A stretch of 64,000 bases of DNA, from positions 7,998,001 to 8,062,000 of the forward strand of contig OZ024760.1 in assembly GCA_964016885.1 (NCBI GenBank). Reading direction: 5' to 3'. The number at the start of each line of letters is the position of its first letter. Position 1 is the first letter of the stretch. A program made the position numbers and the translations under genes. Source of the DNA: Eledone cirrhosa. Lineage: Eukaryota. Below, piece after piece: positions 1 through 64,000 of this stretch. Under the pieces are notes generated by a model. That model made no database searches and had not been told where the DNA came from. It saw only the letters and a program-made list of their open reading frames with translations.

Positions 1-118
1 CGCTGTAGTGACATATGGCATTTCTAGGGTATTGTTGTGTGAGAGTACAACGCCCTCCCCTGGCGAGAATGGGCTAGACCACTACTTATAAATAGTAGTG
101 GCCTGAGTAAGTAGGCAA

Positions 119-1248
119 GTTGGTACTAGTTCCACAGTTTTTGTGTTGATAGTCAAAGTTGGTACTAGTTCCTCAGTTGGTGTGTTGATAGTCAAAGTTG
201 GTACTAGTTCCACAGTTGGTGTGTTGATAGTCAAAGTTGGTACTAGTTCCTCAGTTGGTGTGTTGATAGTCAAAGTTGGTACTGGTTCCACAGTTCTTGT
301 GTTGATAGTCAAAGTTGGTACTAGTTCCACAGTTCCTGTGTTATAGTCAAAGTTGGTACTAGTTCCATAGTTTGTGTTGATAGTCAAAGTTGGTACTAGT
401 TCCACAGTTGGTGTGTTGATAGTCAAAGCTGGTACTAGTTCCACAGTTGGTGTGTTGATAGTCAAAGCTGGTACTAGTTCCACAGTTGGTGTGTTGATAG
501 TCAAAGTTGGTACTAGTTCCTCAGTTCGTGTGTTATAGTCAAAGTTGGTACTAGTTCCACAGTTGGTGTGTTGATAGTCAAAGCTGGTACTAGTTCCACA
601 GTTGGTGTGTTGATAGTCAAAGTTGGTACTAGTTCCACAGTTCGTGTGTTGATAGTCAAAGTTGGTACTAGTTCCACAGTTGATGTGTTGATAGTCAAAG
701 TTGGTACTAGTTCCACAGTTCGTGTGTTGATAGTCAAAGTTGGTACTAGTTCCACAGTTGATGTGTTGATAGTCAAAGTTGGTACTAGTTCCACAGTTCG
801 TGTGTTGATAGTCAAAGTTGGTACTAGTTCCACAGTTGATGTGTTGATAGTCAAAGTTGGTACTAGTTCCTCAGTTCGTGTGTTGATAGTCAAAGTTGGT
901 ACTAGTTCCTCAGTTCGTGTGTTGATAGTCAAAGTTGGTACTAGTTCCACAGTTCGTGTGTTGATAGTCAAAGTTGGTACTAGTTCCTCAGTTCGTGTGT
1001 TGATAGTCAAAGTTGGTACTAGTTCCACAGTTGATGTGTTGATAGTCAAAGTTGGTACTAGTTCCTCAGTTCGTGTGTTGATAGTCAAAGTTGGTACTAG
1101 TTCCACAGTTCGTGTGTTGATAGTCAAAGTTGGTACTAGTTCCACAGTTCGTGTGTTGATAGTCAAAGTTGGTACTAGTTCCATAGTTTGTGTTGATAGT
1201 CAAAGTTGGTACTAGTTCCACAGTTGGTGTGTTGGTAGTCAAAGTTGG
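119..1248. repeat. 39-bp minisatellite
   Basis: GTTGGTACTAGTTCCACAGTTGGTGTGTTGATAGTCAAA repeated. Confidence 0.97.
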
Positions 1249-2835
1249 AGTTCAAGTTCAGTTTGAGTTAGCACGTTAGATTGTTGGTTCTTAAAAGATT
1301 GTTGTTTCGTCACGTGTGGTTATTTCCATGTGGTTATTTCCATGTGGTTATTTCCATATGGTTATTTCCATGTGGTTATTTCCGTTTGTTGTATTTACAT
1401 ACAATGTTTCAAGGTCGTTTGTTTATTTAAAAACCTGGTGGAGCCCATCTCTTCTCCAGGCCCAACTACAGCAGATTTCTTCCAGAGAAGGATAGAAAAG
1501 GAGAAAGGGATATAGATGAATATTAGTGGTTAGAGCATTGGCCTTGCAATCGAAAGGTTGTGAGTTCAATTCTCAGACTGGGTGATGTGTTGTTTCCTTG
1601 AGCAAGACACTTTATTTCACATTGCTCCAGTTTACTCAGTTGTAGAAATGAGATAAGGACTGGGGTCCCTATCATTCCACTGTGAAGTGGTCGTGGAGGT
1701 GCCACGGCAAAAAAGCACCCAGCACTCACTGTAAATGAGGTTGGTGTTAGGAAGGGCATCCAGCTGTAGAAATCAAGCCAAAATCAGTTCCCGTCCCACC
1801 CTTGCAAGCAGGGAAAAAGCGGACGTAAAATGAAATGATGATGATGATGAATCGATCCCAGTACTTGACTGGTACTTCTTTTTATCAATCTCGAACAAAT
1901 GAAAGGCGATGTTGACCGTGGCGGGATTTGAACTCAGAGAGCAGAGAGATGAAACGAATACCACAAAGCATTCTATCCGACGTTCTAACGACTCTAATTT
2001 TATGCCCTATATAAACATTTACACATATTTATTTCTCTTGCTTGACCTCTTATCATAATCATTATTTTAATCTCTAGAGGCGGTGGATTGGCAGTATCGG
2101 TAGAGGGTCGGATGCCATGCTTTCCAGCATAGTTACGTCCCTTAACGATCTGATCTGAGTTCAAATCCCGCTGAGGTTGACTTTGCCTTTCATCCTTACG
2201 GGGTCGATAAAATAAAGTACCAGTAATGCACTGGGATAATTGCTGGCCTTGTGCCAAAAAGTAGAAACAATTATTTTAATCTCTAGAATCAGTAGAGCAT
2301 TGGACATCATGCTTTGCAGCAGATAGCTACAGACCTTTATGTTCTGTGTTTAAATCCCTTACGGGATCAATAAAATACCAGTAATCTACTTGGGTTGATT
2401 TAATCAACTACTCCCTCTTCCCTTCAAATTGCTGGCCTTAAGCCAAATGTAGAAACAATTATTTTACCCTATAGAATCGGTTGAGCATTGGACAAAATGC
2501 TTTGCTCTATTTAGTTATGACTTTCTCCATTTTCAGTTGAACTTTGCCTTTCATCCCTCCAGGCTTGATAAAATAAAGTACCAGCAACACACTGGGGTTG
2601 ATGTAATCCACTTTCCCCTTCAGCCCAAATTGTTGGCTTTGTACTTAAGTCAAAAATTATTATTATTATATTGGCAGTTATCTGTAGAATGTTGTACAAC
2701 ATGCTTTACAGCATAGAGTTACTGCCCTTTACTTTCTGAGTTCAACCTCTTCAGTGGCGTAGACAAGATAACTCGTGCTAACACGTATGCATTCCAGTAC
2801 CACGGATGAGATAACTTGTCCTAATATGTGTGAAG

Positions 2836-2971
2836 TCATTTCCAACAGTCCATAACTTCAAAGTTATGAACTCATTTCCAACAGTTATTACTTCAAAGTT
2901 ATAAACTCGTTTCCAACAGTTCATAACTTTAAAGTTATGAACTCATTTCCAACAGTTCATAACTTCAAAGC
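2836..2971. repeat. 35-36 bp tandem repeat, about 4 copies
   Basis: TCATTTCCAACAGTTCATAACTTCAAAGTTATGAAC with an internal dyad. Confidence 0.85.
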
Positions 2972-3311
2972 TAGATGGCGTTACTAGTTTATTGATGTAA
3001 CATTTGTCAATCATTCAGATATGTGTTATTAATAAATGTTTGTTTAAAAAAATAGTCATGTTTCTGAAAAAAAACCTGGCACAGCAACTGTAGCTGTGTA
3101 AAATTTACACAGCAGTCAACAGGTTAAATCCAGCTGAAAGGATGAAAGGCAAATTTTGCCTTTCATCCTTCCATGGTCAATAAAATAAAGTACCAGATAT
3201 ATACTGGGTGTTATATCATCGATTCTCACCATTCAAACCCACCCACCCCAATTGCTGGTCTTGTGCCAATGTTAGAAAGAATTATTTGATTTTATTCTTC
3301 TTTTTCTCTAG

Positions 3312-3367
3312 GTCATTCCTGTCGTCAGCCGCGCCCAACTGATAAATGATGCATGGAGTTTAGCAAA
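3312..3367 (+). CDS. M1 aminopeptidase (aminopeptidase N-like), internal exon; 5' part of gene lies outside the window
   Basis: tctctag acceptor, VIPVVSRAQLINDAWSLAK (typical RAQLIxDA motif of the ERAP1-C region), gtgagg donor, phase 2. Confidence 0.9.
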
Positions 3368-4510
3368 GTGAGGCAACACAATTGTATCATTGCATGTATT
3401 TCTTAACACACCAAGCTCACTCTCTCTCTCACCCTTTCTGACCCACCTTCTCTCTCTTTGACCTACACTCTCTCCCCCATCCCTTCAGCATAACACATTA
3501 ACACACTAATCTCTCTCTCCCTCTCTTTCTCTGACCAACCCTTCACCATTAACACACCAATCTTTCTCTCTCTGATCCAACCCTTCACCATGACATATTG
3601 TTAACACATCAAACTCTTTCACAAAGACACCAGCACTATCACCTCACATGGTGGATTGTGTGTTTTTATTTGTGGTATCAGCACTACCACCTTACAGAGA
3701 GGACTGGGTGTTTTTTGTCATGGCACTATAACGACTGCCTCACATGGTGGACTGGGGGCTTTTTGTTGTAACACCAGTATGACCAACTCACAGAGTAGAC
3801 TGGGTATTTTTTGTCATGGCACTACCACTACCATTTTATGGGGTAGACTGGGGGATTTTTGTCATAACACCAGTACTACCATTTTACATGGTTGACTGGG
3901 TGCTTATTATTGTAACACTAGTGTGACCACCTCACAGGGTGGACAGGGTACTTCTTGTCATGGCGTCAGCACTACCACCTTATAGGGTGGACTGAGTGTT
4001 TTTTGTCATGGCACTATATGTTAATATTATAAGCAGGCCATACAACATCACTTGTAAATCTTCATCATAGGCCTTCACTGAACTATGCCATCTTTGCCAA
4101 TCCTGAGCCATTCATGGTCAAAATGTTTCAATTTTCTCATGGTTGTCTCATCACCTGGACTTCTGGTTGCCTAGGGTGTTTGTGTGATCTTGTGGTGGTC
4201 CAAAAACTGATGCGGATGGTCCATCTGTTGTCAGTGATTCTGGCAAAGTACTTCGCCTACTTCCATTAGGCTTTACTAATGATTTCTAGGATGTTGCCTA
4301 CAGATCAGAAACCTGGACCTAACAAAACAGCAACTCTAAAGATACACACAATGCAAAGAGCCCATGAAAGGATCATGTTAAACATCACATGGTGAGATTA
4401 AAATACCACCGAATGGATTGAGAAAAAACAAAAGTTTGTGACATGTTACTTGTAAATAAATATTGAGAAATATTTCATCTATGTATGTCTTCCATTTCGG
4501 ACATTTTCAG

Positions 4511-4658
4511 AGCTGGTATGTTGCCTCAGGAAATCACCTTCAAACTACTGGAATATCTGAATAATGAACAAGAAGATATTCCTTTGCTAGCCACTTATAC
4601 TGAAACATCATACCTCAAGAATATCTTGAGAAATAAACCTATCTATGGCTTATACGAG
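4511..4658 (+). CDS. M1 aminopeptidase exon
   Basis: ttttcag acceptor; AGMLPQEITFKLLEYLNNEQEDIPLLATYTETSYLKNILRNKPIYGLYE; gtaatc donor; phase matches previous exon. Confidence 0.9.
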
Positions 4659-4724
4659 GTAATCTCTTTAAGTATTTTATAAGATGCATTTTAGATGGAG
4701 TGTTTGTAATATGAGTGTGTGTAT

Positions 4725-4761
<37 letters not shown>

Positions 4762-5463
4762 AAAGTTCTATTTAAATTGTTGGGATACAACAAGCAAATA
4801 TTTTTATAACTGATATAAAGCACTCAACAAGTATTTGGAGTAAACATACAATATTAACATATGGAAACTATATTTATAAAACCATATTTATTTTATTATA
4901 CATATTTCAAGGACACCACGTAAAATTATGGTGTGCTATCATCAGACAAAATACAATATAGATCAGTTTTATAAATAAATATTGACATACCCTTAAAAAA
5001 TGCAACCATTACTGTTGGAAGCTCCCGGATAGTGAGCTTTATGTGATATATATATATATCATATAAAACACACTCACTGTTTGGTTTGGATTGGTTTTAG
5101 CTTCTGTATCTTTTATACTTCCATAGTTAATTTATCTGGCAATCAATGTTTATTATTGATTGACAAATGGTTAAAAATACAGATATATATATATATATAT
5201 GTAAGGGAGTGTGTATATATATATATATCATTATCAGCGTTTTATGTCCATTCTTCCAAGCTAGCATCGGTTAGACAAGTTGTCCTGTTGTGGGCTATGC
5301 CAGATCAGGTGACCAAGTCTTGCTCATACAGAACTGATTTTGGCTTGATTTCTACAGCTGGATGCCCTTCCTAACACCAACCTCATTTACAGTGAGTACT
5401 GGGTGCTTTTTTGTCGTGACACCTATATGTGTGTGTATATATATACATATATGTATGTATGTG

Positions 5464-5569
<106 letters not shown>

Positions 5570-5596
5570 TATGTAATGGAGGCATATATATATAAT

Positions 5597-5907
5597 GGAG
5601 GCACATGGCTTAGTGGTTAGAACATTGGCCTTGCAATCGAAAGGTTGTGAGTTCAATTCTCGGACTGGGTAATGTGTTGTTTCCTTGAGCAAGGCACTTT
5701 ATTTCACATTGCTCCAGTTTACTCAGCTGTAGAAATGAGATGATAGGGACTGGGGTCCCTATCATTCCACTGCAAAGTCGTCGTGGAGGTGCCACGGCAA
5801 AAAAGCACCCACCACTCACTGTAAATGAGGTTGGTGTTAGGAAGGGCATCCAGCTGTAGAAATCAAGCCAGAATCAGTTCCCGTCCCACCCTTGCAAGCA
5901 GGGAAAA
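5597..5907 (+). mobile_element. tRNA-derived SINE family A (copies at 1522-1849 +, 9260-9605 -, 31397-31731 -, 43742-43963 +, and head fragments)
   Basis: A box TGGCTTAGTGG, B box GTTCAATTC, CORE-like CCTTGAGCAAGRCACTT, 3' tail shared with the RTE LINE. Confidence 0.85.
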
Positions 5908-5963
5908 GTGGCACCTCCACGACCACTTTGCAGTGGAATGATAGGGACACCAGTATGTGTGTA

Positions 5964-5994
<31 letters not shown>

Positions 5995-6205
5995 GTGTGT
6001 GTACATATATATATATTATATATATGTACAACCCATGTTAGCGTGGAAGATGGATATTAAACAATGACAATGATGATGATGATGATGATATCATATATTA
6101 TTCTATATACAAAATTTACATCCTTATATACACACAGTTATGGTGGAGCAAACACCTTAATTCCATATATATTTTACTGAGATAAACCTATTTCTTTCTT
6201 TACAG

Positions 6206-6264
6206 GATTTCATGAGAAAGAAGCTGAAAAACACCTTTAACACTTTGAGCAACAACAAAGGAGA
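6206..6264 (+). CDS. M1 aminopeptidase exon
   Basis: ctttacag acceptor; DFMRKKLKNTFNTLSNNKG; GA|gtatgt donor chosen because it keeps frame with the next exon. Confidence 0.75.
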
Positions 6265-6685
6265 GTATGTATGACAAAGATGGCGTGGGACAGTCCTTCT
6301 GATATCTAATCAATAATCATTAATATTAGTTTATTATCGGCTGTGTGGTTAATGAATTCACTTTACAATCAGTTGGGTGTGTGTCTGACTTCTCTCTTAT
6401 GGTACCTCAGGTATGTGTGATCATGTGGCAGTCCCAAACGTGACATGGGTGGTCCATCTGTTGTCAGTCATCTGTTGTCAGTAATGTATGCCTCCTACTT
6501 CCATTAGGCTTTACTAATGATTTCTAGGATGTAGCCTACAGATCAGAAGCCTAGAACCTAACAAAACAGCAACTCTAAAGATACACACAATGCAAAGAGC
6601 CCATGAAAGGATCATGTTAAACATCACATGGTGAGATTAAAATACCACCGAATGGATCTGAGAAAAAAACAAAAGTTTGTGACAA

Positions 6686-7683
6686 GGTACCTTGGGTATG
6701 TACCCGTCATGTCTCTCACAGTACCTTGGGTATGTGTCAGTCATGTCTCTCACGGTACCTTGGGTATGTACCCGTCATGTCTCTCACAGTACCTTGGGTA
6801 TGTGCCCGTCATGTCTCTCATGGTACCTTGGGTATGTACCCGTCATGTCTCTCACGGTACCTTGGGTATGTACCCGTCATGTCTCTCACAGTACCTTGGG
6901 TATGTGCCCGTCATGTCTCTCACGGTACCTTGGGTATATACCCGTCATGTCTCTCACGGTACCTTGGGTATATACCCGTCATGTCTCTCACAGTACCTTG
7001 GGTATGTGTCCGTCATGTCTCTCATGGTACCTTGGCTATGTGTCCATCATGTCTCTCACGGTACCTTGGCTATGTGTCCGTCATGTCTCTCATGGTACCT
7101 TGGGTATGTGTCCGTCATGTCTCTCATGGTACCTTGGGTATGTGTCCGTCATGTCTCTCACGGTACCTTGGGTATGTGTCCGTCATGTCTCTCATGGTAC
7201 CTTGGGTATGTGTCCGTCATGTCTCTCATGGTACCTTGGGTATGTGTCCGTCATGTCTCTCATGGTACCTTGGGTATGTGTCTGTCATGTCTCTCACAGT
7301 ACCTTGGGTATGTGTCCGTCATGTCTCTCACAGTACCTTGAGTATGTACCCGTCATGTCTCTCATGGTACCTTGGGTATGTGCCCGTCATGTCTCTCACA
7401 GTACCTTGGGTATGTGTCTGTCATGTCTCTCACAGTACCTTGGGTATGTGTCTGTCATGTCTCTCACAGTACCTTGGGTATGTGTCCGTCATGTCTCTCA
7501 TAGTACCTTGGGTATGTGTCCGTCATGTCTCTCACAGTACCTTGGGTATGTGTCTGTCATGTCTCTCACAGTACCTTGGGTATGTGTCCGTCATGTCTCT
7601 CATGGTACCTTGGGTATGTGTCCATCATGTCTCTCACAGTACCTTGGGTATGTGTCTTCTCTCTCATGGTACCTTGGGTATGT
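6686..7683. repeat. 34-bp minisatellite
   Basis: GGTACCTTGGGTATGTGTCCGTCATGTCTCTCAC repeated. Confidence 0.97.
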
Positions 7684-8120
7684 AGAATGATAATTAAAAA
7701 ATACAATGTACAGACTTTATATCCTCCACCTGACATTTGTAGTTTAAACCTATATATTTATTATTTTTTTATACTGAGGTGTGTCTTATAAACCATGAAA
7801 TAATTGCTTCTACTTTTGGCACAAGGCCAGCAATTACCCAGTGCATTACTGGTACTTTATTTTATCGACCCCGTAAGGATGAAAGGCAAAGTTAACCTCG
7901 ACGGGATTTGAACGCAGAATGGCAAGGGCCGTAACTCTATGTATCAAAGCATGGCGTCTGACCCTCTACCGATACTGCCAATCCACCGCCAATGTATTTA
8001 AGAAAGCCGGTGCAATGCAGTAGAAGTATAAGGAGTAAAGGATGACTCTGCCCTTCATAGATTTCTACCACATTGTACAAGCTTTCTGAAACTTATTAGT
8101 CATTCATTACATATCTCACG

Positions 8121-8163
<43 letters not shown>

Positions 8164-8628
8164 TTTGAGTCTCAGTCATTGATGTTAGTTAACTGGAAAG
8201 TTTGTTGAAATGAAGATCAAGCCACTACCTGCAGCCTCAGATATTCAGGACGTATCGGAGGGTTCTTGCTGTTCCCAGCAAGCATGCCCTTTGAAGCGTT
8301 CCAAAAAGCGTGAAGGGGCCAATTTTCTTTAACCATCCCTTGAAACTTTTTGAGATAGTCCCTAGTGCGCCTATGACAATCGGGACCACTTTGACTTCAT
8401 GGCAGTTCCAAATCCTTTTTACCTCCCACTTTAAGTCCTGGTATCAGTTAATTTTCTCCCTCTCCTTCTCTTGCACTCTCGTGTCGAATGGGCAGGCCAC
8501 ATCCACAATCAGGCACAATCTTTTTACTTTGTCCACAACCACCAGGTCAGGTCTATTGTGTTCCAGTTTCTTGTCCGTCTGTATCCTAAAACCCCACAGC
8601 ACCTTCACCTGATCGTTTTCTATATTCT
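8121..8628 (-). mobile_element. 3' end of an RLE-type non-LTR retrotransposon (R4/Dong/NeSL-like)
   Basis: LWGFRIQTDKKLEHNRPDLVVVDK..CLIVDVACPFD..EKEREKI, in-frame stop, VVPIVIGALG; (TAA)n tail. Confidence 0.85.
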
Positions 8629-8944
8629 TCTTCTTCTTCTTCTTCTTCTTCGTCATCGTCATCATCATCATCATCATCATCGTCGTCATCGTCATCATCA
8701 CTATCCATTTAACATCTAATTTTCTACACTTGCATGGGTTAGACAGGTCGTCCAAGTTATGAGGCAAGTCTGGCCATTTGGCCATGACGTACTTTTGCTT
8801 ACAGCTGGATGCCCTTCATAACACCAACCACCTTTACAGTGTGGAACTGGGTGTTCCCGTTAAAAGGGTCTGTCCAGTTGGCCACGCCATACCTTGCCCT
8901 ATTTCATTCTATATTCTATATTGTATATGTTTTTCATCTTCCAG

Positions 8945-9064
8945 TGTAGTCTATACAACAGTGTTTGACTTTGCATGTGCCTATGGACTTCCAGAATGTA
9001 TTGAAGAAGCTAATCAGTTGTTCATTGATTGGCAGAAAAACATCCGAGAAAGACTGCCAAACCC
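8945..9064 (+). CDS. M1 aminopeptidase exon
   Basis: cttccag acceptor; VVYTTVFDFACAYGLPECIEEANQLFIDWQKNIRERLPNP; gtaagt donor. Confidence 0.9.
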
Positions 9065-9602
9065 GTAAGTATTATACTGTAGCAGGAGTTGCCTCCCTTG
9101 TTGTGACACTCACATCACCAATAGATTAACACTCTCTAGATAGGAACTAATCTCCTAAAATACTTATATATATATATACATATATATAACCCATTCTACT
9201 AGCCCAAGTATCAAGGACCCTGGTGAGTAATGGTCTAACTGGTTCTTACTGCATATATATCATCATCATTTCATTTCATTTTACGTCTGCTTTTTCCCTG
9301 CTTGCAAGGGTGGGACGGGAACTGATTCTGGCTTGATTTCTACAGCTGGATGCCCTTCCTAACACCAACCTCTTTAACAGTGAGTGCTGGGTGCTTTTTT
9401 TTTCCGTGGCACCTCCACGACCACATTGCAGTAGAATGATAGGGACCACAGTCCCTATCATCTCATTTCTACAGCTGAGTAAACTGGAGCAATGTGAAAT
9501 AAAGTGTCTTGCTCAAGGAAACAACACATCACCCGGTCTGAGAATTGAACTCACAACCTTTTGATTGCAAGGCCAATGCTCTAACCACTAAGCCATGTGC
9601 CT

Positions 9603-9682
<80 letters not shown>

Positions 9683-9803
9683 TCATCATTTTACGTCCGC
9701 CTTTTCCCTGCTTGCAAGGGTTGGATGGATCCTATTCAGCACAGCATCTCTCCACTTGCCTCGGTCCTTCGCCATCTCCTCGGTAATATATATATATATA
9801 CAT

Positions 9804-9837
<34 letters not shown>

Positions 9838-9909
9838 TGATATATATACACATATATATCATCCCACCCTTGCAGGCAGGGAAAATTGGACGTATGATGA
9901 TGATGATAT

Positions 9910-9995
<86 letters not shown>

Positions 9996-10041
9996 AAATA
10001 AGTCCCTCATCAGAGATTTGCCGAAGATCATAGATATTTTA

Positions 10042-10106
<65 letters not shown>

Positions 10107-10108
10107 GA

Positions 10109-10170
<62 letters not shown>

Positions 10171-10706
10171 TTTATATATATATACATATATATATATACA
10201 TATATATATATACACACATTTATATATATATACATATATATATAAACATATATATATATACATATATATATATACATAAACTCTGTCACATATTGTTATT
10301 GTAAAATAAACATTGTTAACATCATAATCATGGCATTATTCTTAGTATCGGTAGAGGGTCGGACACCATGCTTTCCAGCATAGTTACGTCCCTTTACGAT
10401 CTGAGTTCAAATCCCGTCGAGGTTGACTTTGCCTTTCATCCTTACGGGGTAGATAAAATAAAGTACCAGGAATGCACTGGGTAATTGCTGGCCTTGTGCC
10501 TAAAGTAGAAACAATTATTCTTTTCATCAAACACCCGTCAAAGAATAACATTTTATCCGCTACAGATTCATGGATATGTCACTATTTATAAAACAAACTT
10601 TGTATTTTATCTGATGAGAGCATACCAAAGTTATGATACCCTTGAAATATATATAATAGAATAAATATGGTTTTATAAATATAGTTTCCATTTATTAATA
10701 TCATTG

Positions 10707-10743
<37 letters not shown>

Positions 10744-10865
10744 AAGATAGACATAGAATATTCGAAAATATTCTGTATGTTTATAATAAACATTTTGAAG
10801 ACCTAATCGCTATAGAATAGAATACGTCACGTATTACAATTAGATTCTCGATAAAAGCAAGGGAA

Positions 10866-10908
10866 GTAACCTACGCGTTTCATTCTTATTAGAAATCTTC
10901 AGGATTAC
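10866..10908 (-). ncRNA. Minimal type I hammerhead ribozyme (310-bp unit, copy 1)
   Basis: Exact reverse complement of 11529-11571. Confidence 0.85.
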
Positions 10909-11175
10909 ATATCCAGTGCTTTTATCGAGAATGACACAGCTAGAGACTTATAGAATACTTAGCTGTGTACAGGAACTGGTTTGAAAGAGCGGTTGCCGGT
11001 CCGGCAGAAATTAGAAATTGGATTAAATGCTCTGAAATAGCGATATATATGTGAAGATAGACATAGAATATTCGAAAATATTCTGTATGTTTATAATAAA
11101 CATTTTGAAGACCTAATCGCTATAGAATAGAATACGTCACGTATTACAATTAGATTCTCGATAAAAGCAAGGGAA

Positions 11176-11218
11176 GTAACCTACGCGTTTCATTCTTATT
11201 AGAAATCTTCAGGATTAC
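11176..11218 (-). ncRNA. Minimal type I hammerhead ribozyme (310-bp unit, copy 2)
   Basis: Exact reverse complement of 11529-11571, 310 bp from copy 1. Confidence 0.85.
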
Positions 11219-11528
11219 ATATCCAGTGCTTTTATCGAGAATGACACAGCTAGAGACTTATAGAATACTTAGCTGTGTACAGGAACTGGTTTGAAAGAGC
11301 GGTTGCCGGTCCGGCAGAAATTAGAAATTGGATTAAATGTTCTGAAATAGCGATATATATGTGAAGATAGACATAGAATATTCGAAAATATTCTGTATGT
11401 TTCAGAGCATTTAATCCAATTTCTAATTTCTGCCGGACCGGCAACCGCTCTTTCAAACCAGTTCCTGTACACAGCTAAGTATTCTATAAGTCTCTAGCTG
11501 TGTCATTCTCGATAAAAGCACTGGATAT

Positions 11529-11571
11529 GTAATCCTGAAGATTTCTAATAAGAATGAAACGCGTAGGTTAC
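11529..11571 (+). ncRNA. Minimal type I hammerhead ribozyme (310-bp unit, inverted copy)
   Basis: GTAATC CTGAAGA T TTCT-AATA-AGAA T GAAA CGCG TA GGTTAC; helix III palindrome ACGCGT, GUA site. Confidence 0.85.
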
Positions 11572-12002
11572 TTCCCTTGCTTTTATCGAGAATCTAATTG
11601 TAATACGTGACGTATTCTATTCTATAGCGATTAGGTCTTCAAAATGTTTATTATAAACATACAGAATATTTTCGAATATTCTATGTCTATCTTCACATAT
11701 ATATCGCTATTTCAGAGCATTTAATCCAATTTCATATATATATATATTTATTAAAATAACAGATTAAAGTTTAAGCAAAGAATCGCTGCTTTCACCCTTA
11801 ACGGGATCTTCTGAAACTCAGTTTCTGAGTTTCAGAAGATCCCGTTAAGGGTGAAAGCAGCGATTCTTTACTTAAACTTTAATCTGTTATTTTAATAAAT
11901 ATTTGCTCTACGGTTCTTATATATTTGATATATATTTATCCTTATCGAGCCCTCTTTGGATTTTAGTCTTCAAATTTATTATTACTACTATATATATATA
12001 TA

Positions 12003-12896
12003 CTAGCAGTAAAGCCCGGCGTTGCTCGGGGTCGCTCAGTAGCTGTGTTAAAGTTACAATGTTAAGTTTCTTTCTTGGCTTAAAAACTGTAGTGTCTACT
12101 GTGCAGACTTGCATGTGGTGTTTTTGATTAATATTCCCTCAACCAACAATATGCCTTATGAAGTTAAGAAAACATAACGATAACCCGAATGTTATAACAA
12201 AAGAGGATGCTGGGGATAGAAACTGCACTGGTTATTTATTAACAAAGATCGAAAATGTAAACACTGCAACGCAGAGAAAAACATTAGCGTAACCAAATTA
12301 TCAGTTATGTCTGTCTGCACGCCTATATCACCTCTCTGCACGACTGTCTGTCTGCACGCCTATATCACCTCTCTGCACGACTGTCTGTCTGCACGCCTAT
12401 ATCACCTCTCTGCACGACTGCCTGTCTGCACGCGTATATCACCTCTCTGCACGACTATCTGTCTGCACGCCTAACGACGAAATATTTGCTTGTTTTACGT
12501 AGTCTTTAAATAGACTTGTTTTCAAGTAAAAATATTGTTTTAAAATGCTTTTAAATGGAAATGAAGCAAAACGGAAGCTTAGTGTTCGAACTGTTCGTGT
12601 ATTGTGTTAATGTCATTTTAAACGCTGAGAAAGCCAGCGTAATTTTTTACGTAAGACGCTCAATATAAACAGAACAAAGGGAAATAACTGATAACTTACG
12701 CTCAAAAATCGATACATTATATTCGATTTCGTCACATAGGGTGGGTCAATTTGAAATTTTTTTTTTTTCCGATGTCTTCGCTAGGGCTCAATGTACAAGT
12801 ATAGCAATTTCGGTGCAATTCCGTGAGAGATTCTAAGAGGAGATGTGTGCCAAAAATCGATAGACAGACAGACAACCACAGTTTTATATATATAGA
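12003..12896 (-). mobile_element. Non-autonomous Helitron
   Basis: Minus strand begins TC, ends CTAG, subterminal hairpin CCCGAGC-AAC-GCCGGG, inserted between A and T; internal 37-bp minisatellite 12308-12472. Confidence 0.8.
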
Positions 12897-13362
12897 TATA
12901 TGAAAGAGTCATTTCTCAATCTTGGCGCAAAACCAATTTTTTATTCACATGACCTCTACCGACCAATCAAAATTGTTTTGACCACAAGAATTTTTGCAAC
13001 ACCAAAGTAACGCTGGAGCCACTTTTTTAACATAAAAACAGGTAGAATTCCCAAAACTAATCAGATCAGAGCAAACAGCACGGACACTCTATCTCAAAAT
13101 TATTTTTGAAAAGCATTTAGAAATGCGCAACCGGTAAAAACTTAAAAACTTAAAACCACAACTGAATACTAACCCATACAATCACTAATACTCTTTTATT
13201 CCTAATTAAACCATTTTTCAACTGTGAACAATTTGTCAGCATTTTCTATTCCGTTTACCAATATATAATAACTTGTGTGTTACACCTCTATTCTTTTAAC
13301 TATATATATATACTTTCTCTTTGTTGATTCCATTTGTAATGGTTAAGTAATCTGTTCTTTAG

Positions 13363-13533
13363 TATAGCTGAAGCAGACATACGAGAAACCTGTTATTGTA
13401 TTGGTATCCGCCATGGTACCAAGGAAGATTGGTACTTTGTCTATCAACAGTTCCAACGGGTTATTGATGCCAAGGAGAAGAAACGGTTACTCAGCGCATT
13501 GTCTTGTACCAAACAACTTTGGCTGCTGGAGAG
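13363..13533 (+). CDS. M1 aminopeptidase exon
   Basis: ctttag acceptor; IAEADIRETCYCIGIRHGTKEDWYFVYQQFQRVIDAKEKKRLLSALSCTKQLWLLER; gtaagt donor. Confidence 0.92.
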
Positions 13534-13537
13534 GTAA

Positions 13538-15674
13538 GTACCACGTCCTATTGTACCTTGTGTCAGGGAGTGCCACATCTCCACGTACCTTGTGTTAGGG
13601 AGTACCACGTCCTATTGTACCTTGTGTCAGGGAGTGCCACATCTCCACGTACCTTGTGTTGGGGAGTACCACGTCCTATTGTACCTTGGGTCAGGGAGTG
13701 CCACATCTCCACGTACCTTGTGTTGGGGAGTACCACGTCCTATTGTACCTTGTGTCAGGGAGTGCCACATCTCCACGTACCTTGTGTTGGGGAGTACCAC
13801 GTCCTATTGTACCTTGTGTCAGGGAGTGCCACATCTCCACGTACCTTGTGTTGGGGAGTACCACGTCCTATTGTACCTTGTGTCAGGGAGTGCCACATCT
13901 CCACGTACCTTGTGTTGGGGAGTACCACATCCTATTGTACCTTGTGTCAGGGAGTGCCACATCTCCACGTACCTTGTGTTGGGGAGTACCACGTCCTATT
14001 GTACCTTGTGTCAGGGAGTGCCACATCTCCACGTACCTTGTATTGAGGAGTACCACGTCCTATTGTACCTTGTGTCAGGGAGTGCCACATCTCCACGTAC
14101 CTTGTGTTGGGGAGTACCACGTCCTATTGTACCTTGTGTCAGGGAGTGCCACATCTCCACGTACCTTGTGTTGGGGAGTACCACGTCCTATTGTACCTTG
14201 TGTCAGGGAGTGCCACATCTCCACGTACCTTGTGTTGGGGAGTACCACGTCCTATTGTACCTTGTGTCAGGGAGTGCCACATCTCCACGTACCTTGTGTT
14301 GGGGAGTACCACGTCCTATTGTACCTTGTGTCAGGGAGTGCCACATCTCCACGTACCTTGTATTGAGGAGTACCACGTCCTATTGTACCTTGTGTCAGGG
14401 AGTGCCACATCTCCACGTACCTTGTGTTGGGGAGTACCACGTCCTATTGTACCTTGTGTCAGGGAGTGCCACATCTCCACGTACCTTGTGTTGGGGAGTA
14501 CCACGTCCTATTGTACCTTGTGTCAGGGAGTGCCACATCTCCACGTACCTTGTATTGAGGAGTACCACGTCCTATTGTACCTTGTGTCAGGGAGTGCCAC
14601 ATCTCCACGTACCTTGTGTTGGGGAGTACCACGTCCTATTGTACCTTGTGTCAGGGAGTGCCACATCACCACGTACCTTGTGTTGGGGAGTACCACGTCC
14701 TATTGTACCTTGTGTCAGGGAGTGCCACATCTCCACGTACCTTGTATTGAGGAGTACCACGTCCTATTGTACCTTGTGTCAGGGAGTGCCACATCTCCAC
14801 GTACCTTGTATTGAGGAGTACCACGTCCTATTGTACCTTGTGTCAGGGAGTGCCACATCTCCACGTACCTTGTGTTGGGGAGTACCACGTCCTATTGTAC
14901 CTTGTGTCAGGGAGTGCCACATCACCACGTACCTTGTGTTGGGGAGTACCACGTCCTATTGTACCTTGTGTCAGGGAGTGCCACATCTCCACGTACCTTG
15001 TGTTGGGGAGTACCACGTCCTATTGTACCTTGGGTCAGGGAGTGCCACATCTCCACGTACCTTGTGTTGGGGAGTACCACGTCCTATTGTACCTTGGGTC
15101 AGGGAGTGCCACATCTCCACGTACCTTGTGTTGGGGAGTACCACGTCCTATTGTACCTTGGGTCAGGGAGTGCCACATCTCCACGTACCTTGTGTTGGGG
15201 AGTACCACGTCCTATTGTACCTTGGGTCAGGGAGTGCCACATCTCCACGTACCTTGTGTTGGGGAGTACCACGTCCTATTGTACCTTGGGTCAGGGAGTG
15301 CCACATCTCCACGTACCTTGTGTTGGGGAGTACCACGTCCTATTGTACCTTGGGTCAGGGAGTGCCACATCACCACGTACCTTGTGTTGGGGAGTACCAC
15401 GTCCTATTGTACCTTGTGTCAGGGAGTGCCACATCACCACGTACCTTGTGTTGGGGAGTACCACGCCCTATTGTACCTTGTGTCAGGGAGTGCCACATCA
15501 CCACGTACCTTGTGTTGGGGAGTACCACGTCCTATTGTACCTTGGGTCAGGGAGTGCCACATCTCCACGTACCTTGTGTTGGGGAGTACCACGTCCTATT
15601 GTACCTTGTGTCAGGGAGTGCCACATCACCACGTACCTTGTGTTGGGGAGTACCACGTCCTATTGTACCTTGTG
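13538..15674. repeat. 64-bp minisatellite made of two related 32-bp halves
   Basis: GTACCACGTCCTATTGTACCTTGTGTCAGGGA + GTGCCACATCTCCACGTACCTTGTGTTGGGGA. Confidence 0.97.
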
Positions 15675-15887
15675 CTCACAAATACACACACAGACACACA
15701 CAAAAAATTAAACACACACACACACATACATACAACTATACACATACAAACACACACAGATACAAATACACAGACACACGTGAATGCACACACATACAAA
15801 TACACACACACACACAAATACAAATAAATACACTCAGGCACACACATAAATACACACATGCCATCCATTCATATCCAGTTTTAGTCT

Positions 15888-18010
15888 TTAGGGTGCTGCG
15901 GTTGTCCTACACTCCGAGGTAGGCAGCACCAGGCAATGTCTCACAGCCGCTCTCCATGAATTTCTGTTCATAGTATCGATATCGGTCAAGTTCCATTTAT
16001 ACAAATCACTCTTCACGCACTCCAACCACGTCTTCCTTGGTCTGCCGCGATCTCTAGTGCCAGGGACTGCCAAGTGAGTGATGGAGTTGATGCATGACGT
16101 GACTCGCTGTACATGTCTGTACCAATGGAGATGTTGTGTGTGAAGGACAGCAGTGATCTCATCCACACCCAGCCTCTGGTGGAGCATGGTTCTTCCTTGG
16201 TCTGCCGCAATCTCTAGTGCCAGGGATTGCCAAGTGAGTGTCGCTGTACATGTCTGTACCAATGGAGATGTTGTGTGTGAAGGACAGCAGTGATCTCATC
16301 CACACCCAGCCTCTGGTGGAGCATGGTTCTTCCTTGGTCTGCCGCAATCTCTAGTGCCAGGGATTGCCAAGTGAGTGTCGCTGTACATGTCTGTACCAAT
16401 GGAGATGTTGTGTGTGAAGGACAGCAGTGATCTCATCCACACCCAGCCTCTGGTGGAGCATGGTTCTTCCTTGGTCTGCCGCAATCTCTAGAGCCAGGGA
16501 TTGCCAAGTGAGTGTCGCTGTACATGTCTGTACCAATGGAGATGTTGTGTGTGAAGGACAGCAGTGATCTCATCCACACCCAGCTTCTGGTAGAGCATGG
16601 TTCTTCCTTGGTCTGCCACGATCTCTAGTGCCAGGGATTGCCAAGTGAGTGTCGCTGTACATGTCTGTACCAATGGAGATGTTGTGTGCGAAGGACAGCA
16701 GTGATCTCATCCACACCCAGCCTCTGGTGGAGTATGCTTCTTCCTTGGTCTGCCGCGATCTCTAGTGCCAGGGACTGCCAAGTGAGTGATGGAGTTGATG
16801 CATGACGTGGCTCGCTGTACATGTCTGTACCAATGGAGATGTTGTGTGCGAAGGACAACAGTGATCTCATCCACACCCAGCCTCTGGTGGAGCATGGTTC
16901 TTCCTTGGTCTGCCGCAATCTCTAGTGCCAGGGATTGCGAAGTGAGTGTCGCTGTACATGTCTGTACCAATGGAGATGTTGTGTGTGAAGGACAGCAGTG
17001 ATCTCATCCACACCCAGCCTCTGGTGGAGCATGGTTCTTCCTTGGTCTGCCGCAATCTCTAGTGCCAGGGATTGCGAAGTGAGTGTCGCTGTACATGTCT
17101 GTACCAATGGAGATGTTGTGTGTGAAGGACAGCAGTGATCTCATCCACACCCAGCCTCTGGTGGAGCATGGTTCTTCCTTGGTCTGCCGCAATCTCTAGT
17201 GCCAGGGATTGCCAAGTGAGTGTCGCTGTACATGTCTGTACCAATGGAGATGTTGTGTGTGAAGGACAGCAGTGATCTCATCCACACCCAGCCTCTGGTG
17301 GAGCATGGTTCTTCCTTGGTCTGCCGCAATCTCTAGTGCCAGGGATTGCCAAGTGAGTGTCGCTGTACATGTCTGTACCAATGGAGATGTTGTGTGTGAA
17401 GGACAGCAGTGATCTCATCCACACCCAGCCTCTGGTGGAGCATGGTTCTTCCTTGGTCTGCCGCAATCTCTAGAGCCAGGGATTGCCAAGTGAGTGTCGC
17501 TGTACATGTCTGTACCAATGGAGATGTTGTGTGTGAAGGACAGCAGTGATCTCATCCACACCCAGCTTCTGGTAGAGCATGGTTCTTCCTTGGTCTGCCA
17601 CGATCTCTAGTGCCAGGGATTGCCAAGTGAGTGTCGCTGTACATGTCTGTACCAATGGAGATGTTGTGTGCGAAGGACAGCAGTGATCTCATCCACACCC
17701 AGCCTCTGGTGGAGTATGCTTCTTCCTTGGTCTGCCGCGATCTCTAGTGCCAGGGACTGCCAAGTGAGTGATGGAGTTGATGCATGACGTGGCTCGCTGT
17801 ACATGTCTGTACCAATGGAGATGTTGTGTGCGAAGGACAACAGTGATCTCATCCACATCCAGCCTCTGGTTGAGCACAGTCGAAGGGGTCTCGTCTTTCA
17901 ATTTGGTGCCACAGATCCACCTAATCATGGCACGATCATTTCACCTGAGCTGTTGCAGATCTGAGGCATTCGGAGTCAATGTCTCACCCCCATGTAGCAT
18001 GGCGGAGCGA
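15888..18010 (-). mobile_element. RTE-like LINE 3' fragment with an internal 137-bp tandem amplification
   Basis: MIRWICG..., LHWYRHVQR, RGRPRKTW motifs; 137-bp unit repeated across 16030-17870. Confidence 0.85.
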
Positions 18011-18432
18011 ATACATACAAATAAATACAAACAAACAAACAAACACATACAAACTAATAAACACAGACACAAACATATAATTTAAAAAAAACAAATAAAC
18101 AAACAACCCCAACAACAACAAATTATCAATAATCAATAATGATCACTAATCAATAATTATCACTAATCAATCATTAATTATCAATTATTGATTATCAATT
18201 ATCCATAATTAATTATTAATTATCAATAATTATTAATAATCAATAATTAATTATCAGTAATTAGTTATCAATAATTAATCATCAATTATCAATAATCAAT
18301 AATTATCAATGATTAATAATTATCATTTATCAATAATCAATAATTAATAATCAATAATTAATAATCAATAATTTATAATCAATAATTAGCATTAATCAAT
18401 AGTTAATTATCGATTATTCATACAATTTCCAG

Positions 18433-18573
18433 ATTCCTAAAAATAGCTCTGAAAGGTGTCGACATTCGTTTACAAGATTTCCAAACTGTTGTTAATTCCA
18501 TCAGCATAAATCCGATTGGATCGGGGATTCTTTGGAAATATATCAAGAATGACTGGCAATTAATTAAGGAGCG
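18433..18573 (+). CDS. M1 aminopeptidase exon
   Basis: ttccag acceptor; FLKIALKGVDIRLQDFQTVVNSISINPIGSGILWKYIKNDWQLIKER (IRxQD and NPxG motifs); gtaagt donor. Confidence 0.92.
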
Positions 18574-18843
18574 GTAAGTAACAGACATTTGTCTTTGACA
18601 TTGTCATCATCATCACCAGCATCATCATCATCATCATCATAACAATCATCATCACCAGCATCATCATCGTCATCCTCACAATCATCAAAGTTGACCTCAG
18701 CTGGATTTGAACTCACAACATAGAAAGTCGTGACAAAAGATTTTGCAAAGAATTTTGTGCGATGCTCTACCAATTCTGCCAATCCACCCATCACTATTTA
18801 AAGTCAATATTCTATGCTTGTATATGTTAGACAAATTGTCATA

Positions 18844-19462
18844 TTAACCCTTTAGCATTTAAACTGGCCATATCTGGCCAGAATTCTCTTACCTCTTTCT
18901 GTTCAAATCAGCTGTAACCAGCTGCTCATACTGATGTTAAGGTATTGTTCTCAAAATAAATAATATCAAAATCTCATTGATTCGATATTATGTGTGATAA
19001 TTATGTAAGATAAAGCCTTTACCACAAAAATACAATAGTATATATAGAGTAATGTAAATGTTATGTGAGATTATTATGTGAGATAAAGCCTTTACTACAA
19101 AAATACATATATATATATATATAATGTAAATGTTATGTAAGATATTATGTGAGATAAAGCCTTTACTACAAAAATACAATAGTATATATAGAGTAATGTA
19201 AATGTTATGCAAGATATTATATGAGATAAAGCCTTTACCACAAAAATACAATAGTATATATAGAGTAATGTAAATGTTATGTGTGATTATTATGTGAGAT
19301 AAAGCCTTTACTACAAAAATACAATAGTATATATAGAGTAATGTAAATGTTATGTGAGATATTATGTGAGATAAAGCCTTTACTACAAAAATACAATAGT
19401 ATATATATATATATAATATATATATATATATAGAGAGAGAGAGTAATGTAGATGCTAAAGGA
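18844..19462. mobile_element. Same piggyBac-like MITE family, opposite orientation, with a shorter 72-75 bp array
   Basis: TTAACCCTTTAGCATTTAAACTGGCC start; tandem units across 18990-19410. Confidence 0.7.
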
Positions 19463-19887
19463 GCCATTTGAAAGGAGAACTTTAAGTTATCCTTTCAATA
19501 TGTACTATACATACACCTTTGACGAGTTGTAGTGCACCTGAGCACTTTACACAATAATTTCATTATTATTAAAAACAAATAACGAAACGAAATTAAATTT
19601 TGTTTCGCTTCTAACTCACTTTTGTATGACTGACGCTTAAACAATTAAGTTAAAGTGTACATCTACATATGTATACGGAAGTATTAGTATGCATATAAAT
19701 ACACACATGTATACATATGTACATGTACTGAGTTTTTCACTAGACACTTTACAGTGAGTGTCAGCTAGTCTGTATGTAACCACACAGACGGACCGGGTTT
19801 TAGAGTCATACGAGTTTTCAAGGAAACACATTTCCTCTATTCTCCAGAGAGCCAGACAGGAATATTGGACTAGCCGGAAGATGGGTA

Positions 19888-19932
19888 AATATTGCTGATG
19901 AGATGTAATAACATCGAAACTAGTCCAATATT
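19888..19932 (+). ncRNA. Minimal type I hammerhead ribozyme
   Basis: AATATTG CTGATGA GATGT-AATA-ACATC GAAA CTAG TC CAATATT: 7-bp helix I, intact core, 5-bp helix II, palindromic helix III ACTAGT, GUC site. Confidence 0.9.
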
Positions 19933-20232
19933 CCTGTCTGGCTCTCTGGAGAATAGAGGAAATGTGTTTCCTTGAAAACTCGTATGACTCTAAAACCCGG
20001 TCCGTCTGTGTGGTTACATACAGACTAGCTGACACTCACTGTAAAGTGTCTAGTGAAAAACTCAGTACATGTACATATGTATACATGTGTGTATTTATAT
20101 GCATACTAATACTTCCGTATACATATGTAGATGTACACTTTAACTTAATTGTTCATTATTATTATTATTATTAAATGGCCCCTTTTTTAAAAAAAATAAT
20201 TTATTTTATTTTACTTCTCATTTTTCTTGTAG

Positions 20233-20311
20233 GCTGGGTGGAGTCTTTGCTCTGGGAGGAATAATCACATCAACCACCCGGTCCTTTGTTGATGAATCAC
20301 AGCTACAAGAG
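20233..20311 (+). CDS. M1 aminopeptidase exon
   Basis: cttgtag acceptor; LGGVFALGGIITSTTRSFVDESQLQE; gttagt donor. Confidence 0.88.
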
Positions 20312-20326
20312 GTTAGTATTACAGTT

Positions 20327-21212
20327 GGTGGTGGTGGAGGTGTTGGTGGTGGTAGTGGTGGTGGTGGTGGTGGTGGTGGTGGTGATGGTGGTGTTGAGAG
20401 TGGTGGTGGTGTTGAGAGTGGTGGTGAGAGTGGTGGTAGTGGTGGTGGTGGTGTTGGTGGTGGTGGTGGTGGTGAGAGTGGTGGTGGTGGTGGTGGTGGT
20501 GAGAGTGGTGGTGAGAGTGGTGGTGGTGGTGGTGTTGAGAGTGGTGGTGGTGGTGGTGGTGTTGAGAGTGGTGGTGGTGGCGGTGGTGGTGGTGTTGAGA
20601 GTTGTGGTGAAAGTGGTGGTGGTGGTGTTGAGAGTGGTGGTGGTGGTGGTGTTGAGAGTGGTGGTGAAAGTGGTGGTGGTGGCCACCACCACCACCACTT
20701 TCACCACAACTCTCAACACCACCACCGCCACCACCACCACCACCACTTTCACCACAACTCTCAACACCACCACCGCCACCACCACCACCACGGTGGTGGT
20801 GTTGAGAGTTGTGGTGAAAGTGGTGGTGGTGGCGGTGGTGGTGTTGAGAGTTGTGGTGAAAGTGGTGGTGGTGGTGGTGGTGGTGGTGGTGGTGTTGAGA
20901 GTTGTGGTGAAAGTGGTGGTGGTGGTGGTGGTGTTGAGAGTTGTGGTGAAAGTGGTGGTGGTGGTGTTGAGAGTTGTGGTGAAAGTGGTGGTGGTGGTGG
21001 TGGTGGTGTTGAGAGTTGTGGTGAAAGTGGTGGTGGTGGTGGTGGTGTTGAGAGTTGTGGTGAAAGTGGTGGTGGTGGTGGTGGTGGTGGTGTTGAGAGT
21101 GGTGGTGACAGTGGTGGTGGTGGTGGTGTTGAGAGTGGTGGTGAAAGTGGTGGTGGTGGTGGTGAAAGTGGTGGTGGTGGTGGTGTTGAGAGTGGTGGTG
21201 GTCGTGGTGGTG
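20327..21212. repeat. (GGT)n-derived compound repeat with an internal inversion
   Basis: GGT runs punctuated by GTTGAGAGT and GAAAGT; 20683-20791 is in (ACC)n orientation. Confidence 0.95.
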
Positions 21213-21312
21213 AGCGATCTCTCTCACCTGTAATATCACTGGTGCCACAACTGAGTTCTTTCTCTCTCTCACCTGAACTGATGTTGTTGTTTGTCTCACC
21301 TGTAATTTACAG

Positions 21313-21459
21313 GTAGAGAGCTTCATGGACAATAACCCTGAACTGGAAGATGCTAGACAGTCATTCGACAGCGCCATTGACAGTATACGAACCAGGATGA
21401 AATGGTTAAAAAGGAATTACGAAGTCTTCAAGACATGGCTAGAAGATCAAAACTTGTAA
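21313..21459 (+). CDS. M1 aminopeptidase terminal exon
   Basis: tttacag acceptor; VESFMDNNPELEDARQSFDSAIDSIRTRMKWLKRNYEVFKTWLEDQNL then TAA; typical APN C-terminus. Confidence 0.92.
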   Translation, partial: VESFMDNNPELEDARQSFDSAIDSIRTRMKWLKRNYEVFKTWLEDQNL

Positions 21460-22048
21460 GTTGGAAATCACTTTAGCTTTATCTATTATTACTACTAGAT
21501 GATGGTCACATTGCCTTCTCCCTCTCACACACACTCTCTCTCTCTCTCTTTAGCCCTTTAGCATTTAAACTGGCCATATCCGGCCAGAATTCTCTCACCT
21601 CTTTCTGTTCAAACCAGCTGTAACTGACAGCCCATACTAACGTTAAGGAATTGTTCTCAAAATAAATAACATCAAAATCTCATAGATTTGATAATAGTGT
21701 ATGAGTCATGCACTAATCACTTCCCTGACATTTGTATATTATTCTATGTACTATATATGCACCTTTGATGAGTTGTAGTGCACCTGAGCACTGTACACAA
21801 TAATTTCATCATTATTATTAAATCCGGCAAAGGTCAACTTAGCCTTTCATCTTTCATCTTACGGGGTCGATAAAATAAAGTACCAGTCATGCACTGGGGT
21901 CAATTTAATCAACTTTCCTTTCTCCTGAAATTAGTGGCCTTGGACATAAATCAGAAACCATTACTATCATTAATATTAGATTGGTAGAATCATTATAGTA
22001 TCAGACTAATGCTTAGCAGTATTAGTTCTGGGTCTTAACATTCAGAAT

Positions 22049-24868
22049 TTAACCCTTTAGCATTTACAATACTCTATATATACTATTGTATTTTTGTAGT
22101 AAAGGTTTTATCTCATATAATATCTCACATAACATTTACGTTACTCTATATATACTATTGTATTTTTGTGGTAAAGGCTTTATCGCATATAATATCTTAC
22201 ATAACATTTACATTACTCTATATATACTATTGGATTTTTGTGGTAAAGGCTTTATCTCATATAATATCTCACATAACATTTACATTACTCTATATATACT
22301 ATTGGATTTTTGTGGTAAAGGCTTTATCTCATATAATATCTCACATAACATTTACATTACTCTATATATACTATTGGATTTTTGTGGTAAAGGCTTTATC
22401 TCATATAATATCTCACATAACATTTACATTACTCTATATATACTATTGTATTTTTGTGGTAAAGGCTTTATCTCATATAATATCTCACATAACATTTACA
22501 TTACTCTATATATACTATTGGATTTTTGTGGTAAAGGCTTTATCTCATATAATATCTCACATAACATTTACATTACTCTATATATACTATTGGATTTTTG
22601 TGGTAAAGGCTTTATCTCATATAATATCTCACATAACATTTACATTACTCTATATATACTATTGGATTTTTGTGGTAAAGGCTTTATCTCATATAATATC
22701 TCACATAACATTTACATTACTCTATATATACTATTGTATTTTTGTGGTAAAGGTTTTATCGCATATAATATCTCACATAACATTTACATTACTCTATATA
22801 TACTATTGTATTTTTGTGGTAAAGGCTTTATCGCATATAATATCTCACATAACATTTACATTACTCTATATATACTATTGTATTTTTGTCGTAAAGGCTT
22901 TATCTCATATAATATCTCACATAACATTTACATTACTCTATATATACTATTGTATTTTTGTGGTAAAGGTTTTATCGCATATAATATCTCACATAACATT
23001 TACATTACTCTATATATACTATTGTATTTTTGTAGTAAAGGTTTTATCTCATATAATATCTCACATAACATTTACATTACTCTATATATACTATTGTATT
23101 TTTGTAGTAAAGGTTTTATCTCATATAATATCTCACATAACATTTACATTACTCTATATATACTATTGTATTTTTGTGGTAAAGGCTTTATCGCATATAA
23201 TATCTCACATAACATTTACATTACTCTATATATACTATTGTATTTTTGTGGTAAAGGCTTTATCGCATATAATATCTTACATAACATTTACATTACTCTA
23301 TATATACTATTGTATTTTTGTGGTAAAGGCTTTATCTCATATAATATCTCACATAACATTTACATTACTCTATATATACTATTGGATTTTTGTGGTAAAG
23401 GCTTTATCTCATATAATATCTCACATAACATTTACATTACTCTATATATACTATTGGATTTTTGTGGTAAAGGCTTTATCTCATATAATATCTCACATAA
23501 CATTTACATTACTCTATATATACTATTGGATTTTTGTGGTAAAGGCTTTATCTCATATAATATCTCACATAACATTTACATTACTCTATATATACTATTG
23601 GATTTTTGTGGTAAAGGCTTTATCTCATATAATATCTCACATAACATTTACATTACTCTATATATACTATTGTATTTTTGTGGTAAAGGCTTTATCTCAT
23701 ATAATATCTCACATAACATTTACATTACTCTATATATACTATTGTATTTTTGTGGTAAAGGTTTTATCGCATATAATATCTCACATAACATTTACATTAC
23801 TCTATATATACTATTGTATTTTTGTGGTAAAGGCTTTATCGCATATAATATCTTACATAACATTTACATTACTCTATATATACTATTGTATTTTTGTGGT
23901 AAAGGCTTTATCTCATATAATATCTCACATAACATTTACATTACTCTATATATACTATTGGATTTTTGTGGTAAAGGCTTTATCTCATATAATATCTCAC
24001 ATAACATTTACATTACTCTATATATACTATTGGATTTTTGTGGTAAAGGCTTTATCTCATATAAAATCTCACATAACATTTACATTACTCTATATATACT
24101 ATTGGATTTTTGTGGTAAAGGCTTTATCTCATATAATATCTCACATAACATTTACATTACTCTATATATACTATTGGATTTTTGTGGTAAAGGCTTTATC
24201 TCATATAATATCTCACATAACATTTACATTACTCTATATATACTATTGTATTTTTGTGGTAAAGGCTTTATCTCATATAATATCTCACATAACATTTACA
24301 TTACTCTATATATACTATTGTATTTTTGTGGTAAAGGCTTTACCTCATATAATATCTCACATAACATTTACATTACTCTATATATACTATTGGATTTTTG
24401 TGGTAAAGGCTTTATCTCATATAATATCTCACATAACATTTACATTACTCTATATATACTATTGTATTTTTGTGGTAAAGGCTTCATCTCATATAATATC
24501 TCACATAACATTTACATTACTCTATATATACTATTGTATTTTTGTGGTAAAGGCTTTATCGCATATAATATCTCACATAACATTTACATTACTCTATATA
24601 TACTATTGTATTTTTGTGGTAAAGGCTTTATCGCATATACTATCTCACATAACATTTACATTACTCTATATATACTATTGTATTTTTGTGGTAAAGGCTT
24701 TATCGCATATAATATCTCACATAACATCAAATATACAAGATTTTGATATTATTTATTTTGAGAACAATACCTTAACATTAATATGAACAGCCAGTTATGG
24801 CCAGTTTGAACAGAAAGAGGTGAGAGAATTCTGGCCGAATACAGGTGGTTTAAATGTTTAAGGGTTAA
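22049..24868. mobile_element. piggyBac-like MITE expanded by an internal 72-bp satellite
   Basis: TTAA CCCTTTAGCATTTA ... TAAATGTTTAAGGG TTAA ends; unexpanded copies at about 26853-27067, 42165-42397 and 28061-28244. Confidence 0.75.
22070..24727. repeat. 72-bp satellite, about 37 copies
   Basis: TACTCTATATATACTATTG(G/T)ATTTTTGTGGTAAAGGCTTTATCTCATATAATATCTCACATAACATTTACAT repeated. Confidence 0.97.
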
Positions 24869-25357
24869 ATCCCACTGAGGTCAACTTTGTATCACTGTAT
24901 CTGAGTTCAAATCCTGCTGTGGTCAACTTTGCCCTTTGTTCTTCATATTGTGTTCATCATCATCATTTTACGTCCGCTTTTCCCTGCTTGCAAGGGTGGG
25001 ATGGGTCTTATTCAGCACAGCATCTCTCCACTCGTCACGGTCCCTCGTCATCTCCACCGTGAGCTTCAATGATCTGAGGTCTGTTCTCACCACCTCCGCC
25101 CATGTTTTTCGTGGTCTACCTCTACCACGTCTTCCTTCAACTGTGTTCTGAATTCAAAACTCACCAAGGCCAAATTTGTCCTTTATCCTTCACCTTTGTA
25201 TATAAACACAAAGGAATAAGATATTTAATGTCCCTTTTAATCTATTTCTCTTCTCATTTCATTTCAGAGATTCCTTTAATACTTTAACGTCTCACTGAAT
25301 AACATTGCTGTCATTTTGTAGAGACATGAAGAGAGGAAAGGAGGAGTATATGTAAGT

Positions 25358-25407
<50 letters not shown>

Positions 25408-25457
25408 CTATACATACACACACATATATATATATATATATACACATACATATCTAT

Positions 25458-25490
<33 letters not shown>

Positions 25491-25619
25491 CACACACATA
25501 CATACATATATATACAGACACACATACATACATATATAATCACACACACATACCTATATATATATATATACACATACATATATACACACATATATATATA
25601 TATACACATACACATCTAT

Positions 25620-25650
<31 letters not shown>

Positions 25651-25779
25651 CACACACATACATACATATATATATAGACACACATACATACATATATATA
25701 TAAAGACACACATACATACATATATAATCACACACACATACCTATATATATATATATATACACATACATATCTATACAT

Positions 25780-25810
<31 letters not shown>

Positions 25811-25849
25811 CACATACACATCTATACACACACACATATATATATATAA

Positions 25850-26336
25850 TATAATAATGAAATTATTGTGTACAGTGCTCAGGTGCACTACAACTCATCA
25901 AAGGTGCATGTATAGTACATAGAATAATGTACAAATGTCAGGAAAATAAACAGTGTATGAGTAATGATATAATAACAATAACAATAATGAAATATTGTGT
26001 ACAGTGCCCAGGTGCACCACAACCCATCAAAAAAGTGCATGTACAGTACATAGGGTAATGCACAAACATCAGTAAAATGAACAGTGCACGAGTCATGATA
26101 CACACATGTGTGCATGTGTATGGAAGGGGCACATCAGGTGTAGTTTTGGCGTATTTCGGGAAGCATGAGTGTCTTAAAGGATGCAGTGTCTCGGCAGCTA
26201 ACAATTGACGCAGGCAGTTTGTTCCATGCTTCAGCAACTCTGAGCGTGAAAAAATGTCTGCGAAAGTCATGGGAGCTGTGCTGTTTTCTTATCTTGTAGG
26301 CATGTCCACATGTGTTAGACACATGGAGATCAAGAT
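25850..26336 (-). mobile_element. CR1/L2-like LINE 3' end with 3' UTR (UTR-only copies at 19500-19570, 21690-21820, 44720-44930)
   Basis: GHAYKIRKQ..RRHFFTLRVAEAWNKLPASIV..FK motif; (ATT)n tail. Confidence 0.8.
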
Positions 26337-27890
26337 CATATATATATACACACACACACATACATACATATATATACAGACACACATACATACATATATA
26401 ATCACACACACATACCTATATATATATATATATACACATACATATATATACACACACACACATACATACATATATATACACACACACATACATATATATA
26501 CACACACACATACCTATATATATATATATACACATACATATATATACACACACACATACATATATATACACACACACATACATGTCTGATGTTCAACTTT
26601 TTTTTATCATCTGCCAACTTCAATTATTATTAAAAGAATGGTGGCTTGGCAGTATTGGTAGAGGTTGGACATGCTTTATGGCATTGAGTTACGGCCCTTT
26701 ACGTCCTGAGTTCAAATCCTGCCAAAGTTAGCTTTGCCTTTCATCCTTATGAGGTCGATAAAATAAAGTACCAGTAATGTACTGGGTTGATTTTACTTTC
26801 CTCTCCCCCAAATTTTGTTTACCTTGTGCTTCTAAATCAGAAACCCTTATTATTAACCAGTTAGCATTTAAGCCGCCTATATCTGGCCAGAATTCTCTCA
26901 CCTCTTTCTGTTCAAACCAGCCATAATTGGCCACTCATACTTATGTTAAGGTATTGTTCTCAAAATAAATAATATCAAAATCTCATAGATTTGATATTAT
27001 GTGAGATAATTATTTGATGTAAAACATTATTGTATATATAGAGTAATGAAAATGCTAAAGGGTTAAATAAAGTACCAGTAACATACTGGAGTCAGTTTAA
27101 CCAACATTTCCATTCCCCAAAATTGTTGACCTTGTGCTTCTAAATCAAAAACCATTATTATTAAATGATGAAATTAAAAAAAAATTTTTAAAATCCAATT
27201 GTAAACCTAATAATATATCAAAACATAATTTTGTAAATAAAGTACCAGTAATGCACTGGGTAATTTCTGGCCTTGTGCCAAAAGTAGAAACAATTATTAG
27301 GACAGTGGATTAGGGCGGTAGATTGGCAGTATCGGTAGAGGGTTGGACATAATACTTTGCTGCATTTAATTACAGCTCTCTCTGGGGTTGATAAAATAAT
27401 TGACTTCCCCACACCCCTCAAATTGCTGGCCTTGTGCCTAAATAAGAAACCTTTGTTAGGAATTATTAGTAAAGTATCTACTTTTGGTTTATGTTATAAT
27501 TAATTTTCCACCTCCGTCCTCAAATTGCTGGCTCTGAGTTTAAGTAAGGAGCCGATCATTAAATCGGGCCAAAGAAACCACGTTTCCATTGGTCTTTGCA
27601 ATTACTGATACTATCTACCGGTTGCAACACCCGGGAGAAAGAGCAATGAGAAATAAAGTGTCTTGCTCAAGGCTATAATGCACTGCCTGAGCCGGGAATC
27701 GAGCTCACATCCTCACGGTTGTGGACCCAATTCACTAACACCAAAGATACAAACTGATAAATAATATATATGGATGATAGACAAGATCCCAGACCTCATT
27801 CACTTACCGAGTGAGGGTGGAACTTGTCAAATCAGACCAAGCGAACAATGTTTCTAAATTGTTTAGATGTGCCTTTGCATATATAAGCTT

Positions 27891-27980
27891 GTATATCTGA
27901 CGAGATGTTGAAAAAGAGTTGGGCCCTGTTGCCTTCATTGTACCTTGAGCTAATCTATATCGAAACAATTGTAATATTCA
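27891..27980 (+). ncRNA. Type I hammerhead ribozyme with long helix II insertion
   Basis: ATAT CTGACGA GATGT...ATATC GAAA CAATTG TA ATAT; helix III palindrome ACAATTGT. Confidence 0.7.
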
Positions 27981-29718
27981 TATAAAATTTGTACATATGC
28001 TGCAACAGACTTTGAATCTTCTAAATCTAAAAATATATATATATATATATATGTGAAATAACCCTTTAATGTTCAAGCCGGCCAAAATTCTCTACCTTTT
28101 TCTGTTGAAACTGGTCGCTCAAACTGATGTTAAGGTATTGTTCTCAAAATAAATACTTTCAAAATCTCATAGATTCAATATTATGTGAGATAATTATGCA
28201 AATATAATAGTATATATAGAATAATGTGAATGCGAAAGGGTTAAAATGTAGTGGTAATTGAAAATTTTAAAAATAGGAATTAAAGTTTTCACCATAAATT
28301 GACTAAAGAAAATAGTCAAATATTAGGGATTAGGTCATATGAACCCCCATAACAGAAAAAAAAGGCATTAGCATGCATAGGAATTGAAAACAAACCTCTT
28401 ATTTTTGGATGAGTGCAATCAGTTGAGCATACTTATGAAAATAACAGGTGTAGGTTCAATTCCCACACATGCTAATGCCTAATCCCCCTTCCCTGGTTAT
28501 AGCAGGGGGAGGGGGCACATATGCCCTGCAGCCTTCAACTAACTTTCAGCTCTTTTTGACTGTCAATCATCTCTCTCTCTCCTTTACATTATCTTCCTTT
28601 CTCTCAGACACTTCCATCCAAATTTTATTATCATTACTAAACAATAGCAATAATAATAATCCAACTACTATTGATAATAATAAAAATACCCCTAAAAAAT
28701 TGATATCACTTGTTGGGAAAATTTTTGTAGAAAATGAAAATTATTTATAATAAAATATTTACCTAATCCATGTTGTACTGTTGTCTTTCTTACACCACTC
28801 TACTATCTTTGTGTCACCACACCATATTTTACTACATAAAGACGACTCCAACTTATCCTGGTGGGGGGAGAAAAGAGACTGGCTTCAGCAACAGATCGTT
28901 ATTTTGTTCTGCTACTAGAAGCTTCCGATTTTGTTAAAACAAGTAGAATGGGGTGCTAAGTCAGTCCTCAGACCACTGGAGCAATATGAAATAAAGTCTT
29001 GTTCAAGGACACAATATGCAGGCAGGAATCGATCTCACGACTATATGATTGTAAACCAAACAATCTAACCACTAAGTCACACACCTCCACTGTATATACC
29101 AGTTCTATGACAAAACTTGTCATAGAGAAGCTTGCAACAGAATGGACTTTGCTAAAGGCAGCCAAAAGCTAGTTGGTGTTAAACAGGGAACAGACTAAAT
29201 CTATCATCCAAGTATGCCAATCCATCAACCTAGACTGATACTTCATCTTAACAACCATGGAAGCCTAAAAGTCTAAAGTCTGTTTCGAGCCTGGAGACCC
29301 ATCAGCCCAATGCTTATTATAGTTTCTGTGGCATGAAAGTGACAGAGTATAAGACCTTCCTCTGGCCAGCACGCCAGTCCATCACTGTATTAAAGTTTGT
29401 CTCGAGCCCAATGAATATCATGGTTTCCGTAGCATGAAGCGACTGAGAGTACAAGACTCACCCCTGGCCAGGACACCAGGCAATGTCTTTCATCAGAAAT
29501 ACAATAATGAAAAGGTTAAGGTTGACAAGCCGCTAAATAACATCAAAAATGTTTTTGTTTTTAACCTGGGAGCTCTAGGTATCTTATGTCAGAGTAATTT
29601 CCCCTTAATACATAATGCAATGTCAAGGGAAGCAATTCATAAAAAAATTCAGCATGTTAAAGATTAAATGAAATAGTAAGGGAATAAAAAACAATAAAAG
29701 AAATAAAGATATTAGTTG

Positions 29719-29724
29719 TTTATT
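29719..29724 (-). promoter_or_regulatory. Candidate polyadenylation signal of UQCRB
   Basis: AATAAA on the minus strand about 50 nt after the stop codon. Confidence 0.5.
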
Positions 29725-29772
29725 CTGTACAATATTCCTAAGTATTCTTACAATAGAAATGAGTTGCTAACA

Positions 29773-29850
29773 TTATTTACTGTTCCATTGTTGTCGTTCT
29801 TTATTTTCTTTAATCACTTCTTCAATGTAAGGTTTCAGGTACTGTACATC
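29773..29850 (-). CDS. UQCRB: Cytochrome b-c1 complex subunit 7, exon 4
   Basis: gacag acceptor; DVQYLKPYIEEVIKENKERQQWNSK then TAA; spliced CDS is 336 nt (111 aa). Confidence 0.93.
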   Translation of the reverse strand, partial: DVQYLKPYIEEVIKENKERQQWNSK

Positions 29851-30425
29851 CTGTCAACAAATAAATATTATTAATTAAGGTAACTGCACCACAATAAATA
29901 TAAGGTAATTACACAAAGGAATATTATTAATTAAGGTACTACACCCCAAATGATTATTATTAAAACATCCAGTCCACACTATGTGGTTGGCGCTAGGAAG
30001 GGAGTAAACTGGAGCAATGTGAAATAAAGTGCCTTGCTCAAGGAAACAACACATCACACGGTCTGAGAATTGAACTCACAACCTTTCGATTGCAAGGCCA
30101 ATGCTCTAACCACTAAGCCATGTGCCTCCACATGTATGTATATATATATATTTAATTTAATTATATAATAAACAACACAATATAATTATTCCATTACCAA
30201 AGGTTTCAAGAAACCAGACGATTCTTACAGCCATAGAAACCAATCCAGAAAAAGTTCTGTATGAGCAAGACATTTTCATCTAATCTGGTTTGACTCACAA
30301 CAGGACAACTCGTCTAACCCATGCTAGTGTGGAAAAATGGACGTTAAACTGTGCTAATGATGATGATCTAACTACACAAATAAATATTATTAATTGAGGT
30401 AACTAGACAATAAATGATTCTTCTA

Positions 30426-30963
30426 TCTATATATAAATGTGGGCGACTTCCACATGTCGTGTGTGAATGTATGAGTGTGTTAAAGAAGGGGATGATAAAA
30501 AAAACTAGCAAAACAGGGGCTGGCGCTCCATTTGCTAATCTGTGTAAATGTATGTCTGCGAGTGTGTATTTTTGTAAATGTGTGTGCTTTCGCGTTTATA
30601 TTTATATATTGATACATATATACGCGTCAGCATGTTGAAAAAAATTCTAGTATTATAAAAGACTCATTTCTCAGTCACACATGTATATAGGAAGGGAGGC
30701 AACCCTTTTTTAAAAGTTGAGAGAAGGGAGATAACTTATGTCATACGTACCGTTTATTGCAAAGTTTGGAAATTAGAAAGTGTTGTTTGCAGTTGAAACA
30801 GAAATAAGCAGAAGCTACAGTGCTGGCATCTGGTGTTTACCGTGGGCTCTTACATTGCATTGTGTACAATTGTGGTTGCATACTCTCTGCTGCAACTCAA
30901 CTTTGGTGTGTGTTATGGGGGGGGGGGGGGGGGGGATATTTCTTTAACATGGGTACAAACTAG
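30426..30963 (+). mobile_element. Possible non-autonomous Helitron
   Basis: A|TCTATATATAAA start and ..GGGTACAAACTAG|T end; hairpin decayed. Confidence 0.45.
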
Positions 30964-32178
30964 TAATATTAATTAACCCTTTAGCATTTAAACTGGCCGT
31001 ATCTACCCAGAATTCTCTCACTTCTATCTGTTCAAACTGGCTGTAACCGGTCACTCATACTGATGTTAAGATATTGTTCTCAAAATAAATAATATCAAAA
31101 TCTCATAGACTCGATATTATGTGAGATAATTATGTAAGGCAAAGTCTTTAACATGGAAATATAATGGAACAAATGCCACAAAGCATTCTATCTAATTTTC
31201 ACCACCTCAGAGTACACTAGGCCTGAATAACAACATATATTGACATGTCATACACTCATCATCATCATTGTCGTTTTATCGTCAGCTTTCCCTGTTAGCA
31301 AGAGTTGGACAGGTCTACATAGACCAAGTCAGTACTGAAGTGGGACTAGTGACAGTTCCAGACAGGCCAGGGATCTGCATAGACATATGTGTATGTATCA
31401 TCATCATCATTTTACGTCTGCTTTTCCCTGCTAGCAAGGGTGGGACGGGAACTGATTCTGGCTTGATTTCTACAGCTGGATGCCCTTCCTAACACCAACC
31501 TCATTTACAGCGAGTGCTGGGTGCTTTTTTTCCGTGGCGCCTACACGTCCACTTTACAGTGGAATGATAGGGACTCAAGTCCCTATCATCTCATTTCTAC
31601 AGCTGAGTAAACTGGAGCAATGTGAAATAAAGTGCCTTGCTCAAGGAAACAACACATCACACGGTCTGAGAATTGAACTCACAACCTTTCGATTGCAAGG
31701 CCAATGCTCTAACCACTAAGCCATGTGCCTCCACATGTATGTATATATATATATATTTAATTTAATTATATAATAAACAACACAATATAATTATTCCATT
31801 ACCAAAGGTTTCAAGAAACCAGACGATTCTTACAGAAACGTCCAGCCCGTTCATCAGATAAAATAATTATATTTGGGATAGAAATTTTGAAATCTATATA
31901 TACATGTATGTGTGTGTCATCATCATTGTCGTTTTAACATCCGTTTTTCCTGCTAGCAAGGGTTGGACTGGTCTATATAGACCAAGTCAGTACTGAAGCA
32001 GGGGACTACTGACCTCCCACACAGGTCGGGAGTCTGTTATCTCGCTAACATACGGTCTATCATTCTACCAAGGGCAGCACAAGATAGGATATCATGTCTT
32101 TGACATAACTGAAAGGTCCTCCCAACCCCATTGCATTGTTAGGTGGATTTATAGAAAATGGCTCCTCTGATTACTTAC

Positions 32179-32345
32179 ATCTTTAAGCAGTGCCCACTCC
32201 TCTCTTGGCAACACAGTCTTCTTGTTACTCAGATTCATAGCGCGGATAATACGAAAATTCCGTGCATCATAAATATCCTTAGGTAGGCGTTTGATGGCCT
32301 CTTTTACGTCATCAGTTTCACGTCGCACATCGTCCCTCATTAAAC
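32179..32345 (-). CDS. UQCRB: Cytochrome b-c1 complex subunit 7, exon 3
   Basis: GLMRDDVRRETDDVKEAIKRLPKDIYDARNFRIIRAMNLSNKKTVLPREEW, the recognisable UCR_14kD signature; AG/GT boundaries. Confidence 0.95.
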
Positions 32346-32964
32346 CTACACGAGAAAAAACAAATTCACATTAACAAATATTTTCAATGTAACATTTTCA
32401 TTCTGCCCAACTTTAAACCAGTGGTTCCCAAATTTATTTTACTCACAGCACACATTTTAGAACAGATAAAAAGATTTGGGCACACTTTGGAAAAGGTAAA
32501 AATATTCGGGCACACTTTGAAACAAGTAAAAATATTTGAGCCCACTTTAGAACAAGTGCACTTTGTATCTAAATTCGAAAATTTATTATAAGGTTGTGGG
32601 GGCTGAATCCTCAAGCATGCTTTCCAGTTGATTCTGTCAGAAACAACCATCTCCAATTGATTGAGCTGGATCCTCAAGCAAGACCAGCCAAATTTATTGA
32701 TGTTATCCCCCCACCTTGCTCAGGGTCTCCTGCTGGTTGGTTTTGCCCGTAAAATCTGTCCAATGATTCTGAACACATGTACATAGTATCGGAGATGTGA
32801 TCTCTCAATTCAGAGAAGTAGCAGTTCTACCTGGAGTGACTTTACGAGCAAAACCAACTGGTAAGAGACTGCAAAGTTGAATTAAAAGAATAAACGACTT
32901 GACTGCTAAATAAAACCAAACAAAGTAATGTTTTAGCTAGTATTTAAATATATAAATGACTTAC

Positions 32965-33027
32965 CAAGTTGGTTGAAATATGATCGGTTATAAAACCATT
33001 GTTGGACGACTTTAAACCAGACTGGAG
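32965..33027 (-). CDS. UQCRB: Cytochrome b-c1 complex subunit 7, exon 2
   Basis: cttttag acceptor; APVWFKVVQQWFYNRSYFNQLG; gtaagt donor. Confidence 0.92.
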
Positions 33028-33964
33028 CTAAAAGAAAAATTAAAATTATTAGATATAAGAGAGACATATAAATGATCAAGTGATCAAGCCCTTCTCCTTT
33101 AAAAATATATACTACCATATATATTTCTCAGACATATAACAGGGGTTGCCCTGTTATATGTCTGAGAAATGGACAAAATCTAACTCTGTTTATAAGCTAA
33201 GGGCAAAAATCTCAACTATAAGCCAAGGCAGCTAATCAACATGTAATGTTTAGATGGTGTGGTTTTGAAATTCTCATGAGTGGAGAATATATTTATGAAG
33301 TTTTAATATTTTGATATTTAAAATGTTTTCATAATCATTTAAAACACACCAAAAATATGAATTTCATGTTGAGTGAAACCAGTGTAATATTCACCTCAAA
33401 AGCGAAATATTTAACCACCTTATTTAAGAAGAATTTCAAAGTTGACAAAATATTGACCTTGAATATAAGCCACCCCACATTTTTTTGTCACATATTTCTG
33501 GATTTATATATGAGTTTATACGGTGATTAAAAAGTTAGTTATACTTTGATAGGGTCATGTTGCCAATAAAACCACATGCACCAGTTAAGTTTCAATATTA
33601 GTTATGTAACTAATCCATTTCCTCGTTAGTTTAGTAACTGGACAATCATTTCATTGTCATATTTAATTAAAATGCACCCAGTAATGTAATTGGAGATAGG
33701 AAGTATCACCAACCCACAGATGTACTGGGTGTATTTTATTGATACCAGTTCTTACATAAAATTGTGATGGGAGGGATTTGTGTTTTTTAAAGGTAAATAT
33801 AAACACTTAAAACACCAACGTAGAAGTATGGTCGGTTTGATATATATCTTAAACATGGTCATTTGGTACACGGTGAGGGTAATTAGACTCATACCAAGGT
33901 AGAGATGATCCCTTCTGAGTATGTCTCCCAATATGAAAGGTGTTAATGTATTTTGGGTGACAGA

Positions 33965-34160
33965 GATTTATAACAGAAGTACAGGTGTGTTGACAAGGTG
34001 GATTTTATAACAGAAGTACAGGGGTGTTGACAAGGTGGATTTTATAACAGAAGTACAGGGGTGTTGACAAGGTGGATTTTATAACAGAAGTACAGGGGTG
34101 TTGACAAGGTGGATTTTATAACAGAAGTACAGGGGTGTTGACAAGGTGGATTTTATAACA
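33965..34160. repeat. 37-bp minisatellite, about 5 copies
   Basis: TTATAACAGAAGTACAGGGGTGTTGACAAGGTGGATT repeated. Confidence 0.95.
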
Positions 34161-34472
34161 AATATATGATTAAATAGAAAATACATACATGTAATCAATT
34201 AATTATTGCTAGGAACCTTATAAATATAATACAGAAACAACTAAATTCTGTCAGTGAAGGAGAGAGATAACGTCCTTGGAGAAGTTAGTTAATATAGACA
34301 TGTGAATGATATGCAAAGGTCAAAAAAATGTCTAGTTAAATGATATATTTGGGGTTAAAGATAAAAACAAAAACAGCACGAATTCTACTTATTTGTTATA
34401 TGGTGTAAATAACTAAGAGCATGTGTAAATAGTTTATATAGAAAAATAGATGGCAAGATTTATTTTATTTAC

Positions 34473-34500
34473 CTTCTTTCGCAACTGGACGTGCAGCCAT
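34473..34500 (-). CDS. UQCRB: Cytochrome b-c1 complex subunit 7, exon 1
   Basis: ATG GCT GCA CGT CCA GTT GCG AAA GAA G then gtaaat donor; MAARPVAKE; phase fits exon 2. Confidence 0.85.
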
Positions 34501-34933
34501 GGTTCTTATAACAGATGATTCCTAAAGCATTCTGGGTAAAACATTTTCAGAAAATAACTACAATATTTTTTTTTTTAAATACCTTAATAAAGTTTATAAT
34601 TCAAATAGTTGCTTAAATAAATATTATACAGATCGTTTGAAATGTTTCAAATAAAAAAAAAAGGAAATTTTAAGAAAGTAACAAATTTGTTTTTGTTTTT
34701 ATTTATATTGATAATTTTACTGAAACGAGATGTCAACAAATGCTAAATAAATATTATATACATTGTTTATAATGTTTATTTTTTTAAAAAAGAAGGAAAT
34801 CTAAAGAAAGTATTTAAAAAAAAAAATGTTTATTTTAAAATTGATAATCTCACTGAAGCAAGAAGTCAACGGTTACAGGCGGATGATGATAACGTGATTC
34901 GGTGGGTGTATCAGACGTCTGCTATTTTTCACG
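34501..34933. promoter_or_regulatory. Putative bidirectional promoter and 5' UTRs between UQCRB and HS1BP3
   Basis: Divergent ATGs at 34500 (-) and 34934 (+); no recognised interspersed repeat in the interval. Confidence 0.65.
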
Positions 34934-34959
34934 ATGATAGCAGCTACAGTTACCTCCAG
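34934..34959 (+). CDS. HS1BP3: HCLS1-binding protein 3, exon 1
   Basis: MIAATVTSR resembles the vertebrate HS1BP3 N-terminus (..VTSRR); AG|gtttgt donor, phase 2 matches exon 2. Confidence 0.75.
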
Positions 34960-35339
34960 GTTTGTATATATTTTTCTCTTCAGTGTTCAATCAAACATCA
35001 ACTATGTTCTGTAGAACGTAGACACGACAAATCAAACAATCAACCAACAAAACTCCCCATGTTTCCACGGAGGGTCTTTTATTTTCTCTTTCTCCCTGTA
35101 TCTCGCCTATTCACGCCTGTAATCCATTCACAAAAACACTACCCGTGACTCAAGTTGTTTGCTCTAAATTCAATACTGTCACTGAATAGGGCTGAATTAT
35201 TACAGTTGTGAAATTTAAATCCAGCTGCCATCTTCTTGGTATCTATTGTGCATTAATGTTTGTGCGTCATTGAATAATTGCTACAACGTACTAGATGCGT
35301 GTGTGTGTGTGTGCATATATATATTTATATATATGCGTG

Positions 35340-35385
<46 letters not shown>

Positions 35386-35413
35386 CAAACAAATATAAAG
35401 CAAGCGACATCTG

Positions 35414-35452
<39 letters not shown>

Positions 35453-35970
35453 AGAGCAAAAGATGGTTAAAGGAGTTCCATCTTTTGCTCTTATATATTA
35501 TGTATACTCCAGTCCCACAAACTGTAGAGTGCTTCTTATCCGATATCTGCATTGCTTTATTGTACTACAATAAAACTCACCTCCTACATATATATATATA
35601 TACATACAGATGTCGTTTGCTTTATATTTGTTTGCCTTTTGCATGCATGCACACACACACACACATATTTAGATCGACCGCGGCGCCAAGTGGTTTCGGC
35701 TTGTGTGTTCAGCAAGCCCTTTGAACACACAAGCCGAAACTGCTAGGCGCCGCGGTCGAGGTTTTACACATCTCTATACCCTCTCTACATCTCCCCATGT
35801 ATCGAATCGGGGACTCACATGATTAGTGATCTCCTCGATCTCCATCGATCAATCGACCCTTTGAAACGATCGATCGTAAAACAATGAGGTAACTTTCTAC
35901 CCACACCTGACTTCTGTTTTTAGGGTTCACACACACACACATATATACACATACACACACATATACACAT

Positions 35971-36006
<36 letters not shown>

Positions 36007-36141
36007 GTAGGAGGTGGGTTTTATTGTAGTACAATAAAGCAATGCAGATATCGGATAAGAAGCACTCTACAGTTTGTAGGACTGGAGTATACATAATATA
36101 TAAGATCAAAAGATGGAACTCTTTTAACCATCTTTTGATCT

Positions 36142-36198
<57 letters not shown>

Positions 36199-36200
<2 letters not shown>

Positions 36201-36250
36201 CAGGCTAAATGAGTTGGGATGCATAACCCAACGAAACTAAAGTAACTATT
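36199..36250 (+). ncRNA. Hammerhead-like motif, core mutated
   Basis: CTAAATGA GTTGGG-ATGCATAA-CCCAAC GAAA CTAAAG TA; perfect helix II; sits between two (AT)n tracts. Confidence 0.45.
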
Positions 36251-36265
36251 TGTCACTGTTGTAAC

Positions 36266-36321
<56 letters not shown>

Positions 36322-36437
36322 TATTATACTCCCCCCCCCCCCACAATATCACACATCAATCTAAAACTACTTTTCGTATGTTGATTTAAAACTGCACTAT
36401 CCACAAGTGTTTTTTAACCTTCATATCATGTCTCCCT

Positions 36438-36488
36438 ATTTTATCTGACGAAAACGCAATTTGTTTATGAAATGCACATAATAAAATA
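36438..36488 (+). ncRNA. Hammerhead-like motif, degenerate
   Basis: ATTTTAT CTGACGA AAAC...GTTT AT GAAA TGCA CA TAATAAAAT; U16.1 substituted. Confidence 0.45.
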
Positions 36489-36516
36489 CATGGAACTCTT
36501 TTAACCATCTTTTGAT

Positions 36517-36551
<35 letters not shown>

Positions 36552-36683
36552 ATACTTTGGGAGGGTCATGCTGCCAATAAAAGTAACACACGCACCTGCT
36601 GATTTTCACTTCAATTTATTTATAAATAAGAAATCTTGCAAAACAAATTAAAAAACGAAGTATATATATATATATATATATAA

Positions 36684-36715
<32 letters not shown>

Positions 36716-36931
36716 CGAAGGAAATGTGGTAAGGAACCAGGTGGACCATAACGCACCAAAGTACTCAATACTTAGGGTAGTAGAGTGGGTAATAGGAACG
36801 AGTAGGACCCCGACGGCTGAGCTCAAGCCGTTTCGACGGCTAATTCTGGACTAAATGAAAATGTTCATTTAGTCCAGAATTAGCCGTCGAAACGGCTTGA
36901 GCTCAGCCGTCGGGGTCCTACTCGTTCCTAC

Positions 36932-36971
<40 letters not shown>

Positions 36972-37270
36972 CTAAAAGTAAGGATATTTTCGACAAGAAG
37001 GATGTTGACTACGACGGGATTGAGGAAGGGTAAGGGTTTACTTGAGCGTCGATATATCTGGTATGCTGGTACACAGTAGTACCAACCTAAGAAATATTAT
37101 TCTTAGTGCAGAAGGAATGGCAACAAATATACGAATGGAATCAATATGGCACTCTACAAAATAAAAATATAAAATGGCAGCTGTAGCAAGTTAGCTAGCT
37201 TGCTATAATAAGGATTTCTACTACAGGTACAAGGCCAGCAATTATTTTTTTTGGGGGGTGTGGTGGTGGC

Positions 37271-38510
37271 TGAAAGGCAAAGTTAACCTCGGCGGGATTT
37301 GAACTCAGAACGGCAAGGGACGTAACTCTATGCCACAAAGCAATAATAATAATGTTTCTAGTTTTGACACAAGACCAGCAATTACCCAGTGTATTACTGG
37401 TACTTTATTATATCGACCCCCGTAAGGATGAAAGGCAAAGTTAACCTCGGCGGGATTTGAACTCAGAACGGCAAGGGACGTAACTCTATGCCACAAAGCA
37501 ATAATAATAATGTTTCTAGTTTTGACACAAGACCAGCAATTACCCAGTGTATTACTGGTACTTTATTATATCGACCCCCGTAAGGATGAAAGGCAAAGTT
37601 AACCTCGGCGGGATTTGAACTCAGAACGGCAAGGGACGTAACTCTATGCCACAAAGCAATAATAATAATGTTTCTAGTTTTGACACAAGGCCAGCAATGC
37701 AATTACCCCAGTGTATTACTGGTACTTTATTATATCGACCCCCGTAAGGATGAAAGGCAAAGTTAACCTCGGCGGGATTTGAACTCAGAACGGCAAGGGA
37801 CGTAACTCTATGCCACAAAGCAATAATAATAATGTTTCTAGTTTTGGCACAAGGCCAGCAATGCAATTACCCCAGTGCATTACTGGTACTTTATTTTATC
37901 ATCGACCCCGTAAGGATGAAAGGCAAAGTTAACCTCGGCGGGATTTGAACTCAGAACGGCAAGGGACGTAACTCTATGCCACAACGCAATAATAATAATA
38001 ATGTTTCTAGTTTTGGCACAAGGCCAGCAATGCAATTACCCCAGTGCATTACTGGTACTTTATTTTATCATCGACCCCGTAAGGATGAAAGGCAAAGTTA
38101 ACCTCGGCGGGATTTGAACTCAGAACGGCAAGGGACGTAACTCTATGCCACAAAGCAATAATAATAATGTTTCTAGTTTTGACACAAGGCCAGTAATGCA
38201 ATTACTCCAGTGCATTACTGGTACTTTATTATATCGACCCCCGTAAGGATGAAAGGCAAAGTTAACCTCGGCGGGATTTGAACTCATAACGGCAAGGGAC
38301 GTAACTCAATGCCACAAAGCAATAATAATAATGTTTCTAGTTTTGGCACAAGACCAGCAATTACTCCAGTGCATTACTGGTACTTTATTATATCGACCCC
38401 GTAAGGCAAAGCTAGTCTTGGCAGGATTTGAACTCAGAATCTAAAGGGCCGTAACTATATGCTGTAAAGCATGGTGTCTGACGCTCTACCGATTCTGCCA
38501 ATCTACCACC
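37271..38510 (-). repeat. Tandem array of SINE B bodies (about 158-168 bp unit)
   Basis: About 7 head-to-tail units; only the rightmost retains the A-box head. Confidence 0.9.
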
Positions 38511-38576
38511 CTTCTAGCTTGCTCTAAGGATAAATGATGAATTCAAGGAAACCAGGACGACAAAAATAAAAAGTGA

Positions 38577-41500
38577 GAGCTGTAGCTGTGTGTGTGGAGC
38601 AGTTGTGTGTGTGGAGTAACTGTATGTGTGGAGCTGTATGTGTGTGTGTGGAGTAGCTGTATGTGTGGAGCAGTTGTGTGTGTGGAGTAACTGTATGTGT
38701 GTAGCTGTATGTGTGGAGCAGTTGTGTGTGGAGTAGCTGTATGTGTGTGTGGAGCTGTGTGTGTGTGTGGAGCTGTGTGTGGAGTAGTTGTATGTGTGGA
38801 GCTGTGTGTGTGTGTGTGGAGTAGCTGTATGTGTGGAGCAGTTGTGTATGTGTGTAGTAGCTGTATGTGTGTGTGGAGCTGTGTGTGGAGCTGTGTGTGT
38901 GTGTGTGGAGTAACTATGTGTGGGGCAGTTGTGTGTGTGCGTGGAGCTGTGTGTGTGTGTGTGGAGTAGCTGTATGTGTGGAGCTGTGTGTGTGTGTGGA
39001 GTAGCTGTATGTGTGTGGAGCAGTTGTGTGTGTGTGGAGTAGCTGTATGTGTGGAGCTGTGTGTGTGTGTGGAGTAGCTGTATGTGTGTGGAGCAGTTGT
39101 GTGTGTGTGGAGTAGCTGTATGTGTGGAGCTGTGTGTGTGAGTGGAGTAGCTGTATGTGTGTGTGAGTGGAGTAGCTGTGTGTGTGTGTGTGGAGTAGCT
39201 GTGTGTGTATGTGTGGAGCTGTGTGTGTGTGTGGAGTAGCTGTATGTGTGGAGCAGTTGTGTGTGTGTGGAGTAGTTGTGTGTGGAGTAGCTGTGTGTGT
39301 GTGTGGAGTAACTGTATGTGTGGAGCTGTGTGTGTGGAGTAGCTGTGTGTGTGTGTGGAGTAACTGTATGTGTGGAGCTGTGTGTGTGGAGTAGCTGTAT
39401 GTGTGGAGCAGTTGTGTGTGTGTGTGTGGAGCTGTGTGTGTGGAGTAGCTGTATGTGTAGTAGCTGTATGTGTGGAGCAGTTGTGTGTGTGTGTGGAGTA
39501 GCTGTATGTGTGTGTGTGTGTGTGTGGAGCTGTGTGTGTGTGGAGTAGCTGTGTGTGTGGAGTAACTGTATGTGTGGGGCAGTTGTGTGTGTGTAGTAGT
39601 TGTATGTGTGGAGTAGTTGTGTGTGTGTGGAGCAGTTGTGTGTGTGTGGAGCTGTGTGTGTGTGTGGAGCAGTTGTGTGTGTGTGTGGAGTAGCTGTATA
39701 TGTGGAGCAGTTGTGTGTGTGTGGAGTAGTTGTATGTGTGTGTGGAGCTGTGAGTGGAGTAGCTGTGAGTGGAGTAGCTGTATGTGTGGAGCAGTTGTGT
39801 GTGTGTGGAGTAGCTGTATGTGTGGAGCAGTTGTGTGTGTGTGTGGAGTAGTTGTATGTGTGTGTGGAGCTGTGAGTGGAGTAGCTGTGAGTGGAGTAGC
39901 TGTGTGTGGAGTAGCTGTATGTGTGGAGCAGTTGTGTGTGTGTGGAGTAGCTGTATGTGTGTGTGGAGCTGTGAGTGGAGTAGCTGTGTGTGGAGTAGCT
40001 GTATGTGTGGAGCAGTTGTGTGTGTGTGGAGTAGCTGTATGTGTGGAGCAGTTGTGTGTGTGTGTGGAGTAGTTGTATGTGTGTGTGGAGCTGTGAGTGG
40101 AGTAGCTGTGAGTGGAGTAGCTGTATGTGTGGAGCAGTTGTGTGTGTGTGGAGTAGCTGTATGTGTGGAGCAGTTGTGTGTGTGTGTGGAGTAGTTGTAT
40201 GTGTGTGTGGAGCTGTGAGTGGAGTAGCTGTGAGTGGAGTAGCTGTATGTGTGGAGCAGTTGTGTGTGTGTGGAGTAGCTGTATGTGTGGAGCAGTTGTG
40301 TGTGTGTGGAGTAGCTGTATGTGTGGAGCAGTTGTGTGTGTGTGTGGAGTAGTTGTATGTGTGTGTGGAGCTGTGAGTGGAGTAGCTGTGAGTGGAGTAG
40401 CTGTATGTGTGGAGCAGTTGTGTGTGTGTGGAGTAGTTGTATGTGTGTGTGGAGCTGTGAGTGGAGTAGCTGTGAGTGGAGTAGCTGTATGTGTGGAGCA
40501 GTTGTGTGTGTGTGGAGTAGTTGTATGTGTGTGTGGAGCTGTGAGTGGAGTAGCTGTGAGTGGAGTAGCTGTATGTGTGGAGCAGTTGTGTGTGTGTGGA
40601 GTAGTTGTATGTGTGTGTGGAGCTGTGAGTGGAGTAGCTGTGAGTGGAGTAACTGTATGTGTGGAGCAGTTGTGTGTGTGTGGAGTAGTTGTATGTGTGT
40701 GTGGAGCTGTGAGTGGAGTAGCTGTGAGTGGAGTAGCTGTATGTGTGGAGCAGTTGTGTGTGTGTGGAGTAGCTGTATGTGTGGAGCAGTTGTGTGTGTG
40801 TGGAGTAGCTGTATGTGTGGAGCAGTTGTGTGTGTGTGGAGTAGCTGTATGTGTGTGTGGAGCTGTGAGTGGAGTAGCTGTGTGTGGAGTAGCTGTATGT
40901 GTGGAGCAGTTGTGTGTGTGTGGAGTAGCTGTATGTGTGGAGCAGTTGTGTGTGTGTGGAGTAGCTGTATGTGTGTGTGGAGCTGTGAGTGGAGTAGCTG
41001 TGTGTGGAGTAGCTGTATGTGTGGAGCAGTTGTGTGTGTGTGTGGAGTAGTTGTATGTGTGTGTGGAGCTGTGAGTGGAGTAGCTGTGAGTGGAGTAGCT
41101 GTATGTGTGGAGCAGTTGTGTGTGTGTGGAGTAGCTGTATGTGTGTGTGGAGCTGTGAGTGGAGTAGCTGTGTGTGGAGTAGCTGTATGTGTGGAGCAGT
41201 TGTGTGTGTGTGTGGAGTAGTTGTATGTGTGTGTGGAGCTGTGAGTGGAGTAGCTGTGAGTGGAGTAGCTGTATGTGTGGAGCAGTTGTGTGTGTGTGGA
41301 GTAGCTGTATGTGTGGAGCAGTTGTGTGTGTGTGGAGTAGCTGTATGTGTGGAGCAGTTGTGTGTGTGTGTGGAGTAGCTGTATGTGTGTGTGGAGCTGT
41401 GAGTGGAGTAGCTGTGTGTGGAGCAGTTGTGTGTGTGTGGAGTAGCTGTATGTGTGGAGCAGTTGTGTGTGTGTGGAGTAGCTGTATGTGTGGAGCAGTT

Positions 41501-41848
41501 GTGTGTGTGTGGAGTAGCTGTATGTGTGTGTGGAGCTGTGAGTGGAGTAGCTGTGTGTGGAGTAGCTGTATGTGTGGAGCAGTTGTGTGTGTGTGGAGTA
41601 GCTGTATGTGTGTGTGGAGCTGTGAGTGGAGTAGCTGTGTGTGGAGTAGCTGTATGTGTGGAGCAGTTGTGTGTGTGTGGAGTAGCTGTATGTGTGTGTG
41701 GAGCTGTGAGTGGAGTAGCTGTGTGTGGAGTAGTTGTATGTGTGTGTGGAGTAGCTGTATGTGTGTGTGGAGCTGTGTGAGTGGAGTAGCTGTGTGAGTG
41801 TGTGTATGTGTATGGAGTAGCTGTGTGTGTGTATGTGTATATAGTAGT

Positions 41849-41882
<34 letters not shown>
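38577..41882. repeat. (GT)n-based compound satellite
   Basis: Modules GGAGTAGCTGT, GGAGCAGTTGT and GGAGCTGT separated by GT runs. Confidence 0.95.
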
Positions 41883-41883
<1 letters not shown>

Positions 41884-42638
41884 CACCAATGATGTTACTA
41901 AATGGTATTGTGTCTTATTGATGAGTAGTCTTTACAGAAGTAAGTTATGATTCATCACAGTCCAATAAACCAGACAGTGACAAACTGGTGCACTACTTAA
42001 CAATGGGGGTAGTGCCTAATACTGGGATATAGCACAGAGAACGTGTAGGTAGGGGGTGGGGGCTAGATATGTATATGTTGTGTCATCATCATCATCATCA
42101 TCATATGTATGTTTATTTATATGTATGTATATGTGTGTGTTTGTATCATTTTCGTCATCACCATTTAACCCTTTACCATTCACATTACTCTATATTTACT
42201 ATTGTATTTTCATGGTAGACGCTTTATTTCACATTATAATCATCTCACATAATATCGAATCTACGAAATTTTGATATTATTTATTTTGAGAACAATACCT
42301 TAACATAAGTATGAGCTGCCAGTTACGGACGCTTTGAACAGAAAGAGGTGAGAGAATTCTGGCTGGATATGGCCAGTTTAAATGCTAAAAAGGTTAATGT
42401 CCCATTTTCCACGTTAGCATGGAATAGAAGGGTTGTCCTATCTGAGGCAAGTCAAGGTCAGATGACCATGTCACCCCCACCCCCACCCCTTATATATATA
42501 TATATAGTTTCCGAAGAAGACGGTATGATCGAACCCATATATTATGTCTGATAGTATACAGTTCTGTAACTGCTATAGATCGTAAAACAATGAATGAGAT
42601 ATGTAAACTAACTTGCCTTTGTTATTGTTAAATAGACA

Positions 42639-42830
42639 GGGCGGTGGATTGGCAGTATCGGTAGAGAGTCGGACGCCATGCTTTCCAGCATAGTTACGTC
42701 CCTTTACGATCCGAGTTCAAATCCCGCCGAGGTTGACTTTGCCTTTCATCCTTACGGGGTCGATAAAATAAAAAACCAGTAATGCACTGGGTAATTGCTG
42801 GCCTTGTGCCTAAAGTGGAAACAGTTATTG
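42639..42830 (+). mobile_element. tRNA-derived SINE family B (copies at 2078-2275, 7800-7990 -, 10345-10518, 26640-26790, 61808-61946, 62600-62775 -, others)
   Basis: A box TGGCAGTATCGG, B box GTTCAAATC, central GCCTTTCATCCTTACGGGGTCGATAAAATAAAGTACC. Confidence 0.85.
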
Positions 42831-43078
42831 TTAAATAGACTAATATGTAATATATATACATATATATATATAACGAAGGAAGTGTGGTAAGGAACCAGGT
42901 GGACCATAACGACCTGAGTACTCGATACTTTGGGTAGTAGAGTGGGTAATAGGAAAAGGTTCAGGGCCCCGACGGCAGAGCTCAAGCCGTTTCGACTGTG
43001 ATTTCGGGGTCCTGAACCTTTTCCTATATATATCCAGCTGGCGAAGAAACAACACCACGCATTCGGCCGACCCCCTGT

Positions 43079-43109
<31 letters not shown>

Positions 43110-43595
43110 CCGTTTTACGTCCGTTCTTCCACGCTAGCATGGGTTAGACGGGTTGTCCTGTTGTGGGCAGTGTCTGGTCGGCTGACCATGCCTTGCTCAT
43201 ACAGGAACTGATCTGGCTTGATTTCTACAGCTGGATGCCCTTCCTAACACCAACCTCATTTACAGTGAGTGCTGGGTGCTTTTTTTCCGTGGCGCCTACA
43301 CGTCCACTTTACAGTGTGGGCTGGGTGCTTTTTTGCCGTGGCACCTCCACGACCACCTTGCGGTGGGGGCATATTGTTTATATGCTTCAGCTTGTACCCA
43401 TGGGTCGGGTACTCTGTATTACTGCGTGACGCCAGAAGTCACGGTCGTGTGTCATTGTCTTTGAGAGGTGTAATTGGGTTGTCATTGTCTTTGAGAGGTG
43501 TAATTGGGTTGTCATTGTCTTTGAGAGGTGTAAAAAGAAAATCTTTTTTCAGGGAAATTATTAGATTTTTCCAAATTTTAAAGGTTTATTTTATG

Positions 43596-43660
43596 TTTTG
43601 CCATCTGAAGAGCTGAGGCTGTCATAATTGATAGTCCTCAGTGAAATATGTATAACAGAG
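43596..43660 (+). ncRNA. Hammerhead-like motif (degenerate copy on - at about 51965-52030)
   Basis: CTGAAGA G CTGAGG-CTGTCA-TAAT-TGATAG-T-CCTCAG T GAAA TATG TA; helix I imperfect. Confidence 0.6.
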
Positions 43661-45999
43661 TTTTAAATAAACCTGAATCAACTGAATATGGCCTCCGATC
43701 TTTTATTAATATGATGATGATGATGATGATATATATATACTTAGTTTACTCAGCTGTAGAAATGAGATGATAGGGACTGGGGTCCCTATCATTCCACTGC
43801 AAAGTGGTTGTGTAGGTGCCACGGAAAAAAAGCACCCAGTACTCACTGTAAATGAGGTTAGTGTTAGGAAGGGCATCCAGCTGTAGAAATCAAGCCAGAA
43901 TCAGTTCCCGTCCCACCCTTGCAAGCAGGGAAAAGCGGACGTAAAATGATGATGATGATGATGAATATATTAATAAATGGAAACTATATTTATAAAACCA
44001 TAATTATTTTATTATATATATTTCAAGGGCAACCAAGGCAAATTATGGTGTGCTTTCATCAGCTAAAATACAAAATTTGTTTTATAAATAGTGACATAGC
44101 CATGGAAAACAACCTTGACGGTTGAAAATTCCCAACAAATTAAATATAACTTCTGCATATATATATATATAAATATATAAAAGCAGATCATCATCATCAT
44201 CATCATCAACGTTTAACGTCCGTGTTCCACGCTTGCATGGGTTTGGACGGGGGTATACCCACTTGAGGCAAGAGTTATTGTCTTGCTCGCATAGGACTGT
44301 CTGGCAGGTTTTCTACAGTTGGATGCCCTTCCTAACACCAACCACATTTACAGTGTGGGTCTGGGAGGTTTTTACCGTGTTGCCTACACGGCCACATTAC
44401 AGCGTGGACTGTGTGTTTTTTTGTCGTGACACCTACACGATCTCATTTGTTTCGACCTGGATGGTGCGGCACCAACCAGATAAATATATAAAAGCAGATA
44501 GTAGAGAAGAAAAAGATTTTTTCAGTAGAAAATGCTGAAGAGATTCTTTCAGTATAATATCAAAACATTTATTTATAAAGTGGATATTTCCGCATTTAAT
44601 AATACCAGTTTCAGCATTATATGCTTTTCAACTGCGGATATGCATAATGTAGTTATGTTGCATATTTCTACGAACAATAAAAAGGGGAAGAAAAATTATT
44701 AGTTTTTACATACATATTAATAATAATAATAATAATAATAATAATGAAATTATTGTGTACAGTGCTCAGGTGCACTACAACTCATCAAAGGTGCATGTAT
44801 AGTACATAGAATAATGTACAAATGTCAGGAAAATGAACAGTGTATGAATCATGATATAATAATAATAATAATAATAATGAAATTATTGTGTACAGTGCTC
44901 AGGTGCACCACAACTCATCAAAGGTGCATGTTTCGAGAGGAGAGTTCATATCTCTGTCCGTGTTTGTCCTTCGTTCTCTGTTAGTTGGCTGACACATCCA
45001 TCAGAGCATGTTGGCTTCATTTCTTTCCAACCTTCAAGTATTCTCTGCAGTTGCTGCCCATGTCTCACTACCATGCAGCATCGCGCATCTCACACGAATG
45101 CGAAAATATATCTAATCATCATCATCATCATCATCATCACCGTTTTACGTCCGTTCTTCCTCGCTAGCATGGGTTAGACGGGTTGTCCTGTTGTGTGCAG
45201 TGTCTGGTCGGCTGACCATGCCTTGCTCATACAGGAACTGATTTGGCTTGATTTCTACAGCTGGATGCCCTTCCTAACACCAACCTCATTTACAGTGAGT
45301 GCTGGGTGCTTTTTTTCCGTGGCGCCTACACGTCCACTTTACAGTGTGGGCTGGGTGCTTTTTTGCCGTGGCACCTCCACGACCACCTTGCGGTGGGGGG
45401 TGTGGGGGCATATATAATATGTAACAAAATCATGCTTTGGTGAATTTTGTTGTGAAATTATGGTGTATTTTTGTATCGCATTTAACATTCCCCATTTTCG
45501 ATATCAATTTGCCATGTTGTCACCTTAAGATATTTAAAGGCAAATGAGACAGCCGCAATCCTCTTTTCGTTCTCGCCCAACCTCCACGAGGATCACCGAA
45601 TGACTGCTAACTGTGTGTGGCCAATTTTGGCCAGCAACGCATACAGAAGCCTGTCAGAGCTCTCTTCATTTACTCTCTAGCTTGCTCTTCACACACATCT
45701 TTAGCCCATTCGCTCTATTTCATATTACAATTTACGCAGTCATCAATCAACATACAACATTTTCTAACTTCCAATCAACTGACCTTTCGTTTGTAGGGAG
45801 AAACCCTATATATATATTTAGGGATTGCAACGTCCAGTTACTGTAGGTTCACCAGAGTAATTCTGTCATAACCTTAACAGTCCAACAAGCTTTTGATTCC
45901 AGAGTCGCGCCAGATCCTGAAATGCAAGTCACACCTCCATAAACATAATGAAGATCTAACACTTCATCCTTTTTATTATTAGTATATATATGTATATAT

Positions 46000-47680
46000 C
46001 ATCATCATCATCATCATCATTTTACGTCCGCTTTTCCCTGCTTGCAAGGGTGGGACGGGTCTTATTCAGCATAGCATCTCTCCACTCGTCACGGTCCTTC
46101 GTCATCTCCACCGTGAGCTTCAATGATCTGAGGTCTGTTCTCACCACCTTCGCCCATGTTTTTCATGGTCTACCTCTACCACGTCTTCCTTCTACTGGCA
46201 TTTCCTGGCACTTCTTCACCCATCGGTCATCCTCCATGCGCATCACATGTCCATACCACCTCAGTCTCCTCTCTCGTACACTACATTCTATCCCTCTCAG
46301 ACACAGTTTCTCTCTCAACACATTTATGCTGGGTCGTTCACGCACATTTACACTGCACATCCAACGGAGCATGCTTGCCTCATTTCTCTCCAGCCGTCGC
46401 ATATCCTCTGCAGTTGCTTCCCATGCCTGACTACCATGCAGCATCGCACTCCTCACACAGGCATCATACAACCAGCCTTTCGTACGCAGGGAGAAACCCT
46501 TCTTCGTCAACAGAGGAAGCAGCTCCCTAAACTTCTTCCAACCCGTCCTTATTCTAGATATTATGGCCTCGGAACACCCTCCTCCCATGCTAATCTGATC
46601 TCCTAGGCACCGGAAGCTATCTACCACTTCTATAGCGCCCTCCTGCATTTGAAAAATGTGTCTATCAATGCGACTTCTACTGTCTAATTTCCCTGTACAT
46701 CTACTGCATACATATTTCTCCCTACCTGTTAGTTTGCCTGCTATCCCGCTACATCTCTTGTGTACCCAGGATCTGCATTGTGTGCATTTTATAGAATTTA
46801 TGCCAGTTCCTTTTCTGCATATCGAACATGGCCATTTCCCTGATGGAATCAGGATTTTGTCCTCTTTTCTACTCATCAACACTTTTGTCTTAGCTAGATT
46901 CACTCTCAGTCCTCTTGCTTCCAACTGCTGTTTCCATAGCCAAAATTTATTCTCTAGCTCCTCTACTGATTCTGCTATAAGAACCAGATTGTCAGCATAG
47001 AGAAGTTCCCATGGACAGCCAGTCTTAAACTCCTCTGTTATGGTTTGGAGGACTATAATGAGCAAGAACGGGCTGAGGACCGAACCCTGATGTACTCCTA
47101 CTTGTATCTGGAATTCCTCACTAAACTCCATTCCTACCCTGACTTTACTGACAGTACCTCTGTACAAAGTTTGCACTGTCCTCACAAGCCATTCCTCAAC
47201 ACCTAGCTTCCTTAGGGACCACCAGATGACAGATCGGGGTACCCTATCAAAGGCCTTCTCTAGGTCAACAAAGGCTCAGTATAGTGGCTTATTCTTCTCT
47301 AAGAACCTCTCTTGCAATTGTCTCACCAAGAAGAGGGCATCTGTTGTACTCTTCCCAGGCACAAAACCAAACTGCATCTCATCTAGTTTGACCCTTTCTC
47401 TAATTAGTTGTGCTAATATCCTTTCTGCCACTTTCATAACCTGATCTATCAGTTTTATACCCCTATAATTGCTCCTCTCCAGAGCATCCCCTTTACCTTT
47501 GTAGCAATTTATGAGAATACTGCTGCACCAGTCTTTGGGTATGACACCACCATATATAGCCTGATTGATGTCTTCTGCATCTCAGCAACTATTCCCGATG
47601 GTCCAGCAGCCTTACCATTTTTCATTTCCCTAATCGCCTCTTGGACCCTATATTCGTCAATCTCAATAGCTGGTCCCTCT
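46000..47680 (-). mobile_element. 5'-truncated RTE-clade LINE (RT region, disrupted)
   Basis: GKAAGPSG, FVDLEKAFDRVP, GVHQGSVLSP, LLYADNL (YADD mutated), RLRWYGHVMR, GRRGRGRP; stops and frameshifts; (TGA)n tail. Confidence 0.92.
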
Positions 47681-47720
47681 GTAAATGACAATGTAAATGA
47701 CAATCAAAGAGTGTTTAAAA

Positions 47721-48041
47721 GAGGAGCGTGCAACAGGCGGCCTGCAGGCCACAATCCGGCCTGCTAGACCAGTCAGAGTGGCCCGCGATGACTGTTTTTA
47801 ATTTTTACCTTGTAGGCTTATTTAGAATTTTTTTCGAAACCATAATGCAATTTTCTGTTAGTTGACCAATATTAAAGGACTTCACTGATAGGGTTATGTG
47901 TGTTATATAATTTCCCAGTTCCATGTTATGGAAAGAAGTTGTGGTGAATCTTTGGAATAGTGCTTAATAAATATTAATGGCCCTAATAGTTGTTCCAATG
48001 TTCAAAAGTGGCCTGCCAATGGAATATGTTGCAGACCCCTG
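47721..48041. mobile_element. hAT-type MITE
   Basis: 8-bp TSD GTTTAAAA (47713-47720 and 48042-48049); imperfect TIR ending GTTGCAGACCCCTG; empty site visible in the opposite arm of the host inverted repeat (about 48500-48527). Confidence 0.8.
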
Positions 48042-48444
48042 GTTTAAAACATTTAATCACTTATGATCGTTTCATCCTAGCACAAGACCGGATACATCAG
48101 AGTAGATAACAAAGGTCAAACACAAATATAATATCAGAACTTTGTCACAAGAACATTAGGAGAATACATAATATGGAAGGCTAGATAAGTATAAGTATCA
48201 ACATGTATATAAGATAACAGAGGTGGATAAGAGCATATAAATGCAATAAAAATTAGAAGCAGATAAAAGCATTAAAAATTAAAAATTAAAAAACATACTG
48301 TTACAGAAAAATTATAAAACTTCTTCCACCTCTGTTATCTTATATACATGTTGATACTTATACTTATCTAGCCTCCCATATTATGTATCTGCCTAATGTT
48401 CTTGTGACAAAGGTTTGATATTATATTTGTGTTTGACCTTTATT

Positions 48445-48496
48445 ATCTACTCTGATGATACCGGTCTTGTGCTAGGATGAAACAATCATAAGTGAT
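48445..48496 (+). ncRNA. Hammerhead-like motif, decayed (inverted copy on - at about 48056-48107)
   Basis: ATCTACT CTGATGA...GGAT GAAA CAATCA TA AGTGAT; combining the two arms restores the core and an ATCC/GGAT helix II. Confidence 0.55.
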
Positions 48497-48695
48497 TAAA
48501 TGTTTTAAACACTCTTTGATTGTCATTTGTATTGTATTTCAGCTCTGGTATTTTACATTGCACATTAAGCTATTTTCATACTTGTAATTTGGTAATATTT
48601 ATTATTACGCACATTATATCATCATCATCATCATCATCAACGTTTAACGTCCGTGTTCCATGCTTGCATGGGTTTGATATATTTATATATAGTTC

Positions 48696-48743
<48 letters not shown>

Positions 48744-49044
48744 TAGTGTAGGCAGTATGGTGAAATACTGGTGTTGGTACCAAATCAAGCATTCTATGCT
48801 CAGGCAGAGTGTATATAATAGAAAAAAATGAGTAAGTTCGTTTACATATGAAAAATATTTATTCGTATCGACCTGTTACATGTGTTTCACAGAGGATTGG
48901 CTCAAGGTAACCCATAGGAGTTATGGACCTGACTCCAGTATCGATCTGCTCCTCAGACTGGTGATGTGACAAAAGATATATAAGAAAATATGTCTTATAT
49001 ATCTTATATATCAAAAATATATCTTATATATTTTTTGTCACATC

Positions 49045-49136
49045 ACCAGTCTGAGGAGCAGATCGATACTGGAGTCAGGTCCATAACCCTTATGGGTCAC
49101 CTTGAGCCAATCCTCTGTGAAACACACGTAACAGGT
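49045..49136 (+). ncRNA. Type I hammerhead ribozyme with long helix II insertion (inverted copy at 48871-48962 on -)
   Basis: ACCAGT CTGAGGA GCAGA...TCTGT GAAA CACACG TA ACAGGT. Confidence 0.7.
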
Positions 49137-49418
49137 TGATACGCAATGAATATTTTTCATATGTAAACAAAACTTCCTCATTTTTTCTATTATATATATA
49201 TATATGCATATTTATTAAAATTAAAATAACAGATTAAAGTAACAGATTAAGCAAAGAATTGCAGCTTTCACCCTTAACGGTTTTTATATATAATCCTTAT
49301 CGAGCCCTCTTTGGATTTTAGTCTTCATATTTTTTATTATTACTATATATATGCATATATATGTGTGTGTGTATATATATTTGTTCAATTCTGTTATATG
49401 TACAAATATCTGTTGTAG

Positions 49419-49581
49419 GCAACTGAAAAATCCAGAAACGGGGATTGATGTCTCCGTACCAGCAGTTGAGGAAAGTGGAGGATTATTAGTTAAAACTGTG
49501 GTGTATCAAGTTACCGTAGTAACCAATTTGGCAATATTCAAGTCTCCAAAGCACAAAGAATCTGACGTTGTTCAGTTTGTG
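49419..49581 (+). CDS. HS1BP3: HS1BP3 exon 2 (PX domain, N-terminal half)
   Basis: QLKNPETGIDVSVPAVEE...YQVTVVTNLAIFKSPKHKESDVVQFV, matching the HS1BP3 FKSxKH..DVVQF motif; tgtag/gtgagt boundaries. Confidence 0.92.
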
Positions 49582-49624
49582 GTGAGTTATTATATATATA
49601 TATATCATCATTGTGATCCCAGTT

Positions 49625-51075
49625 GAACATTCCTGACAAAGTCTCCCTTCCTCTACTGTGTCTCCCATTCGTTGGTTCCCATAGTAGACAGATAGATCAT
49701 TATCATGATTGCGACCACAATCAAACATTACTGACAAAATCTCTCCACAATTTATGCAGGAGCATCAATGAAGCAAAGTCCTCCCCTGTCATTTTGAATG
49801 TTTTCCATAATATTGTGGTAGGTGTATTTCTGGTCATCCACCAATTGAGTTCATTTTCATCTACAAACTTACGCAAGGCTTGAATATTGTAGCTTGTCTC
49901 CTGAAAAACTTCTTGTTCTACCTCCATTTCTTCATCTGACTCTGGCATCCCACAGTTAACTAATGTACTATTCATTGCCTGAACTCGATGGAACAGGTCG
50001 CAGAGAGCTTGATTGTAAATCCAGGAGGTTTATTCCATATACATATTGCCATGATGTCTTCGGGCTAGATGTAGATAGTCATCCAACATATTGTTTTTGT
50101 ACTCCTGCCAGAGTAGATGAGCTTTATCAATTCCACATGCTGTGAGTATAGTAGCAAACAACTATCTTATTTGACTGGTTACTCAAGTGTCTGTTGCTTC
50201 TTCTAGGTTCTTCTTCTTCCAATGTCCATTGCGATGCAGGAGTCCATGCTTTTTACATGCTTCTTGGTATGTTACGCACACCCTTCCTCCGAGGTACCTG
50301 AGATTCTGAAATGATTGTCCTTGAACAGTATGCACAAGTAGCTGTAAATAAAAACAGTTTGTGTTGTTGGAGTGGTCATTGTAAACATGCCCAATAGCAT
50401 CACTTGCCTTGGCTTCATGACCTTCCACTAAATGACTCTGCTTCCTTCAATTCCAGGTCTTGCAATTGGTCCAGGTGTAGTATGTTGGGATGTCAACATA
50501 CATCATTCTGGCAAAGTTTTAAAAAAGCAGTTAGAGTAGTGTTAGGTGGTGCTTGTGCCAACTGGTCAGCAGCAGTCTCAGTGAAGTACACTCTGTCCAT
50601 TTGCCAGGTGGACTAATAATATGTTGACCACTGTTGGGTGACATTGGTGGATATTAAATCCAAAGATCTGCCAAATAGCTTCATTGCTGGAGATGTATTG
50701 ACGTGTCTGATAACATTTGACCTCATCCAGCCCACCATCATTGAGTTCTTTGTCAGTAACAAAGGTAGCCATGTCACTGCCCATGTTGAAATATTTTGTG
50801 ACATATAGTATTGTTTTGACAGAACTGCAATACTCAACATTGATATGAACTTTTAGAAGTTTACACAAAAATTTGTTGTGTGGGACTTCCCATTGATTTT
50901 CTATGGTCAGCACCTCCCCTCAAACTGTTAGGCTTGCAGTATTGCCTCTATCTTCTGGTCTACACCTTCGGTAAATGGGGTATCCATCATTTTCAGTCCA
51001 AGTTTCTTGGATAAAAGCTCTAGGATAATATTTGCTGCATTTTTTTATTTTTCATGCAAGGACAGGGTGAATTGA
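49625..51075 (-). mobile_element. Helitron Rep/helicase pseudogene fragment
   Basis: NQWEVPHN, HINVEYCSSVK, DEVKCYQTRQYISSNEAIWQIF, LVHLANGQ, FYLQLLVHTVQG, TYQEACKKHGLL; many frameshifts. Confidence 0.9.
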
Positions 51076-51166
51076 TGATTTATATATTGTCTGTTTACGT
51101 TAACTTTAGAGAGTGAGAGAGGAAAAGTTGAAGAACACCAACACTCACTCACACACACAAACATAT

Positions 51167-51544
51167 ATCATCATCATCATCATCATCATCATTTTACGTC
51201 TGCTTTTCCCTGCTTGCAAGGGTGGGACGGGTCTTATTCAGCACAGCATCTCTCCACTCGTCACACTCCTTCGTCATCTCCACCGTGAGCTTCAATGATC
51301 TGAGGTCTGTTCTCACCACCTCCACCCATGTTTTTCGTGGTCTACCTCTACCACGTCTTCCTTCAACTGGCATTTCCTGGCACTTCTTCACCCATCGGTC
51401 ATCCTCCATGCGCATCACATGTCCATACCACCTCAGTCTCCTCTCCCGTACACTACATGTTATCCCTCTCAGACACAGTTTCTCTCTCAACACATTTATG
51501 CTGGGTCGTTCACGCACATTTACACTGCACATCCAACGGAGCAT
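51167..51544 (-). mobile_element. RTE LINE 3' fragment (shorter copies at 24955-25143 -, 9680-9785 -, 54712-55032 +, 58490-58665 -)
   Basis: Near-identical to 46010-46372, with (TGA)n tail. Confidence 0.9.
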
Positions 51545-52532
51545 ATATATTTTCAATGCCGTCTACCCTTCATGGTAGGGTCCGTACCATAGATAGAACT
51601 CAATATAATCTGATAGCAAGTAATCCAGTGAAAAGTTCCGTGTTCCGCTGAGTTAATCCTTTAGATACAGAGTCTGATATTAGATATTAATTTAACAATG
51701 AAAATAACAACAAAGTCAATTTATTTTACCTATTCATACCATTGTTTTATGATTGTTTCTGAGGGTTGATCATATTGACATATTGACATATTGACTGATC
51801 TATAGCAGTTATATAACTGTATACTATCAGACCTCATATATAGGTTCGATCAAACTGTCTTTTTCGGAAACAATGAAGTTAGAATCTTTATTGGTAGTAT
51901 ATAAACAGGGTATATATTAATAAAAGATCGGAGGCCATATTCAGTTGATTCAGGTTTATTTAAAACTCCGTTATAAGTATGTCACTGAGGACTATCAGTT
52001 ATGACAGCCTGAGCTCTTCACATGATAAAACCTATAAAAACATGTCACTAACTTAAAAACACTGATGCACAGACACACACACACACACACGCGCGCGCAT
52101 ACACACACACGTCTCTAACTTAGGAACGTCGACACACACATGCACACATACACACACTGTCACATTATTCACTTTAATGAGTGAGGGGGGAAGAAAGAAA
52201 GAGAAGTATTGCATGGCAAATAATAAAATGGAGAGTTAAAATGTAGAGAATAGTTTGTTGACCTTTCCATCTCATTTTATCTAACGAAGTAGTTATCACT
52301 CAATCTTTCTTTCTCTCTCCCATCCCCCTTACTCTCTCTTCTTTCTTTCTCTTCTCTTTCTCTCCCTACCCCCACTCTTTCTTCTCTCTCTCTCTCTCTC
52401 ACTCTCTCTCACTCCCCCTCTCTCTACAGAATGGAGAACAAAACAAAATGGATGACTTCTTTCGATATTCATAAGAAAATAAGAAAAAAATTATTTTATT
52501 TTAAGAAATTTAATTTTTTCAAATTTAAATGA

Positions 52533-52600
<68 letters not shown>

Positions 52601-52650
52601 TTCTGATTCCGCCCCGCCCATCACTTCAATCTTTCTAATTTCTTATTCTT

Positions 52651-52686
52651 TCTTCTGATGAAGGACTAGCGTCCGAAACGTTAAGA
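52651..52686 (+). ncRNA. Minimal type I hammerhead ribozyme
   Basis: TCTT CTGATGA A GGAC-TAGC-GTCC GAAA CG TT AAGA; helix III palindrome ACGT. Confidence 0.8.
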
Positions 52687-52833
52687 CCCTCTTCCTGCTA
52701 TTTCAAGCGTTATACTAATATATTCCTTCCATATACTGTACCGATTGTGTTGTTATTTCTATTTACCTTTTACATTTATGTATATATATATATATATATA
52801 TTTAATTTAATCTAATCTATCTACTTAATGAAG

Positions 52834-53041
52834 GCTGGAAAGAAATTTAAAGATTTTGAAGTTTTGCACTCAGCTCTGAATGATAGATATTCTGGAATAG
52901 CTTTCCCGCCATTTCCTGAAAAGATTTTATTTACGTTTGACAATGAAAGACAAGATAGGAGGTCTATTCTTGATAAACTCATGAAATTCTGCAGTAAAAC
53001 CGAACGTGTTAGTAAGAGTTATCTTTTTCTGCAGTTTCTTG
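52834..53041 (+). CDS. HS1BP3: HS1BP3 exon 3 (PX domain, C-terminal half)
   Basis: AGKKFKDFEVLHSALNDRYSGIAFPPFPEKILF...LQFLG; gtaagt donor; the AAG acceptor is atypical. Confidence 0.88.
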
Positions 53042-53057
53042 GTAAGTAGCAATATCT

Positions 53058-53731
53058 TCTACCATTAATCCACTGTACCATTAATCTATTCTACCATTAA
53101 TCCACTGTACCTTTAATCTATTCTACCATTAATCCAGTCTACCATTAATCTATTCTACCATTAATCCAGTCTACCATTAATCCAGTCTCCCATTAATCTA
53201 TTCTACCATTAATCCAGTCTACCATTAATCCAGTCTCCCATTAATCTATTCTACCATTAATCCAGTCTACCATTAATCCACTGTACCTTTAATCTGTTCT
53301 ACCATTAATCTATTCTACCATTAACCCACTGTGCCTTTAATCTGTTCTACCATTAATCCAGTCTACCAATAATCCACTGTACCTTTAATCTGTTCTACCA
53401 TTAATCCACTCTACCATTAACCCACTATGCCTTTAATCTGTTCTATCATTAATCCAGTCTACCATTAATCCAGTCTACCATTAATCTATTCTACCATTAA
53501 TCCACTCTACCATTAATCCACTGTACCTTTAATCTGTTCTATCATTAATCCACTCTACCATTAATCTATTCTACCATTAATCCAGTCTCCCATTAATCTA
53601 TTCTACCATTAATCCAGTCTACCATTAATCCAGTCTACCATTAATCTATTCTACCATTAATCCACTCTACCATTAATCCACTGTACCTTTAATCTGTTCT
53701 ACCATTAATCCAGTCTACCATTAATCCACTG
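53058..53731. repeat. 16-17 bp minisatellite
   Basis: CTACCATTAATCCAGT / CTACCATTAATCTATT variants. Confidence 0.93.
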
Positions 53732-54129
53732 AGGCAGTGGGTACATCCATGATGTTGCACCGTCATGGATGTCGGGAAATACAGTAATATATCTAATTTT
53801 ATTACATGGAGTTATGGCCCTTTATGTTCAAATCCTGCCAAGTTAACCTTTCGTCTTTACGGGGGTTAATAAAATAAAGTACCAGTAACACACTGGGAGC
53901 GATTTAATCGACTTTCCCCTCCCCTCCTCCAAATAATTGTTGGCTTTGTACCTAAATGAGAAACCTTTATGTTCTGAGTTCAAATCCTGCCACGGTTAAC
54001 TTTGCCTTTCATTCTTACTGGGTCGATAAAATAAAGTACCAGTAGTGTACTGGGGTTGATTTAATTGACTTTCCCCTCTCCCCAAATTATTGGCCTTGTG
54101 CCTAAATCAGAAATTATTATAGGTGCCCC

Positions 54130-54620
54130 CACCACGATGAGCAGGGCGGGTGGTGTGGTTGGGATCCATCCATGATGTTGAAACATGGTTGGTAGCTGGC
54201 TTTCCATTACAACTGGAGCCAGCAGGCCTTGACTGCGGAGATGGCAAGATCCTGATGGAATCACCCTCCTCTTCGCATTCAAAGGAGGTAGATCCCTCAC
54301 CTGGGATGTCACTTGTGACACGTTCTCCAGCTCCAATTTAGTTGCTTCAACCACAAATCCTGGTACCACAGCCAACCTTGCAGAGGAGAGAAAGATACAC
54401 AAATACTGGGTATTGTCCGCCCACTTCCTCTTCGCACTGGTCGCTGTTGAGACCTCAGGCATACTTGGACCCTGTACAGTCAAGCTCCTCCTCAAGATCG
54501 GAATGTTAGCGGCCCATCTGAGGAAGGAGCCCTGCGAGGTGAGGTGGCTGTTGCAGTGGGTGTTGCTGGCCATTGTCTATGGGGTGCAGCTCCTTTACTG
54601 CTGCATCCAAGGCCCAGAGC
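54130..54620 (+). mobile_element. CRE-like non-LTR retrotransposon restriction-like endonuclease remnant
   Basis: LEPAGLDCGDGK, frameshift, PDGITL..FKGGRSLTWDVTC..AEERKIHKY..AVETSG. Confidence 0.8.
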
Positions 54621-55155
54621 CCAATCATCATCCCACTTCCCATGCTTCTGTGACACTAGAGTCCTTGCCACTCCCTCCCTTTTCCGTTTTTTTGTTCTTT
54701 TTCTAAGTAAGAATGGATGTGCAATGTCAATGTGCATGAACGACCAAGCATAGACGAGTTGAGAGAGAAACTGTGTTTGTAAGAGGGATAGGCTGTTGTG
54801 TGTGGGAGAGAAGACTGTGTTGGTTTGGACATGCGATGCGCATGGAGGATGACTGCTGGGTAAAGAAGTGCCAAGAAATCCCAGTGGGAGGAAGATGCAG
54901 TAGAGGAAGACCATGAAAATTATGGGCAGAGGTGGTGAGAGCTGACCTCAGATTGGTTAGGCTCACAGTGAAGATGACGAAGGACCGCGACGAATGGAGA
55001 GATCCTGTGTTGTAAAATGATGATGATGATGATTTTCCTATTTTACATTCCATTCTTCTCAATCTAAATTTTCTTTTTTCTTTTTCTATTAAACTGTATT
55101 TACATGATATATTCCATAAATAAATCATACAGTAATATCTTTAATCCTTTTATAG

Positions 55156-55258
55156 GTGCCCCCTCAAGTAAATTACAGAAAATGAAAAGTTTGGTTGTCA
55201 GGGAAGAGTCCACAGATGAGGGATCTGCTGCTACAGAGAATCAGCCAGCAGTGAAAAG
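55156..55258 (+). CDS. HS1BP3: HS1BP3 exon 4
   Basis: ttttatag acceptor; APSSKLQKMKSLVVREESTDEGSAATENQPAVK; phases consistent on both sides. Confidence 0.75.
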
Positions 55259-55294
55259 GTATTAATTGCATTGAAGTCTCATTTAGTTTCAACT

Positions 55295-55873
55295 TACACC
55301 CAGTCCACCCTGTAATGTGGTAGTGCTGGTGCTATGTCCACTCTGTAAAGTGCTGTTGTCATGACAAAAAGCACCCAGTCCACCTTGTAAAGTGGTAATG
55401 TTGGTAGCATGACAAAAAGCATCCAGTCCACCCTATAAAGTGGTAGTGTTGGTGATGTGGCAAAAAGCACCCAGTCCACCCTATAAAGTGGTAGTGCTGG
55501 TGACATGACAAAAACCATCCAGTCCACCCTATAAAGTGGTAGTGCTGGTGACATGGCAAAAAGCACCCAGTCCACCCTATAAAGTGGTAGTGCTGGTGAC
55601 ATGGCAAAAAGCACCCAGTCCATCCTGTCAAGGAGTACTGCTGGTGCCATGTTTAAACACATTTTCCACCCTATTAAGGGGTAGTGCTGGTGACATGATA
55701 TAATGAAATGCACCTAGTCCACTCTGTAAAGTGGTAGTGCTTGTGTCACAATAAAATACATCCAGTCCACTCTATAAGGTGGTAGTGCTAGAGCCATGAT
55801 AAAGTGCATCCAGTATACTCTGTAAAGCGGTAGTAATGGTACCACAATAAAATACACCCAGTCCACTCTGTAA
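55295..55873. repeat. Degenerate tandem repeat, about 50-51 bp unit; related array on the opposite strand at 3628-4016
   Basis: GCACCCAGTCCACCCTATAAAGTGGTAGTGCTGGTGACATG units. Confidence 0.8.
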
Positions 55874-56263
55874 GTGTTTTATCATAGCACCAACTCTAGG
55901 GAGGTTGTCATGTCTTTGACACAGTTAAAGAATTTGCAACTACTTGTTTGGCAGATTTTCTACAGCTGGATGCCCTTCCTATCACCTACCACTTTACAGA
56001 GTGCACTGGGTGTGTAGAATACCAACACAAGAAAAGTTATGTCTTTGACACAGCTGAAATGCCCTCCTGGCACTTTGTTTAGCAGATTTTCTATGGCTTG
56101 GTGCCCTTCCTAACACCAACCAATTTACAGAGTGTACTGGGTGTATTTATCATGTAGATCACCAACACTAAGGAGATCATCATGTCTTTAACACAACTGA
56201 AGGGTCCTCTCAATCCTTTGCTTGGCAAAAAGGTTAAATGTATTAATTTCAATCTATTTTCAG

Positions 56264-56388
56264 TCCAACTGAAGAGGTTGACATTTTTGGTGAAGCAGAA
56301 GAAGAATCCGAAGAATTGTTTTCAGAGATAGGAACAGACGATAAAAAATTGGATTCCAGTGGTCGCCTTTGGAATTCCATGACAAAGT
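56264..56388 (+). CDS. HS1BP3: HS1BP3 exon 5
   Basis: ttttcag acceptor; PTEEVDIFGEAEEESEELFSEIG... acidic DIF/ELF motifs; gtgagt donor. Confidence 0.75.
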
Positions 56389-56861
56389 GTGAGTTTTCTT
56401 TTATTCTTTTACGCACAACCACAACGGGTTTGGTGTCTTTCATACAAACTGTCAACTATTTAGACTTGTGCTTCATTGCTGTTGCCATGGAATCCTTCTC
56501 TGTTTCCATCTTTGAAATCTGAAGTCTGTCATGAACCCAGAAGTTCATGAGGCTGGTTCTTATCCCAGATTTTGAGGCATGAAGCAACTGAGAATACAAG
56601 ATTCCCCACTGGATAGGACGCCAGTCCCTGCTGGTACTCATTTTCAGCTGAGTGTACTGGAGCAACATGAAATGAAGTGTTTTTACTCAAGAACACAACA
56701 CACACCCCAGTGTAGGAATTGAACACACAACATTATGATCGTAAGTCCAATACCCTTACCAGTAGGCTACGTACCACCACTGATGCGTGGCCTTTGAAGG
56801 TCTTGTTTGAAATCATATTTATATTTCAGAACCATTTTTATATTTCAGAAAAGTTAGAGAG

Positions 56862-57485
56862 TGTTGCTAGTATTGGTGGTTTACATGATAAATGCACCCA
56901 GCACACTCTGTAAAGTGGTAGGTGATTGGAAGAGGTTCCACCAACTGTAGAACACTTGCCAAACAGAGTTAGGACGACTCTTCAGTTATGTCAAAGATAT
57001 GACAGCCTCTCTAGTGTTGGTAATCTACATGATAAATGCACCCAGCACACTCTGTAAAGTGGTAGGTGATTGGAAGAGGTTCCACCAACTGTAGAACACT
57101 TGCCAAACAGAGTTAGGATGACTCTTCAGTTATGTCAAAGATATGACAGCCTCTCTAGTGTTGGTAATCTACATGATAAATGCACCCAGCACACTCTGTA
57201 AAGTGGTAGGTGATTGGAAGAGGTTCCACCAACTGTAGAACACTTGCCAAACAGAGTTAGGATGACTCTTCAGTTATGTCAAAGATATGACAGCCTCTCT
57301 AGTGTTGGTAATCTACATGATAAATGTACCCAGTACACTCTGTAAAGTGGTAGGTGATTGGAAGAGGTTCCACCAACTGTAGAACACTTGCCAAACAGAG
57401 TTAGGACGACTCTTCAGTTATGTCAAAGATATGACAGCCTCTCTAGTGTTGGTAATCTACATGATAAATGTACCGAGTACACTCG
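56862..57485. repeat. 144-bp tandem repeat, about 4.3 copies
   Basis: CATGATAAATG recurs at 56884, 57028 and 57172 (144-bp period). Confidence 0.93.
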
Positions 57486-58014
57486 GATGCACTTTTAGAG
57501 TGAGGGAATGTATATAAGTGATATATAAACATGGTTGGTGTTAGGAAGGGCATCCAGCCGTAGAAAACCCGCCAGACAGTCCTATACGAGCAAGACAGCC
57601 AATCTTGTCTCACGTGGGACATTCCCGTCTAAACCCATGCTAGCATGGAGGATAGATGTTAAACGATGATGATGATGATGATATATATATACATAGATAC
57701 ATATATATACATTTTAAAGATCCCATAACTCAGTGTGGAGTCGTAGAGGCACCGTCATACGGTGTGTCTAGGGCACTTTTAAACCTGGCGGAGCCCAACA
57801 CTCTCCAGGTCTGAACACAGCCGATTTTTTTCTATAGAGGAAGAATTGACCCCAGTACTTGACTGGTACTTTTTTTTATCAACTTCGAAAGGATGAAAGT
57901 CAAAATTGACCACGGTGGGATTTGAACTCTGCACAATGAGGTGGGATGAATACTGTGAAGCATTCTGTCTGACATCTTAACGACTCTGGCAATTCACCGC
58001 CTATATATATATAA

Positions 58015-58422
58015 AAACTTTTGAGCTGACTTTTGGGAGGCTCCCATACAGCTCTGAGTTTTTCATCCTCAGTGTATACTGATTAATGTTCAGAGCCATC
58101 CTCAACATTCTCGTGTAGCACCCATCGACCATCTGAGTGAGTTTCTTGGTCTGTGTCCAAGTCTCAGACCCGTACAGCAGCACAGACTCCACTACAGCAA
58201 TGAAGAGGCGGATTTTCAGGTCTTCACGAAGGTCCGACTTCCACACCGATCTCAACATGGACACACTGGAAGAGGAAGACCAAGGTTAATGTATGTTGAT
58301 GCCCTAAGGACAGACACTGGTCTGTTGGAGATGCAGGACATGGCAGCGATAATGAGGGACAGAGACCGCTGGAGAGAACTCGTCCATGGATCTCGGGAAT
58401 TTTACCCGCCCTAGATAGATAG
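58015..58422. mobile_element. RTE-like LINE 3' fragment with inverted 5' part
   Basis: Minus: KIRLFIAVVESVLLYGSETW; plus from 58265: RGRPRLxYVD...EFYPP with (ATAG)n tail. Confidence 0.8.
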
Positions 58423-58730
58423 ATATATATATAAATAAATCAATTGAAGATATATATATATATTTATACACAAGTATAGATATACATTTGAGGGAGTACA
58501 GCTTCTCTCCACTGGGAATTCTTGGCCCTTCTTTACCCACAAATCATCATCCATGTACGTCACATGTCTGTACCAATGCAGTCTTCTCTCCTGCACACTA
58601 CCTCAGATTCCTCTTCAACCCAGTTTTTTCTTCAGTTCATCCAAGCTCTGCCTTTCTCTAACATTTATGTAAATGAAAGCTGTTGTCAATGTTTATTACA
58701 CGTTCCATATTTATTTCCTTTATGCTTCAG

Positions 58731-58866
58731 CTTACGAAGTAATGATGTTTGAAGATGTCAACACAGAAGAAGAAGAATCTGCGAAGAATTTAACAAGCCC
58801 TCTCAAAGAGGAGAAAATCTTAAGTTCGGAATTGAAGTCAGATCTATTTACAGAAGAACTTCTTCA
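58731..58866 (+). CDS. HS1BP3: HS1BP3 exon 6
   Basis: cttcag acceptor; YEVMMFEDVNTEEEE...SDLFTEELL; gtaagg donor. Confidence 0.8.
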
Positions 58867-58958
58867 GTAAGGGTTTAAGGATCTTTGTCCAGCTTTATCC
58901 TTTCTTCACCCTTTATTTCATGTTGAATGGTTGGGCACACTGGAAAAGGGACAGTAAA

Positions 58959-59009
<51 letters not shown>

Positions 59010-59638
59010 CGTGGAGAGCGGAGGAAGAGGGGTAGAGAGACGAGAGAGAGGGGGGGTAGGGAGAGAATGAGGTACAGAGAGAGGGGGGAGGGGGATAGGT
59101 ACAGAGAGAGATGGAGGAAGGTAGAGGGAGAGGTACAGAGAGAGATGGAGAGAGATAGACATATTGAGATGGAAGAGATAGAAAGAGAGAGAGAGAGAGA
59201 GAGTCGGTGATGGCGGAGAGAAAGATGGTGGAAGCGGCAACTGTGAAATTGTTTGATGTTCATGCTTACATAATATTAATAAATTTGTGATAATGGTGGT
59301 AATGAATATATGGTACCATAACCCTTGAGGAAGTTGTTGGGTGCCATATTGACAGATGTCGTTTCTAGGGCATTTTATTAAAACTTGGCCCGAATACAGC
59401 GGATTTGTTCCAGAGAAAGATAGAGATAGAGAGAGAGAGAATGAAAGTGAGAAAGAGATATAGAGGAAGAATCAACTCCAGTACTAGACTGGAGACCTTC
59501 AATGGATGAAAGGTAAAGTTGACCTTGGAATAGTAAGAGTAGAAGGTGACCATTCACAGCTGCTAAGATCAGTTAATTACTACATAATATTAATAAGTTT
59601 GTGTTAAAAATGGTGGTAATATTTTCTCTAATTAACAG

Positions 59639-59843
59639 AGTGGAAGACGATCTCTCACAACTGCTGACAGTGAACAAAGCCCCCAGAAAACCTGTGCCAA
59701 CCCCAAGAACACATAAGCCTAAAAAGGCAGAAGTTCAAAAGATAGCTGAGCAGCGCAGCCCTGTTTTACCAACCTCTGTTGATGAATTTGCAAAATATAT
59801 TGAAGAAAACACAGACAGAGCTGAGGTTGATCTGTTTTCTTAA
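59639..59843 (+). CDS. HS1BP3: HS1BP3 terminal exon
   Basis: VEDDLSQLL...KPVPTPR...DEFAKYIEEN...DLFS then TAA; parallels the vertebrate VEEDLDQIL and ILQYIQ..LF C-terminus. Confidence 0.85.
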
Positions 59844-60149
59844 CAGACATTTAGCCAAATCTTTATATTTAGATGGAAAATTAATAAAAATTCTTTTAAC
59901 CTTCATATATAGAAATTCAAATGTTATATAAACATATATATATATATATATATATATATGAAGGATTCAGGACCCCGATGGCTGAGCACAGCCGTCGGGG
60001 TCCCAAATCCTTCATATTACCCACTCTACTACCCCAAGTATTGAGTACTCTGGTGAGTAATGGTCTAAGTGGTTTTTACTGCATCGCGATATTCTAGCTG
60101 CGTTGAAACATTCATAAAAATGTTTGAATAAATTATAATTTCTTATCCT

Positions 60150-60391
60150 TATCTATCTATCTAAGGCGGGTAAAATTCCCGAGATCCATGGACGAGTTCT
60201 CTCCAGCGGTCTCTGTCCCTCATTATCACTGCCATGTCCTGCATCTCCAACAGACCAGTGTCTGTCCTTAGGGCATCAACATACGTTAACCTTGGTCTTC
60301 CTCTTCTAGTGTGTCCATGTAGGGGCTCCCAAAGGAGCACTGAGTGCAATGTCAACTCTGGATGTCGGTGAGCATGTCCAGCCAACCTCAT
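60150..60391 (-). mobile_element. RTE-like LINE 3' fragment (same family as 58265-58412)
   Basis: RLAGHAHRHPEL...LLWEPLHG..RRGRPRLTYVD. Confidence 0.85.
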
Positions 60392-60720
60392 TCTTATCCT
60401 TGGCTTCCATAAAAGTTTAACATTTAAATGCTCTGCTACCCAAACTGCCCTTAATCATCCAGTTTTTTGCTCCTGAAGAACAGAAAATAGTTAAGAGCAT
60501 TGGGCTTATCTCATCTAACCAATGAAAATAGTGAAGTTCTACACTATAACCTCATATATTATATATATATAATTATAATTTTACAGAGAAATATATACAC
60601 ATATCTACATATTCGATATGTGTATATATTTATAAACATCGGTGCAGTCTCGGTTACACACTCAGTATTTATACAGATATAACTTTATCATACACTTCGG
60701 CTGCATTCGCACTTCTTAAT

Positions 60721-60772
<52 letters not shown>

Positions 60773-61199
60773 GGGTAAAGGAGTAGAGACCCCTTTTGGT
60801 CACAAATCTCCATGGGATTTTCACCTAGAAAGTTCCCCTCCAAGGCACAAGTCCAGGCAAGGTTGTTTGTGGAAGTCGCCCATGCATAACAGTCCCCCCT
60901 CTTCAAGCCACCGTTGTTGTTCGAAGGAAAGGAAAATGCTGATACAGCTTTGTACCAGTGACATCGCCACTCATTTCTACAGCTGAGTGAACTGGAACAT
61001 GAAAAATAAAGTGTCTTGTTTAAGAACACAAAGCAAAGCCCTGTCCGAGAATCAAACTCACAACCTCCCGATTGTAAGCCCCCCGACGCTCTAACCACTA
61101 AGCCATGTGCCTTATATATGACACACAGGTTTACGACAGGTTCTGTGAATTTAGCAAGTCAAAAATACAGTTATACACAGTTAACGCATAGGAAAATAA

Positions 61200-61450
61200 A
61201 TAATACTGTACCTTTGTCTTAAACATATTGCCAATTCTATCAATATCTGAGGTAGAAGGGCTTATTAATCTAATAGAAAGATTATCAACAAAATTACATT
61301 TGTGATCCTTAACGGTGGATTTTAGTGACATAGGTTTATAAGGATCTATATACTTATCAGTTACAATAATCTTTCTTTTTCTATTAATATCATTCAATAA
61401 TTTATATTGATAGAAATATTCAATTACTTGCTCTGTATACAATGTAACCT
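61200..61450 (-). pseudogene. Penelope-like element reverse transcriptase remnant
   Basis: STVKDHKCNFVDNLSIRLISPSTSDIDRIG resembles the TLKDHKxNF..RLINP.KS.IG segment I recall from PLE RTs; not confirmed by search. Confidence 0.6.
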
Positions 61451-61954
61451 TTACTTCTTAACATAGCAGTAAATCTATTTTGTAGTTAATGACTATACAT
61501 TATATCGACATATTGATTCATTTCTTTATAGGATAAAGTAAATATACTGCATAACAATTAATATAGGAGAGGCATAATTTTAATTGTAAATTTAATTATA
61601 TTAATGACCATTTAAATATCCAAATATTTATTGATAAGTGGAGTTTTATGGATATTTCGTTATTTAATTATCTATTAAACTTAACTACGAACGCTTACAT
61701 TTATAGTTAATAAATGTTTACATAATTTTTTTAAATTATATATTTGGCTATTTACTATGTTAGCTTGATTTTCCTGGGTATTAATATATCCAAACATAGT
61801 TATCCAAGCATAGTTACGTCCCTTTACGATCTGAGTTCAAATCCCGCCGAGGTTGACTTTGCCTTTCATCCTTACGGGGTCGATAAAATAAAGTACCAGT
61901 AATGCACTGGGTAATTGCTGGCCTTGTGCCTAAAGTAGAAACAATTAATATATC

Positions 61955-62215
61955 CAACAGAGTTAGATCTGGTGTTGGACGTGCAAAAGTCAATCTTGCA
62001 AAATGGAGATATTTAAAGGACGGGCACGTTTTGTGTGACTACGGCATCGAACCACCGACTACACAGCACCTCCTGATATGCTCCCTGCTGGAACAGCCCT
62101 GCACAGTATTGGAATTGGCAGAGTTTAATGAGAAAGGGCAGCAATGTGTTCAGCTGTGACGGAACCACATCTAGCCAAGCTTTATAACTGACACTCTTGT
62201 GCACACAACAAGAAG
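61955..62215 (+). mobile_element. LINE C-terminal zinc-knuckle remnant (Ingi/Vingi-like)
   Basis: NRVRSGVGRAKVNLAKW..LCDYG..TTQHLLICSLL..CT. Confidence 0.55.
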
Positions 62216-62975
62216 CTTAGTATATCTTACAATAATTATCTCCCCTTCACCATTTAATGTATTTTGTTAAACCAGAAAAAACATGGCGTCTGATGACTTT
62301 TTTCGGTCCTTTTAAAAACCAATTAAATATTTTATTTCGGATATTTTTCTGTTAGAACAAACCTTCTTATAATTTTGTTGATACCTACAGCTTAAAGTGA
62401 GTTATATATTTTGTAGTAACTTATTATTGAAATATGTTTTTTCTACTCTGAAAAGGTTCTCAATAATTTTTTAGCCCCCCCCCCCCCTCTCACGACCACG
62501 TAATACCCTCAGCGCCCCCACCCCTATTTCCAGAGAGACCTGCAAATTTTAAATAATATATAATGAATGAAACCGTTAATTTATATATAATAAATAATAT
62601 AATTGTTTCTACGTTAGGCACAAGGCCAGCAATAATTACCCAGTGTATTACTGGTACTTTATTTTATCGACCCCGTAAGGATGAACGGCAAAGTTAACCT
62701 CGGCGGGATTTGAACTCAGAATGGCAAGGGCCGTAACTCTATGCGTCAAAGCATGGCGTCCGACCATCTACCGATACATATACTATGTGTAAATAAATAT
62801 TATATATTTTACTATATCTTCTTCGTCTTCTTCTTCACCCACTTATTCCTGAGAGGGTCGTGGGGGTAGAGTCCTCAAACACTCCCTCCAGTGGGTCCTG
62901 TCAGAAGTAAACATCTCCATCTGGTCCGGCTGGATCTCCAATTGTGACCAGTCAAGTAGATGGGAGCTAGTTTAG

Positions 62976-63106
62976 TGTTTCTGAAGAGAACGGCCGGTTG
63001 AACAGGAACTTCGAGACTGGTAATAAGTAGTAACCTAACCACTACCATGCTGGTCGATACATCGATCTCCACCGTTCAATCGACCCTTTGAAACGATCGT
63101 AAAACA
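62976..63106 (+). ncRNA. Type I hammerhead ribozyme with about 100-nt helix II domain
   Basis: TGTTT CTGAAGA GAACGGCCGGTTGAAC...GTTCAATCGACCCTTT GAAA CGATCG TA AAACA; helix III palindrome ACGATCGT. Confidence 0.75.
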
Positions 63107-63312
63107 ATGCACTAACTCTCTATCTACACCTGACTTCTGTTTTTATCGTTCAAACGCATCTATATGTAAATGACTCTGCAGCCCGGATTGATTTTCTTCG
63201 AGGATACTTTAGGTCGTGACCACCTACTGTCGCAACTATTCTTCTTAGGATACATTGAGTTCTAACAATGTTATCAGCCCCACCACAACGAGGTGGACTC
63301 CGATACACGCAT

Positions 63313-63345
<33 letters not shown>

Positions 63346-63543
63346 CGATATTAACATATGGAAACTATTTATAAAACCATATTTATTTTATTATACATAT
63401 TTCAAGGACACCACGTTAAATTATGGTGTGCTTTCATCAGACAAAATACAATATAGATCAGTTTTATAAATAAATATTGACATACCCTTAAACAATTTTT
63501 TAAGAGTATGCCAATATTTATTTATAAAACTGATCTATATTGT

Positions 63544-63607
63544 ATTTTGTCTGATGAAAGCACACCATAATTTAACGTGGTGTCCTTGAAATATGTATAA
63601 TAAAATA
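63544..63607 (+). ncRNA. Hammerhead-like motif of a dispersed family (copies at 63394-63440 -, 4890-4952 -, 10604-10663 +, 44006-44069 -)
   Basis: CTGATGA AAG-CACACCA...TGGTGT-CCTT GAAA TATG TA; core retained in all five copies while the loop varies. Confidence 0.65.
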
Positions 63608-63769
63608 AATATGGTTTTATAAATATAGTTTCCATTTGTTAATATCGTATATTTACTCCAAATACTTGTTGAGTGCTTTATATCAGTTATAAAAATATTT
63701 GCTTGTTGTATCCCAACAATTTAAATAGAACTTTTGCATATATATATATTTATATATTTATATATTTAT

Positions 63770-64000
63770 ATATTCTTTTACTCTCTTGCCTGTTCCAGCC
63801 ATCCAGCTGAAGCCATGCTGGGGCACCGCCCTTGTTACTACATGTTCTATCTCCAGCCTATGTTGGCTGGCCATTGGTGTAAGAGGGAGTTCGTTGTTGC
63901 CACTGCCCTTAGGTGACCTTCGGACTGTGGGCTCATCCGCGATCCTGGATAGCAGAGTGTCAAGATGTTTCTTCATAACATCCACGTCCACATCTTGCAG
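63770..64000 (-). mobile_element. LINE 3' end remnant (CR1/L2/Jockey group)
   Basis: DVMKKHLDTLLSRIADEP motif. Confidence 0.55.

Follow-up and report, generated by a model that had tools for sequence, protein, structure and literature searches.

The window analyzed here is the whole stretch of 64,000 nucleotides of Eledone cirrhosa DNA, and positions without a locus label refer to it. It carries an M1 aminopeptidase gene on the + strand, with ERAP1_C matches lying in order at 4467, 8763, 13340, and 18407 (4 of the 150 scanned frames), one of them above the cut-off and three below. These matches and the in-phase flanking exons agree with the preliminary description, which had placed a palindrome in an intron of an aminopeptidase gene read on this strand; the 26-aa exon at 20233 gave no match of its own in the Pfam scan. 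The insertion found in this intron spans 19570–20153 (584 bp) and consists entirely of sequence from a 469-nt unit, which we number from the base following the ribozyme cut. Its outer ends fall at two sites of the unit, 70 nt apart: S, the inner site (unit 225–230), and T, the outer site (unit 295–299). The features of the locus are as follows:

18433–18573, + strand: upstream M1 aminopeptidase exon (ERAP1_C positions 217–266).

19559–19571, + strand: target-site duplication, left copy, with TTCATTATTATTA (13 nt) as its longest match.

19570–19639, − strand: 70-nt tail (unit 229–298), present on one side only; 69/70 letters continue the tandem unit.

19640–19873, − strand: left inverted arm (unit 464–469 and 1–228), starting, together with the tail, at outer site T.

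19872–19873, no strand: inversion junction with a 2-nt AG microhomology, where unit 466 (left arm) is joined to unit 418 (right arm).

19874–20153, + strand: right arm (unit 418–469 and 1–228), ending at inner site S.

19879–19939, + strand: type I hammerhead ribozyme with a one-pair helix III; predicted cut 19925/19926.

20152–20164, + strand: right copy of the target-site duplication, continuing into (ATT)n.

20233–20311, + strand: downstream exon, in phase with the upstream exon.

The palindrome has 234-nt arms (19640–19873 and 19920–20153) that are exact reverse complements (100%) around a 46-nt spacer, just as the preliminary description had reported. That description took the 514-bp palindrome for the whole structure; the palindrome is real, but the element extends 70 nt farther left, to 19570. 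Its left arm passes the ribozyme cut by 4–6 nt and ends inside ACTAGT. After allowing for overlap with the element ends, the target-site duplication in the window comes to approximately 10–11 nt, and an insertion-free paralogous flank is found at 21745–21820. Folding of the whole palindrome predicts a hairpin of −439.7 kcal/mol; Rfam microRNA matches within it were rejected as by-products of the perfect hairpin.

A sense hammerhead is indeed present at the apex. Helix I is formed by 19888–19894/19926–19932, with an outer part at 19879–19885/19933–19939, and is followed by CUGAUGA (19895–19901), helix II (19902–19906/19911–19915), and GAAA (19916–19919), with the predicted cut after GUC, between 19925 and 19926. 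Helix III is a single A-U pair with the loop CUAG, inside the palindrome ACUAGU (19919–19924). The core elements CUGAnGA, GAAA, and UH and helices I–III are all found, which from the sequence makes the motif a putative type I hammerhead. It had been called perfect, which goes too far in view of helix III, with its lone pair and palindromic loop. The Rfam HH9 model scores it at 32.4 bits (E 2.8e-6), under the gathering score of 52, and an Rfam scan of the 64-kb window returned no hammerhead at gathering level. By score, the motif is outside the HH9 family, though its predicted fold is of the same class. Hammerheads with a one-pair helix III are described as poor cleavers on their own that become active when dimers form within tandem repeats (PMC4209133, PMC7229834). 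Because this type is reported to need a dimer, the predicted lone copy in the window is likely weak at self-cleavage.

A search of the genome with 19874–20060 returned 1541 candidates; 40 of them were scored, and these are 99–100% identical to the query. A 24-mer of the unit has 563 exact matches. The tandem unit is seen in the 30 fetched loci, with copies spaced 469 nt apart at three of them (L007, L014, and L026). The same spacing occurs in an array on contig C1 that exceeds 55 kb (G000:C1:95620983–95676189 and beyond, L054–L060) and has an S end; this array is a possible source locus. The copy in the window is a partial unit. Mapping of the whole unit revealed neither protein-coding capacity nor an LTR, and most of 142 insertions sampled (see below) are free of internal sequence from outside the unit. 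The window insertion has no reverse transcriptase (RT) or GIY-YIG open reading frame, so it is not an autonomous Penelope-like element (PLE). Judged by these sequence features, the family is a non-LTR retrozyme, i.e. a non-autonomous Penelope-like element, and its copies number in the hundreds to thousands. The locus itself reads as one recent insertion of a young, 469-bp, hammerhead-bearing tandem element; the copy is new, and the class of element was already known. A self-copying palindromic family, of the MITE type, was considered and rejected, as the window junction is unique and joins differ among copies.

The family includes a second subfamily (B) of 467 nt, ~88% identical to the main one (A), with GUU at the cut and a compensatory A-U to U-A change in helix II; both changes are also found in public runs. 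Words of the unit occur in public runs (X1–X13) from nine organisms, 6 rows containing at least half of them, and both subfamilies are visible in runs from two of the nine organisms as well as in an additional raw-read run. A third retrozyme family of ~425 nt is 69% alike, with the tail region and the core in common (L289:890–1455, L272:2790–3260), and it ends at a matching T site beside (TA)n.

In order not to select insertions by their ribozyme, we anchored a sample on S and T ends that lie beside ATAT. Genome matches number 595 for S (including repeats on the reverse strand) and 2799 for T; out of the first 100 listed per site, all on contig C1, 60 places for S and 90 matches for T were examined. 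Removing 8 of these 150 fetched loci, which were the same place fetched twice or apparent segmental duplicates, left the 142 insertions: 100 inverted, 33 simple, 5 open, 3 complex, and 1 unresolved. Inversion is thus the norm in this family, as sampled on contig C1 with an ATAT flank needed. For 83 of the 100 inverted copies both outer ends are canonical, 9 have non-canonical far ends, and 8 run past the fetched stretch.

Members of the family share two fixed outer ends 70 nt apart, a target duplication, and variable joins with microhomology, and they appear to target AT microsatellites. All 83 fully visible inverted insertions pair one S end with one T end, whether anchored on T (44) or on S (39), and none is S/S or T/T. 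Among the simple copies, 8 of 33 bear a stub of an inverted arm of the opposite type. In an earlier set selected by the ribozyme, 12 of 13 fully visible inverted copies are S/T and one is T/T (L024). The flanks of this sole T/T insertion (L024/L025) are an inverted duplication with 94–96% identity over ~600 bp. Dispersed copies have a target-site duplication of ~10–15 nt where informative; among the 83, 56 are uninformative (pure TA) and 5 lack any. A (TA)4 lies within 20 nt of 82 of the 83, which is partly by design of the ATAT-anchored sample, and the earlier set, unselected for flank, also has AT-rich or microsatellite targets.

The joins and the divergence between arms provide further evidence. 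Among 65 joins with a 0–12 nt overlap, 33 overlap by at least 2 nt, compared with 17% by chance (P = 7e-10), and 18 by at least 4 nt, compared with 2.5% by chance; the others have a gap of unmatched letters (33) or a long overlap (2). Divergence between the two arms within an insertion is 0.7%, compared with 2.4% (A) or 4.5% (B) between insertions, and they are the closer pair in all 64 insertions whose arms share at least 100 bases. This shows that the two arms come from one source. Arms in register differ by 0.76% and those out of register by 0.75%, i.e. origin from the same RNA molecule or from the same array is not separable by this comparison. At least one arm is longer than one unit in 60 of the 83 insertions, which fits circular and linear multimer templates alike.

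The preliminary description also proposed that the ribozyme sets the inversion point. In mechanistic terms, the RT would run off a self-cleaved 5′ end, or stall on the folded hammerhead, and that end would be joined. Such a role is not supported by the family, whose joins, with 227 inner arm ends, fall all round the unit. Seven of these ends are at most 5 nt from the cut (5.0 expected, corrected for arms passing each base) and 4 in unit 464–467 (1.8 expected, P = 0.11). Some influence is nevertheless suggested by the 24 ends in unit 1–26, just 3′ of the cut, where 12.3 are expected (nominal P = 0.002), by a deficit in unit 430–469 (10 vs. 18 expected), by the insertions that have an end no more than 10 nt from the cut (12 of 83, with 7.3 expected), and by five real junctions centered on the helix III palindrome; stop positions are also not uniform round the unit (chi-square P = 0.011). 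However, the scan-corrected P for a 20-nt window is 0.25, the excess amounts to approximately 12 stops in roughly 320 passes (~4% per pass), and 121 of 166 arms read through the cut, as do both window arms. Genome-wide, a search for arms that begin exactly at the cut matches 2 places, only one of them in the 469-nt family; the exact-break patterns used for this position and for unit 466 detect about half of such breaks in subfamily A. That the ribozyme has at most a weak role agrees with results reported in PMC11167929, where dead ribozymes left insertion unchanged and no read ends fell at the cut in vitro. As a general account of the inversions, we consider ribozyme-set joins quite improbable, although they may apply to a small share of arms, perhaps including the window's own. 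There is at most a weak, two-fold excess of ends just 3′ of the cut, and a slight influence of the ribozyme is possible. An apex like the one in the window is seen in roughly one insertion in ten, and its join beside the ribozyme is likely due to chance. Self-priming offers another route to an inverted arm, whereby the cDNA or RNA of the same element folds back at a short palindrome, here that of helix III (the model of PMC3846280). The end of the left window arm inside ACTAGT is compatible with it, as are the five junctions found genome-wide at the center of that palindrome, unit 466 (all real, 3 already in the sample, counted without control positions), the identical inner ends of 3 of the 83 insertions, and the 11 with inner ends within 20 nt (7.3 expected). 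We claim no hot spot at unit 466, as five other positions are hit 4 times each in the sample and unit 466 three times. Fold-back should also leave one arm contained in the other, yet the window arms have unshared stretches of 70 nt (left) and 46 nt (right), 25 of the 83 insertions are not derivable from either arm (26.8 expected under independence), inner ends lie a median of 85 nt apart, and arm lengths are uncorrelated within insertions (Spearman 0.06, n = 83). These counts disfavor self-priming for most copies, and we view it as unlikely.

Two other explanations concern the window copy in particular. The arms are perfect, so that one could think of a fold-back artefact of the assembly or library. 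However, the symmetry stops at canonical element ends, the flanks differ, the tail is one-sided, a target duplication is present, and the exons run on in order and phase across the insertion. The junction has a single occurrence genome-wide; in four public runs aligned to 19740–20055 the family and its variants are present and no record bridges it, though the individual may differ, and one further run gave no alignment to this interval. We give an artefact next to no credence, and, because the canonical ends are asymmetric, the target duplicated, and the exon order intact, the palindrome is confirmed as real at the level of the assembly. The structure might also be kept as a regulator of the aminopeptidase pre-mRNA, with a silenced ribozyme and a long double strand near a splice acceptor. 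Its sense orientation, 80 nt ahead of exon 20233, and the predicted hairpin are in line with this, and the proposed sequestration of the ribozyme by the left arm is borne out as a folding prediction, with 14 nt of that arm displacing helix I. Such sequestration is plausible, but it would follow from any inversion of this kind, selection being unneeded. Moreover, with arms of 100% identity and a right arm that agrees with other copies at 280 of 280 positions, the insertion is too young for a signal of selection; the acceptor and pyrimidine tract of exon 20233 lie outside the structure; and hundreds of similar structures exist elsewhere in the genome. Regulation is therefore a most improbable reason for its presence. 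A host function is not needed to explain the insertion, and there is no sign of host use.

The explanation we prefer is that the insertion was probably copied into the intron by a Penelope-like RT and endonuclease acting in trans, and is a palindrome probably because both cut strands primed cDNA. The pairing of S with T, the independent arm lengths, and the microhomology favor two separately primed cDNAs over fold-back, and the family suggests that each insertion has two starts, made at two fixed RNA sites. In the sequence of events we propose, a Neptune-type protein would cut an AT run with a stagger of ~10–12 nt, after which one target strand would prime at S (unit 225–230) and the other at T (unit 295–299), on tandem or circular RNA. 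Each cDNA would then halt at a largely arbitrary point, and the two cDNA 3′ ends would be joined where they have a few bases in common and then filled in, yielding a head-to-head repeat that is tailed on one side. For the window copy, the T cDNA would have halted just beyond the cut, whereas the S cDNA would have crossed the whole ribozyme and thus left it in the hairpin loop, likely by chance.

Candidates for the autonomous partner were sought through PF01541 (GIY-YIG), with 10595 candidates, at least 150 scored, and 50 loci examined. None of these 50 loci has a terminal repeat matching the 469-nt unit, the matches being other retrozyme insertions, and for this reason we infer the PLE partner rather than name it. 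The genome does have long frames with an RT plus, at the C terminus, GIY-YIG, and 5 of the 6 examined carry a C-x5-C-xx-C motif, which has been assigned to the Neptune and Nematis types and linked to microsatellite targeting (PMC8557442). For example, the PLE-type frames at L278:2809–5622, L279:2488–5019, and L280:1275–4562 (938, 844, and 1096 codons stop to stop) contain RT, GIY-YIG, and the C-x5-C-xx-C linker. The family itself presents both hallmarks of EN+ PLEs, i.e. two alternative 3′ ends that bound a tail, and an inverted, truncated 5′ copy.

More generally, we lean toward the view that Penelope-type integration is a paired two-primer reaction of one enzyme complex, with the inner site used for one strand and the outer site for the other, always one of each, and a microhomology join. 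If so, a single event would account for the tail, for the inverted copy, and for the one-tail rule, and the faint excess of stops 3′ of the cut would mark a few cleaved or stalled templates; the family would also supply start sites, cut geometry, and a minimal RNA for testing. In a literature search of mainly open-access main texts, exclusive of the 2005–2006 Penelope reviews, the S/T pairing rule was neither stated nor counted for retrozymes. How inverted, tailed PLE insertions form has been named as unresolved (PMC8557442), and the steps after first priming were left unvalidated in the accessible text of PMC11167929. The locus is of little importance in itself, and the family is of some value for understanding PLE integration: being young, abundant, short, and non-coding, it gives counts beyond those of a single autonomous copy, including strict end pairing, independent arms, microhomology, one source, and a ribozyme site with >95% read-through. 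Where a long, perfect palindrome lies near a hammerhead in genomes of this kind, a retrozyme insertion should be the first reading.

In L1 twin priming, each of two target strands primes a cDNA, and a microhomology join between the two cDNAs produces an inversion; they are copied from different parts of one RNA, with a second priming site that varies. By contrast, both cDNAs here would begin at fixed sites, 70 nt from each other, and would have the same sequence as template, which results in a palindrome.

Non-LTR retrozymes have been argued to be non-autonomous derivatives of PLEs (bioRxiv 10.64898/2026.07.22.740005). Expression as linear and circular monomer RNA is a further trait of the class. 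Like those of other animals, the family consists of low-GC, non-coding tandem units of a few hundred bases with one type I hammerhead each (PMC7229834), with dimers to long arrays, target duplications >4 bp, and co-occurring PLEs (PMC7229834; bioRxiv 10.64898/2026.07.22.740005). Its 469-nt unit is slightly above the range of 170–450 given in PMC7229834 and inside that of 51–972 in bioRxiv 10.64898/2026.07.22.740005. In Xenopus, >40% of retrozyme copies are in introns (PMC7229834; bioRxiv 10.64898/2026.07.22.740005). The inverted insertions and two fixed ends mapped here do not appear in the accessible parts of these two sources. In newt and axolotl satellites, the type I hammerheads, which depend on a dimer, likewise have a one-pair helix III, a palindromic tetraloop, and a tandem context (PMC7229834, PMC4209133). 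Unlike in those satellites, the window insertion contains a single whole ribozyme, and hence no dimer partner in cis, with an activity that is predicted only.

The resemblance to EN+ PLE insertions includes the head-to-head inverted, truncated copy, the tail that is often one-ended, and apparently the microsatellite targets (PMC3846280, PMC8557442), with target duplications of 8–10 bp in the EN+ PLEs (PMC3846280, PMC8557442). The 469-nt family differs in having no open reading frame and a tail of ~70 nt, compared with 30–40 (PMC3846280, PMC8557442). The one-tail rule is counted here, in 83 of 83, and the data favor two primers over the self-priming put forward in PMC3846280. In vitro, the Poseidon PAc protein cuts ATT, extends both strands, and starts at two internal sites between which the tail lies (PMC11167929). 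Two tail-bounding starts, an ATT or AT-rich target, and insertion for which ribozyme cleavage is unneeded are common to both systems (PMC11167929). That study, in its accessible text, concerns an autonomous element with start sites alike on both strands, the pairing of sites lies outside its scope, and the joining of inverted products is not addressed (PMC11167929).

A second, unrelated retrozyme is present in the same gene at 10733–11733. It is inverted and lies in a (TA)n run; its unit measures 310 nt, one of its three hammerhead motifs is in sense and the other two in antisense, its 29-nt tail is one-sided, and there is a 3-nt overlap at 11400–11402. It has the same build, and its join is >100 nt from its ribozyme.

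Other repeats surround exon 20233. A 72-bp minisatellite flanks it at 18999–19407 and 21914–24780 in opposite orientation (~95% complementary), which makes a second long double strand around the exon possible in the pre-mRNA, and a GGT-rich run at 20320–21220 is partly self-inverted. Farther along the window, hammerhead-like motifs are found on the + strand at 52655 and 48452, and the frame 52816–53046 matches a PX domain (E 4.7e-11), which points to another gene or a retrocopy there. On the − strand, a LINE fragment at 46166–47581 consists of interrupted reverse transcriptase frames and, after them, a PHD finger, and two identical, weak tRNA-like matches (29.2 bits) at 30055–30123 and 31658–31726 are likely the heads of tRNA-derived SINEs.
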